32,000 nucleotides of DNA from Candidatus Peribacter riflensis. GTDB lineage: Bacteria; Patescibacteriota; Gracilibacteria; Peribacterales; Peribacteraceae. The position numbers and the translations under genes were made by a program. The stretch covers positions 420,001 through 452,000 of the forward strand of contig CP013062.1 of NCBI GenBank assembly GCA_001430755.1. The letters are read 5' to 3'. Shown here one piece after another: positions 1-32,000 of this stretch (position 1 is the first letter of the stretch; every line of letters begins with the position of its first letter). Below the pieces are notes generated by a model, which was given only the letters and a program-made list of their open reading frames with translations, did no database searches and was not told the DNA's origin.

Positions 1-829
1 CATCAACGCGCACGGTGCCGTCGGCGACTCCTTTGGTGGAGAGCGACCCTCCCACCAGATTGACAGCGATCGCGCCTTCGCCGACCGACTCGATGCTCTG
101 CGATCCCACTTCCACGTGCCAGAGCGCCTCAGAAGCGGTGCCGAAGGATTTGAAGTACCAGTTGCGGTGGATGGGGACGCAGAAGCCGATGGTGGGCGGG
201 GCGCAGTACGCCTGTGTCCAATTGGCGGTATCCAGTTTCTGCTTGGCCATCGCAGCGATCTGGGCCGAGAGATCGACGGAGGGGGTGTCCGTCACGCTCG
301 ATGCTGCGGCGGAGGACGCGGGGGGCGGGGTGGCAGGGACACTGCTGGCCGCCGGTGCGCTGGAGGATGGCAGAGAGGAGGAGGAAGAAGATGCTGCGGC
401 GGCTGCGGACGAGGATGGGGTGCTGCTCACGGAAGCGCTCTCCATGAGCCGGATGCGCTCGACGCGCATGATCGTGCCGCCCTCTTCGACTGTGGGACGG
501 ATGGATCCGGTGACTTCCGCCTCCTCTCCGACGTAGCCGTTCAGATCGACCGTTTCACTCGAGAGGAGGACGAAGCGCCCGTCGCCGAGCTCCAGGCGGT
601 GTGTGCCTTCCATGTAGATGCTGATGCCCGCCGGACGGATCGTCCCGATGAAGGAGACGTTATGTGTCTCGGCGATGGCCTCCTGCGAAGAAGAGGAAGA
701 CCACGCCTCATCCGTTTCCGGTTCGGTGGGGGGAGGGGTGTCTCCGCCGCAAGAGACGAGTGTGAGGGTGAGTGCGAGGAGGGAGAGGGTGCGCGAACGC
801 ATGGAGAGAACGGGGAAAGGAATACGCAT
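1..829 (-). CDS. putative lipoprotein (C-terminal part runs off the window start)
   Basis: Own minus-strand translation from ATG 829 (alternative ATG 802): MRIPFPVLSMRSRTLSLLALTLTLVSCGG..., i.e. a hydrophobic signal followed by the lipobox L-V-S-C. The frame stays open to position 1 and has a Ser/Ala/Pro-rich linker. It is absent from the ORF track because it has no stop in the window. Plus-strand ORFs 15..536 and 116..937 are antisense shadows. Confidence 0.6.
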   Translation of the reverse strand, partial: MRIPFPVLSMRSRTLSLLALTLTLVSCGGDTPPPTEPETDEAWSSSSSQEAIAETHNVSFIGTIRPAGISIYMEGTHRLELGDGRFVLLSSETVDLNGYVGEEAEVTGSIRPTVEEGGTIMRVERIRLMESASVSSTPSSSAAAAASSSSSSLPSSSAPAASSVPATPPPASSAAASSVTDTPSVDLSAQIAAMAKQKLDTANWTQAYCAPPTIGFCVPIHRNWYFKSFGTASEALWHVEVGSQSIESVGEGAIAVNLVGGSLSTKGVADGTVRVD

Positions 830-856
830 TCTAGCGGCAGAGAGGGGAGCGGGACA

Positions 857-887
857 ATAAAAACCCCGGGGAGGTGGCTCCCCGGGG
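857..887 (-). terminator. rho-independent terminator after the DsbA-like gene
   Basis: Perfect 10-bp stem ccccggggag / ctccccgggg (864-873 / 878-887) with loop gtgg. On the minus strand it is followed by TTTTTATTG, and it lies 19 nt downstream of the stop at 906. Confidence 0.75.
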
Positions 888-905
888 GAAAGTGTCAAAC
901 AGGGA

Positions 906-1628
906 TCAGTTCAGCAGGCCGTCGATGGCGTCCTTGAAGTTCTGCAGCGGCTGCGCACCCGAAACCACGGCAACCTTCTTGGTCTTGTGGTTGACGATGA
1001 CGTTGCCCGGGGTGCCCTGCACTCCGGCTGCGGTACCTGACTGCATCATCGCGGCGGTCTTCGACGCGTACTTGCCGCTATCCACACAGGACTGGAAGGC
1101 GGTCTGATTGAGGCCGATTTCTTTGGCGTAGGTTCCGAGCTGAGTGAGGTCGGATCCTTTCTCGTAAATCATATCGACCAAGGCCCAGAACTTGTCGTTG
1201 CCGCCCAGTTCTGCGGCGCACTCCGTGGCTTCTGCAGCTTTCTGTGCATTCGGGTGAAAGGAGAGCGGATAGTGTCGGTACGCCCAATTCACTTTGTCGC
1301 CGTAATCCTTGAGGAGCTGCGTGATGGTGGGGTGCACGCGAGCGCAGAAGGGGCACTCGAGGTCGGAGTACTCAATGATCGTAATATCTGCATCGGCGTC
1401 GCCGCGCACGTGATCCGTGTCGTCGAGAGCCTTCACGTCGGCATACTCCGGCACAGGATCTTCAGCGGGGGCCGTGGGAGTCGGCTGAACCTGGGCTGTC
1501 GGGGCTGCGGGTCCCTGAACGGACGTTCCGGCCATTTTGGAACCGGTGAAACCGACGATAACGCCGACCAGGACCATCGTGATACCGAACCACATCTTGG
1601 TTTCCTGCTGAGGGGTGGACGTTGTCAT
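906..1628 (-). CDS. DsbA-family thiol:disulfide oxidoreductase, membrane-anchored
   Basis: CPFC active-site motif (IIEYSDLECPFCARVHP) and a thioredoxin-like C-terminal domain, with N-terminal TM MWFGITMVLVGVIVGF. I chose ATG 1628 (MTTSTPQQ) because the 1814 start would overlap the upstream VanW gene. Confidence 0.8.
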   Translation of the reverse strand: MTTSTPQQETKMWFGITMVLVGVIVGFTGSKMAGTSVQGPAAPTAQVQPTPTAPAEDPVPEYADVKALDDTDHVRGDADADITIIEYSDLECPFCARVHPTITQLLKDYGDKVNWAYRHYPLSFHPNAQKAAEATECAAELGGNDKFWALVDMIYEKGSDLTQLGTYAKEIGLNQTAFQSCVDSGKYASKTAAMMQSGTAAGVQGTPGNVIVNHKTKKVAVVSGAQPLQNFKDAIDGLLN

Positions 1629-1785
1629 ATAGGTGAGAAAGGAAAGAAAATTACCAAGGCAGTATAGCGATTTTTTGCCGCGATTCCAGAGGGAATTCCT
1701 GCGGCACCCATTCAGCAAAATGACCGCAAATACCCTTGAGAATCGGACGAATAAACCATGGCTGGCACTCCTGCGCGAGGGCAGA

Positions 1786-3171
1786 TCACATCGCTTTCTG
1801 CTCGGCGCTCGCATGCACCGCTGTTTCGTATTTCTTTGCCAGGGAGCGCGGCAGGCTGGTGTAGCGGGAGGTAATCACCCGCTTCTTCTCCCTGCCATCT
1901 GCGAAGGTGATGCGCTGGACCCAGGCGATTTCGTTTCCGCGCGGCGTACGCTCTTCGGCGGGGTAGTCCGTGAAGTCGGAGCTGGAGAAGAACGGGCCGA
2001 TGACTTCGCTCGTCCGTCCGTCCGGCGTTCCGTAGATCTGCACGGTGACTTCAGAACCTTCGGTGTATGCCTGAAAGAGCAGGTAGTTCGCCGTATCGTT
2101 CACGAAGGTCAGATCCTGCTTGCCCGGGAATACGGTGGCATCGATGCCCACGCCGTACTTCTCGTAGTACGACACGTACATGCTGTGGTTGGCACGGCGC
2201 TCGTAGCCGAAGCCGGATTGGAGAATAGCCCGGAACACAGTGGTCGATGCCTGGCAGATGCCTCCTCCGGGGGCCATGCGGAGCTCCGTGGTATTGAAGA
2301 TCACTTTGGCATCTTTCCAGCCGTTCCCGTTCGATACGGGTCCACCGAGGGTTTCATTGAACGAGAATTCCGCTCCGGGGGGGACGAGCACGTTGTTCAC
2401 ATGTTCATGGATGGCCTTGCGCACGTTGTAGATGCGGGCCGACGGAGATCCCTTGAAGTCGGACTTGCCGCTCCCGAGGAGCACGAGATCGCCCAAGGGC
2501 ACACCCGAGAGATTCTCGACGGGGCCGGATGTGATGACGAGCGGGATGGCAACGGTCTCTGTTCCTTCGGTGAGTGCTGCAGCGATGGCGCGGGGGGCCA
2601 CGGACATGTCGAAGATGATGCCCGGACGAGCGGCGCCCGTGCTGGTCACCACGCGCTCCACATCATCCTCCTTCGTGACGGCAGTGATGACGGCCTGCTG
2701 CGGCTGGATGATGCCGTCCATCGGCTCGGTCGTCAGGAACTGTGCGATACGCTCCTCGTCGACGCGGAAGTGTGCGGACGCAGGCGAGATCTCCGCTTTC
2801 ATCCACGTGGGGTACTTCTGCAGGTGCACATCCCAGGTGCGGTAGGACTGGTTTCCGGGAATCTGAAGTGTCACGGTTGTATGACGGGTGAGGAGTGTGC
2901 GCTGCTCCTGCAGGGCGGTCACGAGTACCGAGATTGGTGGTGAGGTGCCGACGCGCCGTGCAATGCGCGCACTCAGGCGATGAGCTACTCGCACGAGGAA
3001 TGCGTCTTCCGCCGCCGCAACATTCTTCACGCCGAAGGAGAAGTACGGCATGGACCATCGTTCCTTTGTCGAGGGCACTGCCAAATCAGCCTCGGCCACT
3101 GCCAGCGTCAGAAAGAGAATACCTGCCATGCAGAGCAATTGGCCGGTAAGAATGTTGTGTCTTTTGGTCAT
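1786..3171 (-). CDS. VanW-domain protein with N-terminal membrane anchor
   Basis: C-terminal VanW-like block (GGGICQASTTVFRAILQSGF..ERRANHSMYVSYYEKYGVGIDATVF) and N-terminal hydrophobic helix LLCMAGILFLTLAVA. Confidence 0.75.
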   Translation of the reverse strand: MTKRHNILTGQLLCMAGILFLTLAVAEADLAVPSTKERWSMPYFSFGVKNVAAAEDAFLVRVAHRLSARIARRVGTSPPISVLVTALQEQRTLLTRHTTVTLQIPGNQSYRTWDVHLQKYPTWMKAEISPASAHFRVDEERIAQFLTTEPMDGIIQPQQAVITAVTKEDDVERVVTSTGAARPGIIFDMSVAPRAIAAALTEGTETVAIPLVITSGPVENLSGVPLGDLVLLGSGKSDFKGSPSARIYNVRKAIHEHVNNVLVPPGAEFSFNETLGGPVSNGNGWKDAKVIFNTTELRMAPGGGICQASTTVFRAILQSGFGYERRANHSMYVSYYEKYGVGIDATVFPGKQDLTFVNDTANYLLFQAYTEGSEVTVQIYGTPDGRTSEVIGPFFSSSDFTDYPAEERTPRGNEIAWVQRITFADGREKKRVITSRYTSLPRSLAKKYETAVHASAEQKAM

Positions 3172-3200
3172 TTTGCTGTTGGATTATTGATGTTGTCGAT

Positions 3201-3229
3201 ATTATACAATAAATTGTACAATTATGCAA
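3201..3229 (-). promoter_or_regulatory. sigma-70-type promoter for the VanW gene
   Basis: Minus strand reads TTGCAT (3229-3224), a 17-nt spacer, then TATAAT (3206-3201), about 30 nt upstream of ATG 3171, in an AT-rich island. Confidence 0.6.
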
Positions 3230-3268
3230 AATATATTTATATGTGTAATACAACGGCAGGGATTGGAA

Positions 3269-3344
3269 TGGTGGAGCTGAGGGGAATCAAACCCCTGACC
3301 TCCGCAATGCGAATGCGGCGCTCTATCAGCTGAGCTACAGCCCC
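3269..3344 (-). tRNA. tRNA-Ala (anticodon CGC), CCA encoded
   Basis: Hand fold: GGGGCTG TA GCTC AGCTGATA GAGC G CCGCA TTCGCAT TGCGG AGGTC AGGGG TTTGATT CCCCT CAGCTCC A CCA. The G3:U70 alanine identity pair is present. Confidence 0.9.
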
Positions 3345-3370
3345 GTACCAGACGCTCGCAAGCTCGCGTC

Positions 3371-3387
3371 GGTACGGGGAAAGCCCC
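3371..3387. repeat. short dispersed motif copy (ggtacggggaaagcccc)
   Basis: Member of the TACGG..GGCAAGCC family; see findings. Confidence 0.5.
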
Positions 3388-3433
3388 GTCGCGTGCGCGT
3401 AAGCATATGGCCTGAAAAGTATAGAGGCGCTCC

Positions 3434-3450
3434 GGTACGGGGCAAGCCCC
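3434..3450. repeat. short dispersed motif copy (ggtacggggcaagcccc)
   Basis: Near-identical to 3371-3387, differing by 1 nt. Confidence 0.55.
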
Positions 3451-3468
3451 AAAGAGTCATTCTCTCTT

Positions 3469-3496
3469 TTGCTCCTGTTTGCGGACCTGCTATGCT
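3469..3496 (+). promoter_or_regulatory. candidate promoter for tRNA-Phe
   Basis: TTGCTC (3469-3474), 16-nt spacer, TATGCT (3491-3496), about 70 nt upstream of the tRNA. Confidence 0.35.
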
Positions 3497-3568
3497 CTTT
3501 TTGGTTCATTAATTCCTTTTGTGTCTTTGCGAGTGCTCGTGGCCTGCCACGGCGCTCGCGAGCGCCGT

Positions 3569-3644
3569 GGCCCGGTAGCTCAGTTGGTAGAGCACTCGCC
3601 TGAAGAGCGAGGTGTCACCAGTTCGATCCTGGTCTGGGCCACCA
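3569..3644 (+). tRNA. tRNA-Phe (anticodon GAA), CCA encoded
   Basis: Hand fold: GGCCCGG TA GCTC AGTTGGTA GAGC A CTCGC CTGAAGA GCGAG GTGTC ACCAG TTCGATC CTGGT CTGGGCC A CCA. Confidence 0.92.
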
Positions 3645-3745
3645 TTCGACTCGTCCCGCCGATGCGGGACTCGCTCATGGTCGTCGTCCCTTTGGGACTC
3701 CGGCCATTCTTAATCATGGCGCGAGTCGAAGGGGCCAAACCTTCA

Positions 3746-4639
3746 CTAAAATCCCAGTGACGAGAACGGGAAGAAGATGGAGTTCCAGTCGAAGACCGGT
3801 CGCACGATGTAGAGCGGCGTCTCGATGGCGCGAGGGAACATGAAGAAGATGGAATTCGTTGTGGTCTCTTTGATCGTGCATTGATTGCTGCAGTACTCGT
3901 GGCTGTTCCAGGCCCACTGCAGGTCGCTCACGGCGGGATAGCTCGTGCCCTCCAGCACGTACTCGATGTTGTCACACTCCTCATTGATCGTCTTGCCGCT
4001 GACCGGATCATTGAAGTTGTCATCCACATGCCCGTTTCCGCAGGTCGGATAAGTGCAGTCCTTGCGGCACCGGTTCGGGAGGGTATCACTGTTGTTGCCT
4101 CCCCAGTCACACTCTTCGTTCGGTTGCTTCACGTTGTCTCCGCACCATGCAGAAGAAACGCTCGAAGCCGCGCTGCTCGACGCGCTGGACTCCGGGAGGT
4201 CGTTGCAGAGGCCGGTCCGCCGTTGTTCCTCACAGGCCGTCTGATTGTTGGAATACGTACTGAAGAGCTGCACATCGGTTTCCTGGCCGGTGGCGAGACA
4301 GGGCTGGTTTAAGTACAGGCGGGTGCACCGGGCGGTCCTGCCATTCGAAAGACAGCAGAACGAATCATTGGTCTGGACGATAGGATCGTCGGTTTGCTGT
4401 TCCCAGCGGCATGCCGTGCAACGGTAGTACAGGCCATCCTGGAATTTTGTTCCCCCATCACACTCTTCTCCCGTATCGACAGCGCCATTGCCGCACCCGA
4501 CATCAACAATGGCGGATTGCGCAAGCACTTTGAGATCGGGCACCCAGCCAGCATGAAGGCTGGTGAGAAAGAATCCGATGATGATGAATGTCAGAAAGCC
4601 GAGACAGACATCAGAGAGGAAGGATCGTGAGTGATGCAT
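3746..4639 (-). CDS. secreted cysteine-rich repeat protein (CGNG..EECD repeats)
   Basis: Three copies of the CGNGxxDxGEECD-type motif: CGNGAVDTGEECDGG, CGDNVKQPNEECDWGG, CGNGHVDD..INEECDN. Signal peptide from ATG 4639 is MHHSRSFLSDVCLGFLTFIIIGFFLTSLHA. The ORF track's TTG start at 4711 is an alternative. Confidence 0.65.
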   Translation of the reverse strand: MHHSRSFLSDVCLGFLTFIIIGFFLTSLHAGWVPDLKVLAQSAIVDVGCGNGAVDTGEECDGGTKFQDGLYYRCTACRWEQQTDDPIVQTNDSFCCLSNGRTARCTRLYLNQPCLATGQETDVQLFSTYSNNQTACEEQRRTGLCNDLPESSASSSAASSVSSAWCGDNVKQPNEECDWGGNNSDTLPNRCRKDCTYPTCGNGHVDDNFNDPVSGKTINEECDNIEYVLEGTSYPAVSDLQWAWNSHEYCSNQCTIKETTTNSIFFMFPRAIETPLYIVRPVFDWNSIFFPFSSLGF

Positions 4640-4726
4640 AGGGAGGGGAAGTTTGTCCCATCGTACAGGAAGCTTTCTGCTCACTGCGCAGAACGCCTTG
4701 ATAATTTCCAAGAGGATTGCGGTTTT

Positions 4727-6067
<1,341 letters not shown>

Positions 6068-6105
6068 CTAGACATCCCGGTGATTCCTCCTAGCATGCCC
6101 CCCTC

Positions 6106-7176
6106 ATGAGCGAGGTCACTACTCTGGAACAGCAGGCGGATTCAGGGCTCATGCTTGAGCCAGATGAGCTTGAGTCGTGGATACGAACGGCAGAGGAACA
6201 ATGCGGCCTGATCGTTCAGGGAGACAAAAAGATGCTCAGGGCTCTTGAGGAACTCGTTCTTCTGCGGCGGTCGCAAGCCATTACCACCCTCATCGGGGAA
6301 CCGGGAACAGGAAAAGAAAAGTTTGCGAGATTCGTTCACGTGTTAAAGAACCCGAGTCGGCCATTTGTCGATGTGAACATGGCTGGAATTAGCGAGCACC
6401 TGTTTGAGAGTGAGCTCTTTGGACATGCCAAAGGGGCATTCACCGGAGCGAACGGGGGCCGTGTCGGCCGTTTCGAACAGGCAGCGGACGGGACGCTCTT
6501 CTTGGATGAAATCGGGGACATGCCATACGATCGTCAAGGTCTGCTCCTCCGTGCGCTCGAGCAACGCACGTTCAGCCCCGTCGGTGACAACAGGCAGCTC
6601 GCGCTGAAGGCGAGCATCGTGTGCGCGACGAATGCCGACATCCACCATGCAGCGAATATCGGAAAGATGAGACGCGATCTCCACGATCGTCTGTGCAGGT
6701 GTGTTGTGGTCATTCCGTCATACGAAGAACGGTCGCAGGAGCACAAAGTAAGCGTGATTCGGTACCTGACCAGAAAGATCGGATCCGCGTTGCGCTGTCC
6801 CGAACTGACATTGGATAGAGAAGCCCTTCAGCTTCTTCTGCAGTATCCCATCGACGGGAATGTCCGGGGCATTGAGAATGTGTTGGAAAGGGCCGGAACG
6901 TACGCCGTCGCTCGGGGGCAGACACGGATCGATATGGTTCACATGCAGAGGGCGCTCGAAGAGGTGGAGAAGTCACAAGATTCTTCGCCCCAAAGTACTC
7001 ATTTGCTCTCTCAGCTCATTCGACAGGCAATGTCGCAGGGTCTGCATTCCACTCTTGAGCCGTTGAGAAGCAAAATTGTGCGTGCGGTCCTGGAGCATGC
7101 AGGTGGGAAACAGGTGAGGGCCGCAAGGCTGCTAGGGATCACGCGGCAGACGCTGGGAAGATATCTTTCAGACTGA
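6106..7176 (+). CDS. sigma-54-interaction-domain AAA+ transcriptional activator, PspF-like (no N-terminal sensor domain)
   Basis: Walker A GEPGTGKE, GAFTGA loop (GHAKGAFTGA), Walker B LFLDEIG, and a C-terminal Fis-type HTH (RAARLLGITRQTLGRYLS). Only about 45 aa precede the AAA+ core. Confidence 0.8.
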   Translation: MSEVTTLEQQADSGLMLEPDELESWIRTAEEQCGLIVQGDKKMLRALEELVLLRRSQAITTLIGEPGTGKEKFARFVHVLKNPSRPFVDVNMAGISEHLFESELFGHAKGAFTGANGGRVGRFEQAADGTLFLDEIGDMPYDRQGLLLRALEQRTFSPVGDNRQLALKASIVCATNADIHHAANIGKMRRDLHDRLCRCVVVIPSYEERSQEHKVSVIRYLTRKIGSALRCPELTLDREALQLLLQYPIDGNVRGIENVLERAGTYAVARGQTRIDMVHMQRALEEVEKSQDSSPQSTHLLSQLIRQAMSQGLHSTLEPLRSKIVRAVLEHAGGKQVRAARLLGITRQTLGRYLSD

Positions 7177-7210
7177 CAGAGATGAAGCTTTTAGACGATG
7201 TGCCAATCTC

Positions 7211-7239
7211 TTGACGGTCGTGGATTAGCACTCTAAACT
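7211..7239 (+). promoter_or_regulatory. dnaK promoter
   Basis: TTGACG (7211-7216), 17-nt spacer, TAAACT (7234-7239). It overlaps the CIRCE element. Confidence 0.65.
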
Positions 7240-7251
7240 TGCGAGTGCTAA
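7225..7251 (+). promoter_or_regulatory. CIRCE operator (HrcA binding site)
   Basis: ttagcactc-taaacttgc-gagtgctaa is an exact match to the consensus TTAGCACTC-N9-GAGTGCTAA, 22 nt upstream of the dnaK ATG. Confidence 0.92.
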
Positions 7252-7273
7252 TTGAGCATTTTCCCCTTCACCT

Positions 7274-9163
7274 ATGTCCAAGATCATCGGAATCGACCTC
7301 GGAACCACCAATTCCTGCGTTGCTGTCGTCGAAGGCGGCGAGCCGGTGGTGATCCCCAATGCGGAGGGCAATCGCACGACTCCTTCAGTCGTCACCTATA
7401 AAGATGACGGCGAGATTCTCGTGGGTGTCACTGCAAAACGTCAGGCCGTCACGAACCCCAAGCTCACGGTTTCCTCCGCCAAGCGGTTCATCGGGCGTCG
7501 TTTCGACGAAGTGCGTGAAGAAGCCGCGCACATGTCCTTTTCGGTGGTCGAGGGGAAGGAGGGACGCGCCATGATGGAGGTGCAGGGCAAGAAGATGCTC
7601 CCGCAGGAGGTGAGCGCGCAGGTGCTGCAGAAACTGAAGAGGGATGCCGAGGCGTACCTGGGAACGAAAGTCGAGAAAGCCGTGATCACCGTGCCGGCGT
7701 ACTTCGACGATTCGCAGCGTCAGGCCACCAAGGAGGCCGGCGAGATCGCGGGGCTCGAAGTGGTGCGCATCATCAATGAACCGACGGCTGCGGCGCTCGC
7801 CTACGGTTTGGACAAGGGGCATGAGCACACGATCGTCGTGTACGACCTAGGAGGAGGCACGTTCGATGTCTCGGTGCTGGAATTGGGAGAAGGCGTCTTC
7901 GAAGTCCGGGCGACGAACGGTGACACGCACCTGGGCGGCGACGACTTTGATCGCGTGGTGGTGGAGTGGATGATCGCCGAATTCAAGAAGGAGCAGGGGG
8001 TGGATCTCGGCAAAGATCCCATCGCGCTGCAGCGCATCCGCGAGGCCGCTGAGAAAGCCAAGATCGAGCTCTCGTCCGCCACACAGACCGAGATCAACCT
8101 GCCGTTCATCACGGCAGACAGCTCCGGACCCAAGCACTGCACCCTCAAACTCTCGCGCGCCAAATTGGAGTCGCTCGTATCGGACCTGATCGAGCGCACA
8201 GTGGCGCCGTGCGAAGCAGCGCTCAAAGATGCCAAACTCAAGAAATCGGAAATTCATGAAGTAGTGTTGGTTGGAGGCATGACGCGCATGCCGGCAGTGC
8301 AGGCGAAGGTGAAGGAACTCTTCGGACGTGAGCCCCACATGGGAGTCAATCCGGACGAGGTCGTGGCGATCGGCGCCGCGGTGCAGGGCGGAGTGCTCGG
8401 TGGAGACATTCACAAGGATATTGTGCTCGTGGACGTGACGCCGCTCTCGCTGGGCATCGAGACTCTGGGCGGAGTCGCCACCAAGCTCATCGAGCGCAAT
8501 ACCAAGATCCCGACCAAGAAGAGCCAGGTCTTCTCGACTGCGGCTGATCACCAGCCTTCCGTCGAGGTGCACATCACGCAGGGCGAGCGCGAGATGGCGG
8601 GGGATAACAAGTCGCTCGGGCGCTTCATCCTCGATGGCATTCCTCCGGCTCCGCGGGGAGTGCCGCAGATCGAGGTGACGTTCGACATCGACACGAACGG
8701 CATTCTGCACGTGACCGCGAAGGATCTGGGTACCGCGAAGGAGCAGCACATCACGATCCAGGGTTCCACAGGGCTTTCGAAGGACGAAGTGGAGCAGATG
8801 AAGAAGGATGCCGAGTTGCACGCCGAAGACGACAAGAAGAAGCGGGAGCTCATCGACCAGCGCAATCAGGCCGATGCCCTCGTCTTCAATTTGGAGAAGC
8901 AGATGCGCGAGTATGACGCCAAGATTCCCGATGACCTCAAGAAGAAGGTGAATACCCGCATCAGTGAAGTGAAGGAGGTGCTCAAGAAGGAAGGAGCTTC
9001 GGCGGATGAGATCAAGAAGGCAACCGACGCGCTCTCAACGGAGGCGATGGAGATCGGCAAGTTGGTCTACGAAGCTGCGCAGAAGAAAGGGAAGGAAGGT
9101 GAGGAAGGGAAGAAAGGAAAAGTTGTGGATGCGGAAGTGGTGGATGAGGAAAAGAAGAAGTAG
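7274..9163 (+). CDS. dnaK: molecular chaperone DnaK (Hsp70)
   Basis: [18 protein letters not shown]..., [10 protein letters not shown], and full-length Hsp70 architecture with a Lys/Glu-rich tail. Confidence 0.98.
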
Positions 9164-9176
9164 TTGTCCTCTTTGT

Positions 9177-9872
9177 TCACAGTTCCGTTGCACGCTCTCC
9201 TCCTGCAAGGATGTGCGCGATCACTTGCCCGCCGCAGTATTTCTCCACAAGCGCCTGCAATTCCACAAGGATTTCCTGCAGCGGATCATCTGGATCCAGG
9301 CTCTCGATGATGAGGATCGCGTTCGTGGTCGCTTCTGTCAGTTTCGTTCGATCGGCCTCCCGCCAGTTCATTCTGCGGCAGAGAACTCCCTCCGCATCTT
9401 TGTACACGAGTTCGCCTGCTGCGGGAGGTTCATTCTGCGTTTCACCAAGTGCAATGAAGGCTTCTGATCCCGTTGCCCGATCAAGCACGATGTCTCCGAC
9501 GCACCGGTCCAGATCTTCTCCTCCGACAGGGAGAAGATGCTTCAAGGAGAGGATGTTGTAGAGGTCCACGAATGTATTGATTGACGGGAGGGAGCCTCCC
9601 TTCAGTACCCGCTTGGCAAGCGCGAAGTGCGAGGGGTAGTACCGCTTGGGGTTATTGCCGAAGGCGCGGTGCGCCTCGAAGAACTGCACGATGTGTGGGG
9701 CATCCTTGAAGGTTTCATCCGTGGTGCGGGAGCGAAGAGCGGCCTCGGCTTCGCGCAGGAGGAGAGCGACTTCCGGGTGTGCATCTCTGTTCGAAGCTCC
9801 TTTGATGGAGAGTACGCCGACGCGCAGTGCCGGCAGGAGGTTGAAGACGGCGGGGGTGATGGAGAGATGCAT
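9177..9872 (-). CDS. B3/B4 tRNA-binding-domain protein (PheT B3/4-like, COG3382-type)
   Basis: PSINTFVDLYNILSLKHLLPVGGEDLD and the overall approximately 230-aa architecture are typical of stand-alone B3/4 domain proteins. It starts 3 nt after the gap stop. Confidence 0.6.
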   Translation of the reverse strand: MHLSITPAVFNLLPALRVGVLSIKGASNRDAHPEVALLLREAEAALRSRTTDETFKDAPHIVQFFEAHRAFGNNPKRYYPSHFALAKRVLKGGSLPSINTFVDLYNILSLKHLLPVGGEDLDRCVGDIVLDRATGSEAFIALGETQNEPPAAGELVYKDAEGVLCRRMNWREADRTKLTEATTNAILIIESLDPDDPLQEILVELQALVEKYCGGQVIAHILAGGERATEL

Positions 9873-9875
9873 GGA

Positions 9876-10880
9876 TCAGAGTTTCTTCCCGACGAATTCC
9901 GCCAGCTCCACGAGCCGGCAGCTGTACCCCCACTCGTTGTCGTACCAAGCCAGGACCTTGGCGAGCGTAGAGCCGATGACCTGTGTTGAGAGTGCGTCCA
10001 CGATGCTTGAGCGGGGATCTTTCTTGTAGTCCATGCTCACAAGCGGACGCTTCTCGACACCCAGAATGCCTTTCATCGGTCCGGCTGCCGCCTTCTCGAA
10101 CGCGGCGTTGATCTCTTCTGCGGTTGCTGTCTTCTTCAGGGTCACCGTGAGGTCCGTGAGGCTGACCGTGGGCGTGGGCACACGCACCGAAATCCCTTTC
10201 ATTTTGCCATTGAGATTGGGCAGGACGAGTCCGATGGCTTTGGCCGCACCCGTCGAGGTGGGAATCATATTGAGAGCCGCTGCACGTGCGCGACGCAGAT
10301 CCTTGTGGGCGACATCCAGAATCACCTGATCGTTCGTATAGCTATGGATGGTCGTCATGAGTCCGTATGCGATACCGAAGGATTCATCCAGCACCTTGGC
10401 CACGGGCGCGAGGGAATTGGTCGTGCAGGAGGCATTGGAGATGATGTGCATCTTCTTCGGGTCGTATGTTGCTTCGTTCACGCCGAGCACGAAGGTACCA
10501 TCAATCTCATCCTTACCCGGCGCGGACAGGATCACCTTCTTCGCTCCGGCCCTGAGATGCAGCCCGGCATCTTCCTTCTTGCAGAACTTGCCAGTGCACT
10601 CGAGGACGATGTCCACCTTCTTTTCTTTGTGAGGAAGCAGCGCGGGGTCTTTTGTCTGCGTGACGGTGATTTTCTTGCCCTTCACCGTCAGCGTTCCGTC
10701 GTTGAACAACGCGCCGCAGTCGTAATGTCCGTAGTTGCTGTCGAATTCCAAAAGGTGCGCAAGCGTGGCTCCGTCGCCCGGATCATTGATGAGGACGACG
10801 TTTAAGTCAGGATGGTTTTCGAGGATCAGGTGCAGCGCCTGGCGGCCGATACGTCCGAATCCGTTAATGGCGATGTTCAT
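9876..10880 (-). CDS. gap: type I glyceraldehyde-3-phosphate dehydrogenase
   Basis: INGFGRIGR, the catalytic SNASCTTNSLAP motif, and C-terminal WYDNEWGYS. Confidence 0.95.
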   Translation of the reverse strand: MNIAINGFGRIGRQALHLILENHPDLNVVLINDPGDGATLAHLLEFDSNYGHYDCGALFNDGTLTVKGKKITVTQTKDPALLPHKEKKVDIVLECTGKFCKKEDAGLHLRAGAKKVILSAPGKDEIDGTFVLGVNEATYDPKKMHIISNASCTTNSLAPVAKVLDESFGIAYGLMTTIHSYTNDQVILDVAHKDLRRARAAALNMIPTSTGAAKAIGLVLPNLNGKMKGISVRVPTPTVSLTDLTVTLKKTATAEEINAAFEKAAAGPMKGILGVEKRPLVSMDYKKDPRSSIVDALSTQVIGSTLAKVLAWYDNEWGYSCRLVELAEFVGKKL

Positions 10881-10904
10881 GGGAGAGGGAGGAAAGCTTG
10901 TTCT

Positions 10905-10933
10905 ACTATAGCGAATGTTTGGAGCGTTTTGAA
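10905..10933 (-). promoter_or_regulatory. candidate gap promoter
   Basis: Minus strand reads TTCAAA (10933-10928), 17-nt spacer, TATAGT (10910-10905). Confidence 0.4.
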
Positions 10934-10940
10934 TGGAAGT

Positions 10941-11008
10941 AAGAATTAAGAATAGTGAATGAAGAATCAGGTAAGCCGCAGTTCCGCACTATTCATAATT
11001 CTTCATTC
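10941..11008. repeat. AT-rich inverted-repeat element (GAATGAAGAAT / ATTCTTCATTC), terminator-like
   Basis: Perfect 11-bp arms at 10957-10967 and 10998-11008. An alternative 17-bp pairing joins 10941-10957 with 10987-11003 (1 mismatch). It lies just downstream of the stop at 11021 and shares 11-mers with the element at 13214-13272. Confidence 0.7.
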
Positions 11009-11020
11009 CTCATTCTTTAT

Positions 11021-11854
11021 TCATATACGTTCATACGTCTTCTGCATCAGCAACGTGTCCTTCTCCAATAACGGGGATTCGCACACGACCACACCCTCCA
11101 CCTTTCTTTTCTTGAGCACGCTCAGAAAGTCCTTCCACTTTGCGTCGCTCTGCGTGAGCGGCAGGTGTTTGCGCTCGCCTTTGGTTGAGTAGGCGATGCC
11201 CGAGAAGTGCATGTGTACGTGTCTCAGAGCACCTGTTCCCAGGTGCGTGGCGTAGAGGTCGAACATGTCGTTCCATTCTTCCGCTGAATTGATCTTGCCA
11301 TTCTCGCGCGCGTGCATGTGCGCCGGATCGATACAGGGGTAGTTGCCGAATTCCTTACTGACTTTGAGCACCTCCTCCAGCGTTCCGAACTGCGTTTGCT
11401 TGCCCATGGTCTCGTAGGCCAGATTGACGTGCGGAAAGAGAGAGCGTTTGTGCTTCATGATGTCATCCGTGGCGCGCCGCACGTTGTCGTAGACCTTTTC
11501 AGGAGGCAGCCCCAGATTGAACGCGGCGTGCACGCACACGGACCGGGCTCCGCAGAGCTCGGCCATGGCGAGGGCATCGAGCACTCTGCGCTTGCTCGCA
11601 GCCAGCTTCGCGCGGTCGGGAGAATTGAGATTCACGAAGTAGGGTGCGTGGACGGTGAGTGTGATCTCAAGCTCCTCCGCCGTTTCGCGGATCTCGGCCA
11701 TGCGTTCCGGGTTTTTGGGCACGTTCTGCACCCACTCGATCTCCATCGCAGTGAGCCCAAGCCTCTTCGCCTGCTTGAGACCCTCGACGGTTCCGCCGGG
11801 AGCGGGAGTGGAGTGGGGGGTGCCGGCAACGGCAAAGTGCAAGGAAAGGGCCAT
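11021..11854 (-). CDS. endonuclease IV-like AP endonuclease / xylose-isomerase-like TIM-barrel protein
   Basis: Blocks parallel to Nfo: VHAPYFVNLNS, AYETMG, CIDPAHMHA, HVHMHFSG, VVCESP. I chose the start at ATG 11854 (MALSLHFAVAG); the track's TTG 11917 and ATG 11893 are alternatives. Confidence 0.65.
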   Translation of the reverse strand: MALSLHFAVAGTPHSTPAPGGTVEGLKQAKRLGLTAMEIEWVQNVPKNPERMAEIRETAEELEITLTVHAPYFVNLNSPDRAKLAASKRRVLDALAMAELCGARSVCVHAAFNLGLPPEKVYDNVRRATDDIMKHKRSLFPHVNLAYETMGKQTQFGTLEEVLKVSKEFGNYPCIDPAHMHARENGKINSAEEWNDMFDLYATHLGTGALRHVHMHFSGIAYSTKGERKHLPLTQSDAKWKDFLSVLKKRKVEGVVVCESPLLEKDTLLMQKTYERI

Positions 11855-11873
11855 TGATGGTAGTGTACCACCC

Positions 11874-13229
11874 GTGCCGATTGCCAAAGACATCGCCGCC
11901 AAGACGCTCGCGACCAAACAGGGCGAAGTCGCGTATCAGATTGTCGAGAAGCTCACCGATGCCGGCTTCGATACCTGGTGGGTGGGGGGAGGCGTGCGCG
12001 ACATGGCGCTGGGTGGGTTTCCGCTGGATATCGATATCGCCACAGAAGCCCTGCCCGATCAGGTGCGTTCCCTCTTCCCGAATACCGTCGGTTCCACGGG
12101 TGAGCAGTTTGGCAGCGTGATCGTGCGCATCAAGGGCCTCAATATGGAGGTGACGACCTTTCGTGAGGATGATGAGGTGTCCGATGGCAGACATCCCGAG
12201 TCCGTCGTGTTCGGCAAGCGTGAGCAGGATGCGAAGCGGCGCGATATCACGATCAATGCGCTCTACTGGAATCCGATCTCGCGTGAGTGGTATGACCCCT
12301 TCAACGGCGAGGCGGATCTGAAGGAGCGCCTCATCCGTTTCATCGGCGATCCTGCCGTGCGCATCAAGCATGACGCCTTGCGGTTGCTGCGTGTCGTCCG
12401 CTTCCGCGCACTCATCAACGGTCAGTACCACCCCGAGACCTACCGTGCGCTCACAGCGCAGGCGAAGAATATTGAGACCCTCTCAGGGAGCCGTGCTCTC
12501 AGGGAACTGGAGAAGATGCTCTCAGGTCCGCACCCCGACCGCGCGTTCGAAGATCTGTGGGAGACGCGCATCCTGAGTGATCTGATCCCGGAGCTCTATG
12601 CCTGCAAGGGGATTGCGCAGCCTCAGGAGTACCACCATGAGGGCGATGTGTGGGATCACACGATGATGGCGCTGAAGGCATTTCTGCCGGAACACGGCTT
12701 AGACGTGCGCTTCGCTCTCCTTTTCCATGACATCGGCAAGGCCGTGACGTTCAAGACGAAGGAGCGTATCCGCTTCGACGAGCACGCACCGGTGTCGGCC
12801 GATCTGGCGGATCAGGCGCTGCACCGGCTGCAGGCGACCGGCAACCGCATTCGCAAAGTCCACTGGCTCATCGCACATCACATGATGATGGGCTTCTTCG
12901 CCGAAATGAACGCGGAGCGAAAATCGCACTGGTACTTCCATCCGTGGTTCCACGAACTTCTGGAACTCTTCTGGCTCGACATCGCCGGCACCGATCCGCA
13001 GGATTACACGCTCTACGGTTCCATCCTGCAGGACTATAACCGTTTTCTCAATGAGCATCCCCGTCCTCCCAAGCAACTGCTTTCGGGAGAAGAGATTATG
13101 GAGATCCTTGGTCTCGCTCCCGGTGAAAAAGTCGGGCAGGTCATCGCGGCTCTGCACGAAGCCCAGATCAGTGGTGAGGTGACCAAGAAGAGCGAGGCGA
13201 GGGAGTTCATCATAAGAATGAAGAAGTAA
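11874..13229 (+). CDS. cca: CCA-adding enzyme / poly(A) polymerase family with HD domain
   Basis: WWVGGGVRDMALG..DIDIAT nucleotidyltransferase head plus an HD motif (HHEGDVWDHT..LLFHDIGK). The GTG at 11874 is the only in-frame canonical start near the conserved N-terminus. The track's 11655 start overlaps the divergent gene. Confidence 0.75.
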   Translation: MPIAKDIAAKTLATKQGEVAYQIVEKLTDAGFDTWWVGGGVRDMALGGFPLDIDIATEALPDQVRSLFPNTVGSTGEQFGSVIVRIKGLNMEVTTFREDDEVSDGRHPESVVFGKREQDAKRRDITINALYWNPISREWYDPFNGEADLKERLIRFIGDPAVRIKHDALRLLRVVRFRALINGQYHPETYRALTAQAKNIETLSGSRALRELEKMLSGPHPDRAFEDLWETRILSDLIPELYACKGIAQPQEYHHEGDVWDHTMMALKAFLPEHGLDVRFALLFHDIGKAVTFKTKERIRFDEHAPVSADLADQALHRLQATGNRIRKVHWLIAHHMMMGFFAEMNAERKSHWYFHPWFHELLELFWLDIAGTDPQDYTLYGSILQDYNRFLNEHPRPPKQLLSGEEIMEILGLAPGEKVGQVIAALHEAQISGEVTKKSEAREFIIRMKK

Positions 13230-13272
13230 GAATGATGAATGATGCACGGATTTTTTTTAATTCTTCATTCTT
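13214..13272. repeat. AT-rich inverted-repeat element (AAGAATGAAGAA / TTCTTCATTCTT) spanning the cca stop
   Basis: Perfect 12-bp arms at 13214-13225 and 13261-13272, with a T8 run in the loop. It shares GAATGAAGAA, GAAGTAAGAAT and TTCTTCATTC words with the element at 10941-11008. Confidence 0.7.
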
Positions 13273-13326
13273 TCCCCATACGATGGATTCTTTTGCAAGT
13301 CTCCCTTTCTGCTAAGCTTTCACCGT

Positions 13327-13403
13327 GGGCGAGTAGCTCAGTCGGTTAGAGCACGGGACTTATAAGCCCGCGGTCGGTGGTTCAAATCCACCCTCGCCCA
13401 CCA
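13327..13403 (+). tRNA. tRNA-Ile (anticodon UAU), CCA encoded
   Basis: Hand fold: GGGCGAG TA GCTC AGTCGGTTA GAGC A CGGGA CTTATAA GCCCG CGGTC GGTGG TTCAAAT CCACC CTCGCCC A CCA. The body closely resembles bacterial tRNA-Ile(GAU). The 31:39 position is an A-G mismatch. Confidence 0.8.
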
Positions 13404-13428
13404 ACCTTCGCTCGGCGAAGGTTGGTGG
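13398..13428 (+). other. perfect 13-bp hairpin overlapping the tRNA-Ile 3' end and CCA
   Basis: ccaccaaccttcg (13398-13410), loop ctcgg, cgaaggttggtgg (13416-13428). The 5' arm contains the last 2 acceptor nt, the discriminator A, CCA and 7 trailer nt. Confidence 0.8.
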
Positions 13429-13577
13429 CCGTAGCTCCGACGTTTTCCCTTCTTTTTCTTTCGCCGGGGGCCGAGCTACGGTTGGCAAGCCACCGGAGCG
13501 AAGGCTGGCTCGTCGAACTCGTGTAACCACCACTCCCTCTTTCACCAACCTTCGCAGGAGGTTGCCCGCCGTAGCCT
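13399..13577 (+). repeat. direct repeat pair of a roughly 35-40-nt module, 144 bp apart
   Basis: Copy 1 (13399-13438): caccaaccttcg..aggttggtggccgtagctc. Copy 2 (13543-13577): caccaaccttcg..aggttgcccgccgtagcctc. The first 12 nt are identical. Confidence 0.7.
13475..13504. repeat. short dispersed motif copy (gctacggttggcaagccac + cggagcgaagg)
   Basis: The 19-mer is identical to 20750-20768. The 3' part is 18/22 identical to 15041-15062. Confidence 0.75.
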
Positions 13578-13602
13578 CGCTGCATGTCTGACACATACGA
13601 TA

Positions 13603-13634
13603 AGACCCTCAGCACCGAAGAGGTGAGAGGGTCT
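13603..13634. terminator. strong hairpin downstream of the 285-aa gene (no U tract)
   Basis: agaccctc / gagggtct (8 bp) plus an inner cacc / ggtg stem with loop gaaga. It lies 25 nt below the stop at 13659. Confidence 0.45.
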
Positions 13635-13658
13635 AAAGGGTTTGCTGCTGCGAAGGAG

Positions 13659-14516
13659 TTACTGTTGACCGACGTACGCGCGGGCCTTCGTCAGCGGGTC
13701 TTCCGCCCACGGCTGCCCCCGGGACTGCTGGTAGATCGGATTTTCCTCGATCGATCCGATCAATTCCCGCACCATCCCGATGCGGAGCCGGTGGTCCACC
13801 GCGATGTTCATGCGGTGGTAGAGCAGGTTCATGACCAGCCGTTGCACACGCTCGCCTGCTTCGGTGCCTTGGGCATCTGCCATGAGGGCTTCGGCCTCGC
13901 TCAGAGCTGATTCGCTCAGTGCGAAGGCTTCCTGCCATCGGCCGATCTTCTGAAGCAGATCGATCTTCACCATGACAGCGTAGAGCTTGCCGGGGATATC
14001 CCCTGCCTGCTCGGCTTCGTGTGCGGACCGTTCTGCAGCCGTCACGGCCTCCTCGCGGAGTGCATCAGCCTGCTGGTTTAAGGCCATGCACCACTCATAC
14101 GACAGTTTGCTGCGCAGCGCCATCGTCGCCGGAGACGCATGTTGCTGAAGTCTCTCGCCGAGGAGGTTGGCGCAGCGTGCCATCTCTTCGTACTTCTTGT
14201 GGCGTCGTTGCCACTCGGTTGCCAGGAGCAGACTGGGATTGTCCAAGCTCTCCGGACTCTCGGCGGCGATGTCCATGCAGTCGCCGTAGAAGGGACTGTT
14301 GATGAGCGACGCGGCCTGATTGATCCGTCGAATCGCAGGGTGAGTGAGGAGCCGCGGGTAGAAATTCCGCAGCCACTCATCTCTCTCCTCTGTGACTTCT
14401 GACCGATAGGCTTCGTCCACTCTGCTGAGTGGACCGACGAGATCGTCATTTTGCGCAACGCTCTCAAAGAGAGCTGTTACCGCCGCATGGAGCGCGGCTA
14501 AACCTTGGGACGTCAT
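13659..14516 (-). CDS. hypothetical alpha-helical protein, no family recognised
   Basis: 285-aa ORF preceded by the canonical RBS GAAGGAGGTGACGT-ATG. The sequence is helical and Ala/Glu/Leu-rich (possibly TPR-like), with no signal peptide. Confidence 0.7.
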   Translation of the reverse strand: MTSQGLAALHAAVTALFESVAQNDDLVGPLSRVDEAYRSEVTEERDEWLRNFYPRLLTHPAIRRINQAASLINSPFYGDCMDIAAESPESLDNPSLLLATEWQRRHKKYEEMARCANLLGERLQQHASPATMALRSKLSYEWCMALNQQADALREEAVTAAERSAHEAEQAGDIPGKLYAVMVKIDLLQKIGRWQEAFALSESALSEAEALMADAQGTEAGERVQRLVMNLLYHRMNIAVDHRLRIGMVRELIGSIEENPIYQQSRGQPWAEDPLTKARAYVGQQ

Positions 14517-14610
14517 ACGTCACCTCCTTCGTGTGAATGAGCAGCAGGCCGACCTTCGGACGGCTGCTCGCTTGATCAAGCAGCTGGATCTCCAAGATCA
14601 GCTAATGCAA

Positions 14611-14638
14611 ATAGTACATATTTTATAGAATATGTCAA
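14611..14638 (-). promoter_or_regulatory. promoter of the 285-aa gene with a palindromic operator in the spacer
   Basis: Minus strand reads TTGACA (14638-14633), 16-nt spacer, TACTAT (14616-14611). The 7-bp inverted repeat acatatt-N6-aatatgt (14616-14635) fills the spacer. Confidence 0.55.
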
Positions 14639-14686
14639 AAGCGTATTGTGCGTGGCATCTGTGCCTGTTCACACAGGATAAGAATA

Positions 14687-14714
14687 TTGACAAATACATA
14701 TATAATTATATTAT
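14687..14714 (+). promoter_or_regulatory. promoter of the small secreted-protein gene
   Basis: TTGACA (14687-14692), 16-nt spacer, TATTAT (14709-14714). The ATG at 14723 is only 8 nt downstream. Confidence 0.55.
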
Positions 14715-14722
14715 ATCAATCT

Positions 14723-15013
14723 ATGTTTTTCCGACGCTTAGCGCTCCTCATCATTCTGGGAGCACTCCTCCTCATCGGGCGGCCGACTTCCGCTTCTGCA
14801 GAGGGGTGGGATTACCTCTTTGATGATCTTTCCTGGTCTCAAGCGGATGATACGTCGGAGGGAGGAGGAGAGTGGTCCATCTCGATCGGCGGGTTCTCGG
14901 ATGCGGGGAGGGATTGGGGCATCGAAAGCAGCGGCTTCTGGGATTACCTCTTTCGCGATTTGAGTTGGCCCGATGGAACATTCTCGGTTGCAGGAAGGCT
15001 TGGAGGGGGGTGA
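14723..15013 (+). CDS. small secreted protein (96 aa) with tandem WDYLFxDLSW repeat
   Basis: Signal peptide MFFRRLALLIILGALLLIGRPTSASA-EG. It has two copies of the motif, GWDYLFDDLSW and FWDYLFRDLSW, with an identical 15-nt DNA repeat tgggattacctcttt at 14806 and 14939. The track's upstream start at 14648 lies in AT-rich promoter DNA. Confidence 0.6.
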   Translation: MFFRRLALLIILGALLLIGRPTSASAEGWDYLFDDLSWSQADDTSEGGGEWSISIGGFSDAGRDWGIESSGFWDYLFRDLSWPDGTFSVAGRLGGG

Positions 15014-15040
15014 GCCGAGGGACACCGTTTCTCGTTCTCG

Positions 15041-15062
15041 TGGCAAGGCGCCGGAACGAAGA
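15041..15062. repeat. short dispersed motif copy (tggcaaggcgccggaacgaaga)
   Basis: 18/22 identity to 13483-13504. Intergenic, downstream of the small secreted-protein gene. Confidence 0.5.
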
Positions 15063-15113
15063 TGTGCTTCGCGCGCATGGACGGCAATGTATGTGTTCCA
15101 CTGATACAATATG

Positions 15114-15128
15114 TATATATATATATAT
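15114..15128. repeat. (TA)7 dinucleotide microsatellite
   Basis: tatatatatatatat lies in the AT-rich spacer, 74 nt upstream of the SLH-protein ATG. Confidence 0.9.
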
Positions 15129-15201
15129 CTTCGCAAGACTGATTGATTTGTGCAGAAAATACAATGTAGAGCAGAATACATTTAATTTTCCACTATTGTT
15201 T

Positions 15202-17394
15202 ATGAAAACATCTTTTCTCTTGGTGAGGAGACGCATCGCTGTCTCCAGTATCACCCTGCTTCTCGCGTCGTTGGTCGGCAGTCCGGCCGCTCTTGCCGCG
15301 AGTCGTTTCTGGCGTGGGCAGATGAACAACAGCAACCAGTACGAGAATCCTGCGAACTGGTCTGCAACGGATGGAGGCGATGGGGGCGCAGAGGCGCCGA
15401 CAGCGAGCGACAACGTCTACTTCATGAGGAATTCCACAGGGTCCTCGCTGATCGGGCAAAACGTCTGGCTCAAGAGCCATGCGTACATGAAGGGGCTTGT
15501 CATCAACCAGAACATGACGGGGAGCATCCTCCTCGGAACAGGGTCGCTCAACGTGGGGTCGGACGGCATCCGGATGGGAAGCGGACGTCTGATAGCAAAT
15601 ACCGGCAATATTTCCGGGTCCGGGAGCTTCACGCAGACAGGGGGTATTGTCCGGTTGGGAGCCATGAATCTTTCCCTTTCCGGAAGTCTATCGATCACGA
15701 AAGGTGCAGGCTCTTCCTACACGGAAGTGACATCCACGGGAACCATCGTTTTTAGCGGCAGGAGCGCGGATCAGAACCTTACCTTAGGTTCCACCATTGT
15801 TGGTTCTCTGAAAAACCTCACAGTCAATAACACAGCAGGAGGGACGTCCGACGATATTAATGTTGATGCTTCCTTCCTTGCCCTCTCGGGAGCCTTGCTG
15901 ATCACGCAAGGGAATCTCAATCTCGAAGCAGCGGATGTTGCTCTTCTCGTGGAGAGCGGTATTACCATTGCCGATAACGCGCAGGCCACACTCACGATGG
16001 GATCTGGCAATCTCACGATGTCCGGGCATCTCGTCATCGGAGCGGAAGGCCGGCTGAACTTAACGGCGGATAACACGTTCACCCTCAATGGTATCAATCA
16101 GAATTTTGACACGAACAACCATCCGATCAACAACATCACGATCGGATCCAGCGGTACTGCGACCCTCACGAGCGATCAGAGCGTTACCGGAACGCTTCAG
16201 GTTAACACCGGCTCTACCCTCTCCCTCGGAACGTATACGGTCTACGCAACAGGAGCGACGATTATTAACTACGGTACGATTACCGAGGGAACGGGTTATA
16301 TCAGTCATACGTCTTCCAATGTTCTCATTACTGATGCGAACTATGCCGAAGACGATACGCTGACACCCGGTTATGTGTACTTTACCGTGACTGACAGTGA
16401 TGAAAACATTGATGGTACAGCGCAGGATACGATGGCGATTACTGTCACTGCATCGACTGGAGATTCGGAGCCTGTGACGCTCACAGAAACAACGAATACG
16501 TCGGGTATCTTCCGCGGTTCGATCTTGGCGACGTCGAGCACCAACTACGTGGCGTCGGATGGAGCATTAGAAATCACATCGACAGCAACAGTGTCGTTTA
16601 CATACACGGATGCACAGGATACATCCGACACAGGGTCGGATTCTGCAACCCTGACCATTACTGCCAGCTCTGCGTCGAGTGCATCGACGGCAACCGGCGG
16701 TGGCGGGAGGCGGGGCGGAGGTTCAGTCCTCAGTGCCAGTGTGGCGACACAGACTTCCCAATCATCAGCCTCTGTCACAGCAGCGGGCGGGGATCTTCCA
16801 CAAGTGCGGGGCAACCTTTCCGTCGTCATTGTCGGCAAAACGGTCGTGTTCCGGGATGTCCCTGTGTCTCAATGGTTTGCTCCTTATGTGCTCGCACTCG
16901 TGCAGGCGGGCGTCATCAACGGCTACCGCGATGCAGGCGGGAATCCAACAGGAGAGTTTAAGCCAGGGAACAGCGTGACGTACGCAGAAATTGCCAAGAT
17001 GGCTGTAGAGGCTGCGGGACTTGAGCCGAAGAATGTCACACCGCAGATCCGTTCCGCGAGAGGTCAGTGGTCCGCAGGATACATTGCTGCACTCGAAGAC
17101 CTCGGGTTGTCCGTCTTCTCATCGTCCTCGCTTGATGTGAACGCTCCGGCGCCGCGGGGTGCGGTGTTGCAGATCATTCTGGAGGCCTTCGGTGAGACTA
17201 TCCTTGTTCCACAAGGAGGAGTCTACAGCGACGTCTCAGCCGGTTCGGCGCACGCGGGAGCTATCGAGTCCGCCACGGCAGCGGGGATCGTCTCAGGCGA
17301 TGACGGCCGATCCACCTTCCGTCCCAATGCTTCGGTCAACCGTGCGGAAACGTCGAAAATCGTTCGCAACGCCATGCTGAAACTGGGAGAGTGA
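15202..17394 (+). CDS. cell-surface beta-helix protein with three C-terminal SLH domains
   Basis: Signal peptide MKTSFLLVRRRIAVSSITLLLASLVGSPAALAA. N-terminal W..NW..G..P..D.VYF block followed by Gly/Ser/Thr/Asn-rich beta-solenoid-like repeats and a Ser-rich linker. SLH motifs: FRDVPVSQWFAPYV..GVINGY, WSAGYIAALEDLGL, YSDVSAGSAHAGAIE..FRPNASVNRAE. The track's 14872 start crosses the TA repeat and is rejected. Confidence 0.75.
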   Translation: MKTSFLLVRRRIAVSSITLLLASLVGSPAALAASRFWRGQMNNSNQYENPANWSATDGGDGGAEAPTASDNVYFMRNSTGSSLIGQNVWLKSHAYMKGLVINQNMTGSILLGTGSLNVGSDGIRMGSGRLIANTGNISGSGSFTQTGGIVRLGAMNLSLSGSLSITKGAGSSYTEVTSTGTIVFSGRSADQNLTLGSTIVGSLKNLTVNNTAGGTSDDINVDASFLALSGALLITQGNLNLEAADVALLVESGITIADNAQATLTMGSGNLTMSGHLVIGAEGRLNLTADNTFTLNGINQNFDTNNHPINNITIGSSGTATLTSDQSVTGTLQVNTGSTLSLGTYTVYATGATIINYGTITEGTGYISHTSSNVLITDANYAEDDTLTPGYVYFTVTDSDENIDGTAQDTMAITVTASTGDSEPVTLTETTNTSGIFRGSILATSSTNYVASDGALEITSTATVSFTYTDAQDTSDTGSDSATLTITASSASSASTATGGGGRRGGGSVLSASVATQTSQSSASVTAAGGDLPQVRGNLSVVIVGKTVVFRDVPVSQWFAPYVLALVQAGVINGYRDAGGNPTGEFKPGNSVTYAEIAKMAVEAAGLEPKNVTPQIRSARGQWSAGYIAALEDLGLSVFSSSSLDVNAPAPRGAVLQIILEAFGETILVPQGGVYSDVSAGSAHAGAIESATAAGIVSGDDGRSTFRPNASVNRAETSKIVRNAMLKLGE

Positions 17395-17422
17395 TGTGTG
17401 TTTCAGGCACTGTAAAGAAAGT

Positions 17423-17447
17423 GGGCACAGCACCTGTGCTCATTTTC
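17423..17447 (+). terminator. candidate rho-independent terminator of the SLH gene
   Basis: gcacag-cac-ctgtgc stem-loop (17425-17439) followed by tcattttcg. Confidence 0.5.
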
Positions 17448-17457
17448 GTAGGGGCGT

Positions 17458-17904
17458 TTACTTCTCTGCCACGACCTTCACATTGAACTTCTGCACAAAC
17501 TCTCCTGCCTTGAGGGCGGCCTCGAAGGTTCCGGTGGACTTGATGTGCTCGGCCAAATCGATAGCAGCCTCGTCGGCGGCAACCTGCAGTTGCTCCTGCA
17601 GCGCCTCTGCGATGTGCTTCTGGGTGATGGCGGCGTAGAGCTTGCCGGTCTTGGTGACCTTGCGGTGGAACACGAGTTCCTTGCCGGTGACCTTGCCTGC
17701 GACGCTGGAGCGCAATGCCATCTCGCGCTGCTTCTCTTCGGCGCGGCGCTTGATTTCTTCAGCGTAGCGGCGGCGCACCGTCGGGGTGGCCACGAGAGCG
17801 CGGCGGTCGGGCAGCAGACAATTGAGCGCGAGACCGTCTCCCACAATGAGCAGGTCGTTCTTCTTTCCGATGCCGGGGACGTCTTGGAGGAGGAGGATTT
17901 CCAT
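17458..17904 (-). CDS. rplI: 50S ribosomal protein L9
   Basis: MEILLLQDVPGIGKKNDLLIVGDGLALNCLLP, a typical L9 N-domain, then a long charged helix and the C-domain. Confidence 0.9.
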   Translation of the reverse strand: MEILLLQDVPGIGKKNDLLIVGDGLALNCLLPDRRALVATPTVRRRYAEEIKRRAEEKQREMALRSSVAGKVTGKELVFHRKVTKTGKLYAAITQKHIAEALQEQLQVAADEAAIDLAEHIKSTGTFEAALKAGEFVQKFNVKVVAEK

Positions 17905-17942
17905 AAGTGTGATGCGTCAAGCGCGTTTCACAAAGCCGCGAA

Positions 17943-17971
17943 AGTTTACGGACCGCGGGAGGTGCTGTCAA
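17943..17971 (-). promoter_or_regulatory. rplI promoter
   Basis: Minus strand reads TTGACA (17971-17966), 17-nt spacer, TAAACT (17948-17943). This is the same architecture as the dnaK promoter. Confidence 0.6.
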
Positions 17972-18007
17972 GGGTAAACTTTTATTCACACCTCCCCGGA
18001 ATGCCCG

Positions 18008-20218
18008 TTATTGGCTTGTAAAGAGCCAGGGAAGGAAGGACCACCAGCTCTTGCCCTGCCGGAATTGTCGTTCCTGAAGGATGTACCACCGGTGCAGGGT
18101 GAGGAACCGGTCGGAATGCAGAGAAGGGTGCCCAATCGCCACGTTATGCACATCCTGGTGGTAGGCGAATGTGTAGAGAGGGGAGTAGAGGAAGACGGCG
18201 GGCACATCGGCGGCCAGCACCGTGCGCAGTTCCGCCAGCGCCTCTTGCCGCTCCTGCTCATTGAAGGTCTGGCGGATCTGTGTGAGGAGGGTATCGGCGC
18301 GGAAGGAGGAGTACTGCGAGAAGTTGTACGCATCCAGGCGCAGGCCCAGAGGCGCTTCGTCCACCCCCTGAATGCCGTCAGAGTGCCAGTAGGGATAGCT
18401 GTCTAAGTTATCGAGGAGGGATTGTCCGAAGAGCAGGATGTCGTAGTCGCGCGCAATGAGTTTCTTTTCGAATGCTGCACGGGTCTCGGGAACATCCAGC
18501 GTGATTTCGACGCCCAGCGGCGCCCACTGATCGCGAATGAGTTCGGCGGCCTTTTGATAGGATGGAGGTGATTCGCCCGTGAGCAGGCGCAGCGACAGTC
18601 GCTCGCCGCGCTCATTGACGCGGATATCCGTCTTGTCGTTGTCGGTTCTGAGCCGCAGCATTCCCTGCTCGACAGCCAGATCCTGCACGGTAATGCGCTC
18701 CTCCGTCGGGAGTGCGCCGGCGCGGCTCTGGAGGAACTGTTCCAGCAGGCCCTGCTCCAGTGCGGCCCGGCGGTAGTCGCGCGAGCGCGCGGTCCGCCAG
18801 ACGATGGCGGAGTCGAGTACCTTGCCTTTCTCGTCAAAGAGCTGCACGAAGTTCTGGCCGAGCCTGAGCGCACCCGTTCCTCCGGCTGTGGGGAGGGCTA
18901 CCACCCATGTTCCCGATGCCGTGGGATTGGCCACAACAGGGATGCCGTTGACGGTGGAGCCGATCTTGGACTGGGCGAGGGAACCGGTGAGGGTGAGAGC
19001 GGCTCCGGTGTCGAGCAGAACGATCGGCTCCATGTGCAGGAGCCCCGTTGCGTTTGTCTCGCGGATTTCCAGCAGGCGCTGGAGCCGGACTTTCTCGGGC
19101 AGGTTCCACTTGGATTCGAAGAGCGCGCCCTGGGCCGCCTTCGTATCGAAACTGTATCGCCAGTCAGAAGTGTCGAGCTCGAGGAGGGGCGTATCGACGA
19201 TCACTTTCTCTGCAAGCGCATCGACGATGGCCTGCTTGTTGGTGCCCAGCTGCAACCCGAGCCGCAGCTTGGGATCCTGGAGGAAGGGGTGGTCCAAGTT
19301 GAAGAAGAGCGCGACGTACTGCGGCAGGGTGTAGTTGATGGCGGTGAACCGGCGCGGGACGATCGGCTCGCCTTCATCGTTGCGGGGCACGAGGCGCACA
19401 CCATCCAGATTCCGGATGTCTGAGAGGAGCGTGTTGTAGTCCGGAAAAATGCGGAAGATGATGCGCTTGATGTAGGTCTCGGAATCAATGGGACGCGGAA
19501 ACCTCTCCAGTGTCACCTCCGTCGATAGATCGGTCTGTACGAGGCTCTTGAACGCGTACGGTCCGGCGCCGACGGGTTTGAGACCGAAATCCAGAGCCTG
19601 GTCGATCTTGCGCACCGGCACCCCCTCGAACGCCCGTTTCGGCAGCAGGCCCAGTGTCAGGTTACTGGAGAAAAAAGTGTACGGCTCATCCAGAGTGAAG
19701 CGCACCGAGCGTGCATCGATCTTCTCCGCTTTGACACCGCGGAAGTTCTCACGCAGCAACGTATTGGGGAAATCCGCATCCTGCACGGTCTGGAAGGTGA
19801 ACAGCACGTCCTCGGATGTGACGGGATGGGGATCCTCCTGCGTGGAATCGTGCCAGACGATGTTGTCTTTGAGCGTGAGGGTATACAGGCGCCCGTCGCG
19901 GCTGACGGCGAGTGTGGCGAGATCGTCTTCGATACGTTTCGCTTCGGGGTTGTACTTGAGCAAGCCCGAGAAGACGAGGGAGACGATGTCGCGGTTGACG
20001 TTGTTCGTGATGGTGAACCAGGGATTGAGCGGCTGGAACTGGCTGACGGATCCCTCGATGTAGGTGCCGCCCCGCTCCGGTCTCAACTCCGTATTCTGCA
20101 GATAGAACCGGCGGAGCAGCAGGAGGAGCGCCAGCAGGAAGACGAGTGCGAAGAACCGCAGCGCCCACTTCTGGAAGCGAGACACAATCCGGAAGAATTG
20201 GCGCGGATCAGACACCAC
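18008..20218 (-). CDS. ABC transporter substrate-binding protein, family 5 (peptide/nickel type), membrane-anchored
   Basis: N-terminal TM FFALVFLLALLLLLRRF. SBP_bac_5-like blocks are GGTYIEGSVSQFQPLNPWF..RDIVSLVFSGLLKYNP and VKAEKIDARSVRFTL. There is an internal extra segment of roughly 170 aa. Confidence 0.75.
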   Translation of the reverse strand: MVSDPRQFFRIVSRFQKWALRFFALVFLLALLLLLRRFYLQNTELRPERGGTYIEGSVSQFQPLNPWFTITNNVNRDIVSLVFSGLLKYNPEAKRIEDDLATLAVSRDGRLYTLTLKDNIVWHDSTQEDPHPVTSEDVLFTFQTVQDADFPNTLLRENFRGVKAEKIDARSVRFTLDEPYTFFSSNLTLGLLPKRAFEGVPVRKIDQALDFGLKPVGAGPYAFKSLVQTDLSTEVTLERFPRPIDSETYIKRIIFRIFPDYNTLLSDIRNLDGVRLVPRNDEGEPIVPRRFTAINYTLPQYVALFFNLDHPFLQDPKLRLGLQLGTNKQAIVDALAEKVIVDTPLLELDTSDWRYSFDTKAAQGALFESKWNLPEKVRLQRLLEIRETNATGLLHMEPIVLLDTGAALTLTGSLAQSKIGSTVNGIPVVANPTASGTWVVALPTAGGTGALRLGQNFVQLFDEKGKVLDSAIVWRTARSRDYRRAALEQGLLEQFLQSRAGALPTEERITVQDLAVEQGMLRLRTDNDKTDIRVNERGERLSLRLLTGESPPSYQKAAELIRDQWAPLGVEITLDVPETRAAFEKKLIARDYDILLFGQSLLDNLDSYPYWHSDGIQGVDEAPLGLRLDAYNFSQYSSFRADTLLTQIRQTFNEQERQEALAELRTVLAADVPAVFLYSPLYTFAYHQDVHNVAIGHPSLHSDRFLTLHRWYILQERQFRQGKSWWSFLPWLFTSQ

Positions 20219-20247
20219 GAAAAGAGGGAAGAGAAGTCCTCAAAGCC

Positions 20248-20460
20248 TTAGACGTACCACTGCAGGATCGAAAGGGCGAAGAAGATGATGCTGAGCCAGA
20301 TGCTCACCTGATAGAGGAGCTTCTCGGCGCCGCGGCGCTGCACGTAACTGGTGCCGATGCCACCGAAGGTGGAGGAGAGTCCTGCTGCGCGATGCTGGAG
20401 GAGGATCGTGAGCGAGAGGAGCAGGCTCACGGCGACGAGGATGGAATGAATGAGTGTCAT
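20248..20460 (-). CDS. secG: preprotein translocase subunit SecG
   Basis: 70 aa with two TM helices and a central Gly-rich loop (AAGLSSTFGGIGTSY), the typical SecG layout. Confidence 0.8.
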   Translation of the reverse strand: MTLIHSILVAVSLLLSLTILLQHRAAGLSSTFGGIGTSYVQRRGAEKLLYQVSIWLSIIFFALSILQWYV

Positions 20461-20469
20461 ATCCCCCTG

Positions 20470-20498
20470 ATTCTAGGGGAAGGTCACGTGCGGGGCAA
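20470..20498 (-). promoter_or_regulatory. candidate secG promoter
   Basis: Minus strand reads TTGCCC (20498-20493), 17-nt spacer, TAGAAT (20475-20470), then 9 nt to the ATG. Confidence 0.45.
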
Positions 20499-20541
20499 CG
20501 ATCACGTCCTTTTTCACGTGATCTGATACACTTTCATTCTG

Positions 20542-20560
20542 TGGGTGGTTAGCTCCCACC
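20542..20560 (+). other. tRNA-Val 5'-end fragment / minihelix-like remnant
   Basis: tgggtggttagctc (20542-20555) is identical to 20629-20642, the first 13 nt of tRNA-Val plus 1 leader nt. It is followed directly by ccacc, which can pair with ggtgg. Confidence 0.55.
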
Positions 20561-20581
20561 TTCGCTCTACGTTACGCTTAA

Positions 20582-20599
20582 GCTACGGGTGGGCAAGCA
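20582..20599. repeat. short dispersed motif copy (gctacgggtgggcaagca)
   Basis: Degenerate copy of GCTACGGTTGGCAAGCCAC, upstream of tRNA-Val. Confidence 0.55.
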
Positions 20600-20629
20600 G
20601 TTGGTTTTTGCTATGCTGTGGGCGCCGTT

Positions 20630-20707
20630 GGGTGGTTAGCTCAGTTGGTTTAGAGCGTCTGGTTTACACCCAGAAGGTCACAGGTTCGACTCCTGTACCA
20701 CCCACCA
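20630..20707 (+). tRNA. tRNA-Val (anticodon UAC), CCA encoded
   Basis: Hand fold: GGGTGGT TA GCTC AGTTGGTTTA GAGC G TCTGG TTTACAC CCAGA AGGTC ACAGG TTCGACT CCTGT ACCACCC A CCA. Confidence 0.9.
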
Positions 20708-20749
20708 ACCTCTGCGAAGCGGAGGTGGACGGTTCTGCTGTGATGCTTC

Positions 20750-20768
20750 GCTACGGTTGGCAAGCCAC
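20750..20768. repeat. short dispersed motif copy (gctacggttggcaagccac)
   Basis: Exact 19-mer repeat of 13475-13493, 43 nt downstream of tRNA-Val. Confidence 0.75.
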
Positions 20769-20903
20769 AGCGTGCGAGGTTCGCTCATGGTCCTCATGCT
20801 GCGGTGCTCGGGCCACTGCTTTGCCGAGTCGAATGTTATCAAATCGCCAAATAAACAATGAATTCTCATAGAAAAGGGCTGTTTTGGTGGTAGCGGAAAG
20901 GAA

Positions 20904-20932
20904 TTGACAAATGGATGAATTACGTTTACAGT
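20904..20932 (+). promoter_or_regulatory. promoter of the DUF11-repeat gene
   Basis: TTGACA (20904-20909), 17-nt spacer, TACAGT (20927-20932), 30 nt upstream of the ATG. Confidence 0.6.
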
Positions 20933-20961
20933 AATCGCCTTTTTGTTTCCCCCATCCTGCC

Positions 20962-22626
20962 ATGCGTGTGCATAGCCGATTGCAGATTCTGTCTGTTCTG
21001 AGCCTGATTGCAGGGCTCGCTGTGGGCGTACATTCCCTCACGGTTTCCGTTCCCTCTGATGCGGCTCTGGCCTCACCCGAGACGCGCCACATCTATCTGA
21101 CCATTACGGACGGCCGTGACACGATCGAACCGGGGGGCTCGCTCACGTACGTCGCGATCATCCGCTCCGATGCGGAGCAGACGGAACTGGTGGATGCCAC
21201 ACTGACCCTGCCTGCCTACGTGAATCTCGTTGAGGCGAATTTCTCGGGTCACCGGGAGGGAAATACCGTGGTGTGGAACAATCTTTCCGTGGATCCGGTG
21301 GTGGGGCGCAGGTTGGTGGTGGATGTCTCGGTCGATCCGTTTGCCGAGATCGGCGGTACCATGACTGCAGAAATCGTGTGCGATGGCGAGCATGCCGCAG
21401 ACGCGACGGTGATTGCGGGTCCGCGTCTGGTCGTGCTGCCTCCGGAGCTCCGTTTGCGCATGAGCGACGGCAAGGATTTCGCCGGTCCGGATGAAGAGCT
21501 GCGCTACGTGCTGACGGTGGAGAACCTTTCGGATGCAGATCGCGTTTTCGAGCTCCGTGGTGAGCTGCCCTCGACGATTTCATTCCTTGCGGCAACCGGC
21601 CAGTACCAGGAGCAGAACGGTTCCCTGGTCTGGAGAGATCAGCTCATTCGTGCAGGCGACGTGCGTACCTTCGAAGTGATGGCAGCCGTCGAGCACGATG
21701 TGGTGGACTTTACGAATATCGTCTTCAAGGCCTCCGTCGATGGCATTCCTTCGAGTGATACGACGATCGTGCAGCGACAGCCGGTCATTGAAGGCTTCAG
21801 TATCACGGTGTCGGATGGTCTGACGGAGGTGGCCGCTGCGTCCGCCGTCACCTACCAGATTCACCTGCGCAATGACGATGATATTCTCGCGACGGGCGTG
21901 GCGGTGAGCGCTGCACTTCCGGTCTACGCGGAATTCATGGAGGCCTCGAACGGCGGCATCTGGACGGGGAATAATGTCCGTTGGGATAACCTCACAGTGA
22001 GTCCGCATGGCGAACGCACGCTCACCGTTGCGGCACACGTCCGCACGGATGCCCCCATGGGTGCAACCCTCCGGATGACGGCCGAGACCCAGGGTCTGGT
22101 GGCAGTGGATCTCACCACGGTGGCCAATGTCGCACGCGCGCTCACACAGCGCGGAACACCGGCAACGCTCACGAAAGTCGCCGACCGTACAGAGGTGCGC
22201 CCGGGGGATACCGTCACGTACACCGTCACGCTTCGCAATAACACGGATCATCCGTTCAGGAATGTGCGCGTGGAAGATCGTCTGGATGAGCGCTTCATGT
22301 CCGTCGTGGGCGCGGAGCGCGGTCAGATGCAGGGCAATCGCCTGCTGTGGGTCCTGCCGGAGCTGGCTCCCGGGCAGCAGTGGACCGTGCGCTACAGCGT
22401 GGAGATCTCTTCGCGTGCGCCGCACGGCTTCGCCATCGACAATGTGGTGACCGCGTCCGGCGAAGGGCTCGAGACGCTCTCACTCACGGAAAAGGTGTAC
22501 ACGAGCCGGCTGGGGGTGGTGCGGGGTTTGCCGCCGGCGGGTGCAGCCTTCGATGCGATCTTCCTGATGCTCTCGGGTCTCGCAGGGCTCGGCCAGACCT
22601 TCGTCCTCAAGCGGCGCATCGTCTGA
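20962..22626 (+). CDS. DUF11-repeat surface protein with LPPAG sortase sorting signal
   Basis: N-terminal signal peptide and about four DUF11-like repeats (e.g. GDTVTYTVTLRNNTDHPFRNVRVEDRLD). The C-terminus is LPPAG, a hydrophobic stretch (AAFDAIFLMLSGLAGLGQTFVL) and then KRR. Confidence 0.75.
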   Translation: MRVHSRLQILSVLSLIAGLAVGVHSLTVSVPSDAALASPETRHIYLTITDGRDTIEPGGSLTYVAIIRSDAEQTELVDATLTLPAYVNLVEANFSGHREGNTVVWNNLSVDPVVGRRLVVDVSVDPFAEIGGTMTAEIVCDGEHAADATVIAGPRLVVLPPELRLRMSDGKDFAGPDEELRYVLTVENLSDADRVFELRGELPSTISFLAATGQYQEQNGSLVWRDQLIRAGDVRTFEVMAAVEHDVVDFTNIVFKASVDGIPSSDTTIVQRQPVIEGFSITVSDGLTEVAAASAVTYQIHLRNDDDILATGVAVSAALPVYAEFMEASNGGIWTGNNVRWDNLTVSPHGERTLTVAAHVRTDAPMGATLRMTAETQGLVAVDLTTVANVARALTQRGTPATLTKVADRTEVRPGDTVTYTVTLRNNTDHPFRNVRVEDRLDERFMSVVGAERGQMQGNRLLWVLPELAPGQQWTVRYSVEISSRAPHGFAIDNVVTASGEGLETLSLTEKVYTSRLGVVRGLPPAGAAFDAIFLMLSGLAGLGQTFVLKRRIV

Positions 22627-22650
22627 TCCGAAACTCTCACTTGTGATGAA

Positions 22651-22680
22651 GAAGCGCACCCCGCGGGGTGCGCTTTTCGT
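22651..22680. terminator. bidirectional rho-independent terminator between convergent genes
   Basis: gaagcgcacccc / ggggtgcgcttt stem (about 9-10 bp), flanked by A-rich sequence on the left and T-rich sequence (cttttcgtt) on the right. Confidence 0.75.
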
Positions 22681-22703
22681 TCACGTAGGAAAAGCGGGAC
22701 CGA

Positions 22704-23024
22704 TCAGCCTCCCATGGCGCTCAGGATCTGCTGCATCAGATCAATGATATCAGTGAAGGAGAGCTGGAAGGGGATATCGAGCAGGCGGGCGATGAAGAGG
22801 ACGAGGAAGTACGCGATGAACGCGACGATGAGTCCGACGATCGCATAGCGAATGGTGTGCACTGCCTTCTTGATCTTATCTTCGTTGCCGGCCGAGAGGA
22901 TGAACGAAATGCCGCCGATGATGATGAAGACTAAGCAGAGGATTGTGGCCGCGATCAGGCCCAGTGCAATGAAGACCGAGATAATCTCCATCGCGTTGCC
23001 GCCTTCGAGAAGTTCACGGAGCAT
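22704..23024 (-). CDS. small 2-TM membrane protein, TrbC/VirB2-type (T4SS) pilin-like
   Basis: FIIIGGISFILSAGNEDKIKKAVHTIRYAIVGLIVAFIAYFLV matches my memory of the pilin family abundant in CPR genomes: TM, then GG..AGxxxK..A, then TM. The start may instead be the internal Met at 22991. Confidence 0.5.
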   Translation of the reverse strand: MLRELLEGGNAMEIISVFIALGLIAATILCLVFIIIGGISFILSAGNEDKIKKAVHTIRYAIVGLIVAFIAYFLVLFIARLLDIPFQLSFTDIIDLMQQILSAMGG

Positions 23025-23053
23025 CGGAGTAGGGGGGAAAGGGGAGGAGGAAA

Positions 23054-23335
23054 TTAAGCGGCGAGAGAGGCCGAATCCGGTTCGAGAATTTTGAGATTCA
23101 CGCGTTCCGCGGCATTGCCTCCGATAATGCGGATGAGGGTGCGCAGAGCCTTGACGGTCTGTCCGCCCTTTCCGATCAGCTTGCCCATATCGCGCTCACT
23201 CACGCGCACGGTGAGAAGGATGCCGAGCTCATCTTTCTTTCCTTCAATGACCAGTTGATCTTTGTCCTCACACAGGGCATCGAGCACGTACTGGAGGAAC
23301 GCATAACCCGGGAGTGTCGCTGTGTCTTCTGACAT
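23054..23335 (-). CDS. khpA: KH-domain RNA-binding protein (UPF0109 / YlqC / KhpA family)
   Basis: LTVRVSERDMGKLIGKGGQTVKALRTLIRIIG with the GxxG KH motif, in the conserved position after rpsP. Confidence 0.8.
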   Translation of the reverse strand: MSEDTATLPGYAFLQYVLDALCEDKDQLVIEGKKDELGILLTVRVSERDMGKLIGKGGQTVKALRTLIRIIGGNAAERVNLKILEPDSASLAA

Positions 23336-23378
23336 ACAGAGTGAAGTCTAGTCGCTTCGGTGGCTGTTGTGAAGCACC

Positions 23379-23759
23379 TTACGCCGCAGCGCTGGCCGGG
23401 GCTGCTTCTGCGGGGGGAGGAGCGGGGGGAGGGGCTGCGGGGGCGCTGGCAGCGGCTGCTGCAGGAACCTCTTCGCTCTTGGATTTCTTCTTGGTGTAGC
23501 GCTGGATGAATTTCTCCATCCCTTTCATGCCCTGTTTCTGGAGCAAACGGGCTGCGGTGTCGCTGAGGGCGGCGCCGCGCTGCATCCAGAATTCCACACG
23601 GTCCGTCTTCACCTCGAGCACTGCGGGATCGCGTGCGGGCAGGTAGTGGCCGATAATCTCCAAAAACTTGCCCTTCACCGGTCGTGCCTTCTCGGCGACG
23701 ACGAGACGGTAGGTGGGCAGATTTTCGCGGCCGGTGCGTTGCAGTCGAATGATGAGCAT
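23379..23759 (-). CDS. rpsP: 30S ribosomal protein S16 with Ala/Pro-rich C-terminal extension
   Basis: MLIIRLQRTGRENLPTYRLVVAEKARPVKGKFLEIIGHYLP is the canonical S16 N-terminus. The roughly 35-aa tail reads AAAAASAPAAPPPAPPPAEAAPASAAA. Confidence 0.92.
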   Translation of the reverse strand: MLIIRLQRTGRENLPTYRLVVAEKARPVKGKFLEIIGHYLPARDPAVLEVKTDRVEFWMQRGAALSDTAARLLQKQGMKGMEKFIQRYTKKKSKSEEVPAAAAASAPAAPPPAPPPAEAAPASAAA

Positions 23760-23938
23760 AATGCGTGAGAGACAAACCTACGGTTTTTCTCTCACGGGCT
23801 CACTTTTCCCCTGAGAGGTGCGGCTCCAGCGCGGGAACCCGCGAGACCCGCGCTTCGCCGCGATTATTCTTTTTCGGCGGAGCAAGATTTGCTTGCGAGT
23901 CAGAAAGAAGCACGCCTGTACCGTAAACAGGCTGGCTG

Positions 23939-23967
23939 AGTGTAAAGAAGTGCGATGGACCGTGCAA
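23939..23967 (-). promoter_or_regulatory. candidate rpsP promoter
   Basis: Minus strand reads TTGCAC (23967-23962), 17-nt spacer, TACACT (23944-23939). This implies a leader of roughly 170 nt. Confidence 0.4.
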
Positions 23968-23985
23968 GCGGGAATGGCGCTTTCC

Positions 23986-24306
23986 TCAGGTTTTTTTTCG
24001 TTCCGGCTCCGCGCGCGTCCGGACGAGACGAATGGTGCGAACGGGAAGAAATCCGCACTCCTCGCGGAGGAAGATCTTGAGGTGGGGGAGGGCGGCCAGG
24101 CACTCCTGGGCGGCGGAGGACTGGTCGCATTCAATGAGGAGGGTGCCGTCTTCCTGCAGAGCGCGTGGGGTGAGGATGGTCCGGTGGGCAGGCAGGTGCT
24201 CAGACAGCCATGCGCTTGCCCGGTGCAGGACGAGGGCGGCATCGGCATGCTGTGTGAGGCCGCGCTTCTGCAGAACTGCCGGAAGGATGTGGCTGAGGCG
24301 ATCCAT
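23986..24306 (-). CDS. DUF721 / DciA-like protein
   Basis: 106 aa. The pattern MDRLSHILPAVLQKRGL..A.VLHRASAWL....P..L.DGTLLIEC.....AQE......L matches the DUF721 layout as I remember it. Confidence 0.5.
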   Translation of the reverse strand: MDRLSHILPAVLQKRGLTQHADAALVLHRASAWLSEHLPAHRTILTPRALQEDGTLLIECDQSSAAQECLAALPHLKIFLREECGFLPVRTIRLVRTRAEPERKKT

Positions 24307-24357
24307 ACGTGAGAGGGGTGGGCCTCTCAGTCTAGCGTAAGGTAGGATGAGTTGGCT

Positions 24358-25494
24358 ATGACTGATTCAAAGCACACGGTTCTCTTCCTCGATCAGTACG
24401 GGGATATCGGCGGGGGACAGCGGATCCTGCTGGACCTGGTGTCCGGCGCGCGCTCGCGTGGACTAGAGGTGCGTCTGCTCTGTCCTGTTGGTCCGCTCGC
24501 CGAAGAAGCGGCGCGGCGCGGCGCCCGGGTCTATCCGCTTTCTCTCCCGCATGTCCAAAGCGGGCGGAAGACTCTTCGCAACTATGTGCGCATGTGGTTC
24601 TTCTCGCGCCGCGTGGCCCGGGAACACCAGGCTGCGGCTGAAGGATGCCACCTGCTCGTGGTGAACGGGTTGCGTCTGTTGATGGTCGCGCGGGTCTGGG
24701 GGGAACGGTTTGCGTTGCCGACCGTTCTCTATCTGCATGGCGTGCATCACGGCATCGCGCAGTGGCTCATCGCATCTTTCCTCCGGCGTCCGCGCACCGC
24801 GGCGATCGCACCCTCCCCGTTCGTGGCCGCCCCGTTCATACACCTCTCCAACGTGCATGAGATTGCGAACTGGGTTGCACCGGAATTCCTCTCGTCTCCC
24901 CGCGACTCGCTCACGCTTCGACGTTCACTCGCGATCACCGATGAGGATCCCATCGTGCTCGTGCCCGGGCGGCTCTCGGTGACGAAAGGACAGCTGCTCA
25001 TCCTGCAGGCGCTCGCTCTGCTGCATGATGTTCGTGCGCACTTCGTCTTCGCAGGTGCGCCGCTCTTTGAGGAGAGAGGGAGCGACGTGGAAACCGCAAT
25101 TCGCCGAGCAACGGAACTGGAGCCGGGACGCGTGCACCTGACGCACTGGGAGCAGCCGCTCCCCGCTCTCTTCGACGGAGCCGATCTGGTGATCGTTCCC
25201 TCGGTCTGGCAGGAACCATTCGGGCTTGTGGCACTCGAGGCCATGGCGCGGTCACGGCCGCTCATCGTCACCGATCGGGGGATGCTGCCCCGCCTGGCAG
25301 GGGACGGACGGTTTGCGGAGGTGGTACCGGCGACTGTCGAGGGAATCGCCGGCGCCATCCGGTGCTGCTTGCAGGACCCGTCGACATGCGTGCGTCGCGC
25401 GATGGGGGGGCGTGCACAGGTGGAGGACGCTTATCACCCTGCCCGGCAGATGGAAAAAGTGTTTGCCCTCTTCGACCGCCTCTGCCACACATGA
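24358..25494 (+). CDS. GT4-family (GT-B) glycosyltransferase
   Basis: N-terminal GGGQRILLDL and the C-terminal Glycos_transf_1 signature PSVWQEPFGLVALEAMA. ATG 24358 is preferred over the track's TTG 24352. Confidence 0.8.
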   Translation: MTDSKHTVLFLDQYGDIGGGQRILLDLVSGARSRGLEVRLLCPVGPLAEEAARRGARVYPLSLPHVQSGRKTLRNYVRMWFFSRRVAREHQAAAEGCHLLVVNGLRLLMVARVWGERFALPTVLYLHGVHHGIAQWLIASFLRRPRTAAIAPSPFVAAPFIHLSNVHEIANWVAPEFLSSPRDSLTLRRSLAITDEDPIVLVPGRLSVTKGQLLILQALALLHDVRAHFVFAGAPLFEERGSDVETAIRRATELEPGRVHLTHWEQPLPALFDGADLVIVPSVWQEPFGLVALEAMARSRPLIVTDRGMLPRLAGDGRFAEVVPATVEGIAGAIRCCLQDPSTCVRRAMGGRAQVEDAYHPARQMEKVFALFDRLCHT

Positions 25495-26297
25495 CAATCG
25501 GCGAGCTCCTCCAGACCAGTGGAATAGACAGGGCCGATGCCGAGCTGCTGGTCGCCGCCGCGATGAAAAAGTCCCGCACGTGGGTGATTGCGCATGCAGA
25601 CGATGCCGTGGATGCAGCCGAAAACCGGAAGATCGCCGCGTCGTTCCTCCGCCGGCAGAGCGATGAGCCCGTGAGCTACATCACGGGAGAGAAGGAATTT
25701 TTCAAGCGGATGTTCTCCGTCACCCCCGACGTGCTCATTCCGCGCCCCTCCACCGAGCTTCTCGCCGCTGTCGCGCTCGAGATGATCGACCATCCGCACG
25801 ATAGGGTGCGCGAAGCGGAGGAGGGAATTGCCGTGCTGGCGCATGTCCTCAAGCCCGATAGGCATCCATTCCTCATCGCGGATATCGGCACGGGTTCCGG
25901 GTGCATCGCGATCACACTGGCGCTGGAACGTCCGGATCTTCAGGTGATCGCAACCGATGTGAGTGTGGGGGCGCTCACGGTCGCGCGCAGGAATGCCGAT
26001 CTCCATGCCGTTGCAGGTCGGATGCGATTCTTACAGGGGGAGGATCTGCGGCCGGTGCAGGATGTATCGGAGCCGTTTCTGCTGGTTTCGAATCCCCCCT
26101 ACATTTCCGTGGGAACGCCGCTCATGCGCGATGTCGCCGCATTCGAGCCTCATGCTGCCCTCTTTGCCGGCGCGGACGGGCTCGCCGTGCTCCTGCGGAT
26201 TTGCCGTCAGGCCCGCGCACATCCGCAGTGCGTGGGGGTGGTGCTGGAGTGCCAGCAGAACCAGGTGACCGCGCTTCTCAAGGAGCTCAAAGATTGA
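25491..26297 (+). CDS. prmC: release-factor glutamine N5-methyltransferase PrmC/HemK
   Basis: SAM motif DIGTGSGCIAITLA and catalytic NPPY (LLVSNPPYI). The ATG overlaps the upstream stop as ATGA, and the track's longer 25362 start is inside the GT gene. Confidence 0.85.
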   Translation: MTIGELLQTSGIDRADAELLVAAAMKKSRTWVIAHADDAVDAAENRKIAASFLRRQSDEPVSYITGEKEFFKRMFSVTPDVLIPRPSTELLAAVALEMIDHPHDRVREAEEGIAVLAHVLKPDRHPFLIADIGTGSGCIAITLALERPDLQVIATDVSVGALTVARRNADLHAVAGRMRFLQGEDLRPVQDVSEPFLLVSNPPYISVGTPLMRDVAAFEPHAALFAGADGLAVLLRICRQARAHPQCVGVVLECQQNQVTALLKELKD

Positions 26298-26309
26298 TAC
26301 GCTCTTGCC

Positions 26310-27548
26310 GTGCAGAAACTTCTTCAGTCACTCGGCCCCGTGTGCGCGGTCATCGGCGCGCAGTGGGGGGATGAGGGGAAAGGAAAGGTGATCGATCTTC
26401 TGTCGGAACACTACGACACCGTTGCGCGTGCGTGCGGCGGCGCGAATGCCGGTCATACCATCGTCGTCAAAGGCACGAAGCATATTTTCCACCTGCTCCC
26501 GTCCGGAGCCCTTCATCCGCATACCACCGTCGTGATCGGGTCGGGGTTGGTACTGCACCTGCCGACGTTGCTCGAAGAGATCCGGCTTCTGAAGGAGGCA
26601 GGCATTGATGTGTTGCCGCGGCTCTTCATTGCGGAGGAGGCACACATTGTCTTTGAATTTCATAAAGCCATTGATCTCGCGCTCGAGGAAGAGCGTCGCA
26701 AGAGGGAAGGGAAGGGCATCGGCACCACGGGGCGGGGCATCGGGCCGGCGTACACGGACAAAGCATCGAGGGATGGAACGCGCATGCAGAGTCTTCAGGG
26801 GGACATGCGGCCGGTTCTCGAGCATCATGCCGAACGCGTGCAGCGCCTGTACGGCGTCACAGTCGACATCGAGAAAGAGCTTGCCGCACTCGCACCGGCG
26901 CAGAAGCTTCTGAAGGATCACATCGTCGATACCGTGAAGCTTCTTCACGATCAGCTGGGCGCAGGCAAGAAGCTTCTCGTCGAAGGCGCGCAGGCCAGTC
27001 TTCTAGACCTCGATCACGGCACGTACCCCTATGTCACGAGCAGCCAGACCACCAGTGCGGGTGCCCTGCAGGGATTGGGCATCGCGCCGCGTGTTCTTAC
27101 GGCTTGTATCGGAGTGGCGAAGGCCTACTGCACGCGCGTGGGGGAAGGGGATTTTGCAACGGAAGTGACGGGAGAGACAGGCGACCGGCTCCGTACGCGG
27201 GGAGGGGAGTACGGTTCCACGACGGGGCGCCCGAGGCGATGCGGGTGGCTGAGCATTCCCGATCTCCAGCGTGCCGCGATGGTGAACGGCTTCACGCACT
27301 GGAACATCACCAAGCTCGATGTGCTCGATGAAGAAGCTGAGATCCCTGTCTGTGTCGGCATCGGATCGGACGGAAAGCCAGCATGGAAGAAGCTTTCGGG
27401 CTGGAAGACATCGACGGTCGGGATCACGGAGTTTGCGAAGTTACCGAAAGAGGCGCAACAGTATTTGCAGTTCATCGAGAAGGAGACGGGTGTCCCCGCT
27501 TCGCTCGTCGGCACGGGGCCGGGAAGGGAGCAGATGATTGTACGATAG
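26310..27548 (+). CDS. purA: adenylosuccinate synthetase
   Basis: GAQWGDEGKGKVIDLL, GTTGRGIGPAY and GSTTGRPRRCGW motifs, with a GTG start. Confidence 0.95.
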   Translation: MQKLLQSLGPVCAVIGAQWGDEGKGKVIDLLSEHYDTVARACGGANAGHTIVVKGTKHIFHLLPSGALHPHTTVVIGSGLVLHLPTLLEEIRLLKEAGIDVLPRLFIAEEAHIVFEFHKAIDLALEEERRKREGKGIGTTGRGIGPAYTDKASRDGTRMQSLQGDMRPVLEHHAERVQRLYGVTVDIEKELAALAPAQKLLKDHIVDTVKLLHDQLGAGKKLLVEGAQASLLDLDHGTYPYVTSSQTTSAGALQGLGIAPRVLTACIGVAKAYCTRVGEGDFATEVTGETGDRLRTRGGEYGSTTGRPRRCGWLSIPDLQRAAMVNGFTHWNITKLDVLDEEAEIPVCVGIGSDGKPAWKKLSGWKTSTVGITEFAKLPKEAQQYLQFIEKETGVPASLVGTGPGREQMIVR

Positions 27549-27549
27549 G

Positions 27550-27582
27550 CATGAAAGGGCCACCTACGGTGTCCCTCTCATG
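27550..27582. terminator. near-palindromic hairpin between convergent purA and nadK
   Basis: CATGA-A-AGGG-C-CACC tac GGTG-T-CCCT-C-TCATG gives 13 bp with 2 mismatches and fills the whole 36-nt gap. Confidence 0.55.
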
Positions 27583-27584
27583 AG

Positions 27585-28463
27585 TTATTCCCCCCACCTC
27601 AGTTTCGTCCGCAGTGTTGAAAGAAAGGTATCCTGTTTCCTCCGGAGAAATTTGACCGTGTCTTTGGCCATCGAGCAGTGCACGTGGTCGCGATCCTGCA
27701 GGGGAACGTACATCTGGCCGTCGATCGTCAGGTTCACGTCCACATCGGCGAACTTGCGCACTTTCATGTGCACGCCCACATCCACCTTGCTCTTGCCGCT
27801 GATCACCACCGGCTTCTGCGAGAAGCTGTAGGGATTGATGGGGGTCAGGATGATCGCCGAATCGAAGGCGGGGTGCACGATGGGGCCGCCGGCTGCGAGT
27901 GAGTAGGCGGTGGAACCGGTCGGTGTGGCGACAATGAGCCCGTCGGAGCGGTAGGTGGTGAGAGCTTCTCCGTTCACGGCAGTCTCCAGGTCGATGAGGC
28001 GGGCAATCGTCCCTTGGGCGATTACGGCTTCGTTGAGGGCGTGGCCCGCGAAGAATGTTTTGCGTTTGCGCACTGCCTCGACCTTGAGAAGTCCGCGCTC
28101 ATCAATCATCCCTTCCCCGTTCAGGAGGGCAGGGAGGATGTGGTTCGCTTCGTCGAGTTCGATTTCCGCGAGGAACCCGAGCGTGCCCCGATTGACACTC
28201 AGGATGGGCACCGAAAAATCCTTCATCTCGCGAATCGCGCGCAGGACTGTGCCGTCGCCCCCGATCACCAGCATGAGGTCGATCGTGTGCTTGGGATCCA
28301 TGGGCTCGCATTCCCGTGCGCAGGGGACATCGTGGATGCGGGTGGGATCCACGGCGACTTTGCACTTGAGAGAGCGAAGGATCTTCAAGATGCGCGCGAC
28401 TGCTTCATCCTTGTGGTCGAAGCCGGATTTCACGGTGAGGCCGATCTTCGTGAAACGACGCAT
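27585..28463 (-). CDS. nadK: NAD kinase
   Basis: LMLVIGGDGTVLRA, NRGTLGFL and TPTGSTAYSLAAGGPIV motifs. ATG 28463 (MRRFTKIG) is preferred; the GTG at 28490 is an alternative that would overlap the upstream GT by 10 nt. Confidence 0.9.
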   Translation of the reverse strand: MRRFTKIGLTVKSGFDHKDEAVARILKILRSLKCKVAVDPTRIHDVPCARECEPMDPKHTIDLMLVIGGDGTVLRAIREMKDFSVPILSVNRGTLGFLAEIELDEANHILPALLNGEGMIDERGLLKVEAVRKRKTFFAGHALNEAVIAQGTIARLIDLETAVNGEALTTYRSDGLIVATPTGSTAYSLAAGGPIVHPAFDSAIILTPINPYSFSQKPVVISGKSKVDVGVHMKVRKFADVDVNLTIDGQMYVPLQDRDHVHCSMAKDTVKFLRRKQDTFLSTLRTKLRWGE

Positions 28464-28480
28464 GGGGCCAGTGTACAGGC

Positions 28481-29542
28481 TTACAGGCACCCCTGGACAC
28501 CAGAAAGGAACAGATCGACCGTTCGTTTCCAGCTGAAGGTATTGGCCTGCTGCGGCCCCAATGTCCGCAGACGGGCACGGAGGGAGTCGTCGGTGAGGAG
28601 GGTCTGTAGTCCACGGCTCAGGTCAGCGCTGTCTTCCGGATCCGCGAAGAGGGCGGCATCGCCGGCCACTTCCGACAGGCTGCCGCGCCTGCTCGTGAGC
28701 ACGGGCACGCCGCGCTGCAGGGCATCCAGAACCGGCATGCCGAATCCTTCGTAGAGCGAGGGGAGTGCGAAGACGGTGGCATGTGAGAGCAGCTCTTCGT
28801 ACTCGGCATCCGAGACGTACCCGCGCCAGGTGACACCCGGGGTTTCGCGCGCACTGCGGATGATCTCGCGGTCACTCCAGCCGCGTCCTCCGGCGATGAC
28901 CAGTTGCGTGCGCTGACGCAGAGCTTCGGGCAATAGCGCGAACGCCTGAATGAGCCGCAGTTGATTCTTGCGCGGGCAGAGGGTGCCGATGCTGAGGATC
29001 GTGCGCCCGTCGGGGGTCGCGAGGGGGGCGGAGGCGCGGTAAGGTCCGGCGAAGATGACGGAGACGTTTTCTTCCGGCAGAAAGCGGTAGCGATTGAGCA
29101 GGTCGTGCCTGGTGGCCTCGCTGATCGCGCAGACGTGGCAGGCGGCCGATAGTGCCCGGCGGAGTGTGAGACGCTCGATGATTTGGGCTTTTTTCTGGTG
29201 CGGTTCCCCGCGAAAGGCGATGAGGTCATGGACGAGTGGGATGACCGGCACGTTCCCGCCGATCATGAAGGGAACGATGAAGCTCGTCGGACTGAAGGAG
29301 GTGATGTCCTTGCGATGAGCGGTCAGCCACTGTGCCGCCGAGAAGTGCCAGCGGAGTCCCGCAGGCAGCACCACGCTCTGCACCGACGGACGTTGCCAGG
29401 CGGCGGGGAGCGGCTGGTGGCTGAGGAGGGTCAGCGGCAGTTCCCGCGTGAGCAGCTCGTCGACGAAGCAACGGGTCCAGCGTGCCTTGCCCGTGGGGTG
29501 TGTGCTCAGGGCTTCCCGGACATCAATGGCGAGTCGACGCAT
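28481..29542 (-). CDS. GT4-family glycosyltransferase
   Basis: C-terminal Glycos_transf_1 signature (FALPSLYEGFGMPVLDALQRGVPVLTS) in a 353-aa GT-B architecture. Confidence 0.8.
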   Translation of the reverse strand: MRRLAIDVREALSTHPTGKARWTRCFVDELLTRELPLTLLSHQPLPAAWQRPSVQSVVLPAGLRWHFSAAQWLTAHRKDITSFSPTSFIVPFMIGGNVPVIPLVHDLIAFRGEPHQKKAQIIERLTLRRALSAACHVCAISEATRHDLLNRYRFLPEENVSVIFAGPYRASAPLATPDGRTILSIGTLCPRKNQLRLIQAFALLPEALRQRTQLVIAGGRGWSDREIIRSARETPGVTWRGYVSDAEYEELLSHATVFALPSLYEGFGMPVLDALQRGVPVLTSRRGSLSEVAGDAALFADPEDSADLSRGLQTLLTDDSLRARLRTLGPQQANTFSWKRTVDLFLSGVQGCL

Positions 29543-29571
29543 AGGGACAGTCTAGTGATGGACCGTTCAGG

Positions 29572-30171
29572 GTGCTATGCTTCCCGGCGATGGCTTCCCA
29601 ATTTTTCCGGAAGATGATGGGGTTGGAATTGGAGGAGAAAATCCTCAATGCGGGGGCTGTTGTGGCCATCGTCGGTGTCTTTCTGCCCTGGATCGGCGGC
29701 GAGCAGCTGGGCGGGTCGACCGTGTCCTATTCCGGGTTCGGCTTCTACACCACGATCATCGGTGTCAGCGTCTTCGCCCTGCAGCTCTTCGTGCTGCTCA
29801 TCACCCTGATCCCGCTCACGGGGGGTCCTGTTCTGGTGCGCAAGCGCTACCGCGAAATCGTGCGGCTCTGCGCCACGGCAGAGGCGACGATTCTCATCCT
29901 GGCGGCGCTCTCGGTGCTCATCAAGGTGACCTTGGATCTTGCCCGCATGGAGATCCGTTTCGGTATTTACGTCTCGCTCATCGGCAGTCTCGTCGCCCTG
30001 TTTGAGACATTCCTGCGCTTTCAGGAACAGCGAAAAAGCTTCGTGCAGGAGCTCTTCCGTCATCCGGAGGAGGATGCGCTGCCGGTGGATAAAGAGGAAT
30101 TTTTCGAGGCTCCACCCCCCCCACCCCCTCCGCCGCCCCCTCCGCCCGAGGAGCACCGCATGTACCGGTGA
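29572..30171 (+). CDS. hypothetical 4-TM membrane protein with C-terminal Pro12 tract
   Basis: Four hydrophobic helices, and the C-terminus reads FFEAPPPPPPPPPPPPEEHRMYR. GTG start at 29572, or ATG at 29590. Confidence 0.55.
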   Translation: MLCFPAMASQFFRKMMGLELEEKILNAGAVVAIVGVFLPWIGGEQLGGSTVSYSGFGFYTTIIGVSVFALQLFVLLITLIPLTGGPVLVRKRYREIVRLCATAEATILILAALSVLIKVTLDLARMEIRFGIYVSLIGSLVALFETFLRFQEQRKSFVQELFRHPEEDALPVDKEEFFEAPPPPPPPPPPPPEEHRMYR

Positions 30172-30226
30172 GGACTTTTGCAACTTCTCGCTTATGTCTC
30201 TGCGGATCATGCTCTAGAATGGGGGC

Positions 30227-30559
30227 ATGCCAGAGTACGCCGATTCCGATTTCTTCTACTTCGACACCGAGAAGCGCGTGATTATCGGGCCGGTGCAGTG
30301 GTCGAAGACCGGCACTGTGCAACCGCTCGAAAAACCGGAGACACCCGGAGAAGGACCCGAGCGCAAGTGGCGGGGCAAGCGGCGCAAGGAGTACTACATC
30401 TGGGGCACCTACCGGTCCCTCAAGCGTCTGTACAACCTGGAGGGCAAGACGAGGCGCGAAGAGAACACGCAGACGCTCGACGAAGCCATGGAGCGCTCGC
30501 TCAAAGAACCCTACTGGAATTCGGCGCCTCCGGTCGAGCAGCCGTTAGCGAGCCAGTGA
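30227..30559 (+). CDS. hypothetical basic protein (110 aa)
   Basis: ORF with balanced composition (KWRGKRRKEYYIWGTYRSLKRLYNLEGKTRRE). A TAGAAT hexamer lies 6 nt upstream of the ATG. The 3' end overlaps the convergent fbp by 15 nt. Confidence 0.45.
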   Translation: MPEYADSDFFYFDTEKRVIIGPVQWSKTGTVQPLEKPETPGEGPERKWRGKRRKEYYIWGTYRSLKRLYNLEGKTRREENTQTLDEAMERSLKEPYWNSAPPVEQPLASQ

Positions 30560-31318
30560 GGCGCAGACGCGGGCCACTTCGTTCTTGGAGCCGATGATCA
30601 GCGGGCAGCGCTGGTCCACGGCAGTGATCGGAATATCCAGAATTTCCTTCTCGCCGTCCGTTGCGGCACCTCCTGCCTGTGCAGCGAGATAGGCGAACGG
30701 GCCGCACTCAAAGGCGTGGCGCAGTTTGCCCTGCGGATACTTCTTGCTCGCAGGGAAGGTGAAGATGCCCTGCCCTTTGCTGAAGATGTGATGGACGTCG
30801 GCGACCAGGCAGCCGGAGTACCGCAGGGTCATCTGCTGCGCCATCCACGATTCCACGATGTCGCGGTATCCGTCGGTCTCGTCGATGCCGCGCAGGTTTC
30901 CCGGGCTGAAGTTCTTGGCGTTGTCGCCGATGCCCAGATGCTCACGGAGCAGGACGAATTCCCCCACATCATTCAAGAGGAATTCGTGCACGCCGCTGCC
31001 CGTGGAGTACACGAACAACGTGCGCGGTCCGTAGAGGACGTAGAGAGCAGCCACCTGTTCGCGCGGGGTGTGCCCGATGATTTCTTTGCCTTCGTAGATG
31101 CCGAAGATGGAACCGATGGCCAGATTGGCATCGACGAGGGAAGAGCCGTCTAAGGGGTCGAACGTAACGGAGTAGGGGGCATCGGGCGAGAGCTCCACGA
31201 CGGTGTCGTGCTCCTCGCAGGCGTAGGAGGCCACGAGGCGATTCTCGGCGAGATGCTCCTGGATGATGCGGTCACTGAGCACATCGAGCTTGACCTGTTC
31301 CTCGCCGAACATGTTCAC
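30545..31318 (-). CDS. fbp: class I fructose-1,6-bisphosphatase (canonical-start ORF; homology continues upstream to about 31460)
   Basis: FDPLDGSSLVDANLAIGSIFGIY, YVLYGPRTLFVYS, LRYSGCLVADVHH and GKLRHAFECGPFAYLAAQAGG. The GTG at 31318 is the first canonical start, but the conserved N-terminal helices are encoded further upstream; see findings. Confidence 0.85.
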   Translation of the reverse strand: MNMFGEEQVKLDVLSDRIIQEHLAENRLVASYACEEHDTVVELSPDAPYSVTFDPLDGSSLVDANLAIGSIFGIYEGKEIIGHTPREQVAALYVLYGPRTLFVYSTGSGVHEFLLNDVGEFVLLREHLGIGDNAKNFSPGNLRGIDETDGYRDIVESWMAQQMTLRYSGCLVADVHHIFSKGQGIFTFPASKKYPQGKLRHAFECGPFAYLAAQAGGAATDGEKEILDIPITAVDQRCPLIIGSKNEVARVCASLAR

Positions 31319-31468
31319 CGATCCCGCGAGGCCGGCCTCTGTCGTCTTGATGGCGTAACTGATGTACTTCGCGGCGCGCGCGAGATCATTGATGAGGTGC
31401 CGCAGCTTGTCGGGTGCCTTGGAAACGTGAAAGAGGTGGCCGTTGAGGCTGCGCTGTTCTGCCGGGAC

Positions 31469-31503
31469 GGAGGGGGAGGGGGTCAGGGGGTGAGGGGGGA
31501 GGG
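31469..31503 (+). repeat. G-run tract (G-quadruplex-capable) between gap2 and fbp
   Basis: gg a ggggg a ggggg tca ggggg tga gggggg a ggg is on the plus strand, so the minus-strand mRNA is C-rich. Confidence 0.8.
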
Positions 31504-31504
31504 A

Positions 31505-32000
31505 TTACCGGAGCAGCGTGCCGACCTGAAGGGTCATCTCCGTCACGCGCATCGCGTAACCCCACTCATTGTCGTACCAGGCGAGTATTTGCACCAGATT
31601 TCCGTCGATGACATTCGTCGAATCCAGATCCACCGTGCTGGAATGCGGATCGCTGAGGTAATCGGATGAGACGAGGAGGCCTTCTTCCACCGCCAGAATG
31701 CCTTTGAGTTCTCCTTCCGACGCCTCGCGGAGCTTGCTGTTGATTTCTGCGGGGCTCGCCGGAGCGTTCAGTTCGAGCACGAGGTAGGCCGCCGAGACAT
31801 CGGGGATCGGAATGCGCAGCGCCATGCCGTCCAATTTTCCTTTGAGGTGCGGGAATACTTTGCCCACTGCTTTGGCAGCACCAGTCGTCGAGGGAATGAT
31901 ATTGAGCGCTGCGGCGCGCGCGATGCGCAGTTTCGAGCTTTCTGTGGCGTTGTCGAGGAGATTTTGGGAGCTGGTGTACGAGTGCGTAGTGCACATGAGG
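31505..32000 (-). CDS. second glyceraldehyde-3-phosphate dehydrogenase paralog (N-terminal part beyond window end)
   Basis: The GAPDH C-terminal domain is present: HSYTSSQNLLD, AAALNIIPSTTGAAKAVGKVFP, LAWYDNEWGYAMR. The frame is open to the window edge. Confidence 0.85.
   Translation of the reverse strand, partial: LMCTTHSYTSSQNLLDNATESSKLRIARAAALNIIPSTTGAAKAVGKVFPHLKGKLDGMALRIPIPDVSAAYLVLELNAPASPAEINSKLREASEGELKGILAVEEGLLVSSDYLSDPHSSTVDLDSTNVIDGNLVQILAWYDNEWGYAMRVTEMTLQVGTLLR

Follow-up and report, generated by a model that had tools for sequence, protein, structure and literature searches.

Genetic code table 11 permits CTG as a start codon, and the NCBI pipeline places CTG starts where homology supports them. 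The E. coli infC gene, which encodes IF3, begins with AUU. This start is deliberately weak and serves expression control; the codon is conserved and belongs to an autoregulatory loop. In Thermotoga maritima, pgk-tpi is a fusion of glycolytic enzymes. CUG in E. coli is a measurable near-cognate start that reaches 0.1-3% of AUG (bioRxiv 10.1101/063800). Initiation complexes on CUG are less stable in E. coli than those on AUG, GUG, and UUG, and CUG is inefficient (PMC11497404).

We analyzed a fructose-bisphosphatase (FBPase) gene, fbp, of Candidatus Peribacter riflensis, a groundwater bacterium of the Peregrinibacteria in the candidate phyla radiation (CPR), in a stretch of 32,000 nucleotides of contig CP013062.1, which is called the window below. 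The published complete genomes of this bacterium have 1,248,071 bp and 58.5% GC (PMC4736985). In the species description, fructose-1,6-bisphosphatase is one of the gluconeogenic enzymes given as "not identified", and in the published reconstruction the organism lacks gluconeogenesis (PMC4736985). In our best reading of the locus, the apparent missing start of fbp would be an uncommon, known variant of start codon that was overlooked by gene finders, not a fusion with the upstream gene. Like other bacterial genes annotated with rare CTG starts, fbp has a single near-cognate CUG where its homologues have AUG or GUG, and it is recognized through homology. It differs from them in that it encodes a conserved enzyme of central metabolism in an uncultivated CPR bacterium and follows a pyrimidine-rich leader in place of a Shine-Dalgarno sequence. 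As for infC, the non-canonical start of fbp would be expected to give low expression that is sensitive to IF3 discrimination (PMC11497404). In contrast to infC, the CTG of fbp occurs in just one lineage of the 16 loci compared and, therefore, a conserved regulatory role is unlikely. A CTG start for fbp is already present in NCBI for two MAG records. It is a known, if rare, kind of start codon and not a new mechanism.

On the minus strand, the gap2 stop codon (TAA, 31507-31505) lies in frame with fbp. The 62 codons between the two (31504-31319, minus strand), which translate as SLPPHPLTPSPSVPAEQRSLNGHLFHVSKAPDKLRHLINDLARAAKYISYAIKTTEAGLAGS, contain no stop codon and no ATG, GTG, or TTG. The initial annotation had reported the common frame, the open stretch without a start, the ORF from GTG 31318, and the translation, and all of these were exact when the sequence was read again. 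The earliest canonical start of fbp is GTG 31318-31316, which gives an ORF of 257 aa. Public gene calls use the ATG just after it, at 31312-31310, which gives 255 aa, and the 257-aa product had no match when it was looked up in public assemblies. The features of the locus are as follows.

30545-31486, minus strand: fbp at full length (class I fructose-bisphosphatase family), with 313 codons before the TAA stop, the proposed CTG start, and matches to PF00316 and PF18913
31310-31318, minus strand: first canonical starts, GTG 31318-31316 and ATG 31312-31310, of the truncated 257-aa and 255-aa calls
31319-31483, minus strand: 55 codons of the conserved N-terminal region (TPSPSVPAEQRSLNGHLF...AGLAGS), omitted by gene calls that need a canonical start
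31403-31405, minus strand: another CTG in the fbp frame, encoding Leu28 of the 313-aa form; a lesser near-cognate candidate, read from the sequence
31484-31486, minus strand: CTG, the proposed initiation codon, at the orthologous start-codon position (ATG in 12 and GTG in 3 relatives)
31487-31504, minus strand: C-rich intergenic leader of 18 nt without G (TCCCTCCCCCCTCACCCC), from the gap2 stop to the CTG
31505-32000, minus strand: 3' part of gap2, a GAPDH paralogue, with its natural TAA at 31507-31505 and a PF02800 match that reaches profile position 158/158

The chance of 62 codons without a start or a stop is about 1% by a hand estimate from the base composition of the strand. In four of the 24 other genes of the window, too, the first canonical start is preceded by at least 36 such open codons, so the bare pattern is not rare in a GC-rich sequence such as this. 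Long open extensions precede prmC, nadK, gap1, and one hypothetical gene; they match no family and, for the most part, overlap neighboring genes. Among the other genes of the window, none has an evident start-less upstream extension that bears homology. What gives the fbp case its meaning is that the stretch has homology and is under purifying selection, not that its frame is open.

At full length, gap2 encodes 337 aa, as read from the full contig and from loci L017 and L019, where the gene is complete. Its Gp_dh_C (PF02800) match continues to the very end of the profile (158/158), so the GAPDH ends naturally at this TAA, and a recent nonsense mutation, which had been raised as one explanation of the open stretch, can be set aside.

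The homology of the predicted enzyme to class I FBPases extends well upstream of the canonical starts. In the stop-to-stop translation, PF00316 matches residues 28-187, beginning at profile position 15 of 191. The scores for PF00316 (144.4 bits, cut-off 34.8) and PF18913 (126.3 bits, cut-off 27) are both above the gathering thresholds. With NCBIfam NF006783, residue 23 of the CTG-start form falls at profile position 22 of 315, and the 255-aa form begins at position 58. Residue 29 of rabbit FBPase (1bk4) aligns with residue 27 of the CTG-start form. The PF00316, NF006783, and 1bk4 alignments all cover the region in which the initial annotation had recognized N-terminal homology, and both the family models and the solved structures require this N-terminus. 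The homology reaches about 57 profile positions upstream of GTG 31318, in line with the earlier estimate that the canonical-start product lacks about 45-55 conserved residues, and it is not confined to VNMFGEEQ onward. None of the class-1 FBPase models starts anywhere near VNMFGEE; naturally short subfamilies begin about 30 residues earlier. The complete N-terminal region, with the helices before the NxxGDxxxKLD loop, is present in frame only if the CTG start is counted.

Over a full-length alignment, the protein resembles both class I FBPase and plant/algal sedoheptulose-1,7-bisphosphatase (SBPase; PDB 5iz3, 7b2o, 1bk4) and retains the metal- and substrate-binding motifs CEE, DPLDGSS, RYSG, and GKLR...E of these structures. 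Compared with 1bk4, it has CEE for SEE, an identical DPLDGSS, RYSG for RYVG, and GKLRHAFECGP for GKLRLLYECNP. We take the catalytic and metal-binding roles of the EE, DPLDGSS, and GKLR..E residues to be those of the mammalian enzyme. The best solved-structure matches are SBPases (E about 5e-58), ahead of FBPases (E about 1e-47). All nine of the NCBIfam class-1 FBPase equivalogs (NF006778-NF006786) score below their cut-offs, the best of them being NF006783 with 295.7 bits against a cut-off of 521. Because the protein is nearer to the SBPases and lies outside all of the curated equivalogs, we describe it as a member of the family, with FBP or SBP as its putative substrate.

Start-containing versions of the gap-fbp junction were found in all 15 distinct orthologous loci compared, and none of them is fused. 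These loci encode FBPases of 312-316 aa, not short forms, that start with MTPSPSVPAE(Q/L)RSLNGHLF or, in the more distant ones, with a close variant. The closest homologues, which are 84-93% identical and 313-316 aa long, all start in this way. The start codon, ATG in 12 of the 15 and GTG in the other 3, aligns exactly at the DNA level with CTG 31486-31484 of the window and is followed by ACCCCCTCCCC in the orthologues, with ACYCCCTCYCC in closer relatives. The window protein reads L-TPSPSVPAEQRSLNGHLF, and its leucine codon is this CTG; between the gap2 stop and this codon, none of the three frames has an NTG triplet. The initial suggestion of a near-cognate start at this CTG therefore holds for its position, which is the exact orthologous start in 15 relatives and the annotated start in NCBI; its use in initiation is what we infer. 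The three GTG users (L003, L012, and L027) have the leaders most like that of the window, of the TAATCCCCTCCCCC type, so a change from GTG to CTG is the most economical history. Judging from this alignment, the first base of an ancestral ATG or GTG start codon was mutated, most likely from GTG to CTG. The adjacency of gap and fbp is found in all relatives examined. A second fbp paralogue in the same genome (P0052) was considered and rejected, since P0052 belongs to another Peregrinibacteria genome, where it is the orthologue in the syntenic position.

The public records agree on the sequence of this junction and differ in the protein drawn from it. NCBI records HBH20036.1 and HBU09907.1 already annotate the 313-aa product (MTPSPSVPAEQ...SLAR) from CTG 31486. 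The complete genomes carry the truncated 255-aa call (ALM09809.1, ALM10910.1, ALM12013.1, and ALM13116.1), which is identical to the 255-aa product of the window. In the assembly collection, 51 blocks are indexed with this 255-aa product, 6 of them with contigs over 1 Mb. Seven further public DNA records (loci L011, L017/L019, L020, L021, L024, and L025), made from different samples with different assemblers, show the CTG junction without a single changed base. Among them are JGI Ga0156508_102, JGI Ga0208246_1000016 (288 kb), an ENA MEGAHIT contig, the ENA ANAN16 Rifle scaffold, and the NCBI third-party-annotated MAGs DNSX01000010.1 and DOMH01000017.1, and the assemblies behind these records were made with IDBA-UD and MEGAHIT, by JGI, and as UBA re-assemblies. 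An eighth, partial GenBank protein record, OGJ79240.1, reads LPPHPLTPSPSV and matches the junction. All records of Ca. Peribacter riflensis are essentially clonal (100% identical). The five complete genomes are separate assemblies from five samples with 14-32x coverage and read-mapping curation (PMC4736985). With seven identical further records, an assembly error in the homopolymer tract, as had been suggested, is very unlikely, and we are nearly certain that the CTG at the orthologous start is genuine sequence. An indel or frameshift in the C tract that would supply an upstream start was also rejected, since no ATG, GTG, or TTG occurs in any frame from the last in-frame gap2 Met codon to the CTG.

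Substitutions in the 55 codons from the CTG to the GTG are almost entirely synonymous. The window and L001 differ there by 15 synonymous and 0 nonsynonymous changes, and comparisons of the window with its relatives give 15-27 synonymous and 0-4 nonsynonymous differences (pN 0-0.033, pS 0.36-0.65). Mean omega over the whole gene is 0.051 in the window, compared with 0.027-0.058 in the orthologues. Private substitutions at otherwise invariant sites number one in the window (I178V) and 1-4 in the others. Strong purifying selection has kept the 55 upstream codons as coding sequence, and the constraint on the gene is not relaxed. Since there is no sign of decay, silencing by the start change, if any, would be very recent. 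Between the window and its nearest relatives, synonymous sites are almost saturated (dS about 1.1), so a very recent loss of function is still compatible with these values.

The sequence between the gap2 stop and the CTG has the character of an intergenic leader. The first six codons after the TAA (SLPPHP) have no counterpart in relatives, and neither the sequence nor the length of the leader is conserved among them. TPSPSVP is the conserved N-terminus of the Peribacter enzyme. The Pro-rich segment PPHPLTPSPSVP, which had looked like an interdomain linker, is thus made up of the C-rich 18-nt spacer and this conserved N-terminus, and the in-frame TAA is coincidental. Apart from one A, the leader consists of pyrimidines, with eleven among its last 12 bases, as in the leaders of gap1, dnaK, and SBP5. 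Across 25 starts, positions -12 to -1 have a mean of 7.7 pyrimidines out of 12, compared to 6.0 +/- 2.0 in random 12-mers. The classic GGAGG Shine-Dalgarno sequence is rare among the starts of this genome, and the fbp leader follows the pyrimidine-rich, non-Shine-Dalgarno pattern that is typical there. Folding predictions leave most of this leader unpaired, in a weakly structured region. No RNA structure or recoding signal was found around the junction, which folds less stably than shuffled sequences (z = +1.3), and no promoter-like or terminator-like site was found between gap2 and fbp on the minus strand.

We consider it probable, from the comparisons above, that CTG 31486-31484 is used to make the full-length 313-aa enzyme. 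The ancestral start of an intact class I FBPase gene (ATG or GTG, most likely GTG) would have changed to CTG. The gene, 18 nt downstream of gap2, would be co-transcribed with it, as suggested by the lack of promoter-like and terminator-like sites between the two. Ribosomes may load on the unstructured, pyrimidine-rich leader or re-initiate after the gap2 UAA. The initiator tRNA at the CUG would then give the 313-aa enzyme with the N-terminus (f)Met-Thr-Pro-Ser-Pro-Ser-Val-Pro, and the predicted N-terminal peptide is (f)MTPSPSVPAEQR, or TPSPSVPAEQR with Met removed. By analogy with E. coli, the yield is probably far below that of AUG or GUG. Since CUG initiation is weak in E. coli, low fbp expression is expected unless this lineage discriminates less strictly. 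The initiator tRNA gene, which could give a clue to start-codon discrimination, is not present in the window or in the 17 loci. A wider proposal is that Peribacter, and perhaps other CPR bacteria, initiate mainly on pyrimidine-rich non-Shine-Dalgarno leaders with relaxed first-base discrimination, such that CUG is efficient and selectively maintained; we think this quite doubtful. If it were true, gene finders that require canonical starts would systematically truncate genes in these genomes, and metabolic reconstructions would miss enzymes such as this FBPase.

Two alternatives would do without a CUG start by changing what is read at the junction. One is a systematic sequencing error, in which the true codon is ATG or GTG and an A- or G-to-C miscall after the C run recurs in all Illumina data sets. 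The site does lie inside a C-rich tract (CACCCCCTGACCCCC), and two contigs break there (L011 ends at 31502, and OGJ79240.1 is partial at the same tract), so the region is evidently hard to assemble. However, the same base was obtained in the seven further DNA records, which cover varied samples, time points, and assemblers, and in the five separately assembled, read-curated genomes at 14-32x, a depth at which consensus substitution errors are very rare. Such an error is, therefore, very unlikely. The other is readthrough of the gap2 TAA to give a GAPDH-FBPase fusion, an idea of the initial annotation, with SLPPHPLTPSPSVP as the interdomain linker and a junction peptide ...GTLLR-X-SLPPHPLTPSPSVPAEQR. 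The TAA is in frame in this genome, the 18-nt spacer has no stop and, as in the pgk-tpi fusion of Thermotoga maritima, adjacent genes of carbon metabolism lie in one orientation and one frame. In contrast to pgk-tpi, frame and spacer are not conserved here, there are no fused homologues, and the GAPDH ends at its natural C-terminus. About one-third of spacers would be in frame by chance. In the 15 relatives, gap stop and fbp start are 9 to 132 nt apart, frames 0, 1, and 2 occur in 6, 3, and 6 of them, and several spacers contain stops. Even L001, L005, and L010, which have open in-frame spacers, keep an ATG of their own. All of the 120 best homologues are 302-331 aa long and have the two FBPase domains only, with no fused GAPDH-FBPase protein and no Gp_dh domain among them. 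In E. coli, termination is strongest where U follows the UAA, and a recoding signal is not evident at the junction. Due to the variable length and frame of the spacers and the lack of a fused homologue, readthrough or fusion is not supported, and we regard it as extremely improbable.

Two further alternatives accept the CTG as real and deny that it is the start of a working enzyme. A recent start loss would mean that the CTG silenced fbp, or left only the truncated 255/257-aa product, which would probably misfold, making the gene a pseudogene in waiting. In E. coli, the one well-studied system, CUG initiates poorly, and the CTG is unique to this lineage among the 16 loci. Fixation by drift is plausible in a clonal population, and the published reconstruction has an organism without gluconeogenesis in which no FBPase is counted (PMC4736985). 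Against this, there is no other lesion in 939 nt, the omega of 0.051 and the single private substitution are as low as in the ATG orthologues, the N-terminal 55 codons show 0-4 nonsynonymous against 15-27 synonymous differences, and the gene and its gap-fbp synteny are retained across Peribacteraceae. The low omega, the few private changes, and the lack of a lesion mean that any inactivation would be very recent relative to the branch length, and we consider silencing rather unlikely. A downstream non-canonical start in frame, such as CTG 31405-31403 (Leu28) or ATC (Ile32), would give an enzyme of about 285 aa. The alignments of NF006784 (279 positions) and NF006782 (280 positions) start only at residue 29 of the 313-aa form, so FBPases without the first 28 or so residues exist. 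Nevertheless, residues 2-27 are strictly conserved in the Peribacter orthologues, with synonymous changes only. CTG 31405 and the ATC are no better as starts than CTG 31486 and have no start-site-like leader, and the same codons are conserved sense codons in relatives with an upstream ATG. A downstream start is, for these reasons, highly improbable.

The reading we prefer, a full-length enzyme initiated at CTG 31486, would mainly correct the annotation and the metabolic reconstruction of this organism, in which fbp is intact, conserved beside gap across Peribacteraceae, and under purifying selection. An FBPase or SBPase in an organism without phosphofructokinase bears on the routing of triose phosphates to hexose and pentose phosphates. 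The gene would also be a natural example of a proposed CUG start in a conserved enzyme, and of how an N-terminal domain can be lost from view when gene calls accept ATG, GTG, and TTG only.

Syntenic genes were also compared by length. L017 and L022 have nine such genes listed in common, and in seven of these the lengths are no more than 12 residues apart. Larger differences are confined to fbp, with 255 aa in L017 and 315 aa in L022, and an MraY-like gene, with 352 and 440 aa, respectively. The MraY-like gene also has 352 aa in the closer relative L027, and its length difference looks lineage-specific, judging from these sequences, rather than the result of a truncated call.

Fructose-1,6-bisphosphatase (FBPase) was listed as "not identified" in five complete Ca. 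P. riflensis genomes (PMC4736985). Those five genomes nevertheless have a 255-aa FBPase in GenBank, and in the window the full 313-aa fbp gene (30545-31486, minus strand) is intact. When the fbp protein was compared with solved structures, the top sequence matches were the sedoheptulose-1,7-bisphosphatases (SBPases) 5iz3 and 7b2o (E ~5e-58), and FBPase structures ranked behind them (E ~1e-47). The protein also falls under the cut-off in every NCBIfam class-1 FBPase equivalog model. Its substrate may be SBP, either by itself or alongside FBP. Activity on SBP would be relevant because phosphofructokinase has been reported absent from the organism (PMC4736985).

Two GAPDH paralogues lie less than 22 kb apart in the window:
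9876-10880, minus strand: gap1, 334 aa, with a leader of pure C/T
31505-32000, minus strand: gap2, upstream of fbp, 337 aa in L017, a same-species record with the full gene

The pairing of gap2 with fbp is kept across Peribacteraceae, as is the order NUDIX, dnaB, MraY-like, gap, fbp. In several members of the family, the spacer directly 5' of the fbp ATG is made of telomere-like tandem repeats, with units of (CCCTAA)3-5, CCCTCAT x3, or CCCTAG x3. An A-rich stretch is found 5' of these repeats. The repeat-bearing spacers are in the following compared loci:
L004, ~3900-3965
L014, ~1240-1276
L026, ~150-182
L015, L016, L001 and L012

The C-rich tracts at ~30121-30171 (plus strand) and 31487-31504 (minus strand) are assembly-fragile. 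The former is a homopolymer tract encoding the 12 prolines that form the C-terminal end of a membrane-protein ORF (29572-30171), and two MEGAHIT contigs from one assembly stop at or near it, at window positions 30121 and 30131. Further contigs are broken at 31502, inside the fbp leader's own C tract (31487-31504).

A GGAGG Shine-Dalgarno sequence is absent from most gene starts, both window-wide and in L017. In its place, a tract rich in C and T usually comes before the start codon, as in TTTCCTCCCTCTCCC-ATG. Over 25 starts, positions -12 to -1 hold a mean of 7.7 pyrimidines out of 12, compared to 6.0 +/- 2.0 for random 12-mers. The sole instance of a classic AAGGAGGTGACGT-ATG is at the gene at 13659-14516 (minus strand). 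C/T-rich examples from the start-context survey are:
10881-10900, minus strand: gap1 leader
7254-7273: dnaK leader
20219-20238, minus strand: SBP5 leader

The rarity of GGAGG, together with the C/T-rich tracts before starts, suggests that initiation in Peribacter uses a non-Shine-Dalgarno, pyrimidine-rich context.

Two other features were recorded in the window:
30227-30559, plus strand: 110-aa ORF, convergent with fbp and overlapping its 3' end by 15 nt
13327-13403, plus strand: tRNA-Ile, anticodon UAU

The 110-aa ORF has no family match; at the same position, the relatives L026 and L022 have ORFs of 99 aa and 122 aa, respectively, matched by position alone. A tRNA-Ile with a UAU anticodon is an uncommon bacterial means of reading AUA.
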